Source: Escherichia phage HK6. From it: a DNA stretch of 64,000 nucleotides. A program made the position numbers and the translations under genes. Positions within the stretch are counted from its first letter, which is position 1. Each line of letters opens with the position of its first letter. The DNA lies in the sequence record PP724615.1, one strand, 5' to 3'. The notes beneath the pieces are model-generated. The model had not been told where the DNA came from and did no database searches. It saw only the letters and a program-made list of their open reading frames with translations. Shown piece after piece: positions 1 through 64,000 of the stretch.

Positions 1-258
1 GCTTTAAAAGTTTAGAAGTTTGAGTTCTTTAAACTTTTTAGCTTTCATACTTAAATGTTGATCTTTGAAGTTGTGTCGGTAATATCAACGACGCTTTGTT
101 TTTACGTGTCAGATTAAATGTCTGATGTAATAAACATAATCTCCAATAGATTATACTTTATAGTATGGTCAGCGGTCTTATTTAACCTCGTATTTCAACC
201 GCTGCTGCGAGGTAAGATGCTTGGGCTTTCGTCTACCGATTTACTAGCTTTTAAATTA

Positions 259-897
259 TTACTCTACTTCAATGAAGGTAGAGGCGTTAGACTCGGACAG
301 AACAAAGTCAACATTTGTTGCAAAGTCCTGGTATTCCTCGTCATGCTGCTTAATCAGCTTTTCCAGTTCCAGCGGGTCAATCAAGAATGGAGTATTCTTG
401 AGTTCCAGCAGGTTGAGCTGCATTTTAACTTCATCTTCGGAAGTTTTCTTATCGCGGGTAGCCATGCTATCCTGCAAACGCTCATATTTAGCATCAAACT
501 GTGCTTTCTGCGTATTAAACTTAACCGTAGCGGCATGGAACTGCTTACGCATGTTAGCCAGCAGTTGAGCTTTAAGTTCCATAGAACGCTTAGCTTCAAT
601 TGCTTCCGCAACAGTCATCTTACGAGAGCCAATCTCAACGACTGTTTCCGCATTGCTTTTAATCAGAGCAGCTTTGATACGATCACGCTGGGACATCATA
701 TCCAGGAGAGATTGGAAATCTGCCTTAATACGAGCAGACAGATCGTCTACTTCGATTGCAGCGCCAACTACAACCTTATTTTTATCCTTACCTTCACCAA
801 CAGCGATCAGAAGCTGTTGTTCAGTAGCTTTACGAATTTTAGCTTCCAGAGATTTGATAGTTGCCAGAGCGCGAGTTTTAGAGATACGAGTAGTCAT
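259..897 (-). CDS. hypothetical early protein, 212 aa, coiled-coil-like, strongly codon-biased
   Basis: ORF with AAGGAAG RBS 6 nt before ATG; same strand as neighbours; antisense ORF 118..930 explained by avoidance of TTA/CTA/TCA codons. Confidence 0.6.
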   Translation of the reverse strand: MTTRISKTRALATIKSLEAKIRKATEQQLLIAVGEGKDKNKVVVGAAIEVDDLSARIKADFQSLLDMMSQRDRIKAALIKSNAETVVEIGSRKMTVAEAIEAKRSMELKAQLLANMRKQFHAATVKFNTQKAQFDAKYERLQDSMATRDKKTSEDEVKMQLNLLELKNTPFLIDPLELEKLIKQHDEEYQDFATNVDFVLSESNASTFIEVE

Positions 898-950
898 TAT
901 TTGCTTCCTTATATGAAGTTTGAGATTTGAATTTGTTTAAATTTGGTCTA

Positions 951-1133
951 TTACAGACCAATTGCCAGCAGAGTGCGCAGAACAGTATCATTACTGTTAT
1001 CAATTTTAGGATTAGCACGATTTAGCAGATCAAAGATTTTCTGGATACCTGATTGACGTTCAGCCATACGACGGATACCCAGATTACGAGTAGCTTTCTT
1101 ACCATTTTTACGAACATTTTTAGATACTGGCAT
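951..1133 (-). CDS. small basic hypothetical protein, 60 aa
   Basis: AAGGAAAA RBS before ATG, sigma70-like promoter 1174..1202 directly upstream. Confidence 0.55.
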   Translation of the reverse strand: MPVSKNVRKNGKKATRNLGIRRMAERQSGIQKIFDLLNRANPKIDNSNDTVLRTLLAIGL

Positions 1134-1173
1134 ATTTGTTTTCCTTTTATTGTTTTCTCAAATTTATGAATAT

Positions 1174-1202
1174 ATTATACAGAATTTTGGAGCCGGAAGC
1201 AA
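1174..1202 (-). promoter_or_regulatory. sigma70 early promoter TTGCTT-17-TATAAT
   Basis: reverse complement of aagcaa (1197..1202) and attata (1174..1179), A/T-rich upstream. Confidence 0.75.
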
Positions 1203-1203
1203 A

Positions 1204-1905
1204 TCAAATTTTCATTTTTTCGATCATAGCTGCAACACAATAGCTCTCAACTAAGGCATCGAATGCTGGATCATGTTTAACCGGATAGATCCCATAACGA
1301 ATAGTGTCCATTTTCTCCATTTTAGCGGTTGCCCAGCTAATACCTTCAGCCTCTAGCTCTTTGTAACTATATCCAGCTTGCATCCAGAGATTACGAAGAG
1401 ATCGAACATTGCCCAAATTCCAGAATTTCCACGGAACTACCTCTTCATTGGTTCCAGCATGGAAAGTGTTTGCAGAGTAGATAGTCATATCAAACTCTGG
1501 GCCATTGCCATAATACAAAGCATTATCGCCTAGAGCCAACTCCATAATATTTTGAGCCATAGAGTAGGCAGCATAGTTAGAGCCGAGTTTATTAGTACAA
1601 TGATGTTTACCGTTTTGGAATGCAATCAGCTTTGGATTACGCTCGTTCATAGCTTGCATAATGTGGATAGCAGACGGACTGTCTTTAGCTTGATCCATCC
1701 AGAATGCTAGAGTAGATGCTGTAACTTTGGCACCAGAATTAAGCTGATCCTGCACATCCAAAGTAACAAATACTAGATCAGGGTCTTTATCAATTCCATG
1801 CATAGCCACAAAAGCGAATGAAGGCATTGCGATATGAGTAGTACCACAATCTCCCGGAGTTCCCAGAGATTCAATATCTAGCATACCAAATGGTTTTACT
1901 TTCAT
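1204..1905 (-). CDS. DEDDh (DnaQ-like) 3'-5' exonuclease, 233 aa
   Basis: Exo motifs LDIES (I), NGPEFD (II), HDPAFDA (III, H-x4-D); RBS AAAGGA. Confidence 0.75.
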   Translation of the reverse strand: MKVKPFGMLDIESLGTPGDCGTTHIAMPSFAFVAMHGIDKDPDLVFVTLDVQDQLNSGAKVTASTLAFWMDQAKDSPSAIHIMQAMNERNPKLIAFQNGKHHCTNKLGSNYAAYSMAQNIMELALGDNALYYGNGPEFDMTIYSANTFHAGTNEEVVPWKFWNLGNVRSLRNLWMQAGYSYKELEAEGISWATAKMEKMDTIRYGIYPVKHDPAFDALVESYCVAAMIEKMKI

Positions 1906-1933
1906 AACTTATCCTTTATTGTGTAGAAAACTA

Positions 1934-2170
1934 TTAAAGAGCTGTCTCTTTAATAGACTCCCACTTCTTGGGGTCTTTAAAACCAGGAAGCATATCCTCA
2001 CTGACATCCCAGTTCTCTTCCATAGAGAAGTCGGGCCATTCATTCCAGCTACCTTCCAGCTCTTCATAACAGGTGTCCATTACCTCATGACTAGAAAGTC
2101 GTGTATAATCTCTAGCGGACTTATGAGTGCTAGCACGGTTAAAATCATTCTTTACTACAAAATTACGCAT
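1934..2170 (-). CDS. hypothetical protein, 78 aa
   Basis: ORF with GGAG RBS, co-oriented, no motif recognised. Confidence 0.5.
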   Translation of the reverse strand: MRNFVVKNDFNRASTHKSARDYTRLSSHEVMDTCYEELEGSWNEWPDFSMEENWDVSEDMLPGFKDPKKWESIKETAL

Positions 2171-2180
2171 AGTTTCTCCA

Positions 2181-2206
2181 AATAAGAGGGGCTTTCGCCC
2201 CCTGAT
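2181..2206 (-). terminator. rho-independent terminator (GGGGC-GAAA-GCCCC + T-rich)
   Basis: stem 2188..2201, TCTTATTT follows on minus strand. Confidence 0.6.
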
Positions 2207-2211
2207 TTAAA

Positions 2212-2427
2212 TTACTTGCCCAGCAGTTTAAGGATATTTTCCATAATAGTTTGGGCAGATTTTTCACTCTTGTTGGTTTCAGCCAACTTTAAAGCTAGTT
2301 CTTCCTGCTGTTTCTGAATATCCGCAGCAATTTTTTGATCAGCCTCAATACGAGCTTGAAGCTCATCAGTGATAGTGGTAAAGGAAGCAACGATTTCAGT
2401 AACGGAACGTGGTTTCTTAGAGAACAT
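2212..2427 (-). CDS. hypothetical helical protein, 71 aa
   Basis: ORF with AAGGA RBS; followed by GGGGC/GCCCC terminator. Confidence 0.5.
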   Translation of the reverse strand: MFSKKPRSVTEIVASFTTITDELQARIEADQKIAADIQKQQEELALKLAETNKSEKSAQTIMENILKLLGK

Positions 2428-2466
2428 AAAAAATATCCTTGATTAGTTAGAGAATTAGTAGATTGT

Positions 2467-2482
2467 AGGGGCTTCTGCCCCT
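2467..2482 (-). terminator. GC hairpin AGGGGC/GCCCCT without clear U-tract
   Basis: read directly; weak as terminator. Confidence 0.35.
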
Positions 2483-2491
2483 ATTTATCTA

Positions 2492-3007
2492 TTACTTCGC
2501 TTTACGCTTGCGAGCTGGTTTAGCAGATTTACGGGCAGAATCACCCGTGAACTTAATGCCTACACCGTAACACAGAGCGCGAACGTTATCTTTACTATAC
2601 TCTACGCCAAAGATATTTGGCTTAACAGAACCAAACTGTCCACGAGCATCACGTAGTACGTCTGCCGTTGGTTTACGCTTCTGGTTAACTGCTTTCTCAT
2701 AGTCTTTCATAGCCATGCCATTACGAGAGAACAATTCAGCCCCAGCGTTGAAGCTCAGGGAAACTGGGACAGATTTGTGGCCGTAATTTTCTACATACAT
2801 AACCATTTTGTAGGATTTACGGGTGGCATTTTTAGCTTTAGGCTTCTGACGAATCGGAGCCGGATTATTCAGTGCTTGTGCAGCCTGAGCATCGGTAGGA
2901 TGCTTACGCAGGTGGCGTTCCAGACGAGCTTTGCGATTAGCCTCGGTCTGCGGGAAAGTTTTAACTGCCGGAGCTGCTTGAGTTTTTGCGTTTTTCTGCT
3001 TAGCCAT
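2492..3007 (-). CDS. highly basic hypothetical protein, 171 aa (possible nucleic-acid binder)
   Basis: K/R-rich termini, AAGGAAAA RBS, strong promoter 3046..3074 upstream. Confidence 0.6.
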   Translation of the reverse strand: MAKQKNAKTQAAPAVKTFPQTEANRKARLERHLRKHPTDAQAAQALNNPAPIRQKPKAKNATRKSYKMVMYVENYGHKSVPVSLSFNAGAELFSRNGMAMKDYEKAVNQKRKPTADVLRDARGQFGSVKPNIFGVEYSKDNVRALCYGVGIKFTGDSARKSAKPARKRKAK

Positions 3008-3045
3008 TATTTGTTTTCCTTTTTGTTTATCAATTTATGAAGTAT

Positions 3046-3074
3046 ATTATACGAGAATTTGAAGCGTTTAGCAA
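3046..3074 (-). promoter_or_regulatory. sigma70 early promoter TTGCTA-17-TATAAT (matches my memory of T5 PH207)
   Basis: -35 3069..3074, -10 3046..3051; surrounding AAAAATTCATTTGCTAAACGCTTCAAATTCTCGTATAATATACTTCATAAATTGATAAAC. Confidence 0.85.
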
Positions 3075-3082
3075 ATGAATTT

Positions 3083-3532
3083 TTAATTTATTAACTGTAA
3101 GCTTCTTTTAATTTCAGACCTTACCTGCATCAAAAGAACTCCTAAAGTATTATCCCCGATGCCTCGGCAAACACCCCAATATGTATCTCCCCAGGTATTT
3201 CCTTCGATCAAAGTTGCATTTTTTGTTGCTAACAGTTTGTCCCTCAAATCAGGGATTGCAAACTTTAACCGTAAAAGCTCTAGCATTACATCATCTTTTA
3301 CCTTATCCCAGTCAGAGCGCAGAGTTAATTTACGTCCTCTACGTTTGGCAACACCTGCATTTAGGGAGCGCAGTACATGAGCTACATCATCTTTTTGGTC
3401 GGATTTCATAGCCTGAAAAGCATGTTCTACAGTATCAGCATGCCATATTTCATTCAGATATTCAAAAGTAATTGGTGATAAATAAAAGTTTGATAAGAAA
3501 CTATAAGCACCTTTAAATTCAGTAATCTTCAT
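3083..3532 (-). CDS. NADAR (YbiA/DUF1768) family protein, 149 aa
   Basis: N-terminal YSFLSNFY, EHAFQAMK, WGDTYWG and LG..LMQVR motifs typical of NADAR domains. Confidence 0.75.
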   Translation of the reverse strand: MKITEFKGAYSFLSNFYLSPITFEYLNEIWHADTVEHAFQAMKSDQKDDVAHVLRSLNAGVAKRRGRKLTLRSDWDKVKDDVMLELLRLKFAIPDLRDKLLATKNATLIEGNTWGDTYWGVCRGIGDNTLGVLLMQVRSEIKRSLQLIN

Positions 3533-3813
3533 TTTTTACGCCCCGCATCTTTAGCCTCTTCGGCTGTATAGATATACTGATAAGCCCCTTTGGAGTATGC
3601 TGGAGCAGTACACATTTTCTTACGCTCAATCTCTTCTTGAGCTTTTCTTTCGCGTTCAGCTAATTCTTCGTCCAGATAAACTAAACGTTGTTCTGGAGGG
3701 GGTGGAAGACGTGTTTCTGGCTCACCAATATTAGCCTTTCTTATTTGACGAGGTGATTGTGCGCGTTTTCTCAATGGTTTAAATCCTAATGAATTTGAGT
3801 TATAAATCCGCAT
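3529..3813 (-). CDS. hypothetical protein, 94 aa
   Basis: GAGGAGGG RBS, promoter 3841..3869 upstream, stop overlaps NADAR start. Confidence 0.55.
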   Translation of the reverse strand: MRIYNSNSLGFKPLRKRAQSPRQIRKANIGEPETRLPPPPEQRLVYLDEELAERERKAQEEIERKKMCTAPAYSKGAYQYIYTAEEAKDAGRKK

Positions 3814-3840
3814 AAAGCCCTCCTCACTTTCAATACGAAT

Positions 3841-3869
3841 ATTATACTAAATTAGAGGGCTTTAAGCAA
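3841..3869 (-). promoter_or_regulatory. sigma70 early promoter TTGCTT-17-TATAAT
   Basis: -35 3864..3869, -10 3841..3846. Confidence 0.75.
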
Positions 3870-3890
3870 GAGAATTTTTCAATTTATTTA

Positions 3891-4367
3891 TCACATCTCA
3901 GCCATTTCAGCTTCAGTAATAACTGTATTACATAAGGCATCTACAGCTTCATTACCACTAATACCAGAATGTCCTTTAACCTTAATAAAGGTAGGGTTAG
4001 TATTATGAAAGTTGATATACTGCTGTGTTAATTTAAATGCTTCCTGCCAAAGTTCTAGATTAAGAGGAACTTCACCATCTGCTTTCTTCCAGCCTTTCCT
4101 TTGCCAAGAAAACATCCAACTTTCCATGCCATTTTTGCAATAAGCAGAGTCAGTATAGATAGCAATTGGTCTATTATCTTTTTTAACAGACCAACGTAGA
4201 GCTTCTACGATAGCTGTGAGTTCCATCTCATTATTTGTAGTTTTAGGATTATAACCAGATTTAGAACCTAAACGATCGTAGTTATCATCATAGACAATAA
4301 AACCCCAAGCACCTGGACCTGGGTTAGACTTACAAGCACCATCTGTGTAAATGTGGAAAACCGACAT
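3891..4367 (-). CDS. rnh: RNase H (RNase HI type), 158 aa from ATG 4367
   Basis: YTDGACKSNPGPGAWG, NNEMEL, YTDS, KGHSG..GNE.VD motifs; ATG 4367 overlaps upstream stop (TAATG) and follows GGGAGG; the track start 4379 is a TTG inside the RBS. Confidence 0.85.
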   Translation of the reverse strand: MSVFHIYTDGACKSNPGPGAWGFIVYDDNYDRLGSKSGYNPKTTNNEMELTAIVEALRWSVKKDNRPIAIYTDSAYCKNGMESWMFSWQRKGWKKADGEVPLNLELWQEAFKLTQQYINFHNTNPTFIKVKGHSGISGNEAVDALCNTVITEAEMAEM

Positions 4368-4648
4368 TATACCTCCCAACTAATTTTAAGACCCATGTCT
4401 ACAAAGGCGGCTTCTCGGTAGTATTGTGAGAGATGATACCCCTTATCCGATAAGGTTTTTAGTACCGATTTAGCTGCTCCTGGCATTTCTCTAGGATTAT
4501 ATAGCCACCTAGCGTAAGGATTATCTCGAATAATTACTTCTGTATTTCCAGACTTAGCAGCTTCTACAATCTTTTCTTCTATAAACTTTAGAAATGCAGG
4601 TACTTCTGTTAACCCTGCAAGTTCTTGAGCTTCTTTGGCTGAAATCAT
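4367..4648 (-). CDS. hypothetical protein, 93 aa
   Basis: TTGGAGG RBS, promoter 4674..4702 upstream. Confidence 0.55.
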   Translation of the reverse strand: MISAKEAQELAGLTEVPAFLKFIEEKIVEAAKSGNTEVIIRDNPYARWLYNPREMPGAAKSVLKTLSDKGYHLSQYYREAAFVDMGLKISWEV

Positions 4649-4673
4649 TATATACCTCCAATTTATAAAATAT

Positions 4674-4702
4674 ATTATATTTAAATTTCACTAAATAAGC
4701 AA
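4674..4702 (-). promoter_or_regulatory. sigma70 early promoter TTGCTT-17-TATAAT
   Basis: -35 4697..4702, -10 4674..4679. Confidence 0.75.
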
Positions 4703-4711
4703 ATGAAATTT

Positions 4712-4734
4712 AAATATAATAGCCCCGAAGGGCT
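4712..4734 (-). terminator. terminator after thyA (AGCCC-TTCG-GGGCT + ATTATATTT)
   Basis: stem 4721..4734. Confidence 0.6.
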
Positions 4735-4741
4735 ACTTAAG

Positions 4742-5581
4742 TTAAGAGGACATTTTAGCTTTAAGAGCTGGATGTGGATCATATCCTTCAAGTTGGAAGG
4801 ACCAAGCCGCAGTATTATTCTCTAATAAATCATAGAGATCTACAAATTCTGGCATTACTAGAGTTGGCAAAGGACGTGGTTTGCGTTTCATTTGCTCCTC
4901 TACTTGCTCTATATGATCACTGTAAATATGTGTATCTCCACCACTAAAGATGAGATAACGAGGTTTTAATCCAGTCAGTTTTGCCAGGATATGTGTTAAT
5001 AAAGCATAGCTAGCAATATTGAAAGGCAGACCTAGAAAACAGTCTACAGAACGTTGTGTCCATTTAAGGTCTAAGTATCCATCATTACTTACGTAACATT
5101 GAAAACCATAGTGACATGGTGGTAATGCCATCTTATCCAGTTCAGCTACGTTCCATGCGGATACTAGGTGTCTACGACCGTGTGGATTATTCTTGAGACC
5201 CTCAATGAGTTCTAGGATCTGATCTCGTCCACCAAAGTTACGCCATTGTTTACCATATACTGGCCCTAGATTACCATTGTCATATCCCATACTTATGGCT
5301 TGGTCTTCATAATTTGGAGTCCAGATGGTCCACTGTCCTTCGTCACGCCCAAATGTGAATACTCGCAGATCATGGAGATTTGTAGATCCAGATAAAAACC
5401 ATAAGAGTTCTCCAACTACCGACTTCCAAGCTAGACGTTTTGTAGTTACAGCTGGAAATCCCTCACGTAAATCGAACTTAGCATAGGAATCAAAAATTGA
5501 AACTGTGCCTGTTCCTGTACGGTCGTTACGTGGTTCACCTAGTAGAATTACATCTGTTAGAATTTTTAAATATTGTTGCAT
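4742..5581 (-). CDS. thyA: thymidylate synthase, 279 aa
   Basis: RNDRTGTGT and ALPPCHYGFQ (catalytic Cys) signatures. Confidence 0.95.
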   Translation of the reverse strand: MQQYLKILTDVILLGEPRNDRTGTGTVSIFDSYAKFDLREGFPAVTTKRLAWKSVVGELLWFLSGSTNLHDLRVFTFGRDEGQWTIWTPNYEDQAISMGYDNGNLGPVYGKQWRNFGGRDQILELIEGLKNNPHGRRHLVSAWNVAELDKMALPPCHYGFQCYVSNDGYLDLKWTQRSVDCFLGLPFNIASYALLTHILAKLTGLKPRYLIFSGGDTHIYSDHIEQVEEQMKRKPRPLPTLVMPEFVDLYDLLENNTAAWSFQLEGYDPHPALKAKMSS

Positions 5582-6114
5582 TAATAAGTAACCAATTCCT
5601 GTACAAATCGCAGGCTGTTATCACTGTTTGCGCCAGTTGCGTAAACTAAACGAGTAGATTCATAGTTGTAATCTAGAATCGTATTATCCAGATGTACATC
5701 TGCCTCTAGTTTTTGATTACTAAAGATTGTTGATACAAAAGCACTTTCAATATGTCCATGAATATACATTTCGTACAGTAATGTTGCACCGCCTAAAACC
5801 ACTGTCTGTTGATCTTTTAAGAATGTGGGTAATGTATCTCCAATCTTTGAAATTGGGGTATAGATACCATGTTTAATATCATCAGGCAGAGGACGATCCG
5901 CACGAATAAAGAGATCAGATTCTCCAATCATACGTTGCCGAACAACTTCTGGAAGTGCTAAATAAGTACCCGCACCAATGATGATGTTATCTGGATTCAA
6001 CACGTCCAGTTGAGAATAGAAAGCATCTAGTTCTTCTTTGAAGGAACCCCAGGGGAGTTTACCTCGGAGGCCGAACTCTCCATTCGGCCCAACTGCATAT
6101 ATTGCTGTAATCAT
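5581..6114 (-). CDS. frd: dihydrofolate reductase, 177 aa
   Basis: N-terminal IYAVGPNGEFGLRGKLPW motif, size, position between nrdB and thyA. Confidence 0.85.
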   Translation of the reverse strand: MITAIYAVGPNGEFGLRGKLPWGSFKEELDAFYSQLDVLNPDNIIIGAGTYLALPEVVRQRMIGESDLFIRADRPLPDDIKHGIYTPISKIGDTLPTFLKDQQTVVLGGATLLYEMYIHGHIESAFVSTIFSNQKLEADVHLDNTILDYNYESTRLVYATGANSDNSLRFVQELVTY

Positions 6115-7256
6115 AAGAAATCTCCAAATTCATTACCCAGATCTTTCAGAGTATCCGTAGAGGTCTCAGTTACCTGACCTACACGGTAGGCTGCACCAAT
6201 CTGGATTTCTTGTGGAGCAGGCTGTAAAGAAGTAGTATCCAACCAGTTCATGATCCACGGAATAGGGTTTTTGGTGATTACTGGTAAATGACTAGGCCAT
6301 TCTACACCAATGTGCATGAACGCATTACGCCCTACAAAATATAGGTACTCTTCTAGAAGTTCTGCGTTCAAACCAATCAGACTACGACCTTTGAAAATGA
6401 AATGACCCCATTCAATTTCAGTTTTCAGAGTTTTCAGGAGCTGTGCTGGTGCTTTAGCCACTGCTTCATCTACCAGATCTTTGTCAAACTGCTGGAACAT
6501 AATCTGGATGATTGCTTTAGACATCTGAGTGTGTAGAGCTTCATCTTTAGCGATTAATTGCAGATTTTTAGCAATACCTTGCAGAATATCGTTCTCTGCT
6601 AATGCAAAGGTACATGCAAAGGATGCGTAAAACTGCATTGCTTCCAGACCGTAGATCGCAAAGTAAGCATCTAATAGCTTAGCCTGAGTTTCACGTTTAA
6701 CTTCAGGGAACTCAGTTTCTGGATATGTATTGTCTCCACGATGATCGCGTACTGCGATGAAATACTGACCTAACTGGTACAGTTCATCGAATAGTTCAAC
6801 AGAATCAGCGATGCGTGCGAATGCTTCTTGGTTTTTGGTTACAGAATCAATAAATTCTGCTGGATCAGTCAGCACATTACGAATAATATTGCTATAAGCA
6901 CGACTATGCAGGTCTTCAAAATAGCTCCACTGTTTGAGCATACCTTCCAATTCTGGACGACTTACAAGGGGCATAATAGCTGCTTCAGGAGCACGACTAA
7001 TAAAGGAGTCTGTTTGAGTCTGCCATGCTAAGTTCAGGAGTGTAATTTCCTGAATTTCCCGTGGGAGATTAGGCCATTGTTTCTTATCTGCTTCCAGACT
7101 GATTTCAGTTTCAGTCCAAAATTGAGAGCGTTGCAGGAGTGCCAGACGTTCTAGTTCTGGATGTGCTACACGTACATAATCTGCGATACCGAGAGAATCT
7201 CCCAGGAAAAGGTCAGCGTTAGTATGATCCCAATTCAGGTTTAGTAAAGTAGTCAT
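6111..7256 (-). CDS. nrdB: class Ia ribonucleotide reductase small subunit, 381 aa
   Basis: di-iron ligand motifs (EDLHSRAY, KDEALH), length, adjacency to nrdA. Confidence 0.95.
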   Translation of the reverse strand: MTTLLNLNWDHTNADLFLGDSLGIADYVRVAHPELERLALLQRSQFWTETEISLEADKKQWPNLPREIQEITLLNLAWQTQTDSFISRAPEAAIMPLVSRPELEGMLKQWSYFEDLHSRAYSNIIRNVLTDPAEFIDSVTKNQEAFARIADSVELFDELYQLGQYFIAVRDHRGDNTYPETEFPEVKRETQAKLLDAYFAIYGLEAMQFYASFACTFALAENDILQGIAKNLQLIAKDEALHTQMSKAIIQIMFQQFDKDLVDEAVAKAPAQLLKTLKTEIEWGHFIFKGRSLIGLNAELLEEYLYFVGRNAFMHIGVEWPSHLPVITKNPIPWIMNWLDTTSLQPAPQEIQIGAAYRVGQVTETSTDTLKDLGNEFGDFL

Positions 7257-7287
7257 TGATTTTCCTCTTTCTCACTATTTCAGGAAT

Positions 7288-7316
7288 ATTATAGCAAATC
7301 TGATAGCGATTAGCAA
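7288..7316 (-). promoter_or_regulatory. sigma70 early promoter TTGCTA-17-TATAAT (nrdB-frd-thyA unit)
   Basis: -35 7311..7316, -10 7288..7293. Confidence 0.75.
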
Positions 7317-7326
7317 GTAAAATTTC

Positions 7327-7355
7327 AAAGAAAAAGGAGACCCGAAGATCTCCTT
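7327..7355 (-). terminator. terminator after nrdA (AAGGAGA/TCTCCTT + TTTTC)
   Basis: stem 7334..7355. Confidence 0.8.
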
Positions 7356-7362
7356 GTTTTTA

Positions 7363-9693
7363 TTAAATAGTACAACCACCGGATGCACAACCGGCTGCTT
7401 CTTCTCCAGCACCTCCACCATTTGCGGTATTGAAGTTAGCATAATACCAAGTTTTCCACCCATACTTAACAGCAGTCATGAAATCACGAACCACTACTGG
7501 GCCAGGAATGATTTCATTCTCAAACTTGGTGTAGTCATAGTACATATTCGTACTGATAGACTGACTGAAGAATTTCTGCATAGTTGCTACCCACTTGATC
7601 CACTCGATACGATCTACATCATAAGCCAGTTTATAGCTCATTAACGTTTCCCAATCGGTTGCACCCGGAGCAATTGCAATTACTTTATTCACTGCACTAC
7701 CCTTGATAGATACAATCTTACGAGGCGGTTCAATAGAGTTAGTAACACCTAACAGAACAGAAGAACTTTCTCCCGGCATCTGAGCAGTCAGAACAGAGTT
7801 ACGCATACCATATTTCAGAATATCTGCACGCAGAGACTCCCAGTCCATTTCTAGACCTACGGATACCAGTTCATCAACAGTTTTCTTGTACGTGTCGATT
7901 ACCAGAATTCCTTTAGATGGTTTAGTACGATCAAACCACTCACATGCACCCTGTTCTTTAGCTAGTCGTACAGAGGCTTTATGCAGGAAGTAAGACAGTT
8001 TTTCAGCCTCACGGTGAATCCAGTTACGGGCTTCAATACCTTCATAAGCCAGACCTTCTGCTGCCATTGCACCTGCTGCGTTCATTAGTCCAATACCAAC
8101 ATTACGACGTTTCTTAGCCGTATATTCCATAGTTGGGAACGGATAATCCTGAATTTCAATAATTGTATCAACGAATTTCAGAAGGATGTAGCAAGTTTTT
8201 TCCCACTCAGCTAGTGATTCCATACGTCCAAGTACAACACCACCTAAGTTACACAAAGATACTTCACCAATATCCTCCGGTTTCATTTGATCAAGCTGCT
8301 CTTTTGTCTTATACAGCTCTGTGATATGATGGAACGGGCGTGTAGGCTGAGTAATTTCAACACAAAGGTTTGTCATACGGATCGGATCAAGGAAATTACC
8401 GTGACGATTAGATTCCCCGATGTGATGAGCATACATACGTCCTGTTTCCATTCGGATACGTAGCCAAGTATCTAGGATTTCTTTTGCAGAGACTTTAGGA
8501 GCTGCAGGAACTGTTTTTCCTTCGTGGTCGATCTTTGTAAGAGATGCCACACGTTTCTCCGCTGCCACGTAGATTTCTTCAAATTTAGCCTCGTCATCAC
8601 TATAAAACGCTTCATGAACTTCTGGAGCATAGAAGTATGACATTAGCGTAATATCTTCGTTTTTAAGATAACGTTTTAACAAAAGATTGTTAAAGCTCAG
8701 AGAATAATCCATCTTATCGATTTTATTCTCATCTGTAGCACGTTGTTGCTTAACCTGCATCAATTGAATGATTTCAGGGTCGAAGTATGGATAAGACACT
8801 GTAGCAGAACCACCACGAGTTTGCTGAGTATTGGCCTTTACTGAGCGGTCAATGTGTCGATAATATGGCAGTTTTCCGGAATGCGGGAATGCCCCATTTC
8901 GCACCGGATCAGCAATTGATCGGCTTTCAAGATGATACCCGATTCCCGCTCTGGCTGCGACCATTTTGAAGACGATGTGCTCGGCGGTGTCGATTGAATC
9001 CAACGTGTCAGTGGAATCCACGAGGCAGCAACTAGCAAATCCACGGTCACTAGAGCGCAGACCAACCAGTGGCGGCGTAGGAACGTTGATTTTGTGGAGT
9101 GACATTGCGTTGTAGAGATCGATTGCATCTAGAATTGTCCAGTTAGGTTGAGATAGCATCGCCATTGCCATACCCATGTAGGCAAACTGCGGAGTTTCGT
9201 AAATTTCACCAGTGGCTATGTTACGACGGGAATACTTATCAAAGAACTGCTTCAGTCCACCACTAGTAAAAAGACGGTCACGATCATGGTCGATAACCTG
9301 ATTCAGAGCTTCAAATTGCTCATCGGTAATCCATGCACTCATGTCTTCCCATGCACCTACGCTAACCATATGGTCATGGAAGAAGCGTAGAGAAGGTGGT
9401 TCGAAAGAATCATAAAGGCGTTTACGCATTTGCGCAAGACGTAATTCCTTTGCTGGCACATCATATGCTGGATTATCTTTAATAAGACTTTCAGCAGCTT
9501 TAATTAATGCATCCATCAGAGTGTCGGAATCTACAACCCCTTTAGGCAGAGTTTTTTGAGCAGCCATAGTAATGGCTGACCAACTTACATCAACTGTTTT
9601 GCAACCATACTCTGCCCAACCATTGATTTTTTCAGGAGCAAAGTCTTCTACAGTACCGTCACGTTTAATTACTTTTTCAATGCGATGGCTCAT
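7363..9693 (-). CDS. nrdA: class Ia ribonucleotide reductase large subunit, 776 aa from ATG 9693
   Basis: ATP-cone VIKRDGTVEDF, active-site NLCVEI, C-terminal CASGGC; AAGGAAA RBS precedes ATG 9693, the upstream extension to 9798 runs through the promoter. Confidence 0.95.
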   Translation of the reverse strand: MSHRIEKVIKRDGTVEDFAPEKINGWAEYGCKTVDVSWSAITMAAQKTLPKGVVDSDTLMDALIKAAESLIKDNPAYDVPAKELRLAQMRKRLYDSFEPPSLRFFHDHMVSVGAWEDMSAWITDEQFEALNQVIDHDRDRLFTSGGLKQFFDKYSRRNIATGEIYETPQFAYMGMAMAMLSQPNWTILDAIDLYNAMSLHKINVPTPPLVGLRSSDRGFASCCLVDSTDTLDSIDTAEHIVFKMVAARAGIGYHLESRSIADPVRNGAFPHSGKLPYYRHIDRSVKANTQQTRGGSATVSYPYFDPEIIQLMQVKQQRATDENKIDKMDYSLSFNNLLLKRYLKNEDITLMSYFYAPEVHEAFYSDDEAKFEEIYVAAEKRVASLTKIDHEGKTVPAAPKVSAKEILDTWLRIRMETGRMYAHHIGESNRHGNFLDPIRMTNLCVEITQPTRPFHHITELYKTKEQLDQMKPEDIGEVSLCNLGGVVLGRMESLAEWEKTCYILLKFVDTIIEIQDYPFPTMEYTAKKRRNVGIGLMNAAGAMAAEGLAYEGIEARNWIHREAEKLSYFLHKASVRLAKEQGACEWFDRTKPSKGILVIDTYKKTVDELVSVGLEMDWESLRADILKYGMRNSVLTAQMPGESSSVLLGVTNSIEPPRKIVSIKGSAVNKVIAIAPGATDWETLMSYKLAYDVDRIEWIKWVATMQKFFSQSISTNMYYDYTKFENEIIPGPVVVRDFMTAVKYGWKTWYYANFNTANGGGAGEEAAGCASGGCTI

Positions 9694-9731
9694 TTGGCTT
9701 TCCTTTTTATAGTTATCAGGATTTAAGGAAT

Positions 9732-9760
9732 ATTCTACTTTATTATCGGTCATTAGGCAA
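9732..9760 (-). promoter_or_regulatory. sigma70 promoter TTGCCT-17-TAGAAT (nrdA)
   Basis: -35 9755..9760, -10 9732..9737. Confidence 0.6.
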
Positions 9761-9775
9761 ATAAAATTTTCTGAT

Positions 9776-9809
9776 AGAAAAGGCCCGAGTATTTTCATAC
9801 CCAGGCCCT
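9776..9809 (-). terminator. terminator after phoH unit (imperfect GGGCC..GGCCC stem + TTTTC)
   Basis: stem about 9782..9808. Confidence 0.55.
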
Positions 9810-9835
9810 GTATATTACCAGTCTAGCTTTTTAGC

Positions 9836-10057
9836 TTATTCAATTACTTTAGCTCTAGCTACTTCTTTTAATAGAATATCTATGGAGGTGCTCAGCTCGT
9901 TATAATTGAATGGTTTATTTGGATTTGAGGTTACAATTTTCCACGCTAGGGTTGTCTTAGGACTTTCTTCCCCTTCCTTACGTGTAATCATATTAGCAGC
10001 ACTCAGTGAAGTACGATGTATTTTAGTTTTACGGCTCAGATGAACGACGTTTCCCAT
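9836..10057 (-). CDS. hypothetical protein, 73 aa
   Basis: ATG 10057 lies 1 nt after the phoH stop (coupling); the longer track ORF would overlap phoH by 68 nt. Confidence 0.45.
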   Translation of the reverse strand: MGNVVHLSRKTKIHRTSLSAANMITRKEGEESPKTTLAWKIVTSNPNKPFNYNELSTSIDILLKEVARAKVIE

Positions 10058-10058
10058 A

Positions 10059-10811
10059 TTACACCTTCCCCATGTCTTTAAAAATATCATAGAATGCTTT
10101 AGACTCAACAGAACGAACGTTATCAATCAATTCGATCATTGAGAATGGGGCATTTTCGTATTTCTCATAGACTTCCATAAGGAGTGCTAGACCTGAGTCA
10201 CCTTTAATGTCTTTCTGAGCTATATCTCCGCAGATAATTAAACGGCAGTCTTGTCCTACACGAGTTAGGAGACAAATCATTGCCTCAACGGAAATATTCT
10301 GAGCTTCATCGACAATTACATAGGAGTTGTTGAAAGTTCTGCCACGAGCATGTTCGATAGCCAAAAATTTAATTTTCTGACGTTCGACATATCCTTTATA
10401 TGCATGATCGCCGATGGCCCATTTCATACCATCAGCTATTGGCTCCAACCAAGGTTCTAGCTTTTCCGCTAGATCACCAGGAAGCATACCAAGAGACTTG
10501 CCTAGAGGTTCATTAGGACGTACGAGAATCACTTGCTCAATATCTGAGTGAATGTCTACGAGTTCCTGAGCTGCAAGAACGGACGGAATAAAGGTTTTAC
10601 CAGTACCCGGCTCACCGATACCCACAGTCACTGTGTTGTTCTTGATCATATTGATATATGATTTTTGCTCGCGGTTTTTACCTACTAGGGATTTAGCAAC
10701 TGGATTAGCGTAATCATTAGAAAAATCAGCCTGAATTACGTTGTTCTCATATTTGTTGCCACGCTTTCTTGAACCATTGCGGTTCTCTCTTTTTTGACGT
10801 GCTTTTCCCAT
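10059..10811 (-). CDS. phoH: PhoH-like ATPase, 250 aa from ATG 10811
   Basis: Walker A GEPGTGKT, Walker B VIVDEAQN; AGGAG 8 nt before ATG 10811. Confidence 0.9.
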   Translation of the reverse strand: MGKARQKRENRNGSRKRGNKYENNVIQADFSNDYANPVAKSLVGKNREQKSYINMIKNNTVTVGIGEPGTGKTFIPSVLAAQELVDIHSDIEQVILVRPNEPLGKSLGMLPGDLAEKLEPWLEPIADGMKWAIGDHAYKGYVERQKIKFLAIEHARGRTFNNSYVIVDEAQNISVEAMICLLTRVGQDCRLIICGDIAQKDIKGDSGLALLMEVYEKYENAPFSMIELIDNVRSVESKAFYDIFKDMGKV

Positions 10812-10884
10812 AAATAACACTCCTATAGTGTACTTCGCTAACAGAGGATCAACAAAAAGATCTTGTTTATCAACTTACAAATAT

Positions 10885-10913
10885 ATTATACCAATATATA
10901 CAGTAAAAAGCAA
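10885..10913 (-). promoter_or_regulatory. sigma70 early promoter TTGCTT-17-TATAAT (phoH)
   Basis: -35 10908..10913, -10 10885..10890. Confidence 0.75.
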
Positions 10914-10962
10914 CTACAATTTTAAATAAGCCTATGATATTGCATTTAAATAAAAAATTTGC

Positions 10963-10990
10963 TTGCTTTTAACGTGAGATGTGTGATACT
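10963..10990 (+). promoter_or_regulatory. possible promoter TTGCTT-16-GATACT with extended TGT
   Basis: read directly; weaker -10. Confidence 0.4.
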
Positions 10991-11105
10991 AGATAATCAT
11001 TTTATATCGCGTGCACGAGTGCGTGATTATACAATTTTTAATAGAGATTGGCAAATAAAATTTTTTGACTCAGATCATGTTACAGAACTTTATAGTAAAA
11101 TATTG

Positions 11106-11134
11106 TTGACATCCGCCCTCGAATGAGTTATAAT
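11106..11134 (+). promoter_or_regulatory. consensus sigma70 promoter TTGACA-17-TATAAT (nrdD)
   Basis: -35 11106..11111, -10 11129..11134. Confidence 0.85.
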
Positions 11135-11163
11135 AGTAGTCTTAGTTAGAGAAGGAGAGTATA

Positions 11164-13038
11164 ATGAATCGCAATGAAGAACTAAAGTATAAAGAAATGC
11201 AGGCGTTAATTAGAAACTGCAAAGAGATTATCGAAGGGTCAGCAGATGAAGAGCTGCTGTTTAATAATGCTAATAAACCCTCAGAACGTTTCCCTACACA
11301 AAGGGATATGCTTGCAGGTGAGTTGAGTAAGTATCTGATTCTAGAAGAAATGCCAATTCAGATTCGAAATGCTCATATGATTGGGGATATTCATTTCCAT
11401 GATGCTGATTATGCTGCATTAGGCATGACTAATTGTTGTCTGGTAGCTCTGGAAGATATGTTAAAGAATGGTATGAAGGTTGGTAATGCTGAAATTAGCA
11501 CTCCAAACTCTATTACCACTGCGGCGGCTATTACTGCTCAAATTATCACTCAGGTTAGCTCCCATCAGTATGGTGGTACTTCTGTAGATCGCCTTGATGA
11601 AGTATTAGCCCCTTATGTTCGTAAATCCTATGACAAAAATCATGCGTTTGCAAAACGTTGGACTAAGGATGAAGCCAAAGCATCCGTAATGGCTACGGAG
11701 ATGACTGAAAAAGAAGTCTATGACGCTTGTCAGGGTTTAGAATATGAAATCAATACCATGTTCAACTCTAATGGTCAGAGTCCATTTATTACCTTTGGTT
11801 TTGGTCTAGGAACTTCTTGGGAAGCACGTCTAGTACAGAAAGCAATACTGAAAGTACGCATGGATGGTTTAGGTATCAATAAACGTACAGCTATCTTCCC
11901 AAAACTGGTATTTGTACTTCGTGATGGTGTTAACATGAAACCAGGAGATGTTAATTATGACATCAAGAAGTTAGCTATGAAATGTACTGCTGAACGTATG
12001 TATCCAGATTATATCAGCTATGACAAGGTTGTAGAAGTTACTGGAGACTACAAAGTTTCTATGGGCTGCCGTTCATTCCTAGCTGCTACAGAAGATGGTG
12101 AAACTGCCGGTCGTAATAACTTAGGTGTTGTTTCTGTAAACTTGCCTAGAATTGCTATCGAAGCTGAAGGAAATATTGACCTATTCTTTGATTTGCTTGA
12201 GCTACGTGTGGATACAGCGTTAAAAGCATTGGAGTGGAGAGTTGATCGCTTAAAATACATTCAAGCTAAAGCTGCACCTATCCTCTATATGTCCGGAGCC
12301 TTTGGGTTACGCTTGGGGCCTGATGAGTATGTGTTCGATCATTTCTATAACCGTGCTTCTGTATCTCTAGGGTATATTGGTTGCCATGAAATGCTACAGT
12401 TCATGTTTGGCAAAGATGTAGACACAATGTCCGAGACCTGCATCAAGTTTGTTCAGCGTGTATTGCAGTACATGCGGGATAGAGTCGATCAGAAGAAGGA
12501 AGAGACTAAGTTAGGTTATAGCTTGTATGCTACACCGTCAGAGTCCCTATGCGATAGGTTTTGCCGTTTAGATCGTGAATATTTCCCAGAGCATGAAGAT
12601 ATTCTGTCTAAAGGATACTACACTAACTCGCACCACCTTGATGTAGAACGTAAAGTTGCTCCCAATGTGAAATTTGATTATGAATCTAACTTTACTCCTA
12701 TTGCTTCTGGTGGGTGCATTTCCTATGTAGAACTACCAGATATGAAACGATTCCCAGATGCACTGGAATGGGTTATTAATTATGCTGCTAGTAAAGTTCA
12801 TTACTTCGGTATTAATACTCCAGTGGATTCTTGTGGTAAATGTGGATTCTTAGGTGAAACAGTAGCATCCGAAGATGGGTTTAAGTGCCCTATCTGTGGT
12901 AATCATGACCCCGAAACTCTTGAAGTAACTCGTCGAGTTTGTGGGTATCTTGGAAATCCAGGTGCTCGTCCATTTAACCCCGGCAAACAGCACGAGGTAA
13001 TGGGCAGAGTGAAGCATCAAGATATTCGAGCTAAGTAA
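11164..13038 (+). CDS. nrdD: anaerobic (class III) ribonucleotide reductase large subunit, 624 aa
   Basis: C-terminal glycyl-radical motif RRVCGYLG and Zn site CGKCGF..CPICG; GAAGGAG RBS. Confidence 0.95.
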   Translation: MNRNEELKYKEMQALIRNCKEIIEGSADEELLFNNANKPSERFPTQRDMLAGELSKYLILEEMPIQIRNAHMIGDIHFHDADYAALGMTNCCLVALEDMLKNGMKVGNAEISTPNSITTAAAITAQIITQVSSHQYGGTSVDRLDEVLAPYVRKSYDKNHAFAKRWTKDEAKASVMATEMTEKEVYDACQGLEYEINTMFNSNGQSPFITFGFGLGTSWEARLVQKAILKVRMDGLGINKRTAIFPKLVFVLRDGVNMKPGDVNYDIKKLAMKCTAERMYPDYISYDKVVEVTGDYKVSMGCRSFLAATEDGETAGRNNLGVVSVNLPRIAIEAEGNIDLFFDLLELRVDTALKALEWRVDRLKYIQAKAAPILYMSGAFGLRLGPDEYVFDHFYNRASVSLGYIGCHEMLQFMFGKDVDTMSETCIKFVQRVLQYMRDRVDQKKEETKLGYSLYATPSESLCDRFCRLDREYFPEHEDILSKGYYTNSHHLDVERKVAPNVKFDYESNFTPIASGGCISYVELPDMKRFPDALEWVINYAASKVHYFGINTPVDSCGKCGFLGETVASEDGFKCPICGNHDPETLEVTRRVCGYLGNPGARPFNPGKQHEVMGRVKHQDIRAK

Positions 13039-13045
13039 GCTAATC

Positions 13046-13078
13046 AGCCGGGTTGCTAGTCGACCTGGCTTTTATTTT
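13046..13078 (+). terminator. terminator after nrdD
   Basis: AGCCGGGT/ACCTGGCT stem 13046..13070 then TTTTATTTT. Confidence 0.8.
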
Positions 13079-13080
13079 AT

Positions 13081-13109
13081 TTGCTTTCATCCAAAAATTT
13101 ATATATAAT
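13081..13109 (+). promoter_or_regulatory. sigma70 early promoter TTGCTT-17-TATAAT with conserved leader ATAAATTTGAGAGGAG
   Basis: -35 13081..13086, -10 13104..13109. Confidence 0.8.
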
Positions 13110-13137
13110 AGATTTATAAATTTGAGAGGAGAAAGAT

Positions 13138-13518
13138 ATGGAATTAAAGCCCTATATAGTTGAATCTACATGTGGTAGTTTCCATCTGGGTGTGGATGAT
13201 ATTGCTGAGGCTGTCTTTGCTGCTACAGGTGATTACTCGCATATAGAGGGTGTTGCATACCCTACCATTATTGGCGATTGGGTGGAAACAAATCTAGATG
13301 TATCGCCTTATAACCCATATTGCTTGTTTGATGAAGACAGAGATGAAGTAAAATGTAATCTTGAATTTGTGTATAATAGAGTGTTAAAAGTATACCAACG
13401 TAGCCCCAATGGGTACGAAGATATTACTTGGAGTATTAAACAGTATCTTAAAGATATATACTCTAGTTTTTCTGACGAAGACCTAGAAATAGTTGCAGTG
13501 GAGTTTAATAATGACTAA
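13138..13518 (+). CDS. strongly acidic hypothetical protein, 126 aa
   Basis: GAGGAG RBS behind a T5-type early promoter; 25 D/E versus 8 K/R by my count. Confidence 0.6.
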   Translation: MELKPYIVESTCGSFHLGVDDIAEAVFAATGDYSHIEGVAYPTIIGDWVETNLDVSPYNPYCLFDEDRDEVKCNLEFVYNRVLKVYQRSPNGYEDITWSIKQYLKDIYSSFSDEDLEIVAVEFNND

Positions 13519-13717
13519 GAATGTGAAACACCTTAAATATCGCTTAATTTACAACGGACGTATGGAAACAGAAGATCTGGCCCAGTTAGCTATTAATTCT
13601 AAGGAGGTTACAGTGCGTGCGCTGGCAATTGAAAAGTTGCGTGCCTCTTATGAAAATCGTGTTATGGAATTAGAGGAGAAACTTTATGGCATTCTCGAAG
13701 CCGATGCTACCAGATAA
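13511..13717 (+). CDS. hypothetical protein, 68 aa
   Basis: GGAG 7 nt before ATG 13511, overlapping upstream stop. Confidence 0.45.
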   Translation: MTKNVKHLKYRLIYNGRMETEDLAQLAINSKEVTVRALAIEKLRASYENRVMELEEKLYGILEADATR

Positions 13718-13907
13718 GGGTTTAAACGCCGCTTTGGAAAACGCATTAATGCAGCACTGGGAAACTGGCTATAAGGATGGTGTTGAATCCTGCGCTACTA
13801 TGCTAGAAGTTATTGCTAATACCTTAATGGAGAAAGGCAATAAAGAATTAGCTGAGCTATTAGATAGTATTGGGCAAAACTTCAGAGAACAGGTGAAAAA
13901 TGCGTAG
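13686..13907 (+). CDS. hypothetical protein, 73 aa
   Basis: GGAGAA RBS, operon context. Confidence 0.5.
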   Translation: MAFSKPMLPDKGLNAALENALMQHWETGYKDGVESCATMLEVIANTLMEKGNKELAELLDSIGQNFREQVKNA

Positions 13908-14736
13908 ATTAATTATTATTAGTGGTGCAGGTTTGAGTGTTGAAAGTGGTGTACGAGCTTTTCGTACTAATACTGCTAGCGGTAAAGCATTGTGGGATGA
14001 TTATGATCTAGAAGAAGTATGTAATATTCATGCCTTTCGTGGTAATTTTTATCATAAAACCCATATGTTTTACAACAAGCGTCGTGAAGAGCTAAAAACT
14101 GTTGAACCCAATCTTGCGCATTTGCGTATTGGTGAATGGTATAAACAATATCCAGGTCAAGTAGTAAACTTGACTACCAACGTTGATGACCTTATTGAGC
14201 GTGCTGGCGTTTCACATAGTGACATTCTGCACATTCACGGATATTTAAAAGAGGTTGTTGTAGCTGATAGCTACAATAGTAGCAATAAACGGATTATTGA
14301 TGTAGGATACAGTTCTATCGATCCGGATGATTATAAATGGGTTAAACCTAATGTAATCTTCTTTGGAGAGCATGCTCCAGCATATGCAGAAATGTACAAT
14401 GTTTTTGATGGTATTACCAGTCAAGATATGATTGTTGTGGTTGGTTGTTCTAACCAAGTAATTAACTTCTACTGGGAATTATTTCCTGTTCTTAATTTGA
14501 CTGCTGCGAAACTTATGGTTGTTAACTACCATGATAGTGCCCTCGCAGCGGAACCGGGCTATCAAGGTATGACTCGTAGTGAGATGTACCAGCTGGAGGA
14601 ACGCGGTATCCCTTACTGGAGTAAAGGTGCGGTAGATGCTTTCAGTGACCCTGATTTTATTGCTCGTGTAGAAGCTCATTTAGAGGGTAGACCTTATGTG
14701 TTGAGAAGCAAGGGAAACAGATATGTCCATAGTTAA
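13900..14736 (+). CDS. Sir2-family NAD-dependent deacylase / ADP-ribosyltransferase homologue, 278 aa
   Basis: GAGLSVESGVRAFR (NAD pocket), TTNVDDL, catalytic HIHG, PNVIFFGE, VVVGCS motifs. Confidence 0.8.
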   Translation: MRRLIIISGAGLSVESGVRAFRTNTASGKALWDDYDLEEVCNIHAFRGNFYHKTHMFYNKRREELKTVEPNLAHLRIGEWYKQYPGQVVNLTTNVDDLIERAGVSHSDILHIHGYLKEVVVADSYNSSNKRIIDVGYSSIDPDDYKWVKPNVIFFGEHAPAYAEMYNVFDGITSQDMIVVVGCSNQVINFYWELFPVLNLTAAKLMVVNYHDSALAAEPGYQGMTRSEMYQLEERGIPYWSKGAVDAFSDPDFIARVEAHLEGRPYVLRSKGNRYVHS

Positions 14737-14905
14737 ATCTGTATATACACATCCCGATGACATATTTGTATGGGCAGATGGTAGTTGGTGCTATCGATGT
14801 GAGTTATGGGAAATGGACTATAAATCCGATGACTATGGCGTCATATATGTTGATACGGTTGAGTATGATACGTTCTTAGAAAGGAACAAAAATGGAAATA
14901 AGTAA
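14723..14905 (+). CDS. hypothetical protein, 60 aa
   Basis: ORF in operon, overlaps both neighbours by a few codons. Confidence 0.45.
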   Translation: MSIVKSVYTHPDDIFVWADGSWCYRCELWEMDYKSDDYGVIYVDTVEYDTFLERNKNGNK

Positions 14906-15398
14906 TACTCCAATTATTTTTCTAGATATTGATGGGGTGCTCAATTCGAGCATCTCCCACCATCATGCACCTGATAATGAAAAGATTTTCTTTGGAAGTG
15001 ACTGGGTTTTCAAACCGCTTCTCAAGGCTTTTCAGGATTTTATTCGTCCTTCTCCGATAATGATTGTTGGAGTATCCTCATGGTTCTCTGTCAGGAATGA
15101 GATGGAAAACGTTCAGATTATGACCGGATTAGGTCTTATCGATCGTTTTCTTGGTACAACGGATTTTACTGGGGGTGGATTATCTAGGGGTAATTCTGTT
15201 CTTCGCTTCGTTGAAAAGCATAAGCTCAAACATTGGTGTGTGCTTGATGATGCTGGTGCTATGATGTATCAGTATCCAACGGTTATAGTCAACGGTAGGA
15301 CTGGGATAAATCTTCAAGATTTAAAAGCTGTTAGCTATATGCTAGAATTTAGCCCAGATCTTGAAATGTGTAAATCCTTACAACAATTTAAGGTGTAA
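14892..15398 (+). CDS. HAD-superfamily phosphatase-like protein, 168 aa
   Basis: motif I IIFLDIDGVLN and late VLDDAG motif; AAGGAA RBS. Confidence 0.6.
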   Translation: MEISNTPIIFLDIDGVLNSSISHHHAPDNEKIFFGSDWVFKPLLKAFQDFIRPSPIMIVGVSSWFSVRNEMENVQIMTGLGLIDRFLGTTDFTGGGLSRGNSVLRFVEKHKLKHWCVLDDAGAMMYQYPTVIVNGRTGINLQDLKAVSYMLEFSPDLEMCKSLQQFKV

Positions 15399-15400
15399 AT

Positions 15401-15829
15401 ATGTTCAATAATGTATTCTCTAAAGAAGCTAACCCAATTTTGGTTAACTTTTGGCGTACTCTCCCAGCTAGCCTGTATAATGAGGCTATTAACTCCTTGA
15501 AAATATGGTGTGAGAATAATGAAATCTCCTTTGCTTTTAAAGATGATATTGATGAGGCCCCCTGTATTGGTTTAATTGTTCAGGTAGAGGAGGGTCTTGA
15601 GGAGATTGTCGGCTGGAAAGAGTTAGATGAAATAGGCTTAGTTTTTGCGTTAAACTATAAGCTGTTTATGCCTGCTAAGCATCGCCTCGTTGTTAACTAT
15701 AAAACTAGTGAATCTCCTGGTTTTCAAGTTAATGAACGTTACGGTTGGTCTTACTTACCGGAAGAAGTAAATGATGGTATCCAAAAACTTCGCCGTTTTG
15801 GTTATCAAATTCCGGGTTTAACTGCTTAA
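15401..15829 (+). CDS. hypothetical protein, 142 aa, paralogue of next gene
   Basis: AAGGTG RBS; shares PCIG..W.EL...GL..ALN..F.P...G(Y/I).(I/V)PGL pattern with 15839..16231. Confidence 0.6.
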   Translation: MFNNVFSKEANPILVNFWRTLPASLYNEAINSLKIWCENNEISFAFKDDIDEAPCIGLIVQVEEGLEEIVGWKELDEIGLVFALNYKLFMPAKHRLVVNYKTSESPGFQVNERYGWSYLPEEVNDGIQKLRRFGYQIPGLTA

Positions 15830-15838
15830 GGAGGAAGA

Positions 15839-16231
15839 ATGGAACAAGTATATTGGCGTCAGATTGACCCTAGTTTGGTGAAGCGTGCGGAAAAGCTGCT
15901 ACAACGTTGGTTAGGGGTAAGGCAAGCCTCCTTCACTTTTCCGGAGCAGCAAACGGATGATCCCTGCATTGGCGTTTTCCTGTCTGGATATGCCGGGGAA
16001 TGGGAGATGGACTGGAATGAATTGTCAGCTATGGGTTTAATTGTTGCCCTAAACTTCTCTATATTCCATCCACGTGGTTTGGCCATATGTCGCGTGCCTG
16101 ATGACGGTTGTTCGCCCCATCTTTTACAGGTGGAAAATGATATTTGGGAGTACACTCCAGATATTCTCGCAGAAGCTAAAGAACAATTAAATCGTGTTGG
16201 GATTTATGTTCCGGGATTAAATGATGAATAA
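15839..16231 (+). CDS. hypothetical protein, 130 aa, paralogue of previous gene
   Basis: AAGGAGGAAG RBS; see paralogue. Confidence 0.6.
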   Translation: MEQVYWRQIDPSLVKRAEKLLQRWLGVRQASFTFPEQQTDDPCIGVFLSGYAGEWEMDWNELSAMGLIVALNFSIFHPRGLAICRVPDDGCSPHLLQVENDIWEYTPDILAEAKEQLNRVGIYVPGLNDE

Positions 16232-16418
16232 GGAATTTTGGAAAATAAAAGGGAAGATTTCTAAGTGGAATACTACAGGGAAAATTAGTAAGTCTCTAGA
16301 GATAGAGATAGCTAGAATGTTTACTGATCCTAATTTTGATATAGAAAAACTAAGCAAAGTAGATGCTAAAAAAGTAGATAAGTATATAGAAGAGATTAGA
16401 AGTATTTTAAGTGTCTAA
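16221..16418 (+). CDS. hypothetical lysine-rich protein, 65 aa
   Basis: last ORF of operon, followed by terminator 16426..16451. Confidence 0.45.
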   Translation: MMNKEFWKIKGKISKWNTTGKISKSLEIEIARMFTDPNFDIEKLSKVDAKKVDKYIEEIRSILSV

Positions 16419-16425
16419 TCCACGT

Positions 16426-16451
16426 AACCGAGTCATTTTGGCTCGGTTTTA
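16426..16451 (+). terminator. terminator closing the Sir2/HAD operon
   Basis: AACCGAG/CTCGGTT stem then TTTTA. Confidence 0.75.
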
Positions 16452-16494
16452 TCCGTACTCAAGACCAATGATAGCACCATCCGGAAAATTTTAC

Positions 16495-16523
16495 TTGCAG
16501 GATGCCCAAAATCTTGATATAAT
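16495..16523 (+). promoter_or_regulatory. sigma70 promoter TTGCAG-17-TATAAT (extended TG)
   Basis: -35 16495..16500, -10 16518..16523. Confidence 0.7.
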
Positions 16524-16555
16524 ATTTATATTGAATTGAGAGACATTAGTAAAAA

Positions 16556-16585
16556 TTGATTTTGCTAATTTTTCTTGTTTACAAT
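16556..16585 (+). promoter_or_regulatory. sigma70-like promoter TTGATT-18-TACAAT
   Basis: -35 16556..16561, -10 16580..16585, A-tract upstream. Confidence 0.5.
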
Positions 16586-17021
16586 CCGCGATACGGAACA
16601 GTTAGGCTGCCCCATTAAGGGTTGTTTTAACTGTTACGTGTTAGTTTTTAAACAAATAGTTAATAGAATACTTAGCGATCTACATCCCGTAGGAACCCTG
16701 GTAAGGCCTCGAAGCAACCTAGTGTGAGGTGGTTGTGAAGTGAGACGGGAAGAGTGAAAAACTCTGAGAAGTGATGACGTAAGGTATACTGCATCTAGTA
16801 TGAGCTAGTACATGAAGCATTAGGTGAGCAAATCTGGCTTAGCGGCCATCCTCAAGGATTTGTGCGGTATAGTGAAGCGGCAGTGTAGCGTGAAAGGGGA
16901 AGTTGCCACCCCCCTTCAGTATTTGCGATTAATTGTTGAGAAATTGACAGTAACAGTTGTTCTATTCTTTCTGAATAGTCCTAAAGAAAACTTATTTCAT
17001 TTCCAACACAGGAGTATTGTT
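16586..17021 (+). other. long untranslated, locally structured, G-rich region (candidate ncRNA / regulatory leader / origin)
   Basis: stops in all three forward frames up to 16823, no reverse ORF, about 50% G+C in 16681..16920 by my count, multiple hairpins. Confidence 0.4.
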
Positions 17022-19811
17022 GTGTTCTCAATCCTACAAGGTCATGCAGGATTTCATCGCGACTTAGCCACAGGCATTTGGCGAGAAGTTAAAGCAGAAG
17101 ACTATCTTTTTGCTAAAAGATTTTCCTCAAAGCATCCTGAAGGTAAACCAGCTTCAATGCCCTTCAAGTTTGATGTAATTGATGAAGTTGATCCTCAAAC
17201 CCTAGTAGAAATGCTCCCTCTTATGAGACGTTTAACGTCTGACCCTCATATCGTTGCGGTACGAGGTCGATGTCTTGCACCCAAAAATAACGTGCGGCGT
17301 AAGAAGGGCAACTTTAATGTATCTAACCCAAGTCATATAATTGCATTGGACGTGGATGGTATTGTAGATACAGGTGGTTGTAACAAGTTTGATCTTGTTG
17401 GCATGGCTCGACATATTATTAGGATGTTAAATAGTATTAGTGAGGATATGTTTCCTCTTGATGCAGGGTTTATTGCTCATGCATCGTCTTCGGCTGGGCT
17501 AAAACCAGGTATCCGAATGCACTTAATACTAGAATCTAATGTTAAAGTAACTCAGGGTCAAATCAAATTCTTATTTACATCTATCAACGAAAGTAGTAGA
17601 CAAAAGTATGGCTTTGATATTGCCGACTTAGCTTATTACTCTTCCGTACAGCTCCATTATTTTGCAGATCCGTTATTTACCGATGGTATAGTAGATCCGT
17701 TTAAAGCGGAGGGTGCCTCACGTCTGGTATTTGTTAAGGGTTCTAAAGTAAATTTACCTAATAATCTGGTTGACTATGAAACAACTAGAGGTGAGTTTAA
17801 AGAGGAGTTCTACTCTTTACTCGACCAAATTAAGGGTAAAAAAGCTGCCTCTGATAAAGTAGAGGAAACTATCAGCGAACTAGAAGAAGCTGAGGATGGA
17901 GTGTACCTACGTATTATACCTAAACTCTATCATAGAGCTTTGGAGGATGGTGTTGATTTTGCATGGCTAGAAAAAGAAATCCGTCCAGCCTTATCAGAAT
18001 ATATTGCAACTAAAGATAATAGTCGCAATATTCAAGATTACTTTAATAACGGTCGTAAGCAGGCTCTAAAAGCATTTGTTAATAATTCTAAACGTGATAT
18101 ACCTGATGTTTTAAAAGGTATTCCACTTAAAAAGCTAGAAACTAACTCTCTAGAAACTGATAACTTCTTGAAATTAAATACTGTACCACCAGAAGGTTAT
18201 ATGACTTTTGTAAAAGCAAGTCTAGGTACAGGTAAAACTACGGCGGTTGTGCGTTGGTTAGATTCAGGAGTTATTAAAGGTAATTTCTTAGCAATTACCA
18301 ATACTCGAGCACTGGTATCTTCAAATGCTAAGAAATTTAGTGCAGGACAATATGATAAGTCTGTAGATATGCTTAATTTTAAGCGTGGCGCTATTGACCG
18401 TATGTCCACAACTATACATTCTTTGCATAAGTTCAAGAGTTTTATTGGTCAAATTGATGCAATCTTTATCGATGAATGTGATGCTGTAATGAATGACCTA
18501 TTATTCGCCCCGGTTGTTAAACAACGTCGTGAATGTATTCAGGTTCTTCGGGATATTCTTGCAACTGCAAAAATCATTATATTATCTGATGGGGATATTA
18601 GTGCAGAAACAATTGAAGCATACGGTTCTTTGATTGAGTTTGATAAACCAGTAGCATTTTATAATCATCACCGTAAGATGCTGTCAAAAGCTCATGCTTA
18701 TGAGTTCCCTGACGAATCCAGTATTTGGGTTGCACTTCAGACTTCTCTAGAGATGGGTGAGAAATCTATCCTAGTATCTGACTGTGGTCCAGATGAACTG
18801 AATGAGAAGGGCATGGCGTTGCGTCGTAATACGGGTGCGTTAGTTAAGGAAATCCACTCAAACTCTACGTCTGATGTAGATATTCGACGTATTCTGGATT
18901 ACACAACTAATGAGTTAATTGACCAACAAATTGATTGCTTATTATGTAGCCCATCCGTAACGAGCGGTGTTGACTTTAACTATTTTGATAACGTATTCGT
19001 TATTACTAGGACCAGTAACCAAGCGCCAAACATGCGTTTTCAAGCAATCAGGCGCGACCGTGGCGCTCAGAACATTTATTATTTTATTGATAAATCTACG
19101 AGTGGATTCTCCGCAGGTTCTGAGCAATATAACATTGACGAGGGTTGGCTGGAGTTAGCACAGCAATTATACGCACGTCGCAGAGAGCTGGAATCTAGGA
19201 ACTATACTAGTACTTTACGTTACTATTTGCTTGATCAGGGTGCAACTATTGATATTTTCAGTGAAAGCTGGGGAACTATCGAAGGTGCGGGGAAAGAATA
19301 TACAGAAGAGCGAATCAAAGCCATTTTGTATTCAACCCCTGATTATTGTGCTCCACGCCATGCAGATGCGTATGAAGCTAAACTACTTCTTGTACGCTAT
19401 TATCATCTTGAGTCTATTAAAGATGTAACAGTTGAGCATGTTGAACAATATATCAAGGATAAACCGAATGATCGAGCTGCATTCTTCCATAAGATGCACG
19501 AGATGTTCTGGGAAGATATTAAGAAGTGTTCAAATGTCACTATCAAACCATTCATAGAAGCTCTGAAAGGTAAGAAGAAAGATTTCTTCCTTAAAACAGG
19601 TCAGAGTGCTAACCCAAAATATGCAAGAATGTATCTTGGTATGATGGGTATTGGTAAGGATATGAACACGGAGAATATTGTAGACTGGTACAGAACCTAT
19701 TGTAAAATCGAGTGTATGCCAATCCCATATAAGTTTATGACTGATGAGGAGAAACATATGCATGATGAAGCAATGGCAGAGCTAGGTGCTAGAAATGACA
19801 GTGAAGAATAA
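17022..19811 (+). CDS. replication initiator-type helicase (T5 'replication origin binding protein' position), 929 aa from GTG 17022
   Basis: Walker A SLGTGKTT (18225..18239), DExD-like FIDECD, C-terminal helicase motifs; AGGAG 7 nt before GTG 17022. Confidence 0.8.
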   Translation: MFSILQGHAGFHRDLATGIWREVKAEDYLFAKRFSSKHPEGKPASMPFKFDVIDEVDPQTLVEMLPLMRRLTSDPHIVAVRGRCLAPKNNVRRKKGNFNVSNPSHIIALDVDGIVDTGGCNKFDLVGMARHIIRMLNSISEDMFPLDAGFIAHASSSAGLKPGIRMHLILESNVKVTQGQIKFLFTSINESSRQKYGFDIADLAYYSSVQLHYFADPLFTDGIVDPFKAEGASRLVFVKGSKVNLPNNLVDYETTRGEFKEEFYSLLDQIKGKKAASDKVEETISELEEAEDGVYLRIIPKLYHRALEDGVDFAWLEKEIRPALSEYIATKDNSRNIQDYFNNGRKQALKAFVNNSKRDIPDVLKGIPLKKLETNSLETDNFLKLNTVPPEGYMTFVKASLGTGKTTAVVRWLDSGVIKGNFLAITNTRALVSSNAKKFSAGQYDKSVDMLNFKRGAIDRMSTTIHSLHKFKSFIGQIDAIFIDECDAVMNDLLFAPVVKQRRECIQVLRDILATAKIIILSDGDISAETIEAYGSLIEFDKPVAFYNHHRKMLSKAHAYEFPDESSIWVALQTSLEMGEKSILVSDCGPDELNEKGMALRRNTGALVKEIHSNSTSDVDIRRILDYTTNELIDQQIDCLLCSPSVTSGVDFNYFDNVFVITRTSNQAPNMRFQAIRRDRGAQNIYYFIDKSTSGFSAGSEQYNIDEGWLELAQQLYARRRELESRNYTSTLRYYLLDQGATIDIFSESWGTIEGAGKEYTEERIKAILYSTPDYCAPRHADAYEAKLLLVRYYHLESIKDVTVEHVEQYIKDKPNDRAAFFHKMHEMFWEDIKKCSNVTIKPFIEALKGKKKDFFLKTGQSANPKYARMYLGMMGIGKDMNTENIVDWYRTYCKIECMPIPYKFMTDEEKHMHDEAMAELGARNDSEE

Positions 19812-20028
19812 AAAATGGGAAACAAGGAAGTTCCCAGTAAAAGAACGTAAAGTTCCTGTTTACGACACTTCGGAAAAGCTATGTAGGGTAGTACCGCATA
19901 GATTAGCTGGCATCCCTAACATATCCGAGTGGTTACTTAAACAACGGAAAACAAACGTGTCTCTTCGTATCGGCTTTGAGTTAGATAAAGTCTACGCTGA
20001 ACTTGCTTCTTTGCTCAAGGAATCGTAA
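19795..20028 (+). CDS. hypothetical protein, 77 aa
   Basis: AGGTG 6 nt before ATG 19795; overlaps helicase stop. Confidence 0.45.
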   Translation: MTVKNKKWETRKFPVKERKVPVYDTSEKLCRVVPHRLAGIPNISEWLLKQRKTNVSLRIGFELDKVYAELASLLKES

Positions 20029-20046
20029 AAATTTATTTGCTTTCAG

Positions 20047-20075
20047 GAAAATTTTTCTGTATAATAGATTCATAA
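20047..20075 (+). promoter_or_regulatory. T5 early promoter PN25 (TTGCTT-17-TATAAT)
   Basis: AAAAATTTATTTGCTTTCAGGAAAATTTTTCTGTATAATAGATTCATAAATTTGAGAGAGGAG is the PN25 sequence as I remember it. Confidence 0.9.
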
Positions 20076-20096
20076 ATTTGAGAGAGGAGTTTAAAT

Positions 20097-20801
20097 ATGG
20101 CTGGTTCTCGCAGAAAGAAACATATCCATGAAATCCCGGATGAAGTCTTTAAAAAGGTTATAGAGCATCTGGAGAACGGTGGTACTAAGAAAGCAGCATG
20201 TGAAATGCTCGGCGTATCATCCAATCCAACTATGGAAAGGATGATTGAAGAATGGCAAGACCGCCAGATTCAAGTTGCCGAAATGAAGAAAAAGAAACGT
20301 GGTACACTCATTGAAGGCATTGAGTTAGCTAACGTTATTGAGCAGTATTTATCTGGTGATTCTTTTGAAGAAATTGCCGATCGTAATTATCGCTCTGTAG
20401 CAATGGTCAAATCAGTTTTGGAACGCTATGGTGCTTTACTTCGTTTGAACGATATTGTAGACCCATTGAATCCTCCAATTATTCCTGATGATGCTGTAGC
20501 AGAAGAATTTGCAGTTGGTGAGCTTGTTTGGGTTCCTGGATACCAGTGTATAGGCGAAATCAAAAAGGCAATGGATAATCCTGTAGGTTGCTACCGTGTA
20601 TGGCTTCTATCGGAAGGCAAACAACAGAACGTCCATTATATGAATTACGAGCTGGCCTCTGTTAAACATCTGGAAAAATTAGGGGTTGACGTAAAATCTC
20701 TAGGGTACAAGTGGACTCGTGAAGAAGTAATTTCATTAATTAATGAAGCTGTTAAGGCTGCCTTGAAACTTGATAAAGAAAAAGGAAAACGCCGTGAGTA
20801 G
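20097..20801 (+). CDS. HTH-containing early protein, 234 aa
   Basis: first gene behind promoter PN25; two HTH-like segments (KKAACEMLGVSSNPTMERMI, SFEEIADRNYRSVAMVKSVLERYG). Confidence 0.65.
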   Translation: MAGSRRKKHIHEIPDEVFKKVIEHLENGGTKKAACEMLGVSSNPTMERMIEEWQDRQIQVAEMKKKKRGTLIEGIELANVIEQYLSGDSFEEIADRNYRSVAMVKSVLERYGALLRLNDIVDPLNPPIIPDDAVAEEFAVGELVWVPGYQCIGEIKKAMDNPVGCYRVWLLSEGKQQNVHYMNYELASVKHLEKLGVDVKSLGYKWTREEVISLINEAVKAALKLDKEKGKRRE

Positions 20802-21045
20802 GCTAACTGATTTGCTTAAAGATGGGGAAGTAAAAACTCTCTATCGTAGAAGCTGGGATAATGATAATAATGGCTTAGTATTACTAACTCTAGATGCTGA
20901 CTCAGATGTAGTTACCCAACATACCTGGGTAGCTGGTAATTATCCCTATAGTGAGGTTGTTACGTTAACAGTATGCGAAGCTATTGCCGACGATTGGGAG
21001 GTTGCCAGCATCGATGATATGCTCGCTGTTGGCCTGGTGGAGTAA
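20794..21045 (+). CDS. hypothetical protein, 83 aa from GTG 20794
   Basis: AAGGAA 6 nt before GTG; the TTG at 20770 has no RBS. Confidence 0.45.
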   Translation: MSRLTDLLKDGEVKTLYRRSWDNDNNGLVLLTLDADSDVVTQHTWVAGNYPYSEVVTLTVCEAIADDWEVASIDDMLAVGLVE

Positions 21046-21062
21046 CTACAGAAAAATTTCAG

Positions 21063-21091
21063 TTGCTTAATCCTATAATTCTTGATATAAT
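21063..21091 (+). promoter_or_regulatory. sigma70 early promoter TTGCTT-17-TATAAT
   Basis: -35 21063..21068, -10 21086..21091. Confidence 0.75.
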
Positions 21092-21148
21092 ATTCTCATA
21101 GTTTGAAAGAACTATTCTGTTTAATTCTTAATTAAGGAAATATAAAAT

Positions 21149-21559
21149 ATGACTACTCCAACTCAGTGGACTGATGAACTGTTCGAAAAAATGTCTTCCG
21201 AATACGTTGCTCGCATGGAGCAATTTCCAGAGGATGAACGTCCGGGTGTTAGCATGGAAATTGTTAGCGAAATTGCCCAGGAAAATGGTGTAACTCCGAA
21301 TGGTTTTCGTATGAAGCTAACTAAAGCAGGTGTGTATATCAAGAAAGCTGCTGGCTCCGCTTCTAAATCTAGCGCATCTACTGGAGAAAAAGCTTCTGGT
21401 GGTTCTCGTACTTCTAAAGCCCAAGCTCATGCCGACCTTCGTTCAGCATTCTCTGATGCTGGCCTAGCACCAGATTTTCTGGATGATGCAATTATCGACA
21501 AACTGACCGGTAAAGCGGCTGCTCATCTGGCAGAAGCAATCCGAGCTATCACTAAGTAA
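21149..21559 (+). CDS. hypothetical protein with D5-like HTH module, 136 aa
   Basis: TAAGGAAA RBS, own promoter 21063..21091; EIVSEIAQENGVTPNGFRMKLTKAG resembles the repeat unit of 24557..25324. Confidence 0.6.
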   Translation: MTTPTQWTDELFEKMSSEYVARMEQFPEDERPGVSMEIVSEIAQENGVTPNGFRMKLTKAGVYIKKAAGSASKSSASTGEKASGGSRTSKAQAHADLRSAFSDAGLAPDFLDDAIIDKLTGKAAAHLAEAIRAITK

Positions 21560-21595
21560 TTTTTAGATAAATCCACCAACAAAAGGAACACAGTT

Positions 21596-21892
21596 ATGAC
21601 CAAAGCTGAAATTATCGCACAATGTGAAAAATTTGGTGAGTTTTATCTTCATTACGAAAAACTTCGTCAGAAAGGAACCACGTACCTTCAGGGTACGATG
21701 GAATTTGATCCAGCTCAAGATAAATATCTGGCTGAGCGTATTAAACGTGAACGTATTCGTAAAGCGAAAGATGATGAGATCCTTGTCTTCTCTCGTACTA
21801 ATGATAGCTTCCGTTTTATTCCTGTCGAGAAAGTCCGTCGTGTGACTAGCCTCCAATCAGAGTTAGATCGTGCTTCTCCAGTAGGCCGATAA
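21596..21892 (+). CDS. hypothetical protein, 98 aa
   Basis: AAAGGAA RBS, followed by strong terminator 21903..21924; overlapping alternative ORFs lack signals. Confidence 0.6.
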   Translation: MTKAEIIAQCEKFGEFYLHYEKLRQKGTTYLQGTMEFDPAQDKYLAERIKRERIRKAKDDEILVFSRTNDSFRFIPVEKVRRVTSLQSELDRASPVGR

Positions 21893-21902
21893 GAAACCAA
21901 TT

Positions 21903-21924
21903 AGCCCCTATATGGGGCTTTTTG
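21903..21924 (+). terminator. terminator AGCCCC-TATAT-GGGGCT + TTTTT
   Basis: read directly. Confidence 0.85.
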
Positions 21925-21942
21925 TGTATTTGGGATATGTAA

Positions 21943-22251
21943 ATGAGCGAACAGGTAAATCAAAACTATGAAGGACACGTTGATGACCAGTCCATCATAC
22001 TCTGGGAGAAGGAGGGAGAACAAGTAAGATTAACAGTATCTGAATTTCGTGGGAATCTATACATGGGTATTCGTTACTGGCTTCTTGATATTAATGATGA
22101 ATGGTTTCCAACGAAATCTGGCTTCTCTTTTCCTTACACCCTAGAAACAACATCACAGCTTTTCTATGCGTTTACACAGATTCTTAGCGAATCTGAGGTT
22201 TTACATGAGGTACAGAAACGAGCTGAAGAACTCAAAGCCAAGAATGCCTAG
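21943..22251 (+). CDS. PC4-like ssDNA-binding protein, 102 aa
   Basis: VRLTVSEFRGNLYMGIRYW...PTKSGFSF matches the PC4/YdbC pattern; a PC4 homologue is described for T5. Confidence 0.7.
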   Translation: MSEQVNQNYEGHVDDQSIILWEKEGEQVRLTVSEFRGNLYMGIRYWLLDINDEWFPTKSGFSFPYTLETTSQLFYAFTQILSESEVLHEVQKRAEELKAKNA

Positions 22252-22266
22252 TTCTTGGCTTTTTCT
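22236..22266 (+). terminator. terminator AGCCAAGAA/TTCTTGGCT + TTTTTC, stop codon in loop
   Basis: 9-bp stem. Confidence 0.85.
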
Positions 22267-22278
22267 TTATAAATGTAT

Positions 22279-22307
22279 TTGCTTTCAACTCAGTTTTGTT
22301 ATATAAT
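22279..22307 (+). promoter_or_regulatory. sigma70 early promoter TTGCTT-17-TATAAT
   Basis: -35 22279..22284, -10 22302..22307. Confidence 0.75.
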
Positions 22308-22337
22308 ATTTATATAAATTAATGAGAGGGTTGCAAA

Positions 22338-22610
22338 GTGAAAAAGATAAATATAAGTACACTTAAACCTTTCCCATATATCGGACAGCCTCTTATACTT
22401 ATGTGGGAGGAGAAGATTAATGGAGAAAAGTATACTAAAATTAGAAGTGGGTATAAGCTGATTTCACTTCATTACGAAAAAGAAGTATTAACAGCTGAAA
22501 TATACTCTCCATTATCAGATAGGCTAGTAAAAACCACGTATTTGCATCTCTGCAAAAATTTTACATGGCACGGATCCACTAGACAGCCCACGTACTATGA
22601 GGCAGAATAA
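22338..22610 (+). CDS. hypothetical protein, 90 aa (GTG start)
   Basis: GAGAGGG RBS behind promoter 22279..22307; stop abuts ligase start. Confidence 0.5.
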   Translation: MKKINISTLKPFPYIGQPLILMWEEKINGEKYTKIRSGYKLISLHYEKEVLTAEIYSPLSDRLVKTTYLHLCKNFTWHGSTRQPTYYEAE

Positions 22611-23582
22611 ATGACTAATGTAAAAGACTTTATTAAACGTTGCCAAGAAGCGTATTACCAGGGAATGTCTTTAATCTCTGACGAAGAATATGATCGTCTG
22701 ATTAAAAGATTTCCGTTAGAAGAAGAGATCGGGCCTAAGGGCGATATTCCACATCTGTATCGTATGTATTCTTTACAGAAAGTTTATTATAATCGTGGAG
22801 ATAAACCTCCATTTAACCCATTAGGTCAGGTAGAAACTGATAAGTTAGATGGTTGTGCGATTTCTCTGTTATATATTAATGGAGAATTTGTTCAAGCACT
22901 AACTCGTGGTAATGGTATTCTAGGGAATGATGTCACAAGCAACGTAAGATTGCTGAACATCCCTAAAAAGATTTCCCAAAAAGTACCTACTCAAATCACT
23001 GGTGAAGTTCTAATTACAAAAGAAGTAGAAAATAAACGTAACTTTGCCTCTGGTGCTATTAACCTCAAAGATAGTGATGATTTCGTACAACGTATCGGAG
23101 AAGGTGGTTTAATCTTCGTTGCATACGGTATCCAGTGTTCTGCTGAATCTGTAGGTATTACAGAAGCATATTTAAAAGATATGCTTTGGCTAGAGAATGA
23201 GGACTTCTTAACAGTTGTTAATGTGCGTTCCTTCTTTAAATGGATTCCGACGGACGGTAAAGTTGTTCGTATTAATGATAACAACAAATTCTTTCGTGAA
23301 GGCTGGACTAATAAATTTCCTCGTGGCGCATTCGCTATTAAAGAAGATGAAGAAGGCGAAATTACAACTCTTACTAAAGTTGAATGGCAGGTAGGGGCTT
23401 CTGGTAAAGTAACTCCAGTTGGTTATTTCGAACCGGTAATTATTGATGATGCTACAATTGTTAAGGCGACTCTTAATAACGTTGATTATATTAACTCTCT
23501 TGATCTAGAGATCGGTTGCCAGATTCGAGTAATTCGTGCTGGTGGTGTGATCCCGTGCATAGTAGAGCGAGTATACGATTAA
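22611..23582 (+). CDS. ligA: NAD-dependent DNA ligase, N-terminal subunit (Ia + adenylation + OB), 323 aa
   Basis: domain Ia YYQGMSLISDEEYDRL, adenylation lysine motif KLDGCA, OB-fold region; ends where the Zn finger of one-piece LigA begins. Confidence 0.9.
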   Translation: MTNVKDFIKRCQEAYYQGMSLISDEEYDRLIKRFPLEEEIGPKGDIPHLYRMYSLQKVYYNRGDKPPFNPLGQVETDKLDGCAISLLYINGEFVQALTRGNGILGNDVTSNVRLLNIPKKISQKVPTQITGEVLITKEVENKRNFASGAINLKDSDDFVQRIGEGGLIFVAYGIQCSAESVGITEAYLKDMLWLENEDFLTVVNVRSFFKWIPTDGKVVRINDNNKFFREGWTNKFPRGAFAIKEDEEGEITTLTKVEWQVGASGKVTPVGYFEPVIIDDATIVKATLNNVDYINSLDLEIGCQIRVIRAGGVIPCIVERVYD

Positions 23583-23632
23583 TACATAACCCTTTGCTAC
23601 CCATCTACCATATCGGAATTATAAAGTGGTTA

Positions 23633-23661
23633 TTGACATTTTCGCCGCTTAGGTATATACT
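23633..23661 (+). promoter_or_regulatory. sigma70 promoter TTGACA-17-TATACT (inside ligase split)
   Basis: -35 23633..23638, -10 23656..23661. Confidence 0.7.
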
Positions 23662-23725
23662 ATTATCATTCAGTTGAGGGATAGAAAGTTATGGCGAGGG
23701 TAAGCAAAGTTAGTTAAAATTGTAG

Positions 23726-23754
23726 TTGCTAAATGCTTAAATACTTGCTATAAT
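23726..23754 (+). promoter_or_regulatory. sigma70 early promoter TTGCTA-17-TATAAT (ligB)
   Basis: -35 23726..23731, -10 23749..23754. Confidence 0.75.
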
Positions 23755-23784
23755 ATTTATATAAATTGATAAGGAAGAAATTTG

Positions 23785-24564
23785 ATGAAAATCGAAATTC
23801 CAACACAATGTCCCTCTTGTGGTTCTAAGCTAGATCTTGTCAACGGACAATTATTCTGTAGGAATAAGTCCAACTGTCCAGCGCAATCAAGTAAGTTAAT
23901 TGAGAACTTCTGTTCAAAAATGAAGTTAAAGGGCTTTGGCCCAAAAACTATTGAGAAGCTGGAGCTGACGAAGATTTCAGAACTATTTTACCTAACCGAA
24001 GAAGATTTGGTTAGAGCCGTGGGTAGCAAGGTTGCCGCTAAGTTAATTAGCGAATTAAATACTAAAGTTCGCGGAGGCATTGACTTTGGTTCAGTTCTCG
24101 GTTCTTTAGGAATCCCTCTAATTGGAGAGGTTGCAGCAAAGAAATTATCCCAAAATTGCACTAGCTTCCACGATGTGAAGGCTGACGGCAAGGCTGGAGA
24201 AAACTATAAAGCCTGGCTAAATTCCCCACAAGGCAAGGATGTTATCGAACTACCGTGGAAATTCTCAACTGGTATTAAGGGCACTAAAGCCGACATCATC
24301 ATTACAGATGAGTTAGTTGCCCAGCCAAATGGAATCGCGGTATGTATTACCGGATCTTTGCAAGATTTTGCAAATCGAACGGATGCAACAAACTATTTAG
24401 AGAGTCTAGGATATACGGTTAAGAAATCCGTTACCAAAGACGTCAAATACCTAATCTGTGAGGATGAATCAAAACGTTCTTCCTCATCTTATAAGAAAGC
24501 CGAAACGAATGGGATAGAAATCCTGTCGATTAAAGAACTATTGGAGAAAAATAATAATGTCTAA
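23785..24564 (+). CDS. ligB: NAD-dependent DNA ligase, C-terminal subunit (Zn finger + HhH + BRCT), 259 aa
   Basis: CPSCGSKLDLVNGQLFCRNKSNCPAQ Zn finger, HhH repeats, BRCT-like end (VCITGSL...); AAGGAAG 7 nt before ATG 23785. Confidence 0.9.
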   Translation: MKIEIPTQCPSCGSKLDLVNGQLFCRNKSNCPAQSSKLIENFCSKMKLKGFGPKTIEKLELTKISELFYLTEEDLVRAVGSKVAAKLISELNTKVRGGIDFGSVLGSLGIPLIGEVAAKKLSQNCTSFHDVKADGKAGENYKAWLNSPQGKDVIELPWKFSTGIKGTKADIIITDELVAQPNGIAVCITGSLQDFANRTDATNYLESLGYTVKKSVTKDVKYLICEDESKRSSSSYKKAETNGIEILSIKELLEKNNNV

Positions 24565-25324
24565 ACTGAACTGGAACGTAGAAGGTGTAACCGAGTCTCT
24601 GAAAGCAAAAGCCACTGCTCTGGGTGTTGCTGTAATCTCTCAAGAACAAGTAGCTGCTATCGCTGCTGAACTGGCTGCTGAAACTGGCAAAGATGTTACT
24701 GCTCGCTCTGTTGGCTCTAAACTGCGTAAAGAAGGTTTTGAAGTACAGAAAGCTAACGAAGTGCAGAAATCTCCGTGGACTCCTGAGCAGGAAGCTGAAC
24801 TGGTTGATTTCCTGAACGCTCATGCTGGTCAGTATACCTATGCTGAAATCGCTGCTGCTGTAGCTGGTGGTCAGTTCGGTGCTAAACAGGTACAGGGTAA
24901 GATCCTGAGTCTGGAAATGACCGCTTCTGTTAAACCAACTGAAAAAGCTGCTGCTGTTCGTTCCTTCACTCCGGATGAAGAAACTGATTTTGTTAATCAG
25001 GTTGTTGCTGGTGCTACTATTGAAGCTATCGCTGCTCACTTCGGTCGCAATATTAAGCAGATCCGTGGTAAAGCTCTGAGCCTGCTTCGTGAAGGTCGTA
25101 TTGCTGCTATGCCGGTACAGGAAACTTCAAGTGCTAAAACTCGTGAAGATCTGTTAGAAGGTCTAGATCTGGTTAACATGACTGTTGCTGAGATCGCTGA
25201 GAAAACCGGTAAGTCTGAGCGTGGTGTTAAATCTATGCTGTCTCGTCGTGGTCTGGTTGCTAAGGACTATGATGGTGCCGCTAAGCGTGCTAAACTGGAT
25301 GCAAAAGCTGCGGCTGCTGAATAA
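24557..25324 (+). CDS. abundant early DNA-binding protein (T5 D5 position), 255 aa, four HTH-like repeats
   Basis: extreme codon bias (GCT/CTG/CGT/GGT), four tandem ~55-aa units ending in ..EIA...G......K.L...G; strong terminator downstream. Confidence 0.65.
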   Translation: MSKLNWNVEGVTESLKAKATALGVAVISQEQVAAIAAELAAETGKDVTARSVGSKLRKEGFEVQKANEVQKSPWTPEQEAELVDFLNAHAGQYTYAEIAAAVAGGQFGAKQVQGKILSLEMTASVKPTEKAAAVRSFTPDEETDFVNQVVAGATIEAIAAHFGRNIKQIRGKALSLLREGRIAAMPVQETSSAKTREDLLEGLDLVNMTVAEIAEKTGKSERGVKSMLSRRGLVAKDYDGAAKRAKLDAKAAAAE

Positions 25325-25342
25325 TCTGGTAAATTAAACCTA

Positions 25343-25374
25343 AGGGGAGGGGGCTATGCTCCTTCCCCTTTTTG
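25343..25374 (+). terminator. terminator after D5-like gene
   Basis: GGGGAGGGGG/CTCCTTCCCC stem (two G-U pairs) + TTTTT. Confidence 0.8.
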
Positions 25375-25406
25375 CATTTAGAAGGCACGAAAGCGTGCAA
25401 AGGAGA

Positions 25407-26879
25407 ATGACCTTGTTTAACGTGCAAGCTGTAGTGTTGAAGATGCTTCTCGCTTCCGAACAGAAGCAAATAGCATTGGAAACATTCTCAAAACTGCATA
25501 AAGATCATTTTAATGACGCTTTCTCCTCAATTTACCAAGCCGTCCAGAATTATTATAAAAAATATAACACAATGCCGTCCATTGACGCACTTATGCTTGA
25601 AGCTAATAGGAACGCCCGCCTTTCTCAAGCTCTAGTCGTCTTAGCTAACACTCAAATTCCAGAAGTGAGCATGGAACAGGCACTTGAAGTCCTAGAGGCC
25701 GAATATACACAGGATTTATTCCTGAAGCTTCTAGAAACAGACGTGCTTCAAGATTTAACAATGCTGGATCAGGGAGAAATTCTCAACCGAGTTGCCTCCC
25801 TTCACTTAAAATTAGAAGAGAAAGTAACGAATACTGGAAAAGTATTCAACGCAGATAACATGCGTATTTTCCAGAGAGAAGAAGATACCAAACTGAACTT
25901 AATCGCTCTTGGTATTTGTAATGAGTTCGACGCTCAAATTGGTTTAGCTCGCACAGAAACGTTACTGCTTGGTGGTTGGCGTGGTACTGGTAAATCCATT
26001 ATCTGTTCAAACATACAGGTTCAGCAATATTTGAATGGGGATATTGCTCCATACTTCTCAATTGAGATGAAAGAACATGAAGTATTTAGACGTAATCTAG
26101 CCATGTTAGCTGGTGTATCAGCATTAGCAATGCGTAATAATACTCTAGAAGGTGCAGCTCTATTAAGATTAGCCAGAACTAGAGCTAGAATGTTTAATGG
26201 TGGTGAAGAGCTTTTCGATAACTTCGTTAAACAGTACACAATGGCTAAGATGAGTGATTTCTACGATATGGAGAGTAAACTAATAGAAGGGTATGAGCTA
26301 CATACTCCTATGATTATTGTTTATGACCCTGAGCTGTCTATTACAACAGTTGACGTAGAATTAAATAAATTAGTTGCTAGATATGGAGATAAAGTTACAG
26401 TAGCTTTACTGGACTATATTAACCAAACCCGACTTCCAGATTCTAAAACCATTGATATGTATGACTGGAAAGAACAGATGGTTGTTAGCTCGTCTTTCAA
26501 ATCTATCTGCCAGAAACATAACGTGGCTGGTGTAGCTCCTTACCAGATCGATCAAGATGGTAGAACACGTATGTCAAAGGGGATTCTTGATTCCGCAGAC
26601 ATGGCTGCTAATCTTAATGCTGCAAAAGCTGATAATGGTCAAGGTGCTATTATGTTTGACTTCGTTAAGACTCGTTCTTCTGATAGCGTGAAGTTTATGC
26701 CTAAAATGAACTGGGAAACTCTGCGAATGGATAACACTACCAACCTAGCAATGGAAGATATATCTCAAATGGAAGCTGAGTTCGTTATCCCTATTGAGAA
26801 GGATAAGCCGGCTCAACCTAAACGTGCTAAGAAAGACAAAACTGAAAATTCAACAGGTGAACAGGCCAGCGATATATGA
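25407..26879 (+). CDS. DnaB-like replicative helicase, about 490 aa (start ATG 25407 or TTG 25413)
   Basis: Walker A GGWRGTGKS, RecA-like core; track start 25356 lies inside the upstream terminator hairpin; AGGAG at 25401..25405 favours TTG 25413. Confidence 0.85.
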   Translation: MTLFNVQAVVLKMLLASEQKQIALETFSKLHKDHFNDAFSSIYQAVQNYYKKYNTMPSIDALMLEANRNARLSQALVVLANTQIPEVSMEQALEVLEAEYTQDLFLKLLETDVLQDLTMLDQGEILNRVASLHLKLEEKVTNTGKVFNADNMRIFQREEDTKLNLIALGICNEFDAQIGLARTETLLLGGWRGTGKSIICSNIQVQQYLNGDIAPYFSIEMKEHEVFRRNLAMLAGVSALAMRNNTLEGAALLRLARTRARMFNGGEELFDNFVKQYTMAKMSDFYDMESKLIEGYELHTPMIIVYDPELSITTVDVELNKLVARYGDKVTVALLDYINQTRLPDSKTIDMYDWKEQMVVSSSFKSICQKHNVAGVAPYQIDQDGRTRMSKGILDSADMAANLNAAKADNGQGAIMFDFVKTRSSDSVKFMPKMNWETLRMDNTTNLAMEDISQMEAEFVIPIEKDKPAQPKRAKKDKTENSTGEQASDI

Positions 26880-27766
26880 GTAGAATAACAGAACTACTTG
26901 ATCTGAAAGGCATTGAATATAAAGACACAGGTGGGGACATCCTCATCTGTTGTCTCAATCCAGATCATGACGATAAACACCCAAGTTTGCGTATTGATCC
27001 TGAAACAGGTATTATGCACTGCTTGAGTTGTGGCTTCGGTAAAGGTATACCGAGCATTTACCATTATTTTAATGAGACTCAGTACAGACAGTCCCCAAGG
27101 CTATCGCAAGTACGCAAAAAGATTTCAGAGATTAGGAATGGATCAACGAATCTTGCAATTCCTGAATCTGCTTACCTTTTCGAAGGTGATTTCCGAGGTA
27201 TAAGTTCTAAGACCTTGAAGAAATATTTTGCTTTCCAACACCAAGCAGACTGGGAAGGCAGAATTGTATTCCCAATCACAGATGCTGTTGGACGCAATAT
27301 CCTATTTTTGGGTCGTTCTATAAACAGTTCTGCCCCTCCTAAATACTTAGTAAAACCAAAACAAGTTTCACCGCCGATTTTCCCTGTACGATATAATACT
27401 CCAGTGCTTATTCTAGTTGAAGGTATCTTTGATATGCTGAACCTAGAGGATAATGGTATAGACTATGCTTCTTGCTGCTTTGGTACACATCAGTTCACTT
27501 CAGATAACATTGCAGATAAGTTCAGTCCTTATATTATTGCTGGTGTAAAAGTTGTTGTTATCTTACTAGATAATGATGCTTCTGGTAATAAAGCTGCACA
27601 AGCGTTGGCCAAGCTAATTCGTACAAAAACGCGTTTAACACCTGTAGTTGCTAACTTTCTCCTACCTGAAGGCAAAGATCCAGGTGAGTTAAACAAAGAT
27701 GAAATTGATATGTTAGCAAAACGTATTGAAATTTTAGTTGCTGAATCGCTTAAAGATTTGGTATAA
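26876..27766 (+). CDS. DnaG-type DNA primase, 296 aa
   Basis: Zn finger CCLNPDHDDKHPSLRIDPETGIMHCLSCG, TOPRIM LVEGIFD and LDNDASGNKAA. Confidence 0.85.
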   Translation: MSRITELLDLKGIEYKDTGGDILICCLNPDHDDKHPSLRIDPETGIMHCLSCGFGKGIPSIYHYFNETQYRQSPRLSQVRKKISEIRNGSTNLAIPESAYLFEGDFRGISSKTLKKYFAFQHQADWEGRIVFPITDAVGRNILFLGRSINSSAPPKYLVKPKQVSPPIFPVRYNTPVLILVEGIFDMLNLEDNGIDYASCCFGTHQFTSDNIADKFSPYIIAGVKVVVILLDNDASGNKAAQALAKLIRTKTRLTPVVANFLLPEGKDPGELNKDEIDMLAKRIEILVAESLKDLV

Positions 27767-27767
27767 T
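27738..27767 (+). promoter_or_regulatory. sigma70 promoter TTGCTG-18-TATAAT with extended TGG (DNA polymerase), inside primase 3' end
   Basis: -35 27738..27743, -10 27762..27767. Confidence 0.65.
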
Positions 27768-27828
27768 ATATTGGTAAGTTAGAGAAGAAACACTGAAGTT
27801 ATACTTACTTACCAAGAGGAGATTAAAT

Positions 27829-30396
27829 TTGAAAATCGCAGTAGTTGATAAAGCTCTAAATAACACTCGTTATGATAAACATTTCCAGCTATACGGCGAG
27901 GAAGTTGATGTATTCCATATGTGTAACGAGAAGTTATCTGGTCGTTTGCTTAAAAAGCACATTACTATTGGAACACCAGAAAACCCATTTGATCCGAATG
28001 ATTATGATTTTGTTATACTAGTAGGTGCTGAACCTTTCCTGTATTTCGCAGGTAAGAAAGGCATTGGTGACTATACTGGTAAACGTGTAGAGTATAATGG
28101 ATATGCTAACTGGATTGCGAGTATCAGCCCAGCCCAGTTACACTTTAAACCTGAAATGAAACCAGTTTTTGATGCAACAGTAGAGAATATCCACGATATT
28201 ATCAATGGTCGTGAGAAGATTGCAAAAGCTGGTGATTACCGTCCTATTACTGACCCTGACGAGGCGGAAGAATATATCAAGATGGTGTATAATATGGTTA
28301 TCGGACCTGTAGCATTCGACTCCGAAACCTCAGCACTATACTGTCGAGATGGTTATCTGCTTGGTGTTTCTATGTCTCACCAAGAGTATCAGGGTGTGTA
28401 TATCGATTCTGATTGCCTCACAGAGGTTGCAGTATATTATCTCCAGAAAATTCTGGATAGTGAAAATCACACTATTGTTTTTCACAACCTGAAGTTTGAT
28501 ATGCACTTTTATAAGTACCATCTGGGACTTACTTTTGACAAAGCACATAAAGAACGCAGGCTCCATGATACCATGTTGCAGCATTATGTTCTGGATGAGC
28601 GTCGTGGTACTCATGGCTTGAAATCTCTAGCAATGAAGTATACCGATATGGGTGACTATGACTTTGAACTAGATAAGTTCAAGGAGGATTACTGCAAAGC
28701 ACATAAAATCAAGAAAGAAGATTTCACTTATGATTTAATTCCGTTTGATATTATGTGGCCTTACGCTGCAAAAGATACCGATGCCACCATACGTTTGCAC
28801 AATTTCTTCTTACCAAAAATTGAGAAGAATGAAAAACTTTGCAGTCTGTATTATGATGTTCTAATGCCTGGTTGTGTATTTCTCCAGCGTGTTGAGGATC
28901 GTGGTGTACCAATTTCTATTGATCGCTTGAAAGAAGCTCAGTATCAGTTAACTCATAATCTGAATAAAGCTCGTGAGAAGCTGTATACTTATCCAGAAGT
29001 CGTTCAGCTAGAGAAAGATCAGAACGAAGCGTTTAACCCAAACTCTGTTAAACAACTCCGTGTTCTTCTGTTTGATTATGTTGGCTTAACTCCAACAGGT
29101 AAATTGACGGATACTGGAGCAGACTCTACAGATGCAGAGGCTTTGAACGAATTGTCTACGCAGCATCCAATTGCTAAGACTCTACTAGAAATTCGTAAGC
29201 TGACTAAGCTGATCTCTACTTATGTTGAGAAGATTCTTCTGAGTATTGATGCAGATGGTTGCATTCGTACTGGCTTCCATGAACACATGACTACTTCTGG
29301 TCGTCTGAGTTCTTCTGGTAAACTGAACCTGCAACAGTTACCTCGTGATGAATCTATTATCAAGGGTTGTGTAGTAGCTCCTCCCGGGTATCGTGTAATC
29401 GCATGGGACTTAACAACTGCGGAAGTTTATTATGCTGCTGTTCTATCTGGTGATAGAAATATGCAACAGGTATTTATCAACATGAGAAATGAACCTGATA
29501 AATACCCTGACTTCCACTCTAACATCGCACACATGGTATTTAAGCTCCAATGCGAACCTCGTGATGTTAAAAAGTTGTTCCCAGCTCTGCGTCAGGCTGC
29601 TAAGGCAATTACCTTTGGTATTTTGTATGGTTCTGGCCCGGCTAAAGTAGCTCATTCTGTTAATGAAGCTCTTCTGGAACAAGCTGCTAAGACAGGCGAA
29701 CCGTTTGTAGAATGTACTGTTGCAGATGCTAAAGAGTACATTGAAACTTATTTCGGTCAGTTCCCGCAGCTTAAGCGTTGGATTGATAAGTGCCACGATC
29801 AAATCAAGAATCATGGGTTTATCTATAGTCACTTTGGGCGTAAACGTCGTCTGCATAATATCCACTCCGAAGACCGTGGTGTTCAGGGTGAAGAAATTCG
29901 TTCTGGATTTAACGCAATCATTCAGTCTGCTTCCTCTGATAGCCTCCTTTTAGGTGCTGTAGATGCAGATAATGAGATCATTTCTCTTGGCCTAGAACAA
30001 GAGATGAAGATTGTTATGCTGGTTCATGACTCCGTAGTTGCTATTGTTCGTGAGGATTTGATTGATCAATACAATGAAATCCTGATTCGTAATATCCAAA
30101 AAGACCGTGGTATCAGTATTCCTGGCTGTCCGATTGGTATTGATTCTGATTCTGAAGCTGGAGGTTCTCGTGACTACTCTTGTGGTAAGATGAAGAAGCA
30201 GCATCCATCAATCGCTTGTATTGATGATGATGAATATACTCGTTATGTCAAGGGTGTATTACTTGACGCAGAATTCGAGTATAAGAAACTAGCTGCAATG
30301 GATAAAGAGCATCCAGATCATAGCAAATACAAGGATGATAAGTTTATTGCTGTATGTAAAGATTTGGATAACGTGAGAAGGATTCTCGGTGCTTGA
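27829..30396 (+). CDS. family A DNA polymerase with 3'-5' exonuclease, 855 aa (TTG start)
   Basis: Exo I AFDSETS, motif B RQAAKAITFGILYG, motif C LVHDS; sequence matches my memory of T5 DNA polymerase; GAGGAG 7 nt before TTG. Confidence 0.95.
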   Translation: MKIAVVDKALNNTRYDKHFQLYGEEVDVFHMCNEKLSGRLLKKHITIGTPENPFDPNDYDFVILVGAEPFLYFAGKKGIGDYTGKRVEYNGYANWIASISPAQLHFKPEMKPVFDATVENIHDIINGREKIAKAGDYRPITDPDEAEEYIKMVYNMVIGPVAFDSETSALYCRDGYLLGVSMSHQEYQGVYIDSDCLTEVAVYYLQKILDSENHTIVFHNLKFDMHFYKYHLGLTFDKAHKERRLHDTMLQHYVLDERRGTHGLKSLAMKYTDMGDYDFELDKFKEDYCKAHKIKKEDFTYDLIPFDIMWPYAAKDTDATIRLHNFFLPKIEKNEKLCSLYYDVLMPGCVFLQRVEDRGVPISIDRLKEAQYQLTHNLNKAREKLYTYPEVVQLEKDQNEAFNPNSVKQLRVLLFDYVGLTPTGKLTDTGADSTDAEALNELSTQHPIAKTLLEIRKLTKLISTYVEKILLSIDADGCIRTGFHEHMTTSGRLSSSGKLNLQQLPRDESIIKGCVVAPPGYRVIAWDLTTAEVYYAAVLSGDRNMQQVFINMRNEPDKYPDFHSNIAHMVFKLQCEPRDVKKLFPALRQAAKAITFGILYGSGPAKVAHSVNEALLEQAAKTGEPFVECTVADAKEYIETYFGQFPQLKRWIDKCHDQIKNHGFIYSHFGRKRRLHNIHSEDRGVQGEEIRSGFNAIIQSASSDSLLLGAVDADNEIISLGLEQEMKIVMLVHDSVVAIVREDLIDQYNEILIRNIQKDRGISIPGCPIGIDSDSEAGGSRDYSCGKMKKQHPSIACIDDDEYTRYVKGVLLDAEFEYKKLAAMDKEHPDHSKYKDDKFIAVCKDLDNVRRILGA

Positions 30397-30886
30397 TTTC
30401 AAATTGCCCGTATATGCTTTACGGGCGTTTGTATCAATTGAGCAAGAAGGTGATTATTCCGTAATTACAACAAGGTATAATAAATACGTGCTAGATAACA
30501 GGAAGTTGCCTGGCACTTTTTCTCAACGTAGGCTTATTCTATTTGAGAAACGGAAAGAATTACCATACAAGCTCTATCCTATTAGAGGTAGAATATCAAT
30601 GTTGTCTCAATTAGTTGGGTCAAAGCGTAGCCAATTTATAGATTCTGATGGAAATCTTATTAACTGGAAGAAAACTACGTTCTATGATGTTGTCACCTCT
30701 AAAGTTTTGCATTCAGCTAGAATTTATAACGGAAAATACCAATGCTATGTAGCTAAAGTTCCATACCCATTTGTATTATCCTATGTTCCAGCTTATATAA
30801 GCTATATTCTGGTAAATAATAGCCCTGTTATTTATCAAGTCCATCAAGAGGAGCCTGAAATTCCTAGACTTAGAATAAAATTATGA
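30389..30886 (+). CDS. hypothetical protein, 165 aa
   Basis: ORF overlapping pol stop and D10 start; no motif recognised. Confidence 0.45.
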   Translation: MLDFKLPVYALRAFVSIEQEGDYSVITTRYNKYVLDNRKLPGTFSQRRLILFEKRKELPYKLYPIRGRISMLSQLVGSKRSQFIDSDGNLINWKKTTFYDVVTSKVLHSARIYNGKYQCYVAKVPYPFVLSYVPAYISYILVNNSPVIYQVHQEEPEIPRLRIKL

Positions 30887-32235
30887 AGGTTGTCATATCT
30901 AATAAAGCATATTTCAAGCCCGATGATGAACTTTGGGATTATTGTAGTAAGCAAACCACTTATCACATTGAGACAATGACTAGTAAATACCCTATTATGT
31001 ATAAGAATAGTGGTGTTGTTGCCAAAGAGATTAAGTGGATTCCTATTACGCGTCTGGACTTACTAGACGCTAAAGGAGTAAAATACGAATTAGTCGATAA
31101 ACGTACATTAGCTCCGGTAGATATACCAAAACCTAAGTTCAAACTGCGTGAAGAAGACCAGCTCCCAATATATGAAGAGTGTGATGATACCTGTATTATT
31201 AATGGTAAGCCCGGATTCGGTAAAACTATCCTAGCCCTTGCACTTGCGTATAAATTTGGCCAAAAAACTCTGGTAATATGTACGAATACATCCATTCGTG
31301 AGATGTGGGCAGCAGAAGTTCGTAAATGGTTTGGGTTTGAGCCTGGTATCATAGGTTCTGGGAAATATAACATTGATCCACCAATTGTGGTCAGTAATAT
31401 TCAAACAGTGAATAAACATGCGAATAATCTTTCTAAAGTATTCGGTACTGTTATAGTTGATGAGGTTCACCATTGTGTGGCTACAACTTTCACTAACTTC
31501 CTAGAAATATCATGTGCTCGCTATAAGATTGGGCTATCTGGAACATTAAAACGTAAAGACGGTCTACAAGTTATGTTCAAAGATTTCTTTGGATATAAGA
31601 TCTTTAGCCCACCGGTTAATAATACTGTTGCACCTACAATCCATAGATACTCCGTACCTGTTGAGTTATCAGGGAACCAAAACGTACCATGGGCATTACG
31701 TGCTAACGATGTATATAATCATCCTGAATATCGAGAGACTATTATAAATCTAGCACATCTATACGTGAATATGGGGCATAAAGTACTCATTGTAAGCGAT
31801 AGAACAGAGTTAATCCAAACAGTACTAGAAGCTCTTGCACAGCGTGGTGTTACAACATATGAAATTATAGGGGCAACCCACTTAGATGATCGATTAAAAA
31901 TTCAGGAAGATATAGCAAAAGGTGGACCTTGTGTACTTGCAGCAGCTCAAAGTATCTTCTCTGAAGGTATTTCTCTTAATGAGTTGTCCTGTTTAATAAT
32001 GGGAAGTCTCATTAATAATGAGTCTCTCATTGAACAGCTTGCAGGTCGTGTTCAACGTATTGTCGATGGTAAACTCGACCCTATTGTTGTAGATCTAATT
32101 ATGAAAGGGGGCACTGGACTAAGACAGGCTTCTGGACGTATGGCAGTATATCGTAACAACGGGTGGAAAACTATTACCATGACTCCGGAGAAAGCAGTTC
32201 AATTAGCTAAAATTGCATTTGGCAACAGCTCATAA
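30883..32235 (+). CDS. SF2 DNA helicase (T5 D10 type), 450 aa
   Basis: Walker A NGKPGFGKT, Walker B VDEVHH, motif VI QLAGRVQR. Confidence 0.85.
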   Translation: MKVVISNKAYFKPDDELWDYCSKQTTYHIETMTSKYPIMYKNSGVVAKEIKWIPITRLDLLDAKGVKYELVDKRTLAPVDIPKPKFKLREEDQLPIYEECDDTCIINGKPGFGKTILALALAYKFGQKTLVICTNTSIREMWAAEVRKWFGFEPGIIGSGKYNIDPPIVVSNIQTVNKHANNLSKVFGTVIVDEVHHCVATTFTNFLEISCARYKIGLSGTLKRKDGLQVMFKDFFGYKIFSPPVNNTVAPTIHRYSVPVELSGNQNVPWALRANDVYNHPEYRETIINLAHLYVNMGHKVLIVSDRTELIQTVLEALAQRGVTTYEIIGATHLDDRLKIQEDIAKGGPCVLAAAQSIFSEGISLNELSCLIMGSLINNESLIEQLAGRVQRIVDGKLDPIVVDLIMKGGTGLRQASGRMAVYRNNGWKTITMTPEKAVQLAKIAFGNSS

Positions 32236-32247
32236 ATGATGTATAAT
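32219..32247 (+). promoter_or_regulatory. sigma70 promoter TTGGCA-17-TATAAT overlapping D10 stop
   Basis: -35 32219..32224, -10 32242..32247; followed by leader hairpin TTCGGA/TCCGAA. Confidence 0.7.
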
Positions 32248-32318
32248 ATATACATAAATTTGAGAGAGAAAGTTTCGGATTGATAAGAAAGTCCGAAGCA
32301 GAAAAATAAAAATTTTAG

Positions 32319-32348
32319 TTGCTAAATTCTCTCGAAATCTAGTATAAT
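32319..32348 (+). promoter_or_regulatory. sigma70 early promoter TTGCTA-18-TATAAT
   Basis: -35 32319..32324, -10 32343..32348. Confidence 0.7.
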
Positions 32349-32455
32349 ATATACATAAATTCGAGGAGAAAACAAAAATTAAATTCTTCGATTATGAAAA
32401 GCTATACTTACTAGCTAGAGGAAATTCCGACCTAATTATTAAGCTATTCAAAAGA

Positions 32456-32740
32456 ATGCTTACAGAGCCTGATGCTCACCAATTATTGGTCGGTTCCTCA
32501 TTCATTTTGAATGAATCAACAATAGTTGATAATCCAAATAAATTGTCTAATAGACAACTGGCAGAATATCTAGGAATTTTAAGTCTACGAAATTATGCCG
32601 AATACAAGTTTACAAACGATCCTAGTTTGGACATACAATATGTTCCAGTATGGATACCACGTTTAGTAATCGACACTAACCCACTAATCGCAATTAACAA
32701 ATCGAAATTAATCTTTAAAGAGGAAATAAAATATGGCTAA
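32456..32740 (+). CDS. hypothetical protein, 94 aa from ATG (possibly 120 aa from ATT 32378)
   Basis: no RBS at ATG 32456; frame is open back to an ATT 9 nt after the conserved GAGGAG leader RBS. Confidence 0.5.
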   Translation: MLTEPDAHQLLVGSSFILNESTIVDNPNKLSNRQLAEYLGILSLRNYAEYKFTNDPSLDIQYVPVWIPRLVIDTNPLIAINKSKLIFKEEIKYG

Positions 32741-33506
32741 GTCTTGGGGCGAAACTACTGGCGGTTCTAACGATAAAATCGAATTCCTGAAGTTCAACAA
32801 CGGTATCACTCGTGTTCGTATCGTTTCTGGTGTTCTTCCACGTTATGTTTATTGGCTGACTAATAAAGATGGTAACGCAGCTCCTTTCGAATGTCTCCGT
32901 TTTAACCGTGACAAAGAGAGTTTTGTTCGTGGTAAAGCTGATCCGGTTCATGAGATGGGCTTCTTCGAGAAAGAGCTGGATAAAGATGGTAATCGTGTTC
33001 CGCTGAAACCGAAGAAAAACTATATCGCTTTTGTTATCGACCGTTCTGATAACAAACTGAAGGTAATGGAAGTCAAGGCTACTATTCTGAAAGGCATCCA
33101 GTCTATCATGAAGCAGTTGAGCCTGGCAACTCCGTTTGATATTGATATTTCTATCGAGAAAAAAGGTAAAGGTTTCGATACTGAGTATGATGTACAGCAG
33201 ATTGCTGCTATGCAGTTCCAGATTAAGCTGCAAGATCCTAACAGTGCGGAATCTAAGCAATATGTTGCGGATGTAGATCTGATCGGTGAAGCTATGTGTG
33301 ACGAAGATGGCGACATCATTAAGTTCGAAAAAGTTCCTTCTCTGGAACAAACCTATCCGGTTCCTACCTATGAAGAGCAGAAAGAAGCAATCCAAGCCTT
33401 CATGGAAGGTCGTGAGAATAAAGATGATGATGCCAAATCTGGTAATAGCAATGCAGGCTCCCAGAAAGGTATTGACTCAGAAGCTGCAAGCGATCTAGAC
33501 GACTAA
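32733..33506 (+). CDS. abundant early protein with acidic C-tail, SSB-like (T5 D11 position), 257 aa
   Basis: high-expression codon usage, acidic tail SEAASDLDD, position in replication module; function inferred. Confidence 0.55.
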   Translation: MAKSWGETTGGSNDKIEFLKFNNGITRVRIVSGVLPRYVYWLTNKDGNAAPFECLRFNRDKESFVRGKADPVHEMGFFEKELDKDGNRVPLKPKKNYIAFVIDRSDNKLKVMEVKATILKGIQSIMKQLSLATPFDIDISIEKKGKGFDTEYDVQQIAAMQFQIKLQDPNSAESKQYVADVDLIGEAMCDEDGDIIKFEKVPSLEQTYPVPTYEEQKEAIQAFMEGRENKDDDAKSGNSNAGSQKGIDSEAASDLDD

Positions 33507-33513
33507 TAAATAG

Positions 33514-33534
33514 AGGGGCTTCGGCCCCTTTTCT
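33514..33534 (+). terminator. terminator AGGGGC-TTCG-GCCCCT + TTTTC after SSB-like gene
   Basis: read directly. Confidence 0.9.
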
Positions 33535-33543
33535 TATATCTTT

Positions 33544-34020
33544 ATGATTACACAAGATAGACTTAAAGAGCTATTGGACTATGATCCTCTAACCGGTATA
33601 TTTAGATGGAAAGTCTCAAGAGGAAGAGTATCAAAAGGATTCATAGCAGGGACGGAAGTATGGGTATCTGATAACTATATCAGATTGGAAATCCGAATTG
33701 ATGGTAAAAGGTATAAAGCACATCAACTAGCTTTCTTATACGTGTATGGATACATTCCAGAAGAAATTGACCATAAGGATAGGAATCCATTAAATAATGC
33801 CATAGATAATTTACTAGACTCTTCTAAGTCACGCAATCAGTTGAATAGAAACAAGAATAGTAATAAAGAATTACCAAAAGGTGTTTTCTTAAAACATTCA
33901 ACTGGTAGATATTTTGTTCAAATTAAAGGTAAGCATTATGGATATACAGATTCCATATATGAAGCAGAGACTGTAGCAAATGCAGTATATGATAGTCTAT
34001 TAAGTGAAAATACTATTTAG
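33544..34020 (+). CDS. free-standing HNH homing endonuclease with AP2-like DNA-binding tail, 158 aa
   Basis: HQLAFLYVYGYIPEEIDHKDRNPLNNAIDNL HNH core; C-terminal LPKGV...GRY..QI motif. Confidence 0.8.
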   Translation: MITQDRLKELLDYDPLTGIFRWKVSRGRVSKGFIAGTEVWVSDNYIRLEIRIDGKRYKAHQLAFLYVYGYIPEEIDHKDRNPLNNAIDNLLDSSKSRNQLNRNKNSNKELPKGVFLKHSTGRYFVQIKGKHYGYTDSIYEAETVANAVYDSLLSENTI

Positions 34021-34981
34021 TGCTGATCATCATATTAAGCTGGGCCAAGATAAGATACCAAAAGAATGGCAGAAGCGTCGCTTCCTGATGCTAGGAGAAC
34101 GGTTAAATGATATATTCCATAGTCATAACTGTGATCTTCATATTGCTGGTGGTGATATACTTGATGTTGCCGACCCGTCGTCAGAAGAAATAGAACTGCT
34201 TGAACAGTTCATGTCAAGACTTGACCATCCAGGCAAAATCTTTACTGGAAATCATGAAATGTTAACGAAAACCATTTCATGCCTATATCATTATGCAGGA
34301 GTTATTAATAAAGTAACGAGTGGGAAGTGGGAAGTAATTACCAAACCATATCGTTCCCCTGAGTTTGATATTGTTCCATATGACGAAATCCATAAATCCA
34401 AATGGAAACCATCTGAATCAAAACTATGTTTCACACATGTTCGTGGTGAAATACCTCCACATGTAAAACCAGAAATTGATCTAACTAAGTACAACTGTTA
34501 TGATACTGTAATTGCTGGCGATTTACATTCTTATACTAATAGCCAGACTATCGGATCCACTAGACTTCTCTACCCAGGGTCTCCATTAACTACATCGTTT
34601 CATAGAGAACGCACAAAAGGTACAAATGGTTGCTTTATCATTGATACCGACACATTAAAAGTAGAATGGATTGAACTCGGTGATTTACCACAACTGATTC
34701 GTAAAACAATCGGAGCGGGTGAAGAGATGGAACCTAGTGATTATGATCGTGTAGTCTATGAAGTTACTGGTGACGTTGTTCAATTAAAGTCTATTAAAGA
34801 CTCTGATTTATTAGATAAGAAGATTAACCATCGAGTTACTAAAGATGCTAAGTTAAATCTTGTTGATCTTGATATGTTAGGTGAACTTGAACTTTACTTC
34901 CGTGAAGTCGAGAAGCTATCTCAAGGAGACATTGATAGAATCTTAGCTAGAGCTGCGAAATATGTCAAAGATTACAATTAA
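34004..34981 (+). CDS. SbcD/Mre11-like nuclease (T5 D12), 325 aa (GTG start)
   Basis: phosphoesterase motifs SADHH, GGDILD, GNHE. Confidence 0.85.
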   Translation: MKILFSADHHIKLGQDKIPKEWQKRRFLMLGERLNDIFHSHNCDLHIAGGDILDVADPSSEEIELLEQFMSRLDHPGKIFTGNHEMLTKTISCLYHYAGVINKVTSGKWEVITKPYRSPEFDIVPYDEIHKSKWKPSESKLCFTHVRGEIPPHVKPEIDLTKYNCYDTVIAGDLHSYTNSQTIGSTRLLYPGSPLTTSFHRERTKGTNGCFIIDTDTLKVEWIELGDLPQLIRKTIGAGEEMEPSDYDRVVYEVTGDVVQLKSIKDSDLLDKKINHRVTKDAKLNLVDLDMLGELELYFREVEKLSQGDIDRILARAAKYVKDYN

Positions 34982-36800
34982 GACACTAAAATTTAGTAAC
35001 GTTATGTCTTACGGTAAGGACATCGTAATTCATTTCGATAAGAATCCAGTTACTCAACTAATTGGTGGCAATGGGCTAGGGAAATCCACCATCGCTACTG
35101 TTATTGAAGAACTATTCTATAATAAGAACTCACGTGGTATTAAGAAGGATGCTCTGTTCTCTTGGTCTACTCCGAAAAAAGAGTACGATATGCACGCTTA
35201 CTTCTCGAAAGATGAAGATGAGTACGAACTACATAAAGTAGTTAAATCAACTGCTAAAGTAACTCTTATTAAGAATGGAGAAGATATTAGTGGACACACG
35301 GCAACTCAAACATACAAGATGATTGAGGAGATTATGGGAGGTGACTTCCAAACGTTCACCAAACTAATTTATCAATCAGTGGGTTCCAATCTAGACTTTC
35401 TAAAAGCAACAGATGCAACACGTAAGGCTTTTCTTGTTAACTTGTTCAATCAAGAACAGTATAAAGAAATGTCAGAAACTATTAAGGCTGACCGTAAAGA
35501 AATAGCAAATACCTTAAATAATTTGCAGGGCCAAATGGCTGTAATTACGAAAATCCTTAATGGAAAGAATAATCTAGGAACTCTACAGGAACCTGTAGAA
35601 GTACCCGAGTTTGATGAAGAGCCATTAGCACAAGAACTTACTGAATCGAAAATTAAGGCGGCATTAGCCAAGTCTCAAGAGGCTAATATTACTAAATTGC
35701 GTAATTTGGACAAAGCTGTACAAGTTGCCGAACAATCTTTCGAGCCTTTCAAAAATTTGCCTGCGCCCACTGACCAAAATGAAGAGATCTCGAGTGTTAC
35801 GCGTGACCTAACGATTGTGACCTCACGTGCGGGCGAAGTCAAGAAACGTTATCAGAAGTTCAAGCAAGAAGCTTCAAATACTGAATGTCCTACTTGTGGT
35901 ACTCATCTGGATACAACTGCTGCTCAAAAAGCAATGGATATGGCTAGAACAGAATATGATCCTCTGTTCAAAGAGAAGCAATCTCTTGAAGCTAAGTTAG
36001 AACAGTTGAAGAAAGAACAACTTGAATACACTGCATATATTAGAGCAAAGGATGCTTTGGATAAAGCAGTGATAGCTAGAGACGAGTTCAAAAATTCAAT
36101 GAGTGATGCTTCTTTTGAAGAACTCAATGTGCAAATCCTACAGGTGCAAATCCGACAATTAGAACAGGAAATCGCTGATGGCCGTTCTAAGGTTGCAATT
36201 GCCAAAGAGCATAACGCAAATGTTGAATTAGCCAATGCAAAATATAAGGCGAAACTAGAACAGATTGAGAAAGCTGAGGCAGAACTGTCTGAGATTACTT
36301 CCAAACTGGATGAAGTATCAGAAGCTGTTGCTGATCTCGATATTCTGATCGCCGCATTGAAAAATCTGGTAGGGTATAAGCTAGAGCATAGTGTGAAAGT
36401 ATTTGAAGAGCTTATCAATAAATACCTTTCCATTATGACTGGTGGTAAGTTCGCACTTGGATTTGAACTTGATGAAACAAAATTACAAGTAGTAATCTTC
36501 AATGATGGAAATCGTACTAGTATGGAGAATTGCTCTACTGGTCAGCAAAGTAGAATCAATCTAGCAACTCTGTTAGCTATTCGAATGCTACTAACATCTA
36601 TTAGTAAAGTTAATATTAATCTTCTATTCCTTGATGAAGTAATTAGCTTTATTGATACTAAAGGACTTGACACTCTTGTTGAATTATTAAATGAGGAAGA
36701 AAGTCTAAATTCTATCATTGTTTCTCACGGGCATACGCATCCATTGGCTCATAAGATTACTGTCAAAAAAGATGCAGAAGGATTTTCCTACTTAGAATAA
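34962..36800 (+). CDS. SbcC/Rad50-like ATPase (T5 D13), 612 aa
   Basis: Walker A GGNGLGKST, central coiled coil with CPTCG zinc hook, Walker B LFLDEV. Confidence 0.85.
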   Translation: MSKITIKTLKFSNVMSYGKDIVIHFDKNPVTQLIGGNGLGKSTIATVIEELFYNKNSRGIKKDALFSWSTPKKEYDMHAYFSKDEDEYELHKVVKSTAKVTLIKNGEDISGHTATQTYKMIEEIMGGDFQTFTKLIYQSVGSNLDFLKATDATRKAFLVNLFNQEQYKEMSETIKADRKEIANTLNNLQGQMAVITKILNGKNNLGTLQEPVEVPEFDEEPLAQELTESKIKAALAKSQEANITKLRNLDKAVQVAEQSFEPFKNLPAPTDQNEEISSVTRDLTIVTSRAGEVKKRYQKFKQEASNTECPTCGTHLDTTAAQKAMDMARTEYDPLFKEKQSLEAKLEQLKKEQLEYTAYIRAKDALDKAVIARDEFKNSMSDASFEELNVQILQVQIRQLEQEIADGRSKVAIAKEHNANVELANAKYKAKLEQIEKAEAELSEITSKLDEVSEAVADLDILIAALKNLVGYKLEHSVKVFEELINKYLSIMTGGKFALGFELDETKLQVVIFNDGNRTSMENCSTGQQSRINLATLLAIRMLLTSISKVNINLLFLDEVISFIDTKGLDTLVELLNEEESLNSIIVSHGHTHPLAHKITVKKDAEGFSYLE

Positions 36801-36803
36801 AAC

Positions 36804-37286
36804 ATGGCTGTAGATAGTAGAGAGAAAGGTAAACGTGGTGAATATCAGGTAAGAGATATTTTACGTGAACGTACAGGTCTTGAGTGGGAACGTGTTCCTG
36901 GTTCTGGTGCTTTTGGCCAGAGCCATGGACTAAAAGGTGACATCTACCTTCCACCACAAAGCGGACACATTAGTAAATACTGCTTCGAAGTTAAGTGGTA
37001 TAAAGATGACGCATTATCAAGTAATTTATTTAATGTTGGTGAATCCACTCTAGAGAAGTGGTGGCAGCAGTGCTCACGTGAAGGTGAGCAGATGAACTCC
37101 AAACCTGCATTAATATTCAAAAAAGACAGAGGACAGTGGTTAATAGCTTTGGATAGCTCAGACCCGATGGTTGACAACTTAATGAGTCGTACCCATATGG
37201 TGTTAAATAAGAAAGACATGGAAATCGTAATTGGTTTATTTGAGCCGTGGCTACATCATGCATCTGTTGAGGACTTAATTAAATAA
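36804..37286 (+). CDS. PD-(D/E)XK nuclease / Holliday-junction-resolvase-like protein (T5 D14), 160 aa
   Basis: GDIY ... FEVKW (D...ExK) arrangement; synteny between D13 and D15. Confidence 0.6.
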   Translation: MAVDSREKGKRGEYQVRDILRERTGLEWERVPGSGAFGQSHGLKGDIYLPPQSGHISKYCFEVKWYKDDALSSNLFNVGESTLEKWWQQCSREGEQMNSKPALIFKKDRGQWLIALDSSDPMVDNLMSRTHMVLNKKDMEIVIGLFEPWLHHASVEDLIK

Positions 37287-38161
37287 TGAGTAAATCCTGG
37301 GGAAAATTTATTGAAGAAGAGGAAGCTGAAATGGCTTCCCGTCGTAACCTAATGATTGTCGATGGAACTAACTTAGGCTTTCGCTTCAAGCATAATAATA
37401 GTAAGAAACCATTTGCCTCAAGTTATGTTTCCACTATTCAATCTCTTGCAAAATCTTATTCTGCTAGAACTACAATAGTTTTAGGGGATAAAGGGAAGTC
37501 AGCATTCCGCTTAGAGCATTTACCTGAGTATAAAGGGAACCGAGATGAGAAATACTCGCAGCGTACGGAAGAGGAGAAAGCGTTAGATGAGCAGTTCTTC
37601 GAGTATTTGAAAGATGCTTTCGAGTTATGTGAAACTACATTCCCAACTTTCACTATTCGTGGTGTAGAAGCAGACGACATGGCAGCTTATATTGTTAAGC
37701 TCATCGGGCATCTATATGATCACGTTTGGCTAATTTCTACCGATGGTGACTGGGATACCTTATTAACTGATAAAGTTTCTCGTTTTTCTTTCACAACGCG
37801 TCGTGAATACCATCTTCGTGATATGTATGAGCATCATAATGTTGATGATGTAGAGCAGTTTATCTCTCTGAAAGCAATTATGGGTGATTTAGGGGATAAT
37901 ATCCGTGGTGTCGAGGGTATCGGGGCAAAACGCGGGTATAATATTATTCGTGAATTTGGTAACGTTCTGGATATTATTGATCAGCTTCCACTGCCTGGAA
38001 AACAGAAATATATACAGAATTTAAATGCTTCGGAAGAACTGCTTTATCGAAACCTAATTCTGGTTGATTTACCTACCTACTGTGTGGATGCTATTGCTGC
38101 TGTAGGTCAAGATGTATTAGATAAGTTTACAAAAGATATTTTGGAGATTGCAGAACAATGA
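37286..38161 (+). CDS. 5'-3' flap endonuclease (T5 D15 exonuclease), 291 aa
   Basis: FEN motifs IVDGTNL, GVEADD, STDGDWD, GDLGDNIRGVEGIG; size equals T5 D15. Confidence 0.95.
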   Translation: MSKSWGKFIEEEEAEMASRRNLMIVDGTNLGFRFKHNNSKKPFASSYVSTIQSLAKSYSARTTIVLGDKGKSAFRLEHLPEYKGNRDEKYSQRTEEEKALDEQFFEYLKDAFELCETTFPTFTIRGVEADDMAAYIVKLIGHLYDHVWLISTDGDWDTLLTDKVSRFSFTTRREYHLRDMYEHHNVDDVEQFISLKAIMGDLGDNIRGVEGIGAKRGYNIIREFGNVLDIIDQLPLPGKQKYIQNLNASEELLYRNLILVDLPTYCVDAIAAVGQDVLDKFTKDILEIAEQ

Positions 38162-38604
38162 TTAAAATTAAATTAACTCATCCAGATTGTATGCCTAAGA
38201 TTGGTTCCGAAGATGCCGCAGGTATGGATCTACGAGCATTCTTTGGTACTAACCCTGCTGCAGATTTACGCGCTATTGCACCTGGTAAATCCCTAATGAT
38301 TGACACCGGTGTCGCGGTGGAAATTCCGCGAGGTTGGTTCGGTTTGGTAGTTCCACGCAGCTCTTTAGGTAAGCGTCATCTGATGATTGCAAACACCGCA
38401 GGGGTGATCGATTCAGACTATCGTGGAACTATTAAGATGAACCTTTATAACTATGGTTCTGAAATTCAAACTCTGGAGAATTTTGAAAGACTTTGTCAGC
38501 TAGTAGTAGTACCACACTACTCAACTCATAATTTTGAAATCGTTGACGAACTGGGGGAGACTAATCGTGGGGAAGGCGGATTTGGAAGTTCAGGAAGCAA
38601 ATAA
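38158..38604 (+). CDS. dut: dUTPase, 148 aa
   Basis: AAGMDLRA, GVIDSDYRG, RGEGGFGSSG motifs. Confidence 0.9.
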   Translation: MIKIKLTHPDCMPKIGSEDAAGMDLRAFFGTNPAADLRAIAPGKSLMIDTGVAVEIPRGWFGLVVPRSSLGKRHLMIANTAGVIDSDYRGTIKMNLYNYGSEIQTLENFERLCQLVVVPHYSTHNFEIVDELGETNRGEGGFGSSGSK

Positions 38605-38830
38605 TTTTACTGATCCTAATATGATAGGTGTTGATACTAATGCGTCAACTTATCAGATTAAAACTACTGAACCAGAAACGTTTGTGCTAAGAACGGATAA
38701 AGAAGGTAATGTTATTTTCTGGGATCCTGAAGGTTTTGTAGAGCTTTGTACTAATACAGATAATGAGCAGTTAAAATTACTACTAACTATTTATAATCTT
38801 GGCATTATAGAAGGTTGTAGAAGTGAATAA
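38534..38830 (+). CDS. hypothetical protein, up to 98 aa (true start probably internal, e.g. ATG 38621)
   Basis: last plus-strand ORF before the bidirectional terminator; 70-nt overlap with dut makes the listed start doubtful. Confidence 0.4.
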   Translation: MKSLTNWGRLIVGKADLEVQEANNFTDPNMIGVDTNASTYQIKTTEPETFVLRTDKEGNVIFWDPEGFVELCTNTDNEQLKLLLTIYNLGIIEGCRSE

Positions 38831-38833
38831 CAG

Positions 38834-38870
38834 AAAAAACCCCAGTGGATTTTGTCCACTGGGGTTTATT
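38834..38870. terminator. bidirectional terminator at the early/late convergence point
   Basis: CCCCAGTGG/CCACTGGGG stem 38840..38864 flanked by A6 and T-run. Confidence 0.85.
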
Positions 38871-38920
38871 GTACTTAGCATCATAAAACTACGCTAAGTT
38901 CTCTATATTAACAAGTTTAT

Positions 38921-39085
38921 TTACAGGGCTTTAAGTTCTTCAGCGAAGTTACCGCGACCACCCCAACCGTTACCGATCCAGAAACCAATCAAACCACCAA
39001 TTGCATCACCGATACCAGCCGCACCAGCTTCGCTACCAAAGCCGTCACCGCCCAGATTGGTAGGTAAAAGAGTCAAGTCAGACAT
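38921..39085 (-). CDS. 54-aa glycine-zipper peptide MSDLTLLPTNLGGDGFGSEAGAAGIGDAIGGLIGFWIGNGWGGRGNFAEELKAL (below ORF-track cutoff)
   Basis: hand translation; GGAG 8 nt before ATG 39085; flanked by two terminators; 15 of 54 residues Gly with five consecutive GxxxG spacings. Confidence 0.5.
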   Translation of the reverse strand: MSDLTLLPTNLGGDGFGSEAGAAGIGDAIGGLIGFWIGNGWGGRGNFAEELKAL

Positions 39086-39306
39086 AAGAAAATCTCCATA
39101 TATGGGTTGTTAGACGGATGTAACCAGTTGGTTACACTGGTAAGTATACTCGCTAACATACTATTTACCATGATATGCGTGTAAATAAATTGTAAATAGC
39201 CTGGCATTGGTACTCCTATAATGCAATGGACGCCATGACTTGAACAAAAGGAGGGAGTTATGTTTAAACGCGGTGCGGTCATAGGTAAGGCGAGAAAGTG
39301 ACAACT

Positions 39307-39340
39307 AAAAAAAAAAAAAAAAGGAGCCAAACGGCTCCTT
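39307..39340 (-). terminator. terminator after tail fibre gene: AAGGAGCC-GTTT-GGCTCCTT followed by T16
   Basis: stem 39321..39340; homopolymer 39307..39322. Confidence 0.9.
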
Positions 39341-39351
39341 AATTATTGTGG

Positions 39352-42009
39352 TTATGGCAGATCGTTGTTAACCACATTGCCCTTCAACGCAGCTATCTCC
39401 GCTTTCAAACTATCAATTTCTGCTTTGAGCGCTTGAGTGGCGCCCATCAAGTCCATAATAATAGGGTTAGTATCAATTGAAGGTCTGTCTCGGGTCTTCT
39501 GTGAAACAATTTTCTTCTCGACTTCACGACGAATAAATTTCTGTTCAATGCGTTGTTCTTTGATTTGTTCTGTAATACCAGTTTCGGGGTCGGTATAATC
39601 TACAGTAACCTCTACAGGTACATCCTCGTATATATCCTTATAAACATCCTCGTATACATCCTCATAAATCTCTTCATTGTGCTTCACATATTGTGGGGTG
39701 ACTTTCTCCGATTCTTCTGCAATAATACCAAATCTTATTCTTTCTTGTTCATCATCCTTATAAATAAAAGTGACCATGCGTTGTGCCATGATGCGGTTTA
39801 AAGCATCAATAGGATTACCGTCATTGATCTCCTTTTTATATGCTAAGCCAGATGTTCCTTGCAGTGCAAGGGTTCCGGCAGCACTCGGAAGCCTAATCCA
39901 ATACTCAGGCGAACCTGCTGGGGTATATGTTTGAAATCCATAGCTCCCTACAGTTTCGCTAAATCCAACACGGGTTCGAATAACTCCATTTGCTGCTAAG
40001 TTACAAGCATAAGACGCTGCACCATTGGATCTAAACGTTGCAGCGTCGGTTCCTGCTTCCCCGCCACCTGCTACAATCCGCCCGGTAATATAGGTAGAGA
40101 ACGCAAGTGTAATCCCAGTACCCGCACCCCCAATGATTACCGGAGTAGAATGATACGTGCCATCCTCATTGTAGTAGTAGAATGCATAGGCCCCGCTGGC
40201 AGCATGCCCTGATCGCCATCTTACAGTAGATGGACTGGAAGGTCCAGTATAGGCTGTGTAAGCCGTACCCGCACCCGTCGCTCTAACTAATAGGCTGTCT
40301 TGACTATAGCTCCCAGTTGTCCTGAGCTGACCAACTTCCCCAAATGAATTAGTCTTGTGAGATGGTAGCGTGACTGTTTTAGCTGAAGCGCTGTAGTTAA
40401 AGACAGCATTAGTGCTACTAGTATTATTCTCCTGGAGTCGTATGCTACCGCCATCCATAACCATAACATAGCCAGTTACATCACCTGCGGCGTCAACTTC
40501 TTCAAATTTAATTGTTGGGTTAGCACTCTTGATTAAAAGAGGGTCACTAGCGGTCGCCCCAAATTCTGCATTAAGGTTAAACTTCTGCTTTTTGGTAAAA
40601 GTATTTTCAGCACCAAGTCTAGCTATGCTGGAAGGGTCCATTGAATCCACATACCCTTTCGCACGGTTAGCTTCCTCTGTTGCTAGGGTAGCTTTCTGCC
40701 CTGCGGTTGTAGCGCTGCCTGCGGCTGCTGTAGCTTGTTTCACCGCTTCGGTTGCACTAGCACCCGCTTGAGTTGCAGAAGCTGCGGCAGCGTCTTTTAG
40801 TGGGGTTATTGCATTAATTGCTTCCGTCTTAGCTGTATTAACTTCTTTGACTGCGTCGGCTTTAGCTGTTGCGACTTCAGTCAACGCGGAGTCTTTAATT
40901 GCTTGAGTATCTGTTTTTAACTGAGTAACGTCAGCCTTAATCTGAGTAACTGTAGCTACAGCAGCGTTAGTTGTGTTAGCAGACCCCGCCGCGTCAGCTT
41001 GTGCTTGTCTAGCAGCCTCTTCACTAGCTTTTGAGTTAGTTTCACTAGCTTTTGAGTTAGTTTCTGAATTTTTTGCTGCAGCAGCAGCAGCAGTAGCCTG
41101 CGTAGCGAATATTTCTGCCTCATCCCTGAATCCTTTGGAATCAGAAGCAGATGCAGCACTACTAGCAGCGTTAGTTTCTGAAGTTTTAGCTGCGGAAGCG
41201 GATGCAGCAGCGTTAGTTTCTGAAGCTTTTGCAGCTGCAGCAGAAGCAGCCGCAGCCGTTTCTGAGGTTTTAGCCGCTGAAGCAGAAGCAGACGCAGCAG
41301 TTTTGCTACTATTAGCATTAGTCTCAGAAGTTTTAGCCGCTGTTTCACTAGCTTTTGCATTAGTCTCAGAAGTTTTAGCTGCGGTTTCACTAGCTTTTGC
41401 GTTGGTTTCTGAAATTTTTGCTGCTGTTTCACTAGCTTTTGCATTAGTCTCAGAAGTCTTAGCAGCTTTAGCACTGTTAGCAGAAGCAGTAGCAGAAGAA
41501 GCAGAAGCAGTAGCAGAAGAAACAGACTGAGCTGCAGAAGAAGCAGACTGAGTTGCAGATTGTTGAGAAGATCCTGCGGAAATTTCTGCTTCATTCTCAG
41601 AAGTTTTAGCCGCTATTTCACTTGCTTTTGCGTTAGTTTCTGAAGTTTTAGCCGCTATTTCACTTGCTTTTGCATTGGTCTCAGAAGTCTTAGCAGCTTT
41701 AGCACTATTAGCCGAAGCAGTAGCAGAAGACGCAGACTGAGTTGCAGATTGCTGGGAAGATGTTGCGGAAATTTCAGCTTCATTCTCAGAGTCTTTAGCA
41801 CTTAATTCTGACTGTTTAGCATTAATCTCAGATTGCTTAGCTGCTGCAGCGGATGCTTTAGAGGACTCTATAGCAGAGGTTAGCTCTGCAGCAGTAATGG
41901 AGCTAATTGTATTCCCAAGAACTACAGTGTATTTAGGGTATTTACTTGCAGTTACACTATTTTGGTCCATAGTGACCATTTGTTGTAAAATTATTTTCGT
42001 TATAGCCAT
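39352..42009 (-). CDS. ltf: L-shaped (lateral) tail fibre protein, pb1-like, 885 aa, with C-terminal S74 intramolecular chaperone
   Basis: N-terminus [18 protein letters not shown] as in T5 pb1, long A-K-x-S-E-x-x heptad array, C-terminal SGLAYKKEIN...RFGIIAEE chaperone domain with terminal coiled coil. Confidence 0.9.
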   Translation of the reverse strand: MAITKIILQQMVTMDQNSVTASKYPKYTVVLGNTISSITAAELTSAIESSKASAAAAKQSEINAKQSELSAKDSENEAEISATSSQQSATQSASSATASANSAKAAKTSETNAKASEIAAKTSETNAKASEIAAKTSENEAEISAGSSQQSATQSASSAAQSVSSATASASSATASANSAKAAKTSETNAKASETAAKISETNAKASETAAKTSETNAKASETAAKTSETNANSSKTAASASASAAKTSETAAAASAAAAKASETNAAASASAAKTSETNAASSAASASDSKGFRDEAEIFATQATAAAAAAKNSETNSKASETNSKASEEAARQAQADAAGSANTTNAAVATVTQIKADVTQLKTDTQAIKDSALTEVATAKADAVKEVNTAKTEAINAITPLKDAAAASATQAGASATEAVKQATAAAGSATTAGQKATLATEEANRAKGYVDSMDPSSIARLGAENTFTKKQKFNLNAEFGATASDPLLIKSANPTIKFEEVDAAGDVTGYVMVMDGGSIRLQENNTSSTNAVFNYSASAKTVTLPSHKTNSFGEVGQLRTTGSYSQDSLLVRATGAGTAYTAYTGPSSPSTVRWRSGHAASGAYAFYYYNEDGTYHSTPVIIGGAGTGITLAFSTYITGRIVAGGGEAGTDAATFRSNGAASYACNLAANGVIRTRVGFSETVGSYGFQTYTPAGSPEYWIRLPSAAGTLALQGTSGLAYKKEINDGNPIDALNRIMAQRMVTFIYKDDEQERIRFGIIAEESEKVTPQYVKHNEEIYEDVYEDVYKDIYEDVPVEVTVDYTDPETGITEQIKEQRIEQKFIRREVEKKIVSQKTRDRPSIDTNPIIMDLMGATQALKAEIDSLKAEIAALKGNVVNNDLP
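39619..39675 (-). repeat. 12-nt tandem repeat encoding EEIY-EDVY-EDVY-KDIY-EDV inside the fibre chaperone domain
   Basis: read from DNA and translation. Confidence 0.8.
41005..41860 (-). repeat. 21-nt (heptad A-K-x-S-E-x-x) tandem array in tail fibre shaft, with an internal ~190-nt duplication
   Basis: aa 51-335 of the fibre; blocks SENEAEISA(T/G)SSQQSATQSASSA...AKTSETNAKASE occur twice. Confidence 0.85.
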
Positions 42010-42431
42010 TATTGAGTTACCCCGTCACTAATATAAATTTTACCTTCCATAATACGGAAAGAGCTAGTAGCACTACCAACAGCTGTTCTAGTAATTATAA
42101 CATCGTAGTATCCAGCTAACCTTTGTCTAGGATTATACCTATCCCTTTCTTTGGATGCTTTGGAAGCAATAGTAGTTACGGCATTAACAGGTAAGCTTAT
42201 AGATGCTACACCTTGTCTAGCATCCACAATAGAAGTGGTAAAGGATGCTAAAGTTTCAGCTCCATCTTCTAAGCTACTTTTAATACTTCCTCTAAGAGAG
42301 AAGCCAGTAAGATCTACTGGCTTAGATGTAGCAGGATAAACACTATCATCTACATCCATAAATTGCATAAGTAAACCATAAGGTACGTTTTCGTCTACTA
42401 CTAAATCAATAACTCTATTTTCTGTACTCAT
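42009..42431 (-). CDS. collar protein, T5 p132-like, 140 aa
   Basis: size and position between pb4 and ltf as in T5. Confidence 0.7.
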
Positions 42432-42435
42432 TATT

Positions 42436-44538
42436 TTACCTTATATGGATATACCCGTTTTGCAGGTCTATCTTCATTTTGTAAGATCCCTCTGGATTAG
42501 AGGATAGTGCTGCTGCACGATCATATATAATATTTACACCAATTTGTGATAAGAAAGCGTTATTAGCAACAATTTTACTAGCAGTTACTGTACCATTAAC
42601 TATCATATCACCATGTAAAACCATTGCAGGGCTAGCCCATGCTGAACCATTCCACTGCCTAGTAAACGCTGTTCCTGGTGCTCCGCTCTTATACTCTGTT
42701 AGTACATCATATTTAACAGGACCAGTACCAAAGTTAGATGTAAAAAACGAATTAGCTTGAGAATCATTCCATGCTGTTAAATTCGCAATAGCAAGAGAAT
42801 ACATTCCAGGACCACGTTGTCCATTATTACCTGGTCGTCCATCAGCTCCTGGTTTACCATCTGCTCCTGGTCTACCATCAACACCTTCAGTACCACTCCA
42901 TTGAACTACATCTGACCAACTGGTTCCGGATACTAACTGATTAGTAACAGGGTCTAGAGTACCAGTAGAGCAGTAAATATTTTGAGTATTAGATGTTCTA
43001 TTTGGTGGGGTTTTAGACCAACCAGAAGGTGGGTATGCAGGGCTTGTTGGTTTAGCAGGTAATGAAGTACCTAGAATATAAATAAATACTGTTTGTTTAC
43101 CCTGTATACCCGTCGCTATATCAATGTCGCCATTAGGTGTACCGATCACAACTCCACTAGAAATTCTTAAGGTATCACCATCATAACGAATATATTGTGT
43201 AGCATTACCGATATCTAGTTTTGGCTTCGCAGTAGCATTATCCATACCCATCCAAATACCAGATTTTGTATCCCCCCAAGTTTTACCTTGAGTATAGATT
43301 GCAGGGTTGTCTTGACCAGTCAAATTAGTCATGACAAAGTTCGCAGCATTAATGGTTTTGGTTATTACACTTCCATCAACGTTAACTATCTTTTTAATAG
43401 GGTCAAAAGATATTGGTGCTTTTCCTTCGGCATCTAGAAGTCCAATGTTAATTGCACCGGTGGCAGCGTCTATTAGAAAGGTTTGTTTCCAGGTAGATCC
43501 ATCTTTAATCTTACCCTTGATGTATGCATAGTTTACTTCGATACCGGTCTCATTAACAAAACTATTATCTAACGGTGTACTCTCATTTAGTATAAATGTC
43601 TGTACTGCGGAATCAGTAACATCTTGAGCATCTGGTCCCCAGGCAATAGATGACACTTTAAATTTATGCTCTACTTTCCATGGGAATGATATAATTGTTG
43701 CCGACTGAGCAGCCCCCACGTTGATTTTTTGTGCTTTAGTCCATCCAGTTCTTGCAAATTCTGCTGAATCTATATAAGAGACAACGAATTCACGAACGTT
43801 GGCACCTGCACCCCTATTCCAATCCCATTGCACACGTAAATCATAGCGTTCTTTACCGTCTGCTATACGCGCAGCTTTAAACGCAATATTAACAGGAGCT
43901 GTAGGGGGTACAAAGTTATATCTAACTTCAAAGACAGTAGGATACTCATAGTATCCAGATGAATCAATAGTTACTCCATCTGGTAGGGATATTTGTCCAG
44001 AAATTCTTACCTTATAGAACCCTATTGGCACACCACCAAACATAATAGTTGGCATCAACGCACCAACATAATATTTAACCCACGGATTATTAGCATTAGA
44101 ATTGTTTTTTAATTCTATAGTACAATAATCAGCTTCTCCTGTAGTATCTATATAAACTATTGGCGCTCCAACACCTACGTCTACAGGCTCTGATTCACAT
44201 CTAGTACCTGTAATTCTAGGTGCCGACTTCATTTTAAAAGTTTGTTTGTCAGATAGATTAATACCTATCTGAGCATTAAGTAGTTCAGAGTCTATTATAG
44301 AATCATAAAATGCACCCTGAACTTCATAAGTTGTTGTAGGTTTTAGGTTATTAATAGTTACAGAGAAGGTATCAACTCCAGTAAAATCTCTACGAGTAAC
44401 ATTGCTACCTTCTTTAAGCCAAAAAGATCTGCCTATAACGTCGTAATCAGAGTAGATAGAATGCTGGATATACGCCAACGTATATCCAGTTAAGACGCTA
44501 TTTAGGACCATTTTAGCTGGTGCATTATTTGAAATCAT
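42436..44538 (-). CDS. baseplate/central straight-fibre protein, pb4-like, 700 aa
   Basis: synteny, size, beta-rich repeats, short collagen-like run. Confidence 0.8.
42805..42885 (-). repeat. collagen-like run of nine G-X-Y triplets in pb4-like protein
   Basis: [27 protein letters not shown]. Confidence 0.8.
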
Positions 44539-47388
44539 TTAAATAGTAGCCCAACTAACAGATTGCTCACCATTTTCCCCTTCTGCTCTAATCCTAAATC
44601 GTAGTTTACGATTAATTCCTAAAGCACCAGAGTTTAATAGTGCAAAATCCGCCTTATTATATGTTAATAGATAGTCATAAGTATAGGCATCCTCTATCCT
44701 AATACTACGAAGCATTCTATCCTGAGAATCATGTATTTCTAGAGTATAATAAATTTCTGGAATTATTTCTTCCTCAGGTATCTTATCCCAAGCAAGCTTC
44801 ACGTCTGGCCCAACAAATTCAGTTACATCTCCAGAAGCTGTATTAGTTACTCTGAAGTTACTAACTACACTCAAGTTTCTAGCAGAGTTAAGATCCACGG
44901 AAAGAGTAACAGGAGAACTACGTCTACCGTTAATATCAACAGCACGTAATTCAAAAATAGCTAAACCAGCAGGCTCACCTATAATCTCCTGAATCATCCT
45001 TTCATTAGGATTATTCTCTAATTGCTGAATTATGTAAGGATCTACATGACCTGAATGAGCTATAGAATAATATACTACGTTATTAGTAAGACTAGGTAGC
45101 CAAGATAGTTCCCCATTTTTACCTATAGCACCTATCATGCCACCAGGAGTTGGGGTATATTTAAAGTCTCTAGGAGGAAGAACATTATTACTAATATCTG
45201 GAATATCATTGCCGCTATTATCCACTTGATCAGAATTGATGAATACATCTTCACCATACTCTTGTAGTGTTAAATTAATCTTACCATCACGAGTATTTTC
45301 TACTTCATCTACTAAGAAGAACTTGTCTTTCCACCCATAACGCTCGTAAGTAAAAGCAATCGGGTCATTTGGCTCTATACCAATAAACTTATATGGTACT
45401 GAGAAGCTAAGTGTACGTGAGTACCTGGACTTTTTAAGCTCTCTATCAGCGTAACTACGAGCGGTGTAGTAGTTAGTAATATTTGCAAAAGATAGCTGAA
45501 GTTTTTTATCCAAACCCTTATCTTGTTCTTTAAACTTAGAGTTATAGAATGTAATAGAGTTTGTTTTCCAGCTTAGTGCAGGATCTACTAAAGATGCTTG
45601 TACTGAGTTAAACTTATTCCTACCAGTAGTATCAGATAAGTCTAAGTCCCCATAAGTATCTAGAAAACCTATTTTCAAAGGAGTTGTAGAGTGCTTCTCT
45701 ACAGTTATTCTATACTCACCAGATAAGTTATTTATAGCACCACCAAAAGAGTCTAGTACTCCCTGAACGTTTTTAAATACTGATTCGGAGGTGTCTAATA
45801 TAGTGTTTAACTGGACTACTTGGCGGTGTTCAGAAATAGAATCACTCCAACCAATATATCTCCAATAGGGTTGCCAACTAATCTGATAAGACTCATCGAT
45901 TATATCCAGAATTTTTGCTTCTGATATAATTTTTTGTAGTGGAAACTGATCTAGAGTTATATTAGCTCCATAACGTTCAGAGGTTAGATAGTCCATGAGC
46001 TGCCAGATACCGTTAAGGCTAGTTTTATCAGCTTTAACAGACCCATCAGAGCTATATACTTTAACTTTCTTACCTTGTACTTCGGCACTAATTTCTGGAA
46101 TTTCAGTTCTATTCTCGTTAATAGTAAATCTAACTACAGCATAGGCTGTATCTAAGAGCTTATAACGAGAATCCCAGTACTCTGGACCATTGCCATTTTG
46201 ATTCTGTAAATAGAAACCTCTTCTTTTAGCAATATCTACTAGTACTTGAGCTGCTGTCTGGTCGGGTTTGCCATGAAAAGTCCATATTCTTATATCGCCA
46301 TTACCATCATTATACTTGTACTCCTGGCCATGTACAGAGGGTTGAGAAGTACTTGTACCCGCAGCCAATCTATGCATTGTATCGCCCACTAGTTTCTTAC
46401 GACCAAAGCAGGTTCTAGCACTGGAATCCGTTTCATCAAAACAGATCATTGGGCTGTCACCAATATAGAAATCTAGAAATCCGTCAATTTCTCCTTCCGA
46501 AAACGCATAGACTACATACACTATATTAGGGTTATTTAGCTCAGTATCTGCAAAAATAGGGATACCAGGAATTTTCTGAACCCCATATACAACAGGTATG
46601 AATTTAGCAGCTAAGTTAAAGTCTAAATCAACTTCTTTAGTTACAGTCTCATAATACTTTTTAAGACTGTAACTTCTTGATAGCCCAAAAAGTTTCTTCT
46701 TGGACTGAAGTTTATAGCGTTCTTCTTTTACCTGATATTTAGCTAATATAGTGGTACTTTTATTAGAGTGGAAGAATCCATAGTCTTCTTGGTACTCAGG
46801 GCGTTTAGCACCATTTGATGGCTGAAGAGTCCCATTAACAACTTCAAGACCTCGGTGAGAAGCATCATCAGTATAACGACCATTCACTCTATCAAAGTCG
46901 TAGAACTGGTTGGAACAGTTCCACGTTATAACAGAAGTTCCTATACCAGAAGTGTTAACATTATCCTTTATTCCTCCGCCAGTAATTTTACCCCGAAAGA
47001 ATAGTAAAGGTCCATTAGTATCAGGATCCACAGGAAGAATATTACCTTCTTCATCAATTATAGCTTGATGTATAGTGATAGTTCTATCTAAGAAAGATAC
47101 TCCATTTTGAACTAGTTTTAATACTTCATCTTCTGCTGTACCAGTTATGGTAAAAGATAGGCTCCCAATAGATAGTTCACGGTTTTGTTTATGGGAGCCG
47201 ATACTTTTTACTTTACCAGATCTATATAAGATTCCGTTATAAGTAACATCTCTAAAGTAGTCAGTTAAATAAATATAAGTAGCAGCAGAGCCTGATGAAC
47301 TAGGAAGCTCTAAAGCTATAAGACAAGCTGTTTTTAGCTTGTCATGAGTATTAAGATATGTTTTAGCACTATCGAGTATCTGCTTCAT
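44539..47388 (-). CDS. baseplate hub protein, pb3-like, 949 aa
   Basis: same length as T5 pb3, position after distal tail protein. Confidence 0.85.
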   Translation of the reverse strand: MKQILDSAKTYLNTHDKLKTACLIALELPSSSGSAATYIYLTDYFRDVTYNGILYRSGKVKSIGSHKQNRELSIGSLSFTITGTAEDEVLKLVQNGVSFLDRTITIHQAIIDEEGNILPVDPDTNGPLLFFRGKITGGGIKDNVNTSGIGTSVITWNCSNQFYDFDRVNGRYTDDASHRGLEVVNGTLQPSNGAKRPEYQEDYGFFHSNKSTTILAKYQVKEERYKLQSKKKLFGLSRSYSLKKYYETVTKEVDLDFNLAAKFIPVVYGVQKIPGIPIFADTELNNPNIVYVVYAFSEGEIDGFLDFYIGDSPMICFDETDSSARTCFGRKKLVGDTMHRLAAGTSTSQPSVHGQEYKYNDGNGDIRIWTFHGKPDQTAAQVLVDIAKRRGFYLQNQNGNGPEYWDSRYKLLDTAYAVVRFTINENRTEIPEISAEVQGKKVKVYSSDGSVKADKTSLNGIWQLMDYLTSERYGANITLDQFPLQKIISEAKILDIIDESYQISWQPYWRYIGWSDSISEHRQVVQLNTILDTSESVFKNVQGVLDSFGGAINNLSGEYRITVEKHSTTPLKIGFLDTYGDLDLSDTTGRNKFNSVQASLVDPALSWKTNSITFYNSKFKEQDKGLDKKLQLSFANITNYYTARSYADRELKKSRYSRTLSFSVPYKFIGIEPNDPIAFTYERYGWKDKFFLVDEVENTRDGKINLTLQEYGEDVFINSDQVDNSGNDIPDISNNVLPPRDFKYTPTPGGMIGAIGKNGELSWLPSLTNNVVYYSIAHSGHVDPYIIQQLENNPNERMIQEIIGEPAGLAIFELRAVDINGRRSSPVTLSVDLNSARNLSVVSNFRVTNTASGDVTEFVGPDVKLAWDKIPEEEIIPEIYYTLEIHDSQDRMLRSIRIEDAYTYDYLLTYNKADFALLNSGALGINRKLRFRIRAEGENGEQSVSWATI

Positions 47389-47999
47389 AGACTTTCCCTC
47401 AAGGAAAGTGAAATACCAGAGTAAGTACCATTGTTATTTAATGTAGAACCAAAAGAATCAGCATTCATTAGCTTAGTTCTAAATAGGATACCATTAAAAA
47501 CTGGTTTTTCACTACCCGTAGTAGTAATAAATAGGTCAGGGTATAAGGATAAGTTCCATACATTTCCTGAGCTAGTAAAATTTGTTATTTTATAGACTTT
47601 TGGGTGGTTGGATAATTTAAATAGATCTCCAGCTTTTGGTAGTCCTGTCAAGGTTCCATTAGTATTTAGTATAATCTGAGAACCTTTCTGTCCTGCTGGT
47701 ATAGTAACACTTTTAGTATCACCACGTACTCTAAATGCTTCATACTGAGGTAGAAGTACTTCTAGGTAATCTCCAGTTCTTTTATATTCTAAAATTTTAG
47801 AATCTAGGAACGCATATTCATCTGGGAAAAGTTCCGGGTATGAGATATTAATTCCCCAGTATTGAGCAGATATTTTAACCTCTTTGACTTTACCATTAGG
47901 TAATTCATCACGAATCATAGGGTCATTATCTACTACGTTGACGCTTTCAAAACCTAACCCTGGGTACTCTGGGTTCGTGTATGGATCTGGTAGTCTCAT
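47385..47999 (-). CDS. distal tail protein, pb9-like, 204 aa
   Basis: same length as T5 pb9, position after tape measure. Confidence 0.8.
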   Translation of the reverse strand: MRLPDPYTNPEYPGLGFESVNVVDNDPMIRDELPNGKVKEVKISAQYWGINISYPELFPDEYAFLDSKILEYKRTGDYLEVLLPQYEAFRVRGDTKSVTIPAGQKGSQIILNTNGTLTGLPKAGDLFKLSNHPKVYKITNFTSSGNVWNLSLYPDLFITTTGSEKPVFNGILFRTKLMNADSFGSTLNNNGTYSGISLSLRESL

Positions 48000-48026
48000 A
48001 GTTAATTTCTCCTCTTTAATAACAAT

Positions 48027-48055
48027 ATTATAATAGTATTGGAAAATTTTATCAA
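48027..48055 (-). promoter_or_regulatory. consensus-like promoter TTGATA-17-TATAAT upstream of pb9 (matches my memory of T5 PD/E20)
   Basis: -35 48050..48055, -10 48027..48032; downstream ATTAAAGAGGAGAAATTAACTATG. Confidence 0.8.
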
Positions 48056-48074
48056 GAAATTTTTATTTTTCCAT

Positions 48075-48101
48075 AAAGAAAAGGAGGACATAAAGTCCTC
48101 C
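48075..48101 (-). terminator. terminator after tape measure gene (GGAGGAC/GTCCTCC + TTTTCTTT)
   Basis: stem 48083..48101. Confidence 0.8.
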
Positions 48102-48108
48102 TCCAATA

Positions 48109-51100
48109 TTACATATTACCAAGAGATTTAAGGGTGGATCCATTCTCATTAAGAGCCAGTTCCACGGCATCTCTTAAAGCAGTGCTGTTATTCGATGCAA
48201 AATCTCTAAAGCTAGCAGCATCCATTGTGCTAATATTCAGAATGATTGGTCTTCCAGAGGTAGTCTTTGATCCATCGGAAAGCTGATCATTAGGTGTGGC
48301 TTTCATAGGAACCATAGGAGTTACTACTTCGGTACCATGCTCACCCATTTGATAGCTAACTCCAGGATACATCATACCACCTTCAGCACGCGGAACAAAT
48401 GAGTTAGCATTACCAACACCTTTATCACCACGTAAGTAGGATAATTCTCCTGAACTAGCCTGCATAGATACATCAACGTTCTTCTGTCGCTCACCTAAAG
48501 TTAGGTACTGAGTAGTATCTGCTCCAGAATCTGCAATAGAAGACATACCAGATGCAGAAGATGCTTGAGCAAGAGCTAAGGCACCTGCCAAACCTGCCGC
48601 CACCATCAAAGGAATAGAGAACGGGTATGGTACAGCTGTTGCCGCTTGCATTACTGCTACTGCAGTTTGGATGATAATCTGCTTCTTAGCTGCGTCTTGT
48701 TGAATCTTCAGCTTTTCAGCTTCCAACTTCTTCAACTTAGCTTTAGATGCTTCTGATTTACCATCACGTTTCTGCTCTGCTGCAATAGCTTGATCAATGG
48801 CACTAACCTGCTGGCTAGTACTATATTGAATCATAGAGGCTACAGTCTGCATACCGGAAGCAATCATAGACGTAGTATCTAGAGACCCCTGAGAGAACTG
48901 AATCATAGCATTAGTTAAATTACCCATGCTTTGAGCTACAGCAGTAGCTTCGGAATTTAACTCAGATAGTTTAGAAATTGCTTGGTCATAGGAAGACATC
49001 CTATTCTGCATATCAGCAAAATCTTTATCCTCTCCAGATAGCCCAGTTGTAGGAGTATACGTAGCTCCTACGGAAGAACCTACCTGTTGCTGCATCTGAC
49101 TTTCTCTCTGCTTCCTAAGTTGCTCTAAAGCAGCTGCAGTTTTATAAATCTCATTGCGATACTTAAGCTCTTCTTCAGTATTGCCCTTAGACAGCTCCAG
49201 CTGTTGCTGCAGAATGGATAACCTTTCAGTGAGAATCTGAGACTGGCCAGTAACATTTCTCTGCGTTTGGCTAACCTCTAAGGCATCCATGAGAGCTGAC
49301 ACATGAGTAGCGGTAGCCTGTTTCTCTGCTTCCCATAGTTCTCTACTTATTTGTGCTTGAGCACGTCTAGACTGTTCAGCCTCTTTCTGTTTGTCCGCTT
49401 GTTTTGTATACCATTCGTACTTCTCTCTCTCTATAGTTAGTTCTAGTTTTAGCTGAGCTAGTCTATATTGAGTAGTAGTCATAGTACGGTCATTCAGAAG
49501 AGCTATCTCACGATCTACACCAAGAATTTTATCTGTGTAATCCTTGACCTTCTTCTGGGCTTCCATACCCTGATTGGTAAGTTTAAGTTTCTCCAGCTGA
49601 ATTTTTTCAATTTCTTTTTCAACAGCTTTATTCCCCTGGTTTGTTTGAAGAACGCGGCGTAAAGCAGCTTCTTGCTCTTCTAACTGTTGTAATTCTAAAC
49701 GCCTACCGGCTTCCTGTGCCTTTTCTTTATCCTTAGTTTGATTGTATACATCAGCTATCTTCTGTTGAACTGCTAACTGATTTTTAGTTTCATTACCAGT
49801 TAGTTTAACATACTCAGATAGAGCCTGAGACGCAGTTTTCATTTCAGACAGAGTGTTATACCCCAGGTTAAGGTTTTTAACATACTCATCTGCACTTTTA
49901 CCAGTACCTAGAGATAGAGATTCTATGTTTTTTATAGCATCTGCTAAAGTAGCACTAGTCTTAGCAGCAGTATCTGTATTCTGAGCAACGTTCTGTATAT
50001 CATTAGCTAAGTCACTAGCAGTTTTCTTAGTCTGATTATATGCTTTTTGTTGTTCAGTTAGTCCTTTTAATACAGTAGAGTTAAAATCGTATACAGCATC
50101 AGGATCAGTAGTATCTCTCTGTAGATTAATCTGTTTCTGAAACTCTGGATTAGCCTTTGCAGCAGCAGCCCCAGCAGCTTGATACGCTGATTTCCAAGCA
50201 GTAAGATTCTCTGTAGAATCAGTAACTTCTTTATCCAAGCGTGCTACTTGTAGTCCCATAGCGGCGGTTTCTGCTACAAATTGTTTATTAGCTTCCGAAG
50301 CACCTGCTGCTGCAAGACCAACAGGAATACCTTCACCAACTTGACGTATAGCTAATTTTGTATAGAAATCTGCTTGTTCCATTCGTTTATCGAACTCAGA
50401 TTTTAGCTTATTACGCTTATCAAGAGATTCCTTATACATATCTAGAGCTTTATTATAGCCCTCTTCAGAAGCGGCCAAACTTAAAGCAACAGCACCAACG
50501 TTAGTAGGATCTATCTGTCTATTAGTTTTTTCTTGAGCTCTAGCTGCTTCAGCAGATACAGAAGCCTGAGAAGTATAAAATACTGTGTTGATAGCATCAA
50601 TTACTGGCCCTAGGTATTTAGCAGCAGCTTGTTGTATTGTTCTTAGTGCAGCATCTGCGTTAGCAGCAAATTGCTCCCACGGAGTAGCACGTAAAACTTC
50701 ATCTAAGTAACCAAAACGTTTAGTAGATTCTGCTATAACAGCATTGGCATACGCTTGCTGTTTCTGGAAGGTAGTAAGGCTATTAATATTATATGTTATA
50801 CCTGTGTTTGCAGCATTTAACTGTTTAACGTAATCAGCATAAGCATCGTTAAGACGAATAGTAACACCAAGTTCATCCAGAAGTTCGATTTCTTGTTTAG
50901 ATACACCCTTAATTACACGGTTAAGTGCATCAGTCATATCAACGCCAAGAACAGCAGCAGCACGACGAGCTACTAAACCAAATTTATTAAGTTGTTCGGC
51001 ATCAAATCCATAAGCAGATGCTGAAGATGCCTGTCTCATTGCTTCTTCAAAAGAGATTGCATAGCCAGCTGCCTCTTGTAGTGATCTAGCAAGGGACTGA

Positions 51101-51789
51101 ACAGGAGTACCTGTCTGAGTACCTACTATAACACCAAATTTTTCTAGACGATTTAACTGATCACCTAGTTTAAGTTGTTCGAATGCAGATTGCAAAACGA
51201 AGATGTTGGAAGCAATAGCAGCGTATAACAGTGGTAAACCACCACCTACCTTAGCCATTGCCGCAAAATCACGAGTTGCACCACGTGCTGAACCAGAAGT
51301 ATTACCAATGGCTCTAGAAGCTCTACCAGCGGCACCAGCAGTATCATTAAAACCTCTAGCTGTACCGCCTAAAACTCTATTGGTATCATACAATCTATCT
51401 TGAACTTTTTCTGTTGCAGCTGCAACATCATTACCCATTGCTTTAACAGATCTAGAAACTCCATCGAATCCAATCTCTAGTTTATCTGTTACTTCAATAA
51501 GTTGGATAGCCAGGTAATCTAGCTTATCACCAATACCATCAATGGATTTAGTGATACCAGCCATACCCCTACTAGCTTGCATTTTAGTAAGACTTTTTGC
51601 TGCCCTATCCGCTGCCCTCTCAATGGAGTAAAGGGTTTTGGGCATTTTACCTAACTGCTCATTTGTCAGTTCGGAAGCAGCAGCAGCGTTTTCCAACGCA
51701 TCAGATACGTTTTCAATAGACTTTGCAGTACGAGTTGCCCCCTTCTGCTTAACGTCTATTAGTAATTCTCGTATTAGCTTATCAGTCAT
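48109..51789 (-). CDS. tape measure protein, pb2-like, 1226 aa
   Basis: very long helical/coiled-coil protein with hydrophobic segment AVPYPFSIPLMVAAGLAGALALAQA near the C-terminus; position. Confidence 0.9.
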   Translation of the reverse strand: MTDKLIRELLIDVKQKGATRTAKSIENVSDALENAAAASELTNEQLGKMPKTLYSIERAADRAAKSLTKMQASRGMAGITKSIDGIGDKLDYLAIQLIEVTDKLEIGFDGVSRSVKAMGNDVAAATEKVQDRLYDTNRVLGGTARGFNDTAGAAGRASRAIGNTSGSARGATRDFAAMAKVGGGLPLLYAAIASNIFVLQSAFEQLKLGDQLNRLEKFGVIVGTQTGTPVQSLARSLQEAAGYAISFEEAMRQASSASAYGFDAEQLNKFGLVARRAAAVLGVDMTDALNRVIKGVSKQEIELLDELGVTIRLNDAYADYVKQLNAANTGITYNINSLTTFQKQQAYANAVIAESTKRFGYLDEVLRATPWEQFAANADAALRTIQQAAAKYLGPVIDAINTVFYTSQASVSAEAARAQEKTNRQIDPTNVGAVALSLAASEEGYNKALDMYKESLDKRNKLKSEFDKRMEQADFYTKLAIRQVGEGIPVGLAAAGASEANKQFVAETAAMGLQVARLDKEVTDSTENLTAWKSAYQAAGAAAAKANPEFQKQINLQRDTTDPDAVYDFNSTVLKGLTEQQKAYNQTKKTASDLANDIQNVAQNTDTAAKTSATLADAIKNIESLSLGTGKSADEYVKNLNLGYNTLSEMKTASQALSEYVKLTGNETKNQLAVQQKIADVYNQTKDKEKAQEAGRRLELQQLEEQEAALRRVLQTNQGNKAVEKEIEKIQLEKLKLTNQGMEAQKKVKDYTDKILGVDREIALLNDRTMTTTQYRLAQLKLELTIEREKYEWYTKQADKQKEAEQSRRAQAQISRELWEAEKQATATHVSALMDALEVSQTQRNVTGQSQILTERLSILQQQLELSKGNTEEELKYRNEIYKTAAALEQLRKQRESQMQQQVGSSVGATYTPTTGLSGEDKDFADMQNRMSSYDQAISKLSELNSEATAVAQSMGNLTNAMIQFSQGSLDTTSMIASGMQTVASMIQYSTSQQVSAIDQAIAAEQKRDGKSEASKAKLKKLEAEKLKIQQDAAKKQIIIQTAVAVMQAATAVPYPFSIPLMVAAGLAGALALAQASSASGMSSIADSGADTTQYLTLGERQKNVDVSMQASSGELSYLRGDKGVGNANSFVPRAEGGMMYPGVSYQMGEHGTEVVTPMVPMKATPNDQLSDGSKTTSGRPIILNISTMDAASFRDFASNNSTALRDAVELALNENGSTLKSLGNM

Positions 51790-51792
51790 GTT

Positions 51793-51814
51793 TTATTTTT
51801 CCCAATAAAAAAGG
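51793..51814 (-). repeat. 22-nt element CCTTTTTTATTGGGAAAAATAA, copy 1 (before tape measure start)
   Basis: identical to 56795..56816. Confidence 0.85.
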
Positions 51815-51837
51815 CTCTGGGCAAATCACCCAGAGCC
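51805..51837 (-). terminator. terminator between chaperone and tape measure genes (GGCTCTGGG/CCCAGAGCC + TTTTTTATT)
   Basis: stem 51813..51837. Confidence 0.85.
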
Positions 51838-51872
51838 AAGCCTCATCGTGGAACGCCCATTGGAGGAAACTT

Positions 51873-52241
51873 TTACCGTGCTCGAGATTTAGCATGTGGC
51901 TTAACGTTAGGAATCCTTCCGTTTTGCGGTTTATGCTTCTCAGCACGTTTACGTGCAGCATCTACAGCTTTAGCATCAAATATATTGATAATGTGTAGAA
52001 CAAATTCTTTTTCTATAGGATCAGTAATCCCATAAATATCAAATAAAACACCTAATGCAGCCTTATCCTTACCTATAAAAATAGGAAAGTCACCCGGTAT
52101 GAAACAGTCAATTAGACTGTTATAAATATTCATACTAATAGCTACAATAGGTGGAAAATCCTCAAGTTCAACGGGCATAGCCTTAGGATCAGGCTCTATA
52201 CCCATTGACTCACAAAGTATTAAATATTGTTGTTTGGTCAT
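51873..52241 (-). CDS. tail assembly chaperone, T-like part, 122 aa (possibly expressed as frameshift fusion)
   Basis: position before tape measure, no RBS at its ATG, frame open 87 nt upstream into the end of the preceding ORF. Confidence 0.55.
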   Translation of the reverse strand: MTKQQYLILCESMGIEPDPKAMPVELEDFPPIVAISMNIYNSLIDCFIPGDFPIFIGKDKAALGVLFDIYGITDPIEKEFVLHIINIFDAKAVDAARKRAEKHKPQNGRIPNVKPHAKSRAR

Positions 52242-52302
52242 TTTAGATGCTGAGCTTTTAATACATTTATCTGCAAAATCAGCAACAGCATCTAGAAGTT
52301 CT

Positions 52303-52707
52303 TTACGCTTTTGCGCTACGAAAAGTGTCTAAGTGGAACACTGTCTGGTTGATCCAAGAATCAAACGCAGCAGAGTTCTGCATAAGCATTACAGCATTAT
52401 CGCGACTAAAAGGAACTTCAGTCTCAGGATCAGCATCTGTTTCAATCAGCATCAGTTTTTCAACGTCACCTACAGTCAAACCAGTCCAACCTTTAATAGC
52501 AGCATCAACGAAGGCTTCAATGAACTTATCATCATCCTGTACCTGAATCAAAGTACCATTAACCCACTCATCACGCTTAGCAGAAGTGATAACTCGTTTA
52601 GAAGTAGCACGAGACATATAATTAAGCTCTAGCTTAAAATTCGGCATACCTGGGTATGAGAGAGTGACAGTACGAGTTTCTAGAGTAATATCTTTTAAGT
52701 TAATCAT
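52303..52707 (-). CDS. tail assembly chaperone, G-like, 134 aa
   Basis: position between the p140-like minor tail protein gene and the tape measure gene; size. Confidence 0.6.
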   Translation of the reverse strand: MINLKDITLETRTVTLSYPGMPNFKLELNYMSRATSKRVITSAKRDEWVNGTLIQVQDDDKFIEAFVDAAIKGWTGLTVGDVEKLMLIETDADPETEVPFSRDNAVMLMQNSAAFDSWINQTVFHLDTFRSAKA

Positions 52708-53603
52708 TATTTTCTTTCTCCAAAGAAGTTTATTTCTACAGGATCTGAATCAGCAGTAGGTATTACATCATACTCTACCTGATACAAATCTGAGAAGTTT
52801 AGGCGTTTTGAAATACGTGCTAAAGGGAATGTTATAGAAACATATTTATTCTTAATAATTAGTGGAGTTCTTGTTTCAGGGTCTAGATTCAAGAACTTAT
52901 CTCCTACCAATCTCTTAACGTAATAGAAAGCTAGCGTTGCGGAAGCATTCATTTCATTGACATAAGCTCGTTTATTAGTATAAACTTTATTTATATCAAA
53001 TATACTTCTATCTTCTCTCCAAGAACATTGTTGCTGGAAGGACATAGATGCTGAAACTAATGCAGGCAATGGTGCGCTATTAGTATACACAGCTGGAGGA
53101 CTATATGGAAGTACTTCACCTTGTGTAATTGTATATCCATCGCGGAAAGTAGATACTTCAGAGAATTTTCCAGACTCAATACCAACATTTAGGATCGGTA
53201 TACTCTTATCTAGAGAAAAATCAACTGTTGATACATAACAGTTTTCGAAATAAATACAGCTATTATTAGGATTAATAATATACATATTGAACATAATAGG
53301 TTCAATATTGGGAGTATTTCTTGGCAAAAATAAAGAATTTCCCTCACGCGTGAATCCCATCCAATCAAAGAAATTAGACTCAATAAGCGTAGTACTGAAA
53401 TTTATTGCCAATGAAATAGATGAAGGATCTTGAGCATTAATAATAGAGTCTGCATAGTTTGTACGATTATGGATAGTACGTCTAAGAGTTTTAAACTCTT
53501 GAAAAGACGTACTAGCATCATAGTTAGAGAGGGCATCGAAATGATACCCTCTACCATCGTACTCAATAACTATTTTAGACTCTCGCATGAGAGAATAAAA
53601 CAT
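52707..53603 (-). CDS. minor tail/collar protein, T5 p140-like, 298 aa
   Basis: synteny directly after tail tube gene, size. Confidence 0.7.
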   Translation of the reverse strand: MFYSLMRESKIVIEYDGRGYHFDALSNYDASTSFQEFKTLRRTIHNRTNYADSIINAQDPSSISLAINFSTTLIESNFFDWMGFTREGNSLFLPRNTPNIEPIMFNMYIINPNNSCIYFENCYVSTVDFSLDKSIPILNVGIESGKFSEVSTFRDGYTITQGEVLPYSPPAVYTNSAPLPALVSASMSFQQQCSWREDRSIFDINKVYTNKRAYVNEMNASATLAFYYVKRLVGDKFLNLDPETRTPLIIKNKYVSITFPLARISKRLNFSDLYQVEYDVIPTADSDPVEINFFGERK

Positions 53604-53607
53604 TTAA

Positions 53608-54999
53608 TTAACCACCTGTTACAGTAATCTGTTTAGTGCCTTTAACTCCAGAACCATCTTTAGCAGTAGCTTCTACAGTTACTGCACCAGTTTTACTAGC
53701 ATGTGCTGTTAACAGTCCGGTTGCACTGATAGTAGCTGCATCACCGGCAGTGATAGCCCAAGTAACTTCCTTATTATTTGCGGAAGAAGGAGTAACTTCA
53801 ACACTCATCTGAAGAGTAGCCGAGTTGTTTACTGTAGTAGCATCACCGGCAGATTTAACAGTAATTGCGGTTACAGCATCAGTAGCACCATTACCATTAA
53901 CAATCAAGTTATTAATAGTTGTTTTGGTATATTTACTAGAGAAGCCTAAGTAACCTTCATCACCAGCATCCAGATCAGATGGAATAGCCTTAAACTCTAC
54001 TGAAGTACCAAGTACATCATCAGTTTCAATAGTAGGAATATTAACGTGGGCTTGTTTAGCTACTAGAATAGCTGCAGGACGTTCATCATCATACTCACCA
54101 CCAAGTACTAGAGCGATTTCGAAGCGGTTAACTACCTTCAGAGTTTTGATAAGATCTTTATACAGTTCCATAGAACCAAGAGATTTATCATTCAGATAAG
54201 CAGTTAATGAACCAGTTAATTCAAAAGCACCAGTAAAGGAACCAATTGGAATAGTGACACGGGACATTACATTAGGTGTTAAATAAGTAATGTTGTTGTT
54301 AATAGTAAAAGTACCACCGGTAATAGGTATGTCATAAGACTTATTGGTATCCATGTCCTTGATCTTCAAGATCGTTAGTTTGTTCTTAATATAAGAACCC
54401 TGGATAGTCATATAAGTTTCATCATCAATACCTAGTTGATCTGGATCAAATGGGGCGGAATCCAGAGGAATAAGCTGATTACCATTACCAGACCAAGTTA
54501 CACGGCCAATATCTTCAATATCAACGTTAACTTCTGCCTGATTAATCTGACAGGAATCGATATAACTCCATGCTTTATCAGTCAGAATATAAATATGTAA
54601 CATTGCTAACTCGTGATAAGAGTTATCTTTGAAGTTAACCATGAAGTTAGCTTCGTTATTGTGTGCCCCTGTATTACCTTCTAGATTAATAGCTTTACCA
54701 CTAGAAAGTGCATGCCATAACATATAGTCAGGAACAATTTGTTTGTTGGTAGTTTTATCTTTATACGGTAGGATGTAAGTAGAAAAACTCCACTCAGCTG
54801 CGTTTAAAGAGTCGTTAAAACGTTTAGAACCACGAGTTGGACGCGGACCAGCTTCATTAACAGTAATATCTGTTGAGTTACTGTCCTGACCCCAAGAAAT
54901 ATCATCCTGAACTAGAATCTCTTGCGTGTTGGTCTTATTATGACCAGTCTTAACCGTAGACACGAAGATTCGAGTATTACGTAATAGTTGTAAAGACAT
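53608..54999 (-). CDS. tail tube protein, pb6-like, 463 aa, C-terminal Ig-like (Big_2) domain
   Basis: size, position, C-terminal LQMSVEVTPSSANNKEVTWAI...ITVTGG Ig-like domain. Confidence 0.9.
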   Translation of the reverse strand: MSLQLLRNTRIFVSTVKTGHNKTNTQEILVQDDISWGQDSNSTDITVNEAGPRPTRGSKRFNDSLNAAEWSFSTYILPYKDKTTNKQIVPDYMLWHALSSGKAINLEGNTGAHNNEANFMVNFKDNSYHELAMLHIYILTDKAWSYIDSCQINQAEVNVDIEDIGRVTWSGNGNQLIPLDSAPFDPDQLGIDDETYMTIQGSYIKNKLTILKIKDMDTNKSYDIPITGGTFTINNNITYLTPNVMSRVTIPIGSFTGAFELTGSLTAYLNDKSLGSMELYKDLIKTLKVVNRFEIALVLGGEYDDERPAAILVAKQAHVNIPTIETDDVLGTSVEFKAIPSDLDAGDEGYLGFSSKYTKTTINNLIVNGNGATDAVTAITVKSAGDATTVNNSATLQMSVEVTPSSANNKEVTWAITAGDAATISATGLLTAHASKTGAVTVEATAKDGSGVKGTKQITVTGG

Positions 55000-55025
55000 T
55001 TAATTATTTTCTCCTAATCTGTAAC

Positions 55026-55511
55026 TTATCTGCGAAGTGACCTACGTGGAGGCTGATACCTCACTGTTACATTTATTTCTGCTAAACCATATGGGGCCAG
55101 TAGACCCTCATCTGTACTAACTGATGTAATGATCATATCAGTTGCCTCACATGGGAAGGTCGATCCATTAGGTTTACTAACAGTATATTCTAAATTTCCA
55201 CCTGTGTCAATAACGGTTTTTATATCCGCTACGAGTTTTTCAAGTTGCTCTTGAATGTCTGTTTTCTCTTTATCGTACACCAGGATTGGAAGTTCTAAAA
55301 ACATCCACTGTTGGCCTGAAGGAAGATACTGCCCAGTTTCAGTTCCGATATGAACTGCCACATAAGGAAACTCTCGTATTTCCTCAAATTTATAAGTTTG
55401 ACGAGAAACGTTTCCGTATAGATTATTAAAATATTCGTCAGGTTGAGAACCATCCATTTGTTTAGAGATTCGGTCAACCATAGCTTGTGCAATACTTGTT
55501 CTATGATCCAT
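55026..55511 (-). CDS. tail terminator protein, T5 p142-like, 161 aa
   Basis: synteny and size. Confidence 0.65.
   Translation of the reverse strand: MDHRTSIAQAMVDRISKQMDGSQPDEYFNNLYGNVSRQTYKFEEIREFPYVAVHIGTETGQYLPSGQQWMFLELPILVYDKEKTDIQEQLEKLVADIKTVIDTGGNLEYTVSKPNGSTFPCEATDMIITSVSTDEGLLAPYGLAEINVTVRYQPPRRSLRR
55182..55210 (-). promoter_or_regulatory. intragenic promoter TTGACA-17-TATACT inside p142-like gene (matches my memory of T5 PJ5)
   Basis: reverse complement reads AAAAACCGTTATTGACACAGGTGGAAATTTAGAATATACTGTTAGTAAACC. Confidence 0.75.
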
Positions 55512-55514
55512 TTA

Positions 55515-56282
55515 TTAGGTTCCTTGATTAACCTTAATTTTATATCTGGAGTGAATCAGGTCTCTTGCAGCTTTTGCTATAGCCTCACCAATAAGTTTTT
55601 GTGGGTTTCTAGCGCCAGGATAAGGTCGTAGAGATAATCTTCTGTATGTAGATACTGCCGGATTGAACACAGAATATGGACGAGTCATATAATTATATGT
55701 TACGTTCAATTCAGGAGAGCCTTTACTAGCTTCAGAATCACGAAGCATAACATCTTTAATTTTTAAAGAGTTTGCAAAGCGACCCGTTCTAAACTTTAAG
55801 GGTGCTCCCGCTTTTTTCATATCCTTTATTAAGTATTCTTTAGCAACTATCTCTAATATAATCTTCATATTGCTGTTAGACACAAAACGTCCAGAAGCAC
55901 CTGTTACTGCACCAGAGTATCCATCCTCAACATCACTAGGATCACCAAAGTTTACCTGCACTCTACCAGTAGAACGTTTTTTACCTACTGAGGATTTTTT
56001 ACCAGCAGTTGCTTGTATTAGATTCTCCAGAGCACCTAAATCTCCAGAAAGATCTAAACTAGAGGATACAGCTTTTAGTATAGAGGCTGTTCTAACATCA
56101 AGAAGATCTTGGGATACAGGTTTTGAAAACTTAAAAGATACTTGAGCAACAGTACCATCTCTGGTAGGATCTTTTAACCCTGTTTCAACAGAGTATACAA
56201 CAGTATTCTTATTATTTTCAGATCGGCCTGCAGTATCTAGCTGCTCTTTAATAATTTGTTTAGCTAGATCGGAAAGAGACAT
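55515..56282 (-). CDS. head-tail joining/completion protein, T5 p143-like, 255 aa
   Basis: synteny and size. Confidence 0.6.
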   Translation of the reverse strand: MSLSDLAKQIIKEQLDTAGRSENNKNTVVYSVETGLKDPTRDGTVAQVSFKFSKPVSQDLLDVRTASILKAVSSSLDLSGDLGALENLIQATAGKKSSVGKKRSTGRVQVNFGDPSDVEDGYSGAVTGASGRFVSNSNMKIILEIVAKEYLIKDMKKAGAPLKFRTGRFANSLKIKDVMLRDSEASKGSPELNVTYNYMTRPYSVFNPAVSTYRRLSLRPYPGARNPQKLIGEAIAKAARDLIHSRYKIKVNQGT

Positions 56283-56794
56283 TATACTCTCCTATATACT
56301 TCAATAATAGTACGAATATGCTCTGGAATACCAGACTTAGTGCTATTGAAGGTTACTGTTTCACCACCAATTGTTTTAGCTTGGCGATAATCTTGTTTGT
56401 GCCAATGATCTACTAGCATACATGCTGCAAGTTTGAGATCTTCAGGTATTGGATTGAATCCACCTTGTGTATATGCTACGTCCATATAACCTTCTGGAGG
56501 ATTAAATTTGAGAAGGATAATACCGTCAGAGTATAGCTTATACTGCTCTGGGTCAATCTCATTATCGTTAATCGTCACTTTAGTTACGGAGGTAGCAGAT
56601 GGTGAGCTCAGAAAATATTTCCTACGTGTAGGTTTTGTATTGATTAACTGGTCTACCGCATCAGCATCATCCATGCCTAGAAGGCTCGTGATCAGCGCAT
56701 TGGCAGCAGTAATCATCATTTCTACACCAGATTCTAATTCAGGTCGTTTTAAACCACCATATAATCTATAATCTTCGGCTGTGATGATTTGCAT
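56282..56794 (-). CDS. head completion/connector protein, T5 p144-like, 170 aa
   Basis: synteny directly after major capsid gene. Confidence 0.6.
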   Translation of the reverse strand: MQIITAEDYRLYGGLKRPELESGVEMMITAANALITSLLGMDDADAVDQLINTKPTRRKYFLSSPSATSVTKVTINDNEIDPEQYKLYSDGIILLKFNPPEGYMDVAYTQGGFNPIPEDLKLAACMLVDHWHKQDYRQAKTIGGETVTFNSTKSGIPEHIRTIIEVYRRV

Positions 56795-56816
56795 TTATTT
56801 TTCCCAATAAAAAAGG
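56795..56816 (-). repeat. 22-nt element CCTTTTTTATTGGGAAAAATAA, copy 2 (before p144-like start)
   Basis: identical to 51793..51814. Confidence 0.85.
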
Positions 56817-56834
56817 AGAGCCGAAGCTCTCCTT
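56806..56834 (-). terminator. terminator after major capsid gene (GGAGAGC-TTCG-GCTCTCC + TTTTTTATT)
   Basis: stem 56815..56832. Confidence 0.85.
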
Positions 56835-56853
56835 ATCGGCTGAAAAGCCTGTA

Positions 56854-58230
56854 TTAAGATGCAGCGTAAGCACCAGATACAACGCCATTATTAAAGTAAC
56901 GTTGCAGGTTAACACGCTGAGTAACGTAGTACGCATCACGCTGTTTACCAGCTTGGCGCTCACGTTCAACAGTAACAGCACGCTGACGCGGCATTACGAA
57001 GTTATCTTTATAAACAATAACTGCGAACTCTGCAGAGTTAGCTTTAGCCGGGAAGAACTCAGAAACTACAACCGGCAAACCGTAAATACGACCAACCTGA
57101 CCTTGCAGTTTAACAGCATCATTACCAACCTGGGCAACATCCTGCCATTCTTCATCTTCCAGCAAATCGTAATAAGCATCCATAGATACGATCAGTACCA
57201 GTTTGCTCAGTTTCAGACCATGACGGCCCAGTTTACGACGCAGTTTAGAGATAGTTTTAGCAGTTACCAGAACAGAACCATCAGCTTTAGCTTCAGTAAT
57301 AACTTTAGCACTATCGCCTTCAGCCAGTTTCAGCAGACCCTTAGGCTTACCAGTACCGTCACCCGTCATAAACGCTTCTTCGATAGAAACAGCGTGTGCT
57401 TCAATCAGACGCTTACGCAGCAGAGGTAGCAGGGAGAAGATTGCATCTTCTTCAGTTTCATCAGTAATGAAGGACTTAGCAGCCAGTTTATAGGTTTTGA
57501 ACTGAATTTCAGTCAGAGCACCTTTAACTTCGTCACCAGTAGTAGTGTCAGTACCATATGCACTAGCATCTACCCAAGTAGCTTTACCAGCATCTGGTTC
57601 AACCAACATAGTAAGAATTTTGCTAGACATTGGCAGTTCTTCAAACAGAGCACCAACTACTAGTTCTTTCTGCAGGTCACGAATAATACGCTGGGAGAAA
57701 ATAGTTTCATAGCTTTCACTAGAAACTTCTACTGAAGAGGACTGGTTTACAGCTTTCAGGTGTCTCTGGCCATGTTCGGTATCAAATACACCTTTTTCCA
57801 TCACATAAGACAGAAGAACCAGTTTTTCAACTTCATCTTCAAAGTTTTCCTGAGTACCGTACAGTGCTTTAGCTACGCTATCACCAACGAAGGAACGACC
57901 TTCACGAGCTGCTAGCAGAGATTTAATTTCATCCTGGAGACCAACAATAGTTTCCTGCTGTTTTTCTACAGTCTGTGCAAACAGTTCTGCGCTCTTTTTA
58001 GATTTTTCATCCAGGGACTTAACCAGTTCCAGAGCTTGTTCCAGTTTCTGACGATCTTCGCCAACTGCTTTAGAAACCAGATCATTCATACGAGCCAGTT
58101 CTTTTTCTTCCTGCTCTTTACGCATACGTTCAGCTTCAGCAGCTTTCTGAGCAGCGGTCAGACCTTCCAGAGATTTAGCCAGATCACCCAGACCAAGTTC
58201 TTCTTTCAGCTTATTAATATCAATAGTCAT
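56854..58230 (-). CDS. major capsid protein, HK97 fold, pb8-like, 458 aa with N-terminal scaffolding delta domain
   Basis: length equals T5 pb8, coiled-coil N-terminal ~160 aa, highly expressed codon usage, position after protease. Confidence 0.95.
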   Translation of the reverse strand: MTIDINKLKEELGLGDLAKSLEGLTAAQKAAEAERMRKEQEEKELARMNDLVSKAVGEDRQKLEQALELVKSLDEKSKKSAELFAQTVEKQQETIVGLQDEIKSLLAAREGRSFVGDSVAKALYGTQENFEDEVEKLVLLSYVMEKGVFDTEHGQRHLKAVNQSSSVEVSSESYETIFSQRIIRDLQKELVVGALFEELPMSSKILTMLVEPDAGKATWVDASAYGTDTTTGDEVKGALTEIQFKTYKLAAKSFITDETEEDAIFSLLPLLRKRLIEAHAVSIEEAFMTGDGTGKPKGLLKLAEGDSAKVITEAKADGSVLVTAKTISKLRRKLGRHGLKLSKLVLIVSMDAYYDLLEDEEWQDVAQVGNDAVKLQGQVGRIYGLPVVVSEFFPAKANSAEFAVIVYKDNFVMPRQRAVTVERERQAGKQRDAYYVTQRVNLQRYFNNGVVSGAYAAS

Positions 58231-58247
58231 TTTTAAATAATTCTCCG

Positions 58248-58880
58248 TTATTCTTTAACGTAGCCTAAAGCTATCGCAAGTTTTTCTAGTTCAGAAAGAT
58301 TACGTTCTTGAGCTGGGACAGCTTTAGAACTTATTGCAGTAAAAGATTTACGCCATTCAGTATAATCATGACCATTCATGCTCTTAGCGAGATTGAATGT
58401 CGAGTCCTGATTACAAGGTACAGAAACTACCGAAACTTCGTATAGTTCTAAATCTTTAATAATAAATATATCAGTAGCTTCATCCCACTCTGCATCTAGG
58501 CAGCGGAATCCGATACTAAAAGTTTTCAGTACACCGTTTTTAATTAGTGAAAAGATAGCTGGATCAGAACTTTCATAGATCTCGCATTCGATTTCGAGAC
58601 CCATTTCAGTAGGGTTAAGATCAATACACTTGCCTATTGGACGACGATGGTCATGTCCGAAAAGAATAATCGGGTTTTTCATGTAGTTGGCAAGTGCATT
58701 AGATGTTTTCCATGCGGAGGCAGGAATTACATCCCCAGCGCGATCCTTACTAATTGTATTAGCGAATCCACGGATTTTTACAACACCCTCTCTGGATTCA
58801 CTATCAATAGATTTAATATAAGCATCTAAATGAACCGGTGCTGATTTTAACTTGTTATAGTCAATAGCAGCTTGTGTCAT
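58248..58880 (-). CDS. prohead protease (HK97/S78 family), pb11-like, 210 aa
   Basis: LFGHDHRRPIG (His) and EVSVVSVPCN (Ser) motifs; size. Confidence 0.9.
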   Translation of the reverse strand: MTQAAIDYNKLKSAPVHLDAYIKSIDSESREGVVKIRGFANTISKDRAGDVIPASAWKTSNALANYMKNPIILFGHDHRRPIGKCIDLNPTEMGLEIECEIYESSDPAIFSLIKNGVLKTFSIGFRCLDAEWDEATDIFIIKDLELYEVSVVSVPCNQDSTFNLAKSMNGHDYTEWRKSFTAISSKAVPAQERNLSELEKLAIALGYVKE

Positions 58881-58883
58881 TTA

Positions 58884-59372
58884 TTAGCCTCCAACACCAG
58901 GTGCAGTTGGGGTAGCTTTTACTGCCGCAGACTTAGGAGATTCTCCCGCCCCATTAACAGCTACTGCCTGGAAAGTATACTCTTTTGCTTCTAAGGTAGA
59001 AATAGTACCTGTTTTAGAAGACCCAGAATTATAGGTTTTTGGAGTAGTTCCATCAGTATAGTATACTTTATACTGGGTGATTGGTGAGCCGGTATTAGTA
59101 CCATCAGTAATTGTATAAGTTACTGAATTTTCACCTGGAGTTACCTGCAACGTAGGGGCTCCAGGGACAACGTCTACTGGACCAGCCTTACCATAAGCCT
59201 CTACAAATTTCTTCCATACTTTGCGGTTAGTATGCGCAGATGAAAGTCCTAGTTCTCTACGCAGAAAAGCATAGCTAGGAACATATTTATGCGCGGCAAC
59301 CGTAGCAAAGAAGATATGAGATTCTGGCAGTTTTTCACCAAAAATGGTCTTTAGACCACTATAATCAATCAT
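58884..59372 (-). CDS. capsid decoration protein, pb10-like, 162 aa with FN3/Ig-like C-domain
   Basis: position between portal and protease; C-terminal FN3-like PGAPT..YKVYYTDG..FQAVAVNGAGES. Confidence 0.8.
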   Translation of the reverse strand: MIDYSGLKTIFGEKLPESHIFFATVAAHKYVPSYAFLRRELGLSSAHTNRKVWKKFVEAYGKAGPVDVVPGAPTLQVTPGENSVTYTITDGTNTGSPITQYKVYYTDGTTPKTYNSGSSKTGTISTLEAKEYTFQAVAVNGAGESPKSAAVKATPTAPGVGG

Positions 59373-60586
59373 TCTTTATCTCCCTCGGTGGAACCTTGAG
59401 GTCTACCACCTTCTTGACCGGATACACCTGTTGCAGAACCAGCAACGTTGGCAGGAATACGAATCTTATTCATCTGCTCATCATCTAAAGGTTCAAGGTT
59501 TAGCTCTACACGAGCTTCGTTACCAGTCATAATACCATTATTAACCAATGAGGTTAAATGTTTAGCCTCAGCTTCTTTATCTGGTGTTAATGCAGCTACT
59601 TCCTTAGTATTAGGAGTAATCTTATAACCAAAAAAGAAAGTAAGAGAACTAGTCAGTTTGTTCAGCATAGGGATGATAGTCATGTAATAGAACAGTTCGA
59701 TATTTGGTCGAATGTTCGCATTATTACCACCATCAAGTAGCACCTGCGGAACACCAAAGGCTAGACAGATAGATTTATTAAATCCTTCTATGTCTTCCTT
59801 AAAGTCTAGATCTTTAAAAGAGGATATTTGGGAGTACGGTTTAGCTTTCATACCACCATCTAGAATCAGGACAGAGGACTGACCAGTACTAGGATTATAA
59901 TCTAGTTGTAATTCTTCTTGTTTACGCTCACGCAATTTCTTGTTCAGGATTTCATCCGTCTCAAGAATAAGACCAATCACGGTTCCGTTATCTAGGAACT
60001 TCTCTTTAAAGTTAAGCATCTTAGAACGCTTCTCAAGAGAATCAATAACAGTAGCAACACGAGATTGTCCAGAAATTTGAGAATTTGTGCCACACACGTA
60101 ACTGTTATCCTTTATAAAGATAATCTCATCTACGCGATAGTCTATCTGATTATTAAATATAAATTTTTTGATAAACTTATTGGCATCTGCCTCTACTTGC
60201 ATTAGTGCAGCAGGGACATGGTAAAGTGCTGTGCCATCCCAATAGATGTATGCACAACCTTCAAAAAGTAGGTCAGTGACTACAAGTCTACGGAATGTGC
60301 TTATATCCATGAATGGATTAGGTCGTACATTTAAGAGAGTGTCTAGAGTCTTTGTCTTGATGCCATTGGCATACGTGACAATATTATATTTATCTCCGAC
60401 AGTATAAGAACACTCCGCCGCACTATCTATAACCATATTAGCAGTTCTATTGAGAATCTCAATTTTACTGTAGGCTTGTCCAGTGGTAAAAGGCTTACGG
60501 TTAGTGCGATGACTAACTGGTTCCATGTCTCTTATAATACGTTGACCCGGATTTAGCTTTTCAGTAATCCAGCTTTTAAAACCCAT
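59369..60586 (-). CDS. portal protein, pb7-like, 405 aa
   Basis: size, position downstream of terminase. Confidence 0.9.
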   Translation of the reverse strand: MGFKSWITEKLNPGQRIIRDMEPVSHRTNRKPFTTGQAYSKIEILNRTANMVIDSAAECSYTVGDKYNIVTYANGIKTKTLDTLLNVRPNPFMDISTFRRLVVTDLLFEGCAYIYWDGTALYHVPAALMQVEADANKFIKKFIFNNQIDYRVDEIIFIKDNSYVCGTNSQISGQSRVATVIDSLEKRSKMLNFKEKFLDNGTVIGLILETDEILNKKLRERKQEELQLDYNPSTGQSSVLILDGGMKAKPYSQISSFKDLDFKEDIEGFNKSICLAFGVPQVLLDGGNNANIRPNIELFYYMTIIPMLNKLTSSLTFFFGYKITPNTKEVAALTPDKEAEAKHLTSLVNNGIMTGNEARVELNLEPLDDEQMNKIRIPANVAGSATGVSGQEGGRPQGSTEGDKE

Positions 60587-61023
60587 TATAAGAACCTTGC
60601 GAATCCTGATTTTGTTTCAGTCTTGACTTGTGTCTTTTCTTGAGGATTCTGTAATTTGTCTTTCTGCTTTTGAACCCACACTTTTTGCTTATTAGCAGAA
60701 AATAAAGGAGGTTCTTTTGTGTAAACCTTATGTAATAATTGGTGATGGTGTACACAAAGGGTAACAGTGTCTTCTACTAGCTCATGCCTATATCGATCAT
60801 AGAATGCCGTCCTATTTGAAAGGACTATTTCTTCGTCAGTGAAATCCAATTGGAGTTCTTTAGCAAATTTTTTAACTAGTAGAGACACCGTATGGTAATG
60901 ATGAAGCTCTAATTCTTCAGCACAACCGCAGATAGCACATTGAGAGTCTTTTTTATATTGACTTTTTATTCCGTCTCTCATAAGGGATATAGCATCGCGT
61001 TTATATTTTACATTGCTTGCCAT
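60586..61023 (-). CDS. HNH endonuclease between terminase and portal, 145 aa from ATG 61023
   Basis: CAICGC..LELHHYH ... LCVHHHQLLH (HNH with CxxC/zinc pairs); GAGGAG 6 nt before ATG 61023. Confidence 0.75.
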   Translation of the reverse strand: MASNVKYKRDAISLMRDGIKSQYKKDSQCAICGCAEELELHHYHTVSLLVKKFAKELQLDFTDEEIVLSNRTAFYDRYRHELVEDTVTLCVHHHQLLHKVYTKEPPLFSANKQKVWVQKQKDKLQNPQEKTQVKTETKSGFARFL

Positions 61024-61049
61024 AGTGTTCTCCTCAACTGTATGAATAT

Positions 61050-61078
61050 AGTATACATAATCGTATCGAATTTGTAAA
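61050..61078 (-). promoter_or_regulatory. sigma70-like promoter TTTACA-17-TATACT in front of the terminase-adjacent HNH gene
   Basis: -35 61073..61078, -10 61050..61055. Confidence 0.55.
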
Positions 61079-61095
61079 GGGGATTTTAAAATGCA

Positions 61096-61128
61096 GGAAT
61101 GGGATACCAACTGAGTAGTATCCCATCC
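61096..61128 (-). terminator. hairpin GGGATAC/GTATCCC after terminase large subunit (no tight U-tract)
   Basis: stem 61101..61124. Confidence 0.4.
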
Positions 61129-61137
61129 TATACTTAT

Positions 61138-62454
61138 TTATTTACCACGGGAAATAGAGTAAATTCCGTAGCGCAGCGCATCACAAAGGTGAGAGTTAGC
61201 ATCATGACGTGGTTTTTCACGTGATAATTTCTCTTCGCCTTCTTGGAAATCCCACTTATAGTTCTGCAATGCATGGATTAATGAGGAACATGAAGCATCT
61301 ACAATAATCTTATCCTGCTGGAATAGTGCTTGCAAGCATGCTAGACCGTCTAGGACAGACTTTTTAGCTGGAGCTGATGCAATTTCATGTTCATAAGCTA
61401 AGTCCTGACGGAACTGGGCAGCCGCGGAGTCAACGAAGATACGATCTACGTTATAACGATCTATACAGTGCTGAATATACGCAGCATGTTGGGCTGTGGT
61501 TTTCTCCGCCTGCTGGTATTCTTCTAGTACATAGTAAGTATCCGTATCGTAATGATATTTAATAGTAAGAACTGCTGTAGGATCACGATAACCAACGTCA
61601 ATACCGAGCAACGTTTCGAAGGCTTCATCATCTTTAAAGAAGTGACGCATACCTTTGAGGTCTTTAACATGATCTATAGCATTAAAGGTATCAAAGATCT
61701 GACCTTCGAATACAGAGAAGTCAGCCTCGTATTCTTGGCGGAAGTAGTTTTTACTAACAGTACGACGTGCTTCCTCGATATCATTCAGGTCAGCACGTGG
61801 ATTATCACGATATGTACCATGAATAGATACCCAGTTAGGCAACGTATCATCAAACCCATAGGCATAAAACTCTTTAAACCAGTTACCGCCACGAGGAGTA
61901 GAGATAAACAGAGCCTTAGAATTAGGTTTATCTAGGGTAGGACGCAACTGAACCCTGAAGGCATCACCACCTACATCGGAAATTGCCGCCTCATCAAAGA
62001 TGATAAAGTCATATGAACGTCCAACTGCGGAGTCAGCCTGAGCTGCAGAAGCTAGTTTAAACAGTGAGCCGTTTGCCAGCTCAATTTCTTTATCTTTAGC
62101 ATTCTCACGTTCAGTTTGTAGGCCGTACTTTTTAATAAGACCACGAATCTGAGACCACCCGATGTTGGCCAGTGAGTAGTTAGGGGCAACTACTAATACC
62201 TTCACATTAGGTTCCAGCAATTTTAGGAACCCAAGGGTATACGCGATGAAGGATTTACCTACACGGCGTGATACACACGCCGTTACAAAACGATGTCTAG
62301 GATCCTCTAAAGCATTGATAATCGCTATTTGAGGACCATTAGGTGTAATGCCTTCTTGCGCTAATATTCCAGAAACAGGTAGACGAAAGAAACGTTTATC
62401 TATTCCGAAATCAATAACATCTACTGTGTTAACGTAGGGTCTTGATACTTCCAT
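61138..62454 (-). CDS. terminase large subunit, 438 aa
   Basis: Walker A-like CVSRRVGKS, Walker B IIFDEAA, C-terminal RNase H-like nuclease (IDVGY.D, FVDSAA). Confidence 0.95.
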   Translation of the reverse strand: MEVSRPYVNTVDVIDFGIDKRFFRLPVSGILAQEGITPNGPQIAIINALEDPRHRFVTACVSRRVGKSFIAYTLGFLKLLEPNVKVLVVAPNYSLANIGWSQIRGLIKKYGLQTERENAKDKEIELANGSLFKLASAAQADSAVGRSYDFIIFDEAAISDVGGDAFRVQLRPTLDKPNSKALFISTPRGGNWFKEFYAYGFDDTLPNWVSIHGTYRDNPRADLNDIEEARRTVSKNYFRQEYEADFSVFEGQIFDTFNAIDHVKDLKGMRHFFKDDEAFETLLGIDVGYRDPTAVLTIKYHYDTDTYYVLEEYQQAEKTTAQHAAYIQHCIDRYNVDRIFVDSAAAQFRQDLAYEHEIASAPAKKSVLDGLACLQALFQQDKIIVDASCSSLIHALQNYKWDFQEGEEKLSREKPRHDANSHLCDALRYGIYSISRGK

Positions 62455-62936
62455 TACTTTTTACCTCCAGTAGCTAGGGAAGTAATTAAGTCCATGTAGT
62501 TTTGATCCCCAGCTCCAGCAATAATGTTATTCTGGATATTGGTCTGATTAGCAGGAGCACGGACGGCAGCTTTAGCTTTTTCTAGCTCCACCATCATTTT
62601 CATTTCCTCCATTTTCATCTTATGTGCCTTCCAGAGAATATCCATAATATCTTGGTCAGAACCCATGCCAGTTTCTTCTAGTTCCTCCAGCTTACGTTTA
62701 ATAACTTCATCTAGAACACCGAACAAACGATCTCTGTTACGGAAACCACTCTCCATAAAAATATCATTTAAGTAATTCTTAACTTCACTACGATTCATAA
62801 TATCTCGAAAAGCAATTTCGGACATTCCAAGACTACGTGCGGCAGAAGGCACATCGCTGCCGCACTGTAAATAAGCTTCAATCACATCCATCCCTTCAGG
62901 GGACATAAGATCTGGTACTAATACATCATTTGCCAT
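62454..62936 (-). CDS. terminase small subunit, 160 aa
   Basis: N-terminal HTH ([20 protein letters not shown]), directly upstream of and overlapping terL. Confidence 0.7.
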
Positions 62937-62946
62937 ATTTCCTCCT

Positions 62947-64000
62947 TTAGGTAAGGCGTTGAATTGTTATTTTTACATTAGGTAAGCAAGCTTTTAGCCC
63001 AGTTACATTACTAACAGAAGCATTTAACCATACGCTAACATTACCATTACCATCATTTTTTAAATAATAAGTTATAGTATAGTATCCAGTTTGTGCATTA
63101 CCACCATACAAGCTAGATACCCAGAAAGCTGTAGGAGTAAACATAGCACCACCACCACCAGTAGCATTAACCGCGGTTCCTTTGATAGTCATAAAAGGAA
63201 CATACTTTCCTGATGGTAACGATAAAATTTGGTGAAGTTTTTTACTAACTGCATTACTAGTAATTCTAAGACGACTATCGCCTGTGGTTGCTCCTCTATT
63301 GAGAATCTCGTTAGGATTAAAACATCCAATACCACCCGCGGATAACCAAGTATCATCTAAGAATTCCATAGTACATACAATAGCCCCGTCTCTAGCGCTC
63401 TGTATACCTAATCCCATAGTAGTTAAATGAACTGAACCCCCGCTATTAAATACAACATTCCCTGATAGTGTTGCAGATGCACTCCCAGATATTAAACGTA
63501 AAGGTATGTTACTCTCACTCCATACATCACCATATTTATTACCTATTTTTGGTGGAGTACTTTGTACATACCAGGAACTAGAAGGCATAAAACTATAAAT
63601 ACTAACAGTACTATTAGTTAACCCACTAATATTACCACCTTTGAATAGGGGAACATTACTTCCGTTAGTAACAGGTACTGCAAAGGTAGCTATACCGTTT
63701 ACTCCAGTAGAGGCAGAACCACTACTAACATTATTACCAATATTTCGTATATCGGCCCTACTGCCGGGGTTATACCCAGGTTGAACGAAATTTATAAATT
63801 TCCAAGAAGTGGTAGATAGATTAACTCCACGAATGGTAAAATCAGTAGGACTTATTTTTATATCAGACCCTTTAAATAGGTCAGTACCTACAGTAAAGCC
63901 ACTACCAGTATACCTTAGATTAGTAACGTACCATGTAACTTTTTTAGGTGTTACACCTAAACTTTCACTATATATCCCTATAGGACCACCAGGACCATTA
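62947..64000 (-). CDS. receptor-binding tail protein (pb5-like), C-terminal >=351 aa; N-terminus beyond window end
   Basis: I checked every in-frame triplet 63589..63999: no stop, so the 213-aa track ORF is only the tail of a longer ORF; position upstream of terminase as for T5 oad/pb5. Confidence 0.6.

Follow-up and report, generated by a model that had tools for sequence, protein, structure and literature searches.

The 64,000-nt stretch of DNA from Escherichia phage HK6 that we analyzed (sequence record PP724615.1; hereafter the window) carries a gene, adfN, whose product appears from its sequence to be an allele of AdfN-Bas32, an anti-DarT1 NADAR protein with a role already published in 2025. 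We put at roughly 90% the probability of the reading as a whole, namely that adfN specifies the orphan, antitoxin-like NADAR protein AdfN of T5-like phages, which would reverse DarT1-mediated guanine ADP-ribosylation of phage DNA. Family resemblance alone would not have foretold anti-DarT1 activity, because E. coli YbiA, which the protein resembles most in sequence and fold, gives cells no relief from DarT1. The assignment is carried by near-identity to proteins of known effect, together with a conserved fold and active site.

To define the gene, we compared the ATG-initiated ORF of 149 aa on the minus strand (Table 1) with profile collections. The protein matched the Pfam NADAR family PF08719 (DUF1768) with 78.9 bits (E 6.9e-22; gathering cut-off 35.1), its residues 9-142 aligning to profile positions 9-163 of 163, and it also matched the phage family phrog_1017 (E 8e-45). 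Both matches are far above chance, and the ORF is a real gene encoding a clear NADAR domain protein. The window itself is from a T5-like phage (Markadamsvirinae). When six-frame ORFs were searched with an HMM built from homologues, one NADAR ORF was found in the window and one in the complete related genome phiP4, and tblastn of phage genomes placed NADAR at one position in the record of phage Bas33; therefore, the assignment to AdfN-Bas32 is unambiguous.

Table 1. Features of the adfN region and of other window loci referred to in the text (window coordinates).
Feature	Position	Strand	Basis or remark
adfN, NADAR-domain predicted ADP-ribosyl-guanine glycohydrolase, allele of AdfN-Bas32	3083..3532	-	Pfam, near-identity, AlphaFold2 model, Foldseek, residue mapping
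Gene for 94-aa protein, phrog_4593, T5.090 homologue	3529..3813	-	core Demerecviridae gene, 540 phage records
Sigma-70-type promoter, TTGCTT-17 nt-TATAAT	3841..3869	-	drives 94-aa gene and adfN; sequence, five-phage invariance, T5 annotation
Next promoter, TTGCTA-17 nt-TATAAT, T5 P-H 207 homologue	3046..3074	-	drives DUF7022 gene; downstream cassette edge
Accessory cassette, approximate extent	3075..3575	-	alignments against T5, Eps7 and T5_ev219
13-bp direct repeats within adfN	3383..3395 and 3287..3299	-	exact, 96 nt apart
DUF7022 gene, T5.089 homologue	2492..3007	-	256 bits; Lys-/Arg-rich; P-H 207-type promoter
233-aa ORF, Rv2179c-like 3'-5' exoribonuclease domain	1204..1905	-	PF16473; phrog_255 exonuclease family
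SIR2-family protein gene, T5.102 homologue	13900..14736	+	PF02146, 88 bits
HAD_SAK_2 'Swiss Army Knife RNA repair' HAD-domain protein gene, T5.105 homologue	14892..15398	+	

Evidence for function comes from comparison with two phages of the BASEL collection, which were identified from the locus tags of their records: IrisVonRoten (MZ501075.1) is Bas32, with NADAR gene bas32_0066, and Escherichia phage HildyBeyeler (MZ501074.1; tags of the form bas33_xxxx) is Bas33, with NADAR gene bas33_0070. The window protein is identical to each at 148 of 149 residues (99.3% for bas32_0066), carrying K104 where Bas32 has E and A9 where Bas33 has T, and neither position is conserved or catalytic. The deposited Bas32 and Bas33 proteins (positions 3642-4091 and 2501-2950, respectively, of the examined pieces) are thus two residues apart (A9T, K104E); the article that describes them calls them identical.

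That article named the Bas32/Bas33 protein AdfN-Bas32, for anti-DarT factor NADAR (Johannesman et al., Nat Commun 2025, PMC11825919). According to its text, plasmid-borne AdfN-Bas32 protected uninfected E. coli from DarT1 toxicity, and ectopic expression brought RB69, T5 and Bas25 back to full titre on DarTG1 hosts; against DarTG2, which modifies thymidine, it was without effect. T5 is reported there to be strongly restricted by DarTG1, and we found that T5 is without the NADAR gene. The evidence given in the article text for AdfN-Bas32 thus comes from ectopic expression with one DarTG1 system. A literature search found no knockout of a native T5-like adfN, and the text of PMC11825919, supplements aside, describes neither such a knockout nor an assay of the purified Bas32 allele; the HIDEN-SEQ preprint covers T4 adfN and adfM, and not T5-like phages. 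The earlier note, made from the DNA alone, had recognised NADAR/YbiA hallmarks in the 149-aa protein and had suggested that it might reverse guanine ADP-ribosylation and so counter DarT-like toxins. The first point is borne out by the PF08719 match and by the active-site residues described below, and the second is supported by near-identity to a protein with published DarT1 neutralisation and phage rescue, although it is not new.

To assess the fold, we built an AlphaFold2 model of the adfN protein with 40 homologues of 47-58% identity (mean pLDDT 97.6, pTM 0.91). A Foldseek search of the PDB (E<=0.001) returned two matches only: 2B3W, E. coli YbiA (TMq 0.82, 37% identity), and 8BAU, the complex of a Phytophthora NADAR with ADP-ribose (PnNADAR:ADPr; TMq 0.78, 26% identity). 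The model has the YbiA-like alpha-helical core fold of the NADAR superfamily and consists of core elements only, in agreement with a Pfam core that begins at residue 9; the protein is a core-only NADAR. At the sequence level it aligns to E. coli YbiA with 37% identity (E 3.5e-15).

The residues of PnNADAR that contact ADP-ribose or act in catalysis are E43, K50, R79, W89, R93, E125, D130 and W133 (Schuller 2023). Aligning 42 sequences with MAFFT matched them, in order, to E36, K43, R67, W75, K79, E110, D116 and W119 of the adfN protein, and all eight are conserved. E36, K43, E110, D116 and W119 are invariant across all 40 homologues. Position 110, which aligns to E125 of both YbiA and PnNADAR, is thus Glu throughout. 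A phmmer pairwise alignment with 8BAU had placed the E/K motif off by three residues and was replaced by the MAFFT alignment.

From family biochemistry it is known that N2 of guanine in DNA is where DarT1 attaches ADP-ribose, and that NADARs hydrolyse the resulting bond. We propose that, upon infection of a DarTG1 host, DarT1 would place ADP-ribose on the guanine N2 amino group of phage DNA and thereby block replication, and that AdfN would bind the ADP-ribose and hydrolyse the ribose-guanine N-glycosidic bond, restoring unmodified DNA and allowing the phage to replicate. On the basis of the residue mapping, K43, R67, W75, K79 and W119 are predicted to hold the diphosphate and the proximal part of ADP-ribose, with E36, E110 and D116 predicted to surround the distal ribose. 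A strong and conserved promoter of the sigma-70 type would drive both adfN and a core gene for a 94-aa protein. AdfN would presumably be made in the early phase of DNA replication, and adfN is likely to be needed in its native phage.

The gene sits in the T5 nucleotide-metabolism and replication block, in which the order is RNR, DHFR, thymidylate synthase, RNase H (rnh), the 94-aa gene, NADAR, the DUF7022 gene and a 3'-5' exonuclease. The DUF7022 gene lies directly downstream of NADAR. Homologues of the exonuclease-family ORF are labelled 'putative metallopeptidase' in the BASEL and Eps7 records. Immediately upstream, the stop codon of the 94-aa ORF overlaps the adfN start by 4 nt (ATGA), making translational coupling possible. 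The 94-aa protein had no match in Pfam or NCBIfam.

Transcription of the pair was assigned to a promoter whose hexamers, on the minus strand, are TTGCTT at 3869..3864 and TATAAT at 3846..3841, separated by a 17-nt spacer. A scan for consensus promoters did not call this element, because its -35 hexamer TTGCTT matches TTGACA at only 3/6 positions. Nonetheless, the promoter is real and conserved, as indicated by direct reading of the sequence, by its invariance in five phages (the window, Bas33, Eps7, T5_ev219 and T5), and by the location of its homologue inside an annotated promoter feature of the T5 record (46337..46411). The next promoter starts 9 nt past the adfN stop codon. A promoter and terminator scan found no terminator-like hairpin between adfN and this promoter; therefore, read-through into the DUF7022 gene is likely. 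The first hairpins downstream of adfN on the same strand are at 2484..2465, which is without a U-tract, and at 2202..2187. Hence the earlier note's proposal of a two-gene unit with its own promoter stands as to the promoter, which is confirmed and invariant, but not as to a self-contained unit: no terminator follows adfN, and the 94-aa gene and adfN probably form a unit that is not insulated. The 94-aa gene, which the earlier note read as co-transcribed with adfN, was rejected as a dedicated functional partner, since it is a core Demerecviridae gene that is found with or without NADAR (540 records versus about 96; see below).

Furthermore, adfN was found to be part of an accessory cassette. 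The 2.1-kb stretch around it is 97-99% identical to many E. coli and Salmonella T5-like phages (441 records match), with 99% identity in slur09 and phiP4. The NADAR gene is absent from T5, Eps7 and T5_ev219, and alignments with these three phages revealed a clean insertion of ~450 bp, located between the core 92/94-aa gene and the promoter called P-H 207 in the T5 record. Near-perfect identity to the NADAR-less phages extends from the upstream promoter through most of the 92/94-aa gene and is lost in its last ~45 nt, where the encoded C-terminus is YSKGAYQYIYTAEEAKDAGRKK instead of YNKGAYQYV..AKMVGR; it returns at AAAAATTCATTTGCTAAACGC, in the -35 region of P-H 207. The whole NADAR ORF thus belongs to the cassette, as do the final ~45 nt of the 94-aa gene, which have diverged. 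It has no compositional anomaly (0.37 GC for the gene, 0.39 for the window).

The distribution of the two genes agrees with these boundaries. Homologues of the 94-aa protein were found in 540 phage records, and all of the NADAR-less phages that were compared (Eps7, T5_ev219 and T5) have one. A version at least 95% identical to that of the window is present in only 96, which is close to the 95 records in which tblastn of phage genomes detected a NADAR at least 95% identical to the window's. This match in numbers is consistent with a cassette that includes the 3' end of the 94-aa gene. By record counts, the cassette is present in about a fifth of the T5-like genomes of the collection.

Several other observations were made on this locus. 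In Salmonella phage vB_SenS_UTK0009 (OQ359889.1, Epseptimavirus; positions 1489-1938 of the examined piece), a NADAR only 60% identical to the window's lies immediately behind rnh, flanking the conserved 92-aa gene on the side opposite to that of adfN and representing a second insertion site and a second allele in the same hotspot; this arrangement suggests independent acquisition or shuffling. Within the window's NADAR gene, the sequence AAAAGATGATGTA occurs as a pair of direct repeats (Table 1). A 117-aa protein from a 109-kb contig, P0002, is the window NADAR minus 32 residues (49-80), deleted in frame and exactly between the repeats. The deletion takes out R67, W75 and K79, and P0002 is probably a natural loss-of-function allele, recalling the truncated adfN of RB69.

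Database labels in this region require caution. Public annotation of the NADAR gene is unreliable ('swarming motility protein YbiA', 'GTP cyclohydrolase II', 'DUF1768'), and the 94-aa gene is labelled 'DksA C4-type domain-containing' despite its single Cys. Small ORFs around adfN (the 2212..3813 locus and its homologues) are labelled 'tail tape measure', 'baseplate wedge' or 'virion structural protein'. Two records of 2-3.5 kb named 'Listeria phage LM 4-14-1' (OR848833.1) and 'LM 4-11-1' (OR847649.1) are 100% identical at the protein level to the T5-like adfN locus and are probably mislabelled or contaminant contigs.

The likeness to YbiA raised the question of whether the gene has a housekeeping role, that is, whether it encodes a YbiA-type N-glycosidase that destroys reactive riboflavin-pathway intermediates (5-phosphoribosylamino-pyrimidines) or related damaged nucleotide metabolites within the nucleotide-metabolism block of the phage, with anti-DarT1 action as a side activity that appears on over-expression. 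YbiA is the best solved-structure match, the Glu at position 110 is of the YbiA type, and genes for RNase H, thymidylate synthase, DHFR and RNR adjoin adfN. The score against the NCBIfam model for the riboflavin-intermediate N-glycosidase, TIGR02464, was 66.5 bits, just under the curated cut-off of 73.7, a value that speaks for kinship and yet fails to reach membership. There are no rib genes nearby. An accessory cassette that is absent from most T5-like phages, T5 included, has the pattern of an anti-defence gene and not of a metabolic one. Finally, the near-identical AdfN-Bas32 gives three phages complete rescue from DarTG1, an effect at odds with genuine YbiA, which leaves DarT1 toxicity unrelieved. 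We consider a housekeeping role very unlikely.

A second question concerned the breadth of the substrate range. AdfN might be a broader eraser whose main targets are other ADP-ribosylating defences or toxins that place ADP-ribose on cytidine or guanosine of DNA or RNA, such as pierisin/ScARP-like ARTs or ARTs yet to be described, with DarT1 as one target of several. [quoted passage not shown] The window protein has the catalytic-type Glu (E110). Moreover, relatives that share 30-60% identity were found in 374 phage records, with hosts from Streptomyces to Vibrio, a range that may exceed that of DarTG1. To our knowledge, there is no phage-defence system that ADP-ribosylates cytidine, which we count against this proposal; in addition, a broad range extends the main explanation rather than excluding it. 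We regard it as possible but doubtful that DarT1 is only one among several main targets.

A related suggestion, which we put forward tentatively, is that the T5-type AdfN, by virtue of its Glu-type active site, may be a dual eraser of guanine and cytidine ADP-ribose on both DNA and RNA. If this is true, the phage would be protected against ADP-ribosylating defences beyond DarTG1, including undiscovered ones, and the two insertion sites and the repeat-mediated deletion allele would reflect ongoing gain and loss of the gene under that selection.

We also considered self-immunity, in which the NADAR would protect against an ADP-ribosyltransferase of the phage itself, for example an ART that modifies host DNA or RNA. 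NADARs do pair with ARTs in published toxin-antitoxin operons (DarT1-NADAR and YarT-YbiA), and the window encodes a SIR2-family protein, for whose homologue T5.102 the T5 record notes 'ADP-ribosylase'. However, the annotation of phiP4, a complete and closely related genome, contains no entry for an ART. NADAR-less T5 carries the SIR2 gene as well, and in the window this gene lies ~10 kb from adfN on the other strand. The actual neighbours of NADAR are RNase H, the 94-aa core gene and DUF7022. Self-immunity is therefore scarcely credible. As an observation in its own right, the SIR2 and HAD_SAK_2 genes make up a second NAD+-linked module in the window, one that is core to T5.

Returning to reversal of DarT1 modification as the preferred function, adfN would decide whether a T5-like phage grows on DarTG1-carrying hosts. 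Its presence or absence would thus matter when therapeutic and biocontrol phages are chosen or engineered, because adfN is present in many T5-like phages of Salmonella and E. coli and missing from many others. The present analysis makes a small addition to what was published: an exact map of the cassette and promoters, the presence and absence of the gene across T5-like phages, a correction of the widespread labels 'swarming motility protein YbiA' and 'GTP cyclohydrolase II', and a tentative prediction of specificity for cytidine ADP-ribose.

Among the known NADAR systems, the DarG1 antitoxins (BC4488 family; E. coli C7, Geobacter lovleyi) share with AdfN the chemistry and the substrate, guanine-N2-ADP-ribose made by DarT1. 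DarG1 neutralises the toxin without binding DarT1, in the manner of a type IV antitoxin. Three features set it apart from the core-only window protein: a DNA-binding beta1-beta2-alpha1 extension at its N-terminus; Asp as the catalytic residue (D171 in E. coli C7), where the window protein carries Glu 110; and a darT1 gene beside its own, whereas adfN is an orphan with no darT gene close by. By annotation, adfN belongs to a lytic phage without a cognate ART gene, as is characteristic of AdfN of the Bas32 type. Membership in three profile families was tested and rejected: NF053876 DS32_2 in NCBIfam (44.9 bits versus a cut-off of 240), PDC-M42C of PADLOC (27.7 bits, E 6.5e-7, reflecting a shared domain only), and TIGR02464, for which the score was below the curated cut-off.

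By sequence and fold, the adfN protein is closest to the YbiA-like core. E. coli YbiA (2B3W) is the closest solved structure, with the same minimal core fold, N-terminal beta-hairpin and Glu at the family-defining position, and it hydrolyses guanosine-ADPr in vitro, although in vivo the genuine E. coli protein gives no protection from DarT1 toxicity. It differs in being chromosomal, in its LexA-controlled operon and in its tie to the clearance of riboflavin intermediates; the window protein is phage-borne, and its 149-aa ORF stands alone among early genes of the phage, with no ribA/ribD fusion or neighbourhood and no LexA operon. The text of PMC11825919 places AdfN-Bas32 nearest to two archaeal NADARs, outside the YbiA group. 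This placement is in minor tension with YbiA as the best solved-structure relative and with the near-threshold TIGR02464 score.

AdfN-T4 (T4 gp30.3) is likewise an orphan, core-only phage NADAR, with E36 and K43 at the same positions as in the window protein. As described in the text of PMC11825919, it takes ADP-ribose off guanine and is active against DarTG1, though not against DarTG2; it fails to neutralise DarT1 outside T-even infection, whereas the Bas32-type protein succeeds; and the two belong to separate NADAR clades, such that BLAST and PSI-BLAST searches from AdfN-T4 miss the Bas32 type. T4-type NADARs have His at the position of PnNADAR E125, in contrast to E110 of the window protein, which thus falls outside the T4 clade. 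Altogether, the closest counterparts of the window protein are the Bas32 and Bas33 alleles of AdfN, which share its length, its locus (rnh, 94-aa gene, NADAR, DUF7022 gene), its promoters and its subfamily, Markadamsvirinae, and differ from it by a single substitution each and nothing more.

What the first reader, a model, noticed from the sequence alone, without database searches (positions are those of the whole stretch)
13081..16451. Self-contained accessory operon (promoter to terminator) combining Sir2-like, HAD-like and seven unknown small proteins
One early promoter (13081..13109) and one terminator (16426..16451) bracket nine tightly packed or overlapping genes. In order these are an acidic 126-aa protein, two small ORFs, a Sir2 homologue, a 60-aa ORF, a HAD phosphatase-like protein, two paralogues and a 65-aa ORF. 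None is needed for the textbook replication or nucleotide-synthesis functions that flank it. Sir2 domains are NAD-consuming. Together with the NADAR gene at 3083..3532, this suggests the operon manipulates NAD or ADP-ribose chemistry, either as counter-defence or as host takeover. That interpretation is inference.
Basis: partly seen in the sequence, partly recalled or inferred. Interest (0 to 1): 0.6.

Follow-up and report, generated by a model that had tools for sequence, protein, structure and literature searches.

The report
Phage T5 early sirtuin–phosphatase operon
This is the already-annotated early operon T5.100–T5.107 of a T5-like phage, built around a zinc-less sirtuin, a HAD phosphatase and two copies of an orphan-fold protein; its function is untested, and the best reading is NAD-dependent processing of phosphorylated RNA or nucleotide ends rather than defence against NAD depletion.

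Summary
A T5-class early promoter (13081–13109) and a hairpin terminator (16426–16451) bracket nine packed or overlapping + strand genes; eight show clear purifying selection, while g9 has too few substitutions to judge. The window is a Tequintavirus, and the block is T5 genes T5.100–T5.107 plus two small variable ORFs. The promoter and terminators are already annotated in the T5 reference.

g4 is a CobB-like class III sirtuin. It keeps every catalytic motif but lacks the four zinc-ligand cysteines. g6 is a cap-less HAD_SAK_2 phosphatase. g7 and g8 are DUF7415 paralogues with a confident predicted fold that matches no solved structure.

The Sir2–HAD pairing in T5-like phages was published in 2022, with a KptA/Tpt1-like RNA-repair hypothesis.

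New here:
- Sir2, g5, HAD, DUF7415 and g1 recur across Demerecviridae.
- cREC sits next to the Sir2 in other phage lineages, and T5 carries cREC elsewhere (T5.084).
- T5-like phages have no RNA ligase.
- HAD and DUF7415 are each fused elsewhere to dATP/dGTP pyrophosphohydrolase-family domains. DUF7415 also sits between NrdD and NrdG.

NADAR is an unlinked, variable gene. Counter-defence against NAD depletion is not supported. The mechanism remains inference.

The parts
13046..13070 (+). Intrinsic terminator of the upstream nrdD gene; left boundary of the unit
   Evidence: 10-bp G+C-rich hairpin followed by a T run; -15.4 kcal/mol, z = -3.2; annotated at the same place in T5 and HASG4
13081..13109 (+). 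T5-class early sigma-70 promoter, TTGCTT-17-TATAAT
   Evidence: Sequence; member of a pattern class found 17 times against 3.5 expected, orientation-consistent; a promoter is annotated at the homologous T5 position
13138..13518 (+). g1 (T5.100), 126 aa, very acidic, function unknown
   Evidence: pI 4.1, charge -17, pN/pS 0.17-0.27; phrog_11748; homologues lie next to Sir2 in Erwinia KEY and Pectobacterium My1; structure model unreliable
13511..13717 (+). g2 (T5.101), 68 aa, function unknown
   Evidence: phrog_5236; pN/pS 0.13-0.20; found only in Tequintavirus and Epseptimavirus among the loci examined
13686..13907 (+). g3, 73 aa, function unknown; variable (no orthologue in T5 itself)
   Evidence: phrog_5827; annotated in HASG4; no orthologue found in the T5 locus
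13900..14736 (+). g4 (T5.102), 278-aa CobB-like class III sirtuin lacking the Cys4 zinc module
   Evidence: PF02146 E = 9e-25; closest solved structure is E. coli CobB 1s5p, E = 1.8e-17; GAGxS, FYNxRR, TxN[VI]D, HG and FGE invariant, no zinc cysteines across the phage clade; no PADLOC hit
14723..14905 (+). g5 (T5.104), 60 aa, acidic; recurrent small ORF immediately after the Sir2
   Evidence: phrog_5116; pN/pS 0.04-0.07; follows Sir2 in Tequintavirus, Epseptimavirus, Sugarlandvirus and phage 7-11
14892..15398 (+). g6 (T5.105), 168-aa cap-less HAD phosphatase of the HAD_SAK_2 family
   Evidence: PF18143 E = 7e-20; DxDGV, SSW, TGGGxxR and DD motifs conserved; mislabelled 'Sir2' in RefSeq records
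15401..15829 (+). g7 (T5.106), 142-aa DUF7415 protein, paralogue of g8
   Evidence: PF24187 E = 1.6e-34; 31% identical to g8, E = 3e-19
15839..16231 (+). g8 (T5.107), 130-aa DUF7415 protein with an orphan fold
16221..16418 (+). g9, 65 aa, basic, function unknown; variable (absent from T5 itself)
   Evidence: phrog_29527; present in NBSal005 and HASG4 only among the loci examined; too few substitutions to test selection
16426..16451 (+). Intrinsic terminator closing the unit
   Evidence: 10-bp hairpin, -13.5 kcal/mol, z = -3.7, then UUUUAU; annotated as a terminator in HASG4 and T5

Best explanation
The block is the known early accessory operon T5.100-T5.107 of T5-like phages. It is read from one strong early promoter to one terminator.

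Its conserved core is a zinc-less, CobB-like sirtuin (g4), a small partner ORF (g5), a cap-less HAD_SAK_2 phosphatase (g6) and two DUF7415 paralogues (g7, g8).

The most likely mechanism (inferred, not shown) follows and extends Iyer et al. 2022. The sirtuin uses NAD+ to ADP-ribosylate a phosphate-bearing nucleic-acid or nucleotide end, in the manner of KptA/Tpt1 acting on an RNA 2'-phosphate. This releases nicotinamide and ADP-ribose 1'',2''-cyclic phosphate. The unlinked cREC protein (T5.084) would open cyclic phosphates. The HAD would remove a terminal phosphate, either from the RNA end or from the ADP-ribose-phosphate by-product.

The net effect would be to restore usable 3'-OH/2'-OH RNA ends, for example on tRNAs cut by metal-independent host ribonucleases. 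Sealing or CCA rebuilding would be left to host enzymes, because the phage has no RNA ligase. DUF7415 and the small ORFs would be accessory or targeting subunits.

Shown: anatomy, domain identities, motif conservation, gene associations. Inferred: every biochemical step.
For: Operon anatomy.

Identity with T5.100-T5.107 and prior annotation.

Sirtuin: all NAD-binding and catalytic residues are invariant, including the catalytic His and the anion-binding Tyr/Arg pair of class III. The Cys4 zinc module, which forms half of the acyl-peptide cleft, is lost in the whole phage clade. This fits retained ADP-ribosyl-transfer chemistry on a non-peptide, anionic substrate.

HAD: membership of HAD_SAK_2 with a complete active site.

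Neighbours of the same Sir2 clade (52-61% identity in Vequintavirinae):
- Vequintavirus: RNA ligase-cREC-Sir2.
- Mydovirus: RNA ligase-cREC-AAA_33 kinase-Sir2.
- Jumbo phage PBECO4 (38.5% identity): Sir2-Nudix-cREC.

T5 encodes cREC as T5.084.

In four Aeh1-like genomes, HAD and DUF7415 flank RNA ligase 1, with a CCA-adding enzyme nearby.

The Sir2-HAD pairing and the KptA-like hypothesis are published (PMC9503650).

Knock-down of T5.084 scored Fit and of T5.102 Semi-Fit in E. coli DH10b. This suggests a role even without exotic defences, although the authors caution about T5 Semi-Fit calls.
Against: - No sirtuin has been shown to act on RNA or on phosphate acceptors.
- No RNA ligase homologue is found in the window plus T5 1-50 kb (best E = 0.72). 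A 2'-phosphate normally arises only in ligase pathways of the yeast/plant type.
- The conserved class III Tyr/Arg pair fits an ordinary desuccinylase or deacetylase equally well.
- Independent fusions and neighbourhoods tie HAD_SAK_2 and DUF7415 to deoxynucleotide enzymes rather than RNA: dATP/dGTP pyrophosphohydrolase family, thymidylate kinase, NrdD/NrdG, Td.
- Module composition is variable. HAD is absent in Sugarlandvirus, DUF7415 is absent in Erwinia KEY, and there are no recognisable partners in muut, nt-1 or 7-11.
- Co-transcription in phage early regions is weak evidence of shared function.
- The RNA-ligase adjacency rests on essentially one subfamily plus one T4-like lineage.
Confidence: 0.35

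Rival explanations
1. Nucleotide-pool module. The HAD is a (deoxy)nucleotide or ADP-ribose-phosphate phosphatase. DUF7415 is a docking or regulatory domain that ties enzymes to the phage dNTP-synthesis machinery (NrdD and others). The sirtuin is an ordinary NAD-dependent lysine deacylase that retunes host or phage metabolic enzymes during takeover.
For: - The operon sits directly after nrdD and next to phoH-nrdA-nrdB-frd-thy.
- DUF7415 lies between NrdD and NrdG in two T4-like groups.
- DUF7415 is fused to the dATP/dGTP pyrophosphohydrolase domain PF04447 and to thymidylate kinase.
- HAD_SAK_2 is fused to PF18909, the N-terminal domain of the same enzyme family.
- HAD follows td in Aeh1-like phages.
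- The sirtuin is closest to CobB and keeps the class III Tyr/Arg pair.
- Sir2 knock-down is Semi-Fit in a laboratory strain.
Against: - Loss of the zinc module in the entire phage clade is atypical for peptide deacylases.
- The recurrent cREC, Nudix and RNA ligase neighbours of the Sir2 are not explained.
- DUF7415 also occurs in a P2-like moron position and beside DNA polymerase, without nucleotide enzymes nearby.
- Each fusion is a single lineage.
- T5 already has the Dmp nucleotidase.
Confidence: 0.27
2. No joint function. The unit is a transcriptional container for unrelated accessory genes (morons) that happen to share an early promoter. Each gene acts alone.
For: - Composition varies between lineages. 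g3 and g9 are missing in T5, HAD is missing in Sugarlandvirus, DUF7415 is missing in KEY, g1 is replaced in Epseptimavirus, and some relatives carry HNH endonuclease insertions.
- The 5' end is mosaic.
- Single-domain DUF7415 proteins occur alone in very different contexts.
Against: - Sir2, HAD, DUF7415 and g1 recur together in distant Demerecviridae subfamilies despite sequence divergence down to 40-60%.
- The Sir2-g5 pair also occurs in the unrelated phage 7-11.
- HAD and DUF7415 co-occur again in Aeh1-like phages, and each is fused to the same enzyme family elsewhere.
Confidence: 0.2
3. One reading: the operon, together with NADAR, counteracts NAD-depleting or ADP-ribosylating host defences such as Thoeris, Sir2-type systems or DarTG.
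For: - The sirtuin uses NAD.
- NADAR is present in this genome.
- Phage ADPr-processing domains are proposed to counter ADPr-derived signals (PMC9503650).
- In Mydovirus the Sir2 neighbourhood lies within 6 kb of NAMPT and PRPP-synthetase genes.
Against: - A sirtuin consumes NAD and cannot replenish it.
- The operon and the window contain no NAD-salvage gene.
- The phage DNA ligase is NAD-dependent.
- No protein matches a defence-system model (PADLOC).
- NADAR is unlinked, variable and absent from T5.
- Known anti-Thoeris and anti-DSR proteins are sponges or binders, not sirtuins (general knowledge).
Confidence: 0.08

Closest known systems
Bacteriophage T5 early genes T5.100-T5.107 (NC_005859, 55708-58976)
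   Same: Same position between nrdD and the origin-binding helicase gene, same order, 85-98% protein identity for the shared genes, same promoter and terminators.
   Different: This phage has two extra small ORFs (g3, g9) that T5 lacks. T5 has a duplicated g5 (T5.103/T5.104). g1 and g3 are mosaic between strains.
Phage 'sirtuin-centred RNA-repair' neighbourhoods of Iyer, Burroughs, Anantharaman and Aravind 2022 (type 3, Escherichia phage SP15)
   Same: SP15 is a T5-like phage that matches this region. It has the same Sir2 plus 'Swiss-army-knife' HAD pairing.
   Different: That description is computational only. It does not mention DUF7415, g5 or g1, the absence of an RNA ligase, the unlinked cREC (T5.084), or the fusions of HAD and DUF7415 to nucleotide enzymes, all of which were found here.
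E. coli CobB / human SIRT5 (class III sirtuins)
   Same: Rossmann NAD-binding motifs, catalytic His, TxN[VI]D, FGE, and the Tyr/Arg pair that binds anionic acyl groups.
   Different: Only about 28-33% identity. All four zinc-ligand cysteines are missing in the whole phage clade. The substrate is unknown.
KptA/Tpt1 RNA 2'-phosphotransferase pathway
   Same: The proposed chemistry is parallel: NAD+-dependent ADP-ribosyl transfer, then a 1'',2''-cyclic product. Co-occurring cyclic-phosphate (cREC), Nudix and phosphatase enzymes fit this.
   Different: The fold is unrelated (sirtuin rather than ART). There is no ligase to create a 2'-phosphate in T5-like phages. The activity has never been demonstrated.
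T4 Pnkp/Rnl1 tRNA repair
   Same: A cap-less DxD HAD phosphatase could heal 3' ends as the Pnkp phosphatase domain does. In Aeh1-like phages the HAD and DUF7415 flank RnlA.
   Different: The operon has no kinase domain and no ligase. The HAD belongs to a different family (HAD_SAK_2).
Defence-type Sir2 NADases (ThsA, DSR1/2, Sir2-HerA, SPARSA)
   Same: Sir2 superfamily; NAD as substrate.
   Different: No match to any PADLOC model. No sensor or partner domain. Phage-encoded early gene. Sequence closest to deacylase sirtuins.

Membership tests
T5 early operon T5.100-T5.107 | Synteny between nrdD and the origin-binding helicase gene, with orthologous genes in the same order | tested here: met
   95.7% nucleotide identity to NBSal005 over the whole region; gene-by-gene match to NC_005859
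T5-class early sigma-70 promoter | TTGCTT-like -35, 17-nt spacer, TATAAT -10, oriented with the downstream genes | tested here: met
   13081-13109; pattern class found 17 times against 3.5 expected; activity not measured
Intrinsic terminator | Stable G+C-containing hairpin followed by a U tract | tested here: met
   -13.5 kcal/mol, z = -3.7; the U tract is short (UUUUAU) and partly within the stem, so efficiency is unknown
Sirtuin (SIR2, PF02146) | Profile score above the curated cut-off | tested here: met
   88.1 bits against a cut-off of 24
Sirtuin (SIR2, PF02146) | NAD-binding GAGxSxxSG...FR, TxN[VI]D, catalytic His (HG), FGE | tested here: met
   Invariant in 9 phage homologues and CobB
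Sirtuin class III (CobB/SIRT5) | Tyr and Arg of FYxxRR that bind anionic acyl groups | tested here: met
   Y58 and R61 are invariant
Canonical deacylase sirtuins | Cys4 zinc-binding module | tested here: not met
   No cysteines at the CobB zinc-ligand positions in any phage clade member
Canonical deacylase sirtuins | NAD-dependent removal of acyl groups from lysine | not testable with these tools
   Needs an enzyme assay
Defence-type Sir2 NADase systems | Match to ThsA, DSR, Sir2-HerA or SPARSA models, or an adjacent sensor or partner | tested here: not met
   No PADLOC hit at E <= 0.1 for any of the nine proteins
HAD superfamily phosphatase, HAD_SAK_2 (PF18143) | Profile score above cut-off; motif I DxDx[TV], motif II S/T, acidic motif IV | tested here: met
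   72.2 bits against a cut-off of 27.5; D12/D14, S62-S63 and D119-D120 are conserved
HAD superfamily phosphatase, HAD_SAK_2 (PF18143) | Motif III Lys/Arg | tested here: inconclusive
   Invariant R99 in TGGGxxR is a candidate, but assigning it needs a structure
RNA-repair system (end healing plus sealing) | An RNA ligase encoded by the same element | tested here: not met
   No homologue of three phage RNA ligases in the window plus T5 1-50 kb; none annotated in T5 in the stretches examined. About 5 kb of unique T5 sequence was not covered
RNA-repair system (end healing plus sealing) | A cyclic-phosphate-processing enzyme (2H or cREC) | tested here: met
   T5.084 is cREC_REC, E = 3e-15, but it lies about 13 kb away and outside this window
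KptA/Tpt1-like 2'-phosphotransferase function | ADP-ribosylation of an RNA 2'-phosphate with release of ADP-ribose cyclic phosphate | not testable with these tools
   Only contextual inference
DUF7415 (PF24187) | Profile score above cut-off | tested here: met
   118 and 110 bits against a cut-off of 27, two stretches each

The most novel reading that the evidence does not exclude
The zinc-less phage sirtuin is the first sirtuin that ADP-ribosylates a phosphate on a nucleic-acid or nucleotide end (Tpt1-like chemistry on a Rossmann scaffold). It would work with cREC and the HAD in a ligase-independent end-healing or nucleotide-detoxifying pathway. DUF7415 would be a new-fold adaptor coupling this pathway to the phage dNTP and RNA-processing machinery.
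Probability: 0.22. Interest if true: 0.72.

Novelty: already known. Interest (0 to 1): 0.33.

Why it matters
T5 is a model phage and is currently used to probe tRNA-targeting defences. Yet this conserved early sirtuin operon has no tested function, and about 1000 phage records in the collection carry the same sirtuin clade.

If the sirtuin acts on phosphorylated RNA or nucleotide ends, that would extend sirtuin chemistry beyond proteins and define a ligase-independent repair route. If it is a protein deacylase, it would be a clear case of a phage rewriting host acylation. Either way, the genes are small, separable and directly testable.

DUF7415 is a confident orphan fold with repeated links to nucleotide enzymes. 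As a genome-scan finding, however, the operon is already annotated and its key pairing is already published.

Tried and rejected
1. Generic promoter/terminator scan. It missed both boundary signals because of its thresholds. I replaced it with a class-specific pattern search and hairpin folding.
2. PADLOC. No hit for any protein, so defence or anti-defence labels were dropped.
3. Sequence search of HAD and DUF7415 against PDB chains. Nothing found.
4. Structure of g1. The model was poor (pLDDT 63.5; the other four models 37-47), so no fold search was run on it.
6. Rfam on 12.9-17.2 kb. Only a chance snoRNA match at E = 0.99. No tRNAs in the window.
7. Literature. No paper mentions DUF7415, HAD_SAK_2 or T5.102/105/106 by name. 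No experimental work on phage sirtuins or cREC was found. The 2016 RNA-repair paper that defined the HAD_SAK domain is not held. The T5 pre-early-gene preprint does not cover this region.
8. IMG/VR scans. The DUF7415 alignment was too variable to seed a search. The HAD scan returned mostly T5-like isolates.
9. A 53-kb 'phage' record with a Sir2 turned out to be the E. coli chromosomal cobB locus next to a prophage.
10. The idea that the small ORF directly upstream of Sir2 is a universal partner was not supported. g3 homologues are confined to Tequintavirus and Epseptimavirus.
11. Internal duplication of DUF7415. Pfam reports two matched stretches per protein, but the predicted secondary structures of the two halves differ. 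This was left open.

Full report
IDENTITY OF THE REGION

The window is a T5-like phage (Tequintavirus). Region 13000-16900 matches 528 phage records. The best is 95.7% identical over its full length (Phage NBSal005), and the hosts are Salmonella, Escherichia and Klebsiella.

The finding corresponds gene for gene to T5.100-T5.107 of the T5 reference (NC_005859, 55786-58927). There, a promoter (55708-55782), the upstream nrdD terminator and a downstream terminator (58952-58976) are already annotated. The HASG4 record annotates both terminators too. The feature is therefore real but not new.

THE OBSERVATION

The sequence at 13081-13109 is TTGCTT-17 nt-TATAAT. It is followed by a consensus ribosome-binding site and the ATG of g1. 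The generic scan did not list it because TTGCTT matches only 3 of 6 positions of TTGACA.

The class pattern TTGCT-N18-TATAAT occurs 17 times in the window against 3.5 expected, and no shuffle reaches 17. All exact copies lie in the early region, with minus-strand copies left of 11 kb and plus-strand copies right of 13 kb. One of them is the site at 20037, upstream of the D2-helicase homologue, where T5 annotates promoter P-N25.

The nrdD terminator hairpin (13046-13070) folds at -15.4 kcal/mol with z = -3.2. The closing hairpin (16426-16448) folds at -13.5 kcal/mol with z = -3.7. Both fold better than all 200 shuffles. The next promoter of the class is at 16495-16523.

Nine plus-strand ORFs fill the interval, with overlaps of 8-32 nt or gaps of 2-9 nt. 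pN/pS against HASG4 and T5 orthologues is 0.04-0.36, so even the 60-73-aa ORFs behave as genes. g9 has too few changes to say. g1 has pI 4.1 and net charge -17.

THE PROTEINS

g4 is a sirtuin-type SIR2 (PF02146, E = 9e-25). Its closest solved relative is E. coli CobB (1s5p, E = 1.8e-17), followed by archaeal Sir2 and human SIRT5, that is, class III. It is not a recent capture. The host cobB locus, met by accident in a prophage-flank record, is only about 28% identical.

I aligned nine phage homologues with CobB. The following are invariant:
- GAGxSxxSG...FR;
- FYNxRR, the class III Tyr/Arg pair;
- PNxAH;
- TxN[VI]D;
- ERAG;
- the catalytic HG;
- FGE.

None of the phage proteins has cysteines at the four zinc-ligand positions of CobB. 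No protein of the operon matches any defence-system model (PADLOC).

g6 is a 168-aa HAD_SAK_2 phosphatase (PF18143, E = 7e-20). It has DxDGV, SSW, an invariant TGGGxxR signature and a DD motif, and it has no room for a cap domain. RefSeq records mislabel it 'Sir2'.

g7 and g8 are paralogues (31% identity, E = 3e-19) carrying DUF7415.

g1, g2, g3, g5 and g9 fall only in PHROG families of unknown function.

DUF7415

An exhaustive HMMER search found only 161 clusters in 1.84 billion representative proteins. The conserved core is the C-terminal half of g8, with the motif W-N..S..GL...N...HP.GLA..RDP.TG.S..LVADDG.WEY. It exists on its own as 70-100-aa phage proteins.

Its contexts are as follows:
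- between NrdD and NrdG in two T4-like groups;
- translationally abutting RNA ligase 1 in Aeh1-like phages;
- a moron position in a P2-like phage;
- next to DNA polymerase B in another contig.

Rare fusions join it to a dATP/dGTP pyrophosphohydrolase domain (PF04447; P0137 and P0139 are one lineage) and to a thymidylate-kinase domain (P0129).

HOW CONSERVED IS THE MODULE

Local profile searches over fetched loci show the Sir2 in every Demerecviridae locus examined. It always lies just upstream of the origin-binding helicase gene.

| Lineage | Gene order (Sir2 block) |
|---|---|
| Tequintavirus, Epseptimavirus | Sir2-g5-HAD-DUF7415 x2 |
| Pectobacterium My1 | g1...Sir2...HAD...DUF7415 |
| Erwinia KEY | HAD-g1-Sir2 |
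| Sugarlandvirus | Sir2-g5-DUF7415 x2, no HAD |

Other patterns:
- g5 also follows the Sir2 in the unrelated phage 7-11.
- g3 and g9 are missing from T5 itself.
- g1 and g3 are only 63-66% identical to their HASG4 versions while g5-g9 are 93-98% identical, so the 5' end is mosaic.

The core is therefore Sir2 with recurring g5, HAD, DUF7415 and g1. The remaining ORFs are lineage-variable.

PUBLISHED INTERPRETATION AND NEW CONTEXT

Iyer, Burroughs, Anantharaman and Aravind (Viruses 2022, PMC9503650) state that most viral sirtuins form a distinct clade. They list three neighbourhood types. [quoted passage not shown] They propose that the sirtuin acts like KptA/Tpt1 to remove RNA 2'-phosphates, with the partner enzymes resolving cyclic phosphates or degrading ADP-ribose cyclic phosphate.

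I confirmed the other neighbourhoods:
- Vequintavirus: tRNA cluster...RNA ligase-cREC-Sir2.
- Mydovirus: phosphoesterase...RNA ligase-cREC-AAA_33 kinase-74 aa-Sir2-DNA ligase...PRA-PH (MazG-like), with NAMPT and PRPP synthetase upstream.
- Jumbo phage PBECO4: Sir2-Nudix-cREC.

New here: T5 itself encodes a cREC_REC protein, T5.084 (E = 3e-15). It lies about 13 kb from the operon, just left of this window. So T5-like phages hold sirtuin, cREC and HAD.

Equally new and cutting the other way, no RNA ligase homologue exists in the window plus T5 1-50 kb (best E = 0.72), and none is annotated in the T5 stretches examined.

In a CRISPRi-ART screen of T5 in E. coli DH10b, T5.084 was Fit and T5.102 (Sir2) Semi-Fit. 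The authors warn that T5 Semi-Fit calls are imprecise (bioRxiv 10.1101/2023.09.18.558157, supplementary text S3). I found no biochemical or genetic study of the operon.

MECHANISM

The reading I consider most likely (0.35) is the following. The sirtuin keeps ADP-ribosyl-transfer chemistry but has lost the peptide-clamping zinc module. It acts on an anionic, phosphate-bearing nucleic-acid or nucleotide end.

Sirtuin and Tpt1 chemistries are formally parallel (established mechanisms; my inference for this protein). In both, an oxygen nucleophile attacks C1'' of NAD+ and nicotinamide leaves. The 2''-OH then attacks to give a 1'',2''-cyclic species. The catalytic His and the Tyr/Arg anion site would be used in either case.

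cREC would open cyclic phosphates. The HAD would remove the resulting monophosphate from the RNA end or from ADP-ribose phosphate. In PBECO4 a Nudix enzyme would take the latter role. Without a ligase, the pathway would heal ends for host RtcB or the CCA-adding enzyme rather than seal them.

A plausible trigger even in K-12 is activation of metal-independent toxin RNases after T5 shuts off host transcription. That is also inference.

THE MAIN RIVAL

The nucleotide-pool rival (0.27) rests on evidence that I did not expect and that the published account does not cover. In a metagenomic phage contig (L057), HAD_SAK_2 is fused to PF18909, the N-terminal domain of the dATP/dGTP diphosphohydrolase family. 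DUF7415 is fused to the catalytic domain of the same family and to a thymidylate kinase.

DUF7415 sits between NrdD and NrdG. The HAD follows td in Aeh1-like phages. The T5 operon itself follows nrdD, within the nucleotide-synthesis cluster.

Under this reading the HAD is a nucleotidase, DUF7415 a docking or regulatory module of the dNTP machinery, and the sirtuin a deacylase. This does not explain the cREC, Nudix and RNA ligase links or the loss of the zinc module.

The two readings could converge if the true substrates are phosphorylated nucleotides rather than RNA ends.

OTHER RIVALS

A third possibility (0.20) is that co-transcription here does not imply joint function, given the variable composition.

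- The Sir2 is not NADase-like.
- It consumes the cofactor that the phage's own split NAD-dependent DNA ligase needs (22611-24564).
- No NAD salvage gene is present.
- NADAR (3083-3532, minus strand; PF08719, E = 7e-22) is a ~490-bp insertion absent from T5. It is present in only about 95 T5-like records, against about 530 with the operon.

VERDICT

The feature is already known as an annotated T5 operon, and its Sir2-HAD pairing is already discussed in the literature. The function is untested.

The additions here sharpen what to test:
- the zinc-less clade signature;
- the conserved Sir2-g5 pair;
- DUF7415 as an orphan fold tied to both the HAD and nucleotide enzymes;
- T5.084 as the missing cREC;
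- the absence of an RNA ligase.

Interest is modest (0.33). It would rise to about 0.7 if the sirtuin proves to act on phosphorylated nucleic-acid or nucleotide ends.

Noticed in passing
window 16452-17021: About 570 nt of non-coding sequence lies between the operon terminator and the origin-binding helicase gene. Its likely GTG start near 17022 is judged by length match to the HASG4 and T5 annotations. A T5-class promoter sits at 16495-16523, implying a ~500-nt leader. The folding signal is mild (z = -2.26), there is no Rfam family, and there are no iterons.
   Followed up: partly
window 3083-3532 (minus strand): The NADAR gene (PF08719) is a ~490-bp insertion relative to T5, which has the 92-aa T5.090 there. 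Only about 95 T5-like records carry it, so it is a variable accessory gene not linked to the Sir2 operon.
   Followed up: yes
L022 (NC_005859) 42745-43062, minus strand; just left of window position 1: T5.084 is a cREC_REC (cyclic-phosphate-processing receiver) protein. It is homologous to the gene wedged between RNA ligase and Sir2 in Vequintavirinae. It was a 'Fit' gene of unknown function in the CRISPRi-ART T5 screen.
   Followed up: partly
window 13138-13907 compared with L002: The 5' part of the operon is mosaic. g1 and g3 share only 63-66% amino-acid identity with HASG4, while g5-g9 share 93-98%. Synonymous differences are near saturation, which suggests allele replacement by recombination.
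   Followed up: no
L057 9260-10507 (IMG/VR contig IMGVR_UViG_3300037528_000350): A 415-aa protein fuses the dATP/dGTP diphosphohydrolase N-terminal domain (PF18909) to HAD_SAK_2. A WDGH-domain gene lies nearby. DUF7415 is fused to the sister domain PF04447 in P0137/P0139 and to thymidylate kinase in P0129.
   Followed up: partly
L007 4404-4598 (Klebsiella phage phiKp_27): There is an unannotated ORF homologous to g5 directly after the Sir2 gene.
   Followed up: no
L001, L003, L013 and protein clusters P0013, P0025, P0029, P0035: Annotation errors are propagating in databases. The HAD (T5.105) is labelled 'Sir2 (NAD-dependent deacetylase)'. DUF7415 proteins are labelled 'exonuclease' or 'tail tube protein'.
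   Followed up: no
window 22611-23582 and 23782-24564: The NAD-dependent DNA ligase is split into two ORFs: adenylation plus OB domains, then HhH plus BRCT domains. This matches T5 ligA/ligB and makes the phage dependent on NAD.
   Followed up: no
window 1-24000: Thirteen near-perfect TTGCT-N18-TATAAT promoters are arranged divergently around 11 kb, where the phoH and nrdD promoters lie back to back at 10885-11134.
   Followed up: partly
L014 1-1129 (Klebsiella phage VIK251): In Mydovirus, nicotinamide phosphoribosyltransferase and PRPP synthetase genes lie about 5-6 kb from the RNA ligase-cREC-kinase-Sir2-DNA ligase cluster. This hints at local NAD recycling in that lineage.
   Followed up: no
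public records OR848833.1 and MG065647.1/MG065639.1: A 3.5-kb 'Listeria phage' record carries a NADAR gene 100% identical to this window. 'Campylobacter phage' records carry an rV5-like Sir2. Both are probably mislabelled or contaminated entries.
   Followed up: no

What the first reader, a model, noticed from the sequence alone, without database searches (positions are those of the whole stretch)
13900..14736. Sir2 homologue without the zinc-ribbon cysteines
The NAD-binding and catalytic motifs are present (GAGLSVESG, HIHG, FFGE). The whole protein contains only two cysteines (EEVCNIH and VVGCSN). The segment between the catalytic His and the FGE motif has none, so the usual CxxC...CxxC zinc module of sirtuins is absent. 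This points to a divergent sirtuin, possibly an ADP-ribosyltransferase or NADase rather than a deacetylase.
Basis: partly seen in the sequence, partly recalled or inferred. Interest (0 to 1): 0.5.

Follow-up and report, generated by a model that had tools for sequence, protein, structure and literature searches.

The report
Zinc-less sirtuin gene of T5-like phage
This is the long-annotated Sir2-like early gene of T5-type phages (T5.102): a CobB/SIRT5-like NAD-dependent enzyme that has lost its four zinc-binding cysteines but keeps the rest of its active site, so it is real and conserved, its substrate is untested, and it is not a new kind of thing.

Summary
ORF 13900..14736 (+) encodes a 278-aa Sir2-family protein with GAGLSVESG, HIHG and FFGE. 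It has two cysteines (C41, C183) and none between the catalytic His and FGE.

The window is a T5-like phage. The gene is the orthologue of T5.102, annotated "Sir2" in the T5 record, present in 231 phage records and under purifying selection (dN/dS about 0.1).

Only the zinc ligands are gone. The three-stranded ribbon is kept in length and is modelled with high confidence. Zinc loss is clade-wide and travels with TQN(I/V)D becoming TTNVD.

By sequence and fold the protein is closest to the class III deacylases CobB, SIRT5 and Sir2Af1. It is further from SirTM and from defence NADase Sir2s. It keeps the catalytic His, the residues aligned to CobB's acyl pocket, and the CobB/SIRT5 Tyr-x-x-Arg pair.

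My best guess (0.45) is a zinc-independent NAD-dependent lysine deacylase. The main rival (0.25) is a published prediction (Iyer et al. 2022) that these phage sirtuins act in RNA-end repair. The adjacent HAD_SAK_2 phosphatase and the RNA-ligase, cREC and kinase neighbours in rV5-like phages support that rival.

I found no biochemical test. Zinc-less phage Sir2/CobB proteins were already noted in 2016. Interest is low to moderate.

The parts
13081..13109 (+). promoter-like site (TTGCTT, 17 nt spacer, TATAAT) ahead of the operon that contains the sirtuin gene
   Evidence: Read from the sequence. It falls below the scan threshold because the -35 box matches only 3 of 6. The T5 record annotates a promoter at the homologous position, upstream of T5.100.
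13138..13907 (+). three small conserved ORFs of unknown function (13138..13518, 13493..13717, 13686..13907) upstream of the sirtuin gene; the second and third each overlap the gene that follows
   Evidence: ORF list. PHROGs 11748, 5236 and 5827, all of unknown function. No Pfam hit.
13900..14736 (+). sirtuin gene, orthologue of T5.102; 278 aa
13924..13950 (+). NAD-binding motif GAGLSVESG (residues 9-17), followed by F21 and R22
   Evidence: G9, A10, G11, S13, S16, G17, F21 and R22 are invariant in 62 family members.
14020..14022 (+). Cys41, aligned with CobB Ala76 (an acyl-pocket residue)
   Evidence: HMMER alignment to 1s5p. Residue numbering was checked against the mutants named in PDB titles: A76G, Y92A, I131C/L, V187Y. 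Invariant in the family. Cys in 111 of 141 wider representatives.
14071..14082 (+). Tyr58-x-x-Arg61, aligned with CobB Tyr92/Arg95
   Evidence: invariant in 62 members.
14173..14187 (+). TTNVD (residues 92-96), the clade's version of the sirtuin TQN(I/V)D motif, with Gln replaced by Thr93
   Evidence: T93 is invariant. Among wider representatives, T occurs in 33 of 51 zinc-less and 10 of 90 zinc-bearing sequences.
14230..14241 (+). HIHG, with catalytic His113
   Evidence: Aligned with the catalytic HG of CobB. Invariant.
14242..14358 (+). cysteine-free remnant of the zinc ribbon (residues 115-153)
   Evidence: No Cys. Three predicted strands with pLDDT above 90. Ligand positions mapped against zinc-bearing relatives.
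14359..14370 (+). FFGE motif (residues 154-157)
   Evidence: F154, F155 and E157 are invariant.
14723..14905 (+). small conserved ORF between the sirtuin and HAD genes, overlapping both
   Evidence: PHROG 5116, unknown function.
14892..15398 (+). capless HAD phosphatase (HAD_SAK_2), the conserved neighbour of the sirtuin in T5-like phages
15401..16231 (+). two tandem DUF7415 paralogues (15401..15829 and 15839..16231) in the same operon
   Evidence: Pfam PF24187, E 1.6e-34 and 7.3e-32.
16221..16418 (+). last small ORF of the operon
   Evidence: PHROG 29527.
16427..16452 (+). terminator-like hairpin (ACCGAGTC / GGCTCGGT) followed by a T run, closing the operon
   Evidence: Read from the sequence. 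Not listed by the scan. The T5 record annotates a terminator at the homologous place, after T5.107.

Best explanation
The gene is the T5.102-type gene of a T5-like phage. It sits in the nucleotide-metabolism and replication gene region, in an operon with its own promoter-like and terminator-like sites.

It encodes a class III (CobB/SIRT5-like) sirtuin that has lost the four zinc-ligand cysteines. The small three-stranded ribbon remains as a metal-free element.

Most likely it is still an NAD+-dependent lysine deacylase. An acyl-lysine would enter the channel lined by the residues aligned to CobB's acyl pocket (V95, V152, F155, V187). The acyl oxygen would attack C1' of the nicotinamide ribose and release nicotinamide. 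His113 would then activate the ribose hydroxyl so that the acyl group ends up on ADP-ribose.

The invariant Tyr58-x-x-Arg61 pair, with Cys41 in the place of CobB Ala76, suggests a preference for negatively charged acyl groups of the succinyl or malonyl type. The targets would be host or phage proteins during infection.

What is shown: the gene is real, conserved and under purifying selection; the fold, the motifs and the aligned pocket residues are retained; the zinc ligands are lost across the clade.

What is inferred: catalytic activity, the acyl-lysine substrate, the acidic-acyl preference, and the time and targets of action.
For: - Sequence: the best solved relatives are E. coli CobB (1s5p, E 1.8e-17), Sir2Af1 and SIRT5. 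Pfam matches SIR2 only.
- Invariant in 62 family members: the GAGxS, SG, FR, N94, D96, H113-G114, F155, E157, G182/S184 and N209 positions, and also Y58, R61, V95 and V187. V152 is at least 90% conserved.
- Pocket mapping: C41, Y58, R61, V95 and V152 align to CobB A76, Y92, R95, I131 and V187. Those CobB positions are the ones mutated in the acyl-specificity variants named in PDB titles.
- dN/dS is 0.095.
- The proteins are acidic (pI 4.7-6.4), like CobB (5.4). That is not what one usually expects of an RNA-binding enzyme.
- No macrodomain, HerA, TIR or other defence partner lies nearby, and PADLOC finds nothing.
- From established knowledge, not tested here: SIRT5 Ala86/Tyr102/Arg105 and CobB Tyr92/Arg95 recognise the carboxylate of succinyl- or malonyl-lysine.
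Against: - I found no biochemical data for any member in four literature searches aimed at that question.
- The zinc module is reported as required for deacetylation in canonical sirtuins (PMC12700824).
- The near-universal Gln of TQN(I/V)D is Thr in this clade, and the Pro of the CobB V-Y-P substrate loop is Asn189.
- The protein fails every NCBIfam CobB cut-off, for example 91 bits against 320.
- Gene context is not explained by a plain deacylase. HAD_SAK_2 is adjacent in 25 of 25 T5-like loci. RNA ligase 1, cREC, an AAA_33 kinase, a metallophosphatase and an ATP-ligase flank the orthologue in rV5-like phages.
- The pocket argument rests on alignment only. I could not inspect model coordinates.
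Confidence: 0.45

Rival explanations
1. RNA-end repair enzyme, as predicted by Iyer, Burroughs, Anantharaman and Aravind (2022). The sirtuin would use NAD+ as Tpt1/KptA does. An RNA 2'-phosphate attacks C1'' of NAD+ and nicotinamide leaves. The ADP-ribose 2''-OH, activated through His113, then takes the phosphate away as ADP-ribose 1''-2'' cyclic phosphate. The adjacent capless HAD phosphatase would either prepare the RNA end or process the ADP-ribose phosphate product.
For: - PMC9503650 names the T5-like phage SP15 as the type-3 neighbourhood (sirtuin plus 'Swiss-army-knife' HAD).
- I reproduced the contexts independently. HAD_SAK_2 is next to the gene here, in 25 of 25 T5-like loci, and in Erwinia phage KEY with the gene order swapped.
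- In Raoultella phage Ro1 the order is Metallophos ... RNA_lig_T4_1, cREC, AAA_33 kinase, SIR2, ATP-ligase, with abutting genes. The same set recurs in 5-6 lineages.
- 12 of 20 zinc-less lineages, against 0 of 7 zinc-bearing lineages, have such a neighbour within 6 kb.
- Zinc loss, the Gln-to-Thr change and this context travel together in one clade.
- The two-step chemistry parallels sirtuin chemistry (inference).
Against: - The residues aligned to CobB's acyl pocket stay invariant. If they form the narrow lysine channel seen in canonical sirtuins, an RNA-borne phosphate would fit poorly (inference).
- The proteins are acidic.
- This window has no RNA ligase, cREC, kinase or tRNA gene, so a T5-like phage would lack the rest of the pathway.
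- Two T5-like lineages have the sirtuin without the HAD.
- Homologues of the HAD in rV5-like contigs sit next to a Pribosyl_synth plus NAPRTase pair with no sirtuin within 7 kb. The HAD may therefore be tied to NAD/ADP-ribose metabolism instead.
- The lineage counts are not phylogenetically independent. One of the two search patterns used to fetch the loci contained TTNVD, and the neighbour HMMs were built from zinc-less contexts.
- The idea is untested experimentally.
Confidence: 0.25
2. Loss of the zinc module has turned the enzyme into a protein ADP-ribosyltransferase or a plain NAD+ glycohydrolase, used to modify host proteins or to lower host NAD+.
For: - All NAD-binding residues are kept.
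- The T5 record's own note lists 'ADP-ribosylase' among possible activities.
- Some His-containing sirtuins have ADP-ribosyltransferase activity (PMC8120803).
- The clade-specific invariant Cys41 and Thr93 could alter the chemistry.
Against: - SirTM keeps zinc, replaces the catalytic His by Gln, and is paired with a macrodomain. None of these applies here.
- A free NADase has no need for an invariant Tyr/Arg pair or for conserved acyl-pocket residues.
- Relatives in rV5-like phages lie near genes whose Pfam families (Pribosyl_synth, NAPRTase) are the same type as NAD-regenerating enzymes. Phages are known to rebuild NAD+, not destroy it (PMC13464706).
Confidence: 0.12
3. The sirtuin and the HAD act together on small NAD/ADP-ribose-derived molecules, for example by clearing or recycling ADP-ribose phosphates or defence signals. 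They would not act on proteins or RNA.
For: - The HAD is linked to the sirtuin in T5-like phages and to a Pribosyl_synth plus NAPRTase pair in rV5-like contigs. By Pfam family that pair resembles the NARP1 enzymes ADPS and NAMAT (PMC13464706).
- An NAPRTase-family gene lies within 6 kb of the sirtuin in 3 lineages.
- A NADAR gene lies 6 kb from the sirtuin in phage Ro1.
Against: - The HAD is capless, a form usually associated with macromolecular substrates (established knowledge).
- Assigning the pair to NARP1 rests on Pfam families only.
- No known sirtuin acts on such small acceptors, apart from the old CobB role in cobalamin synthesis.
Confidence: 0.08

Closest known systems
E. coli CobB (class III sirtuin; PDB 1s5p, 6rxj)
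   Same: Best sequence match (E 1.8e-17) and best Foldseek match (target-normalised TM 0.83). The same NAD motifs, the catalytic HG, FGE, Tyr-x-x-Arg (Y92/R95 aligned to Y58/R61), and acyl-pocket residues I131 and V187 aligned to V95 and V152. A similarly acidic pI.
   Different: About 25% identity, and far below the NCBIfam CobB cut-offs. CobB has zinc-ribbon cysteines (C..CxCC) and this protein has none. Other changes are Ala76 to Cys41, Gln (TQNID) to Thr93, V-Y-P to V-I-N, and an extra C-terminal helical extension (residues about 215-278).
Human SIRT5 (desuccinylase/demalonylase; PDB 3riy)
   Same: Class III fold (Foldseek E about 1e-13). The Tyr/Arg anion-recognition pair is conserved. 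That equivalence comes from established knowledge and runs through the CobB alignment.
   Different: SIRT5 binds zinc through four Cys and has Ala, not Cys, at the pocket position, and Gln140 where the phage protein has Thr93.
Sir2/CobB of KVP40-like Vibrio phages (phiSt2, phiGrn1)
   Same: Phage-encoded CobB-like sirtuins already reported to lack the zinc ligand in the small domain. T5 is listed as carrying a homologue (PMC5107563).
   Different: That work was modelling only. It proposed salt bridges in place of zinc and activation of acetyl-CoA synthetase. I did not compare those sequences directly with this one.
RNA-repair-associated phage sirtuin clade of Iyer et al. 2022
   Same: This gene fits their type-3 neighbourhood (T5-like phage SP15: sirtuin plus HAD 'Swiss-army-knife' phosphatase) (PMC9503650).
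   Different: The clade is defined by context and phylogeny, not by a tested activity. My residue analysis (retained pocket residues, acidic protein) is in tension with an RNA substrate.
SirTM (ADP-ribosylating sirtuins of Streptococcus and Staphylococcus; PDB 5a3a)
   Different: [quoted passage not shown] None of these holds here.
Defence-associated Sir2 NADases (ThsA, SIR2-HerA, PsSIR2, Avs5)
   Same: Rossmann-type NAD-binding core and no zinc (PMC12700824).
Tpt1/KptA RNA 2'-phosphotransferase
   Same: Only the proposed chemistry is shared: an oxyanion attacks NAD+ C1'', then the ribose 2''-OH attacks (inference; PMC9503650).
   Different: An unrelated fold (ADP-ribosyltransferase superfamily). 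There is no homology, so it is a 'works like' candidate only.

Membership tests
Sir2 family (Pfam PF02146, canonical sirtuins) | Profile match above the curated cut-off | tested here: met
   88.1 bits against 24, E 9e-25, covering profile positions 1-178 of 180.
Sir2 family (Pfam PF02146, canonical sirtuins) | NAD-binding motifs GAGxS, SG..FR, (T)QN(I/V)D, G(T)S and N, plus the catalytic HG and FGE | tested here: met
   All are present and invariant in the family, except that Gln is replaced by Thr93 and GTS by GCS.
Sir2 family (Pfam PF02146, canonical sirtuins) | Four-cysteine zinc ribbon between the catalytic His and FGE | tested here: not met
   No Cys in residues 115-153. Among the query and its 120 close homologues, 69 have 0 Cys there, 48 have 1 and 4 have 2, and none has CxxC...CxxC. 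The ribbon strands themselves are retained.
Class III sirtuins (CobB/SIRT5 type) | Closest in sequence and fold to class III members | tested here: met
   The top hits are CobB, Sir2Af1 and SIRT5 and Sir2Af1 and PfSir2A.
Class III sirtuins (CobB/SIRT5 type) | Tyr-x-x-Arg pair that binds acidic acyl groups | tested here: met
   Y58 and R61 align with CobB Y92 and R95 and are invariant.
Class III sirtuins (CobB/SIRT5 type) | NCBIfam CobB equivalog score | tested here: not met
   91 bits against a cut-off of 320 (NF040867) and 101 against 243 (NF001753). It is not an orthologue of cellular CobB.
Class III sirtuins (CobB/SIRT5 type) | NAD-dependent deacylase activity | not testable with these tools
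   Needs an enzyme assay. No published assay was found.
SirTM (class M ADP-ribosylating sirtuins) | Catalytic His replaced by Gln (QG-R motif) | tested here: not met
   His113 is kept and invariant. Definition taken from PMC8120803.
SirTM (class M ADP-ribosylating sirtuins) | Operon with a macrodomain hydrolase | tested here: not met
   No macrodomain among the eight other ORFs of the operon.
Defence-associated Sir2 NADases (SIR2_2; ThsA, DSR, SIR2-HerA) | Match to defence-system profiles, and partner genes or domains (SLOG, HerA, TIR, STAND) | tested here: not met
RNA-repair-associated phage sirtuins (Iyer et al. 2022, type 3) | Proteobacterial phage sirtuin next to a HAD 'Swiss-army-knife' phosphatase | tested here: met
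   The HAD_SAK_2 gene starts 156 nt after the sirtuin gene's stop codon. Found in 25 of 25 T5-like loci. Paper.
RNA-repair-associated phage sirtuins (Iyer et al. 2022, type 3) | Tpt1-like removal of RNA 2'-phosphate | not testable with these tools
   A prediction only. Indirect evidence is mixed (see the rival explanations).

The most novel reading that the evidence does not exclude
The zinc-less, TTNVD-type phage sirtuins (the T5.102 family) are not protein deacylases. They would be nucleic-acid enzymes that use NAD+ to take a 2'-phosphate off damaged or newly ligated RNA, by analogy with Tpt1, working with the adjacent capless HAD phosphatase. That would make them the first sirtuins shown to act on RNA and a new arm of phage counter-defence against RNA-cleaving immunity.
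Probability: 0.22. Interest if true: 0.8.

Novelty: already known. Interest (0 to 1): 0.3.

Why it matters
As a sequence feature this adds little. The gene carries a Sir2 annotation in the T5 record, zinc-less phage Sir2/CobB proteins were described in 2016, and a specific function for the clade was predicted in 2022.

What remains open is the biochemistry. I found no tested phage sirtuin, although the family is widespread. phmmer finds 2,942 hits among the cluster representatives, and the gene occurs in T5-like and rV5-like phages that are used in therapy and biocontrol.

If the enzyme is a zinc-free deacylase, it shows that the sirtuin ribbon can do without metal, and that phages reshape host protein acylation. 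If it acts on RNA ends, it extends sirtuin chemistry to nucleic acids. Either result is reachable with simple assays on a small soluble protein.

Tried and rejected
- PADLOC scan for defence Sir2 profiles: no hit.
- NCBIfam: only sub-threshold CobB models.
- Domain fusions in 10 longer relatives, as Rosetta-stone evidence: only WG and RHS repeats or nothing, so uninformative.
- tRNA scan of the window: none.
- tBLASTn of the window for RNA ligase 1, cREC, AAA_33 kinase, metallophosphatase, ATP-ligase, MazG and NAPRTase: none. This weakens a complete RNA-repair pathway in this phage.
- PDB sequence search with the HAD: no hit. NCBIfam for the HAD and small ORFs: nothing meaningful.
- I tested whether the ORF next to PRPP synthetase in phage Ro1 is a HAD homologue. 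It is not.
- The first dN/dS attempt failed because ORF starts were out of register. I redid it on a codon alignment.
- Four literature searches for any experimental work on T5 or phage sirtuins returned only annotations and two computational papers.
- A search for biochemically characterised zinc-less canonical sirtuins found only in-silico reports.
I therefore could not examine pocket geometry, channel width or surface electrostatics.
- I considered and rejected a pseudogene or inactive relic, because dN/dS is 0.095 and every catalytic residue is invariant.
Full report
**1. The observation**

ORF 13900..14736 on the + strand encodes 278 residues. It starts at an ATG with an AGGTG Shine-Dalgarno-like sequence a few bases upstream, and it overlaps the stop of the preceding small ORF. 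There are exactly two cysteines, and none lies between His113 and Phe154.

**2. The gene is real and well known**

- Pfam gives PF02146 (SIR2) at E 9e-25, over almost the whole profile.
- PHROGs gives family 2162, "Sir2 (NAD-dependent deacetylase)", at 1.2e-119.
- The DNA is 97.6% identical to T5-like phages. 231 phage records carry it, mostly from Salmonella and Escherichia hosts.
- The neighbours are the class I ribonucleotide reductase large subunit, PhoH, NrdD and the replication origin-binding protein. The window is therefore a Tequintavirus-type genome.
- In the RefSeq T5 record the orthologue is T5.102, annotated "Sir2 (NAD-dependent deacetylase)". It lies in a unit T5.100 to T5.107 with an annotated promoter and terminator.
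- The same signals can be read in the window: TTGCTT-17-TATAAT at 13081..13109 and a hairpin with a T run at 16427..16452.
- Across 25 T5-like loci, dN is 0.029 and dS is 0.309, a ratio of 0.095. The protein is under strong purifying selection.

**3. What exactly is missing**

Among the query and its 120 close homologues (50-96% identity), the His-to-FGE segment has 0 Cys in 69, 1 in 48 and 2 in 4. None has a CxxC...CxxC arrangement. The module itself is not deleted:

- The segment is 40 residues, against about 42 in CobB.
- An AlphaFold2 model built on a 62-sequence alignment (pLDDT 89.8, pTM 0.88) places three strands at 114-122, 131-134 and 147-152, with block pLDDT of 91-97.
- Against zinc-bearing relatives the flanking elements (GxLxE, DxGY, KPNVxFFGE) align. 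The first CxxC pair corresponds to V121 and N129. The second pair falls in the DPDDY loop.

"Zinc ligands lost, ribbon kept" is a more accurate description than "zinc module absent".

**4. Where the zinc-less state sits in the family**

A full scan of 1.84 billion cluster representatives gave 2,942 hits. Among the 141 full-length sequences in the best 150, 90 have three or more Cys in the segment and 51 have two or fewer.

- Zinc loss goes together with a change in the TQN(I/V)D motif. Thr replaces Gln in 33 of 51 zinc-less sequences but in only 10 of 90 zinc-bearing ones.
- A neighbour-joining tree built without the ribbon columns places the T5 protein in a clade of 35 representatives. Of these, 32 are zinc-less and 28 have Thr. 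At least nine changes of zinc state are needed over the whole tree.
- Zinc-less CobB-like sirtuins also occur in cells, for example Helicobacter cetorum WP_104747787.

Loss of the ligands is therefore recurrent and not peculiar to this gene.

**5. What it resembles**

| Comparison | Result |
|---|---|
| Best solved relative by sequence | E. coli CobB, E 1.8e-17; then Sir2Af1/Af2 and SIRT5 |
| Foldseek against PDB | CobB first (E 4e-17, target TM 0.83), then Sir2Af1, SIRT5, Sir2Tm |
| PADLOC | no family |

It places the protein with the deacylases.

**6. The active site**

Invariant in 62 family members are G9, A10, G11, S13, S16, G17, F21, R22, N94, D96, H113, G114, F155, E157, G182, S184 and N209. 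These are the canonical NAD-binding and catalytic positions.

The HMMER alignment to 1s5p gives these equivalences. I checked the numbering against the residues named in PDB titles of engineered CobB acyl-specificity variants: A76G, Y92A, I131C/L and V187Y.

| CobB residue | T5-like residue |
|---|---|
| A76 | C41 |
| Y92 | Y58 |
| R95 | R61 |
| I131 | V95 |
| V187 | V152 |
| F190 | F155 |
| V219-Y220-P221 | V187-I188-N189 |

C41, Y58, R61, V95, F155 and V187 are invariant in the phage family, and V152 is at least 90% conserved.

From established knowledge, CobB Y92/R95 and SIRT5 Y102/R105, with Ala86, bind the carboxylate of succinyl- or malonyl-lysine. The phage protein thus keeps a SIRT5/CobB-type pocket. 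Its clade-specific changes are Ala to Cys41, Gln to Thr93 and Pro to Asn189. The proteins are acidic (pI 4.7-6.4 across 27 lineages), like CobB at 5.4.

**7. Gene context**

I fetched 80 phage loci with the family alignment, called and clustered their ORFs, and annotated the recurrent neighbours.

- In T5-like loci the HAD is adjacent in 25 of 25. In Erwinia phage KEY it is adjacent with the order reversed.
- In rV5/Mydo-like phages the orthologue (60-64% identical) lies in a tight run: metallophosphatase ... RNA ligase 1, cREC, AAA_33 kinase, SIR2, ATP-dependent ligase ... MazG.
- Twelve of 20 zinc-less lineages have at least one such neighbour within 6 kb. None of 7 zinc-bearing lineages does.

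This reproduces a published analysis. [quoted passage not shown] They name the T5-like phage SP15 for the sirtuin-plus-HAD arrangement, and they propose a KptA/Tpt1-like removal of RNA 2'-phosphates.

Several caveats apply:

- The lineages are not independent.
- One of the two retrieval patterns contained TTNVD.
- The neighbour HMMs were built from zinc-less contexts.
- Two T5-like lineages have no HAD.
- This window has no RNA ligase, cREC, kinase or tRNA gene.
- HAD homologues in two rV5-like contigs sit directly upstream of a Pribosyl_synth plus NAPRTase pair, with no sirtuin within 7 kb. By Pfam family that pair resembles the ADP-ribose-recycling NARP1 enzymes (PMC13464706).

**8. Weighing the mechanisms**

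Three readings share the first chemical step: NAD+ binds and nicotinamide is released with the help of His113. All the needed residues are present, so an active NAD-consuming enzyme is very likely.

They differ in the acceptor. The residue evidence favours an acyl-lysine, probably an acidic one: the invariant residues aligned to CobB's acyl pocket, the Tyr/Arg pair, the acidic protein, and the closest fold matches. The context evidence favours an RNA-end or ADP-ribose-phosphate pathway.

I give most weight to the residue evidence, for two reasons. If these conserved residues form the narrow lysine channel of canonical sirtuins, they are hard to reconcile with a polymer-borne phosphate. And sirtuins known to have changed acceptor (SirTM, defence NADases) changed these very residues.

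| Reading | Confidence |
|---|---|
| Zinc-independent deacylase | 0.45 |
| RNA-repair, Tpt1-like | 0.25 |
| Small-molecule NAD/ADP-ribose processing with the HAD | 0.08 |
| Other | remainder |

One inference could reconcile context and residues, and I flag it as speculation. The RNA and DNA ligases next to the rV5-like orthologues work through a catalytic lysine, so a deacylase could keep such lysines free. This would parallel CobB reactivating acetyl-CoA synthetase.

**9.

"Divergent sirtuin" is right. [quoted passage not shown] does not follow from zinc loss:

- SirTM retains zinc and lacks the catalytic His (PMC8120803).
- The defence NADases lack the whole ribbon and belong to another Pfam family (PMC12700824).
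- Zinc-less CobB-type sirtuins exist in bacteria.

A review statement that the zinc module is required for deacetylation in canonical sirtuins does leave room for doubt. The verdict is "partly supported".

**10. Novelty**

- The gene is annotated in T5 and in most related records.
- The absence of the zinc ligand in phage Sir2/CobB proteins was reported for KVP40-like Vibrio phages in 2016, with T5 listed as carrying a homologue (PMC5107563).
- A function for the clade was predicted in 2022 (PMC9503650).
- I found no experimental test in four searches aimed at that question.

I rate it "already known" as a feature, with an open and easily testable biochemical question. Interest is 0.3.

**11. 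Limits**

I could not read model coordinates. The statements about the pocket and the lysine channel rest on alignment to CobB and on literature knowledge, not on measured geometry. The SIRT5 equivalences and the role of the TQN(I/V)D glutamine come from my own knowledge, not from a tool result.

Noticed in passing
window 14892..15398; L085 4089..4595 (T5.105); L001 6993..7499: The HAD_SAK_2 phosphatase is labelled 'Sir2 (NAD-dependent deacetylase)' in the RefSeq T5 record and in newer T5-like records. PHROG 18062 carries that name although it matches only the C-terminal half of this HAD (residues 77-168, E 6e-58). This looks like an annotation error that is being propagated.
   Followed up: yes
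L086 7001..10217; L087 7001..10569: In two 147-152 kb rV5-like contigs the HAD_SAK_2 homologue (37-39% identical) sits immediately upstream of a Pribosyl_synth plus NAPRTase gene pair. By Pfam family that pair resembles the ADP-ribose-recycling NARP1 enzymes (ADPS plus NAMAT). No sirtuin lies within 7 kb. This hints that the HAD is tied to NAD/ADP-ribose metabolism and not to RNA ends.
   Followed up: partly
window 13900..14736 compared with L048 5896..6843: Mosaic divergence. Against one group of T5-like phages, PhoH is 98%, the HAD 91% and the origin-binding protein 90% identical, but the sirtuin is only 51% and NrdD 60%. The window's sirtuin is closer (about 64%) to that of the more distant Erwinia phage KEY. 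This suggests allele exchange of the sirtuin gene between phage groups (also 231 against 402-417 megablast records).
   Followed up: partly
window 15401..15829 and 15839..16231: Two tandem paralogues of DUF7415 (E 1.6e-34 and 7.3e-32) in the same operon. They are conserved next to the sirtuin in T5-like lineages, including those without the HAD.
   Followed up: no
window 11026..11134: Back-to-back strong sigma-70-type promoters. A perfect TTGACA-17-TATAAT at 11106..11134 (+) precedes nrdD. An 11 of 12 match at 11054..11026 (-) faces phoH. A 10-bp-stem terminator-like hairpin at 13046..13070 follows nrdD.
   Followed up: no
window residues C41 (14020..14022) and T93 (14176..14178) of the sirtuin: Cys41 is invariant in the phage family and present in 111 of 141 wider representatives, whether or not they bind zinc. 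It sits where CobB has the acyl-pocket Ala76. Thr93 replaces the near-universal Gln of TQN(I/V)D and co-varies with zinc loss. Neither change has an explanation.
   Followed up: partly
window 16824..19811: The longest ORF for the replication origin-binding/helicase protein starts at a GTG and gives 995 aa. Related records annotate a product of about 928 aa (L001 9459..12245; L004 9553..12339). The true start is probably downstream of 16824.
   Followed up: no
window 9836..10126; L001 1937..2158: The small ORF between the ribonucleotide reductase large subunit and phoH is labelled 'tail length tape measure protein' in phage MM-1, which is implausible for its size and place. The counterpart in Erwinia phage KEY carries DUF7430.
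   Followed up: no
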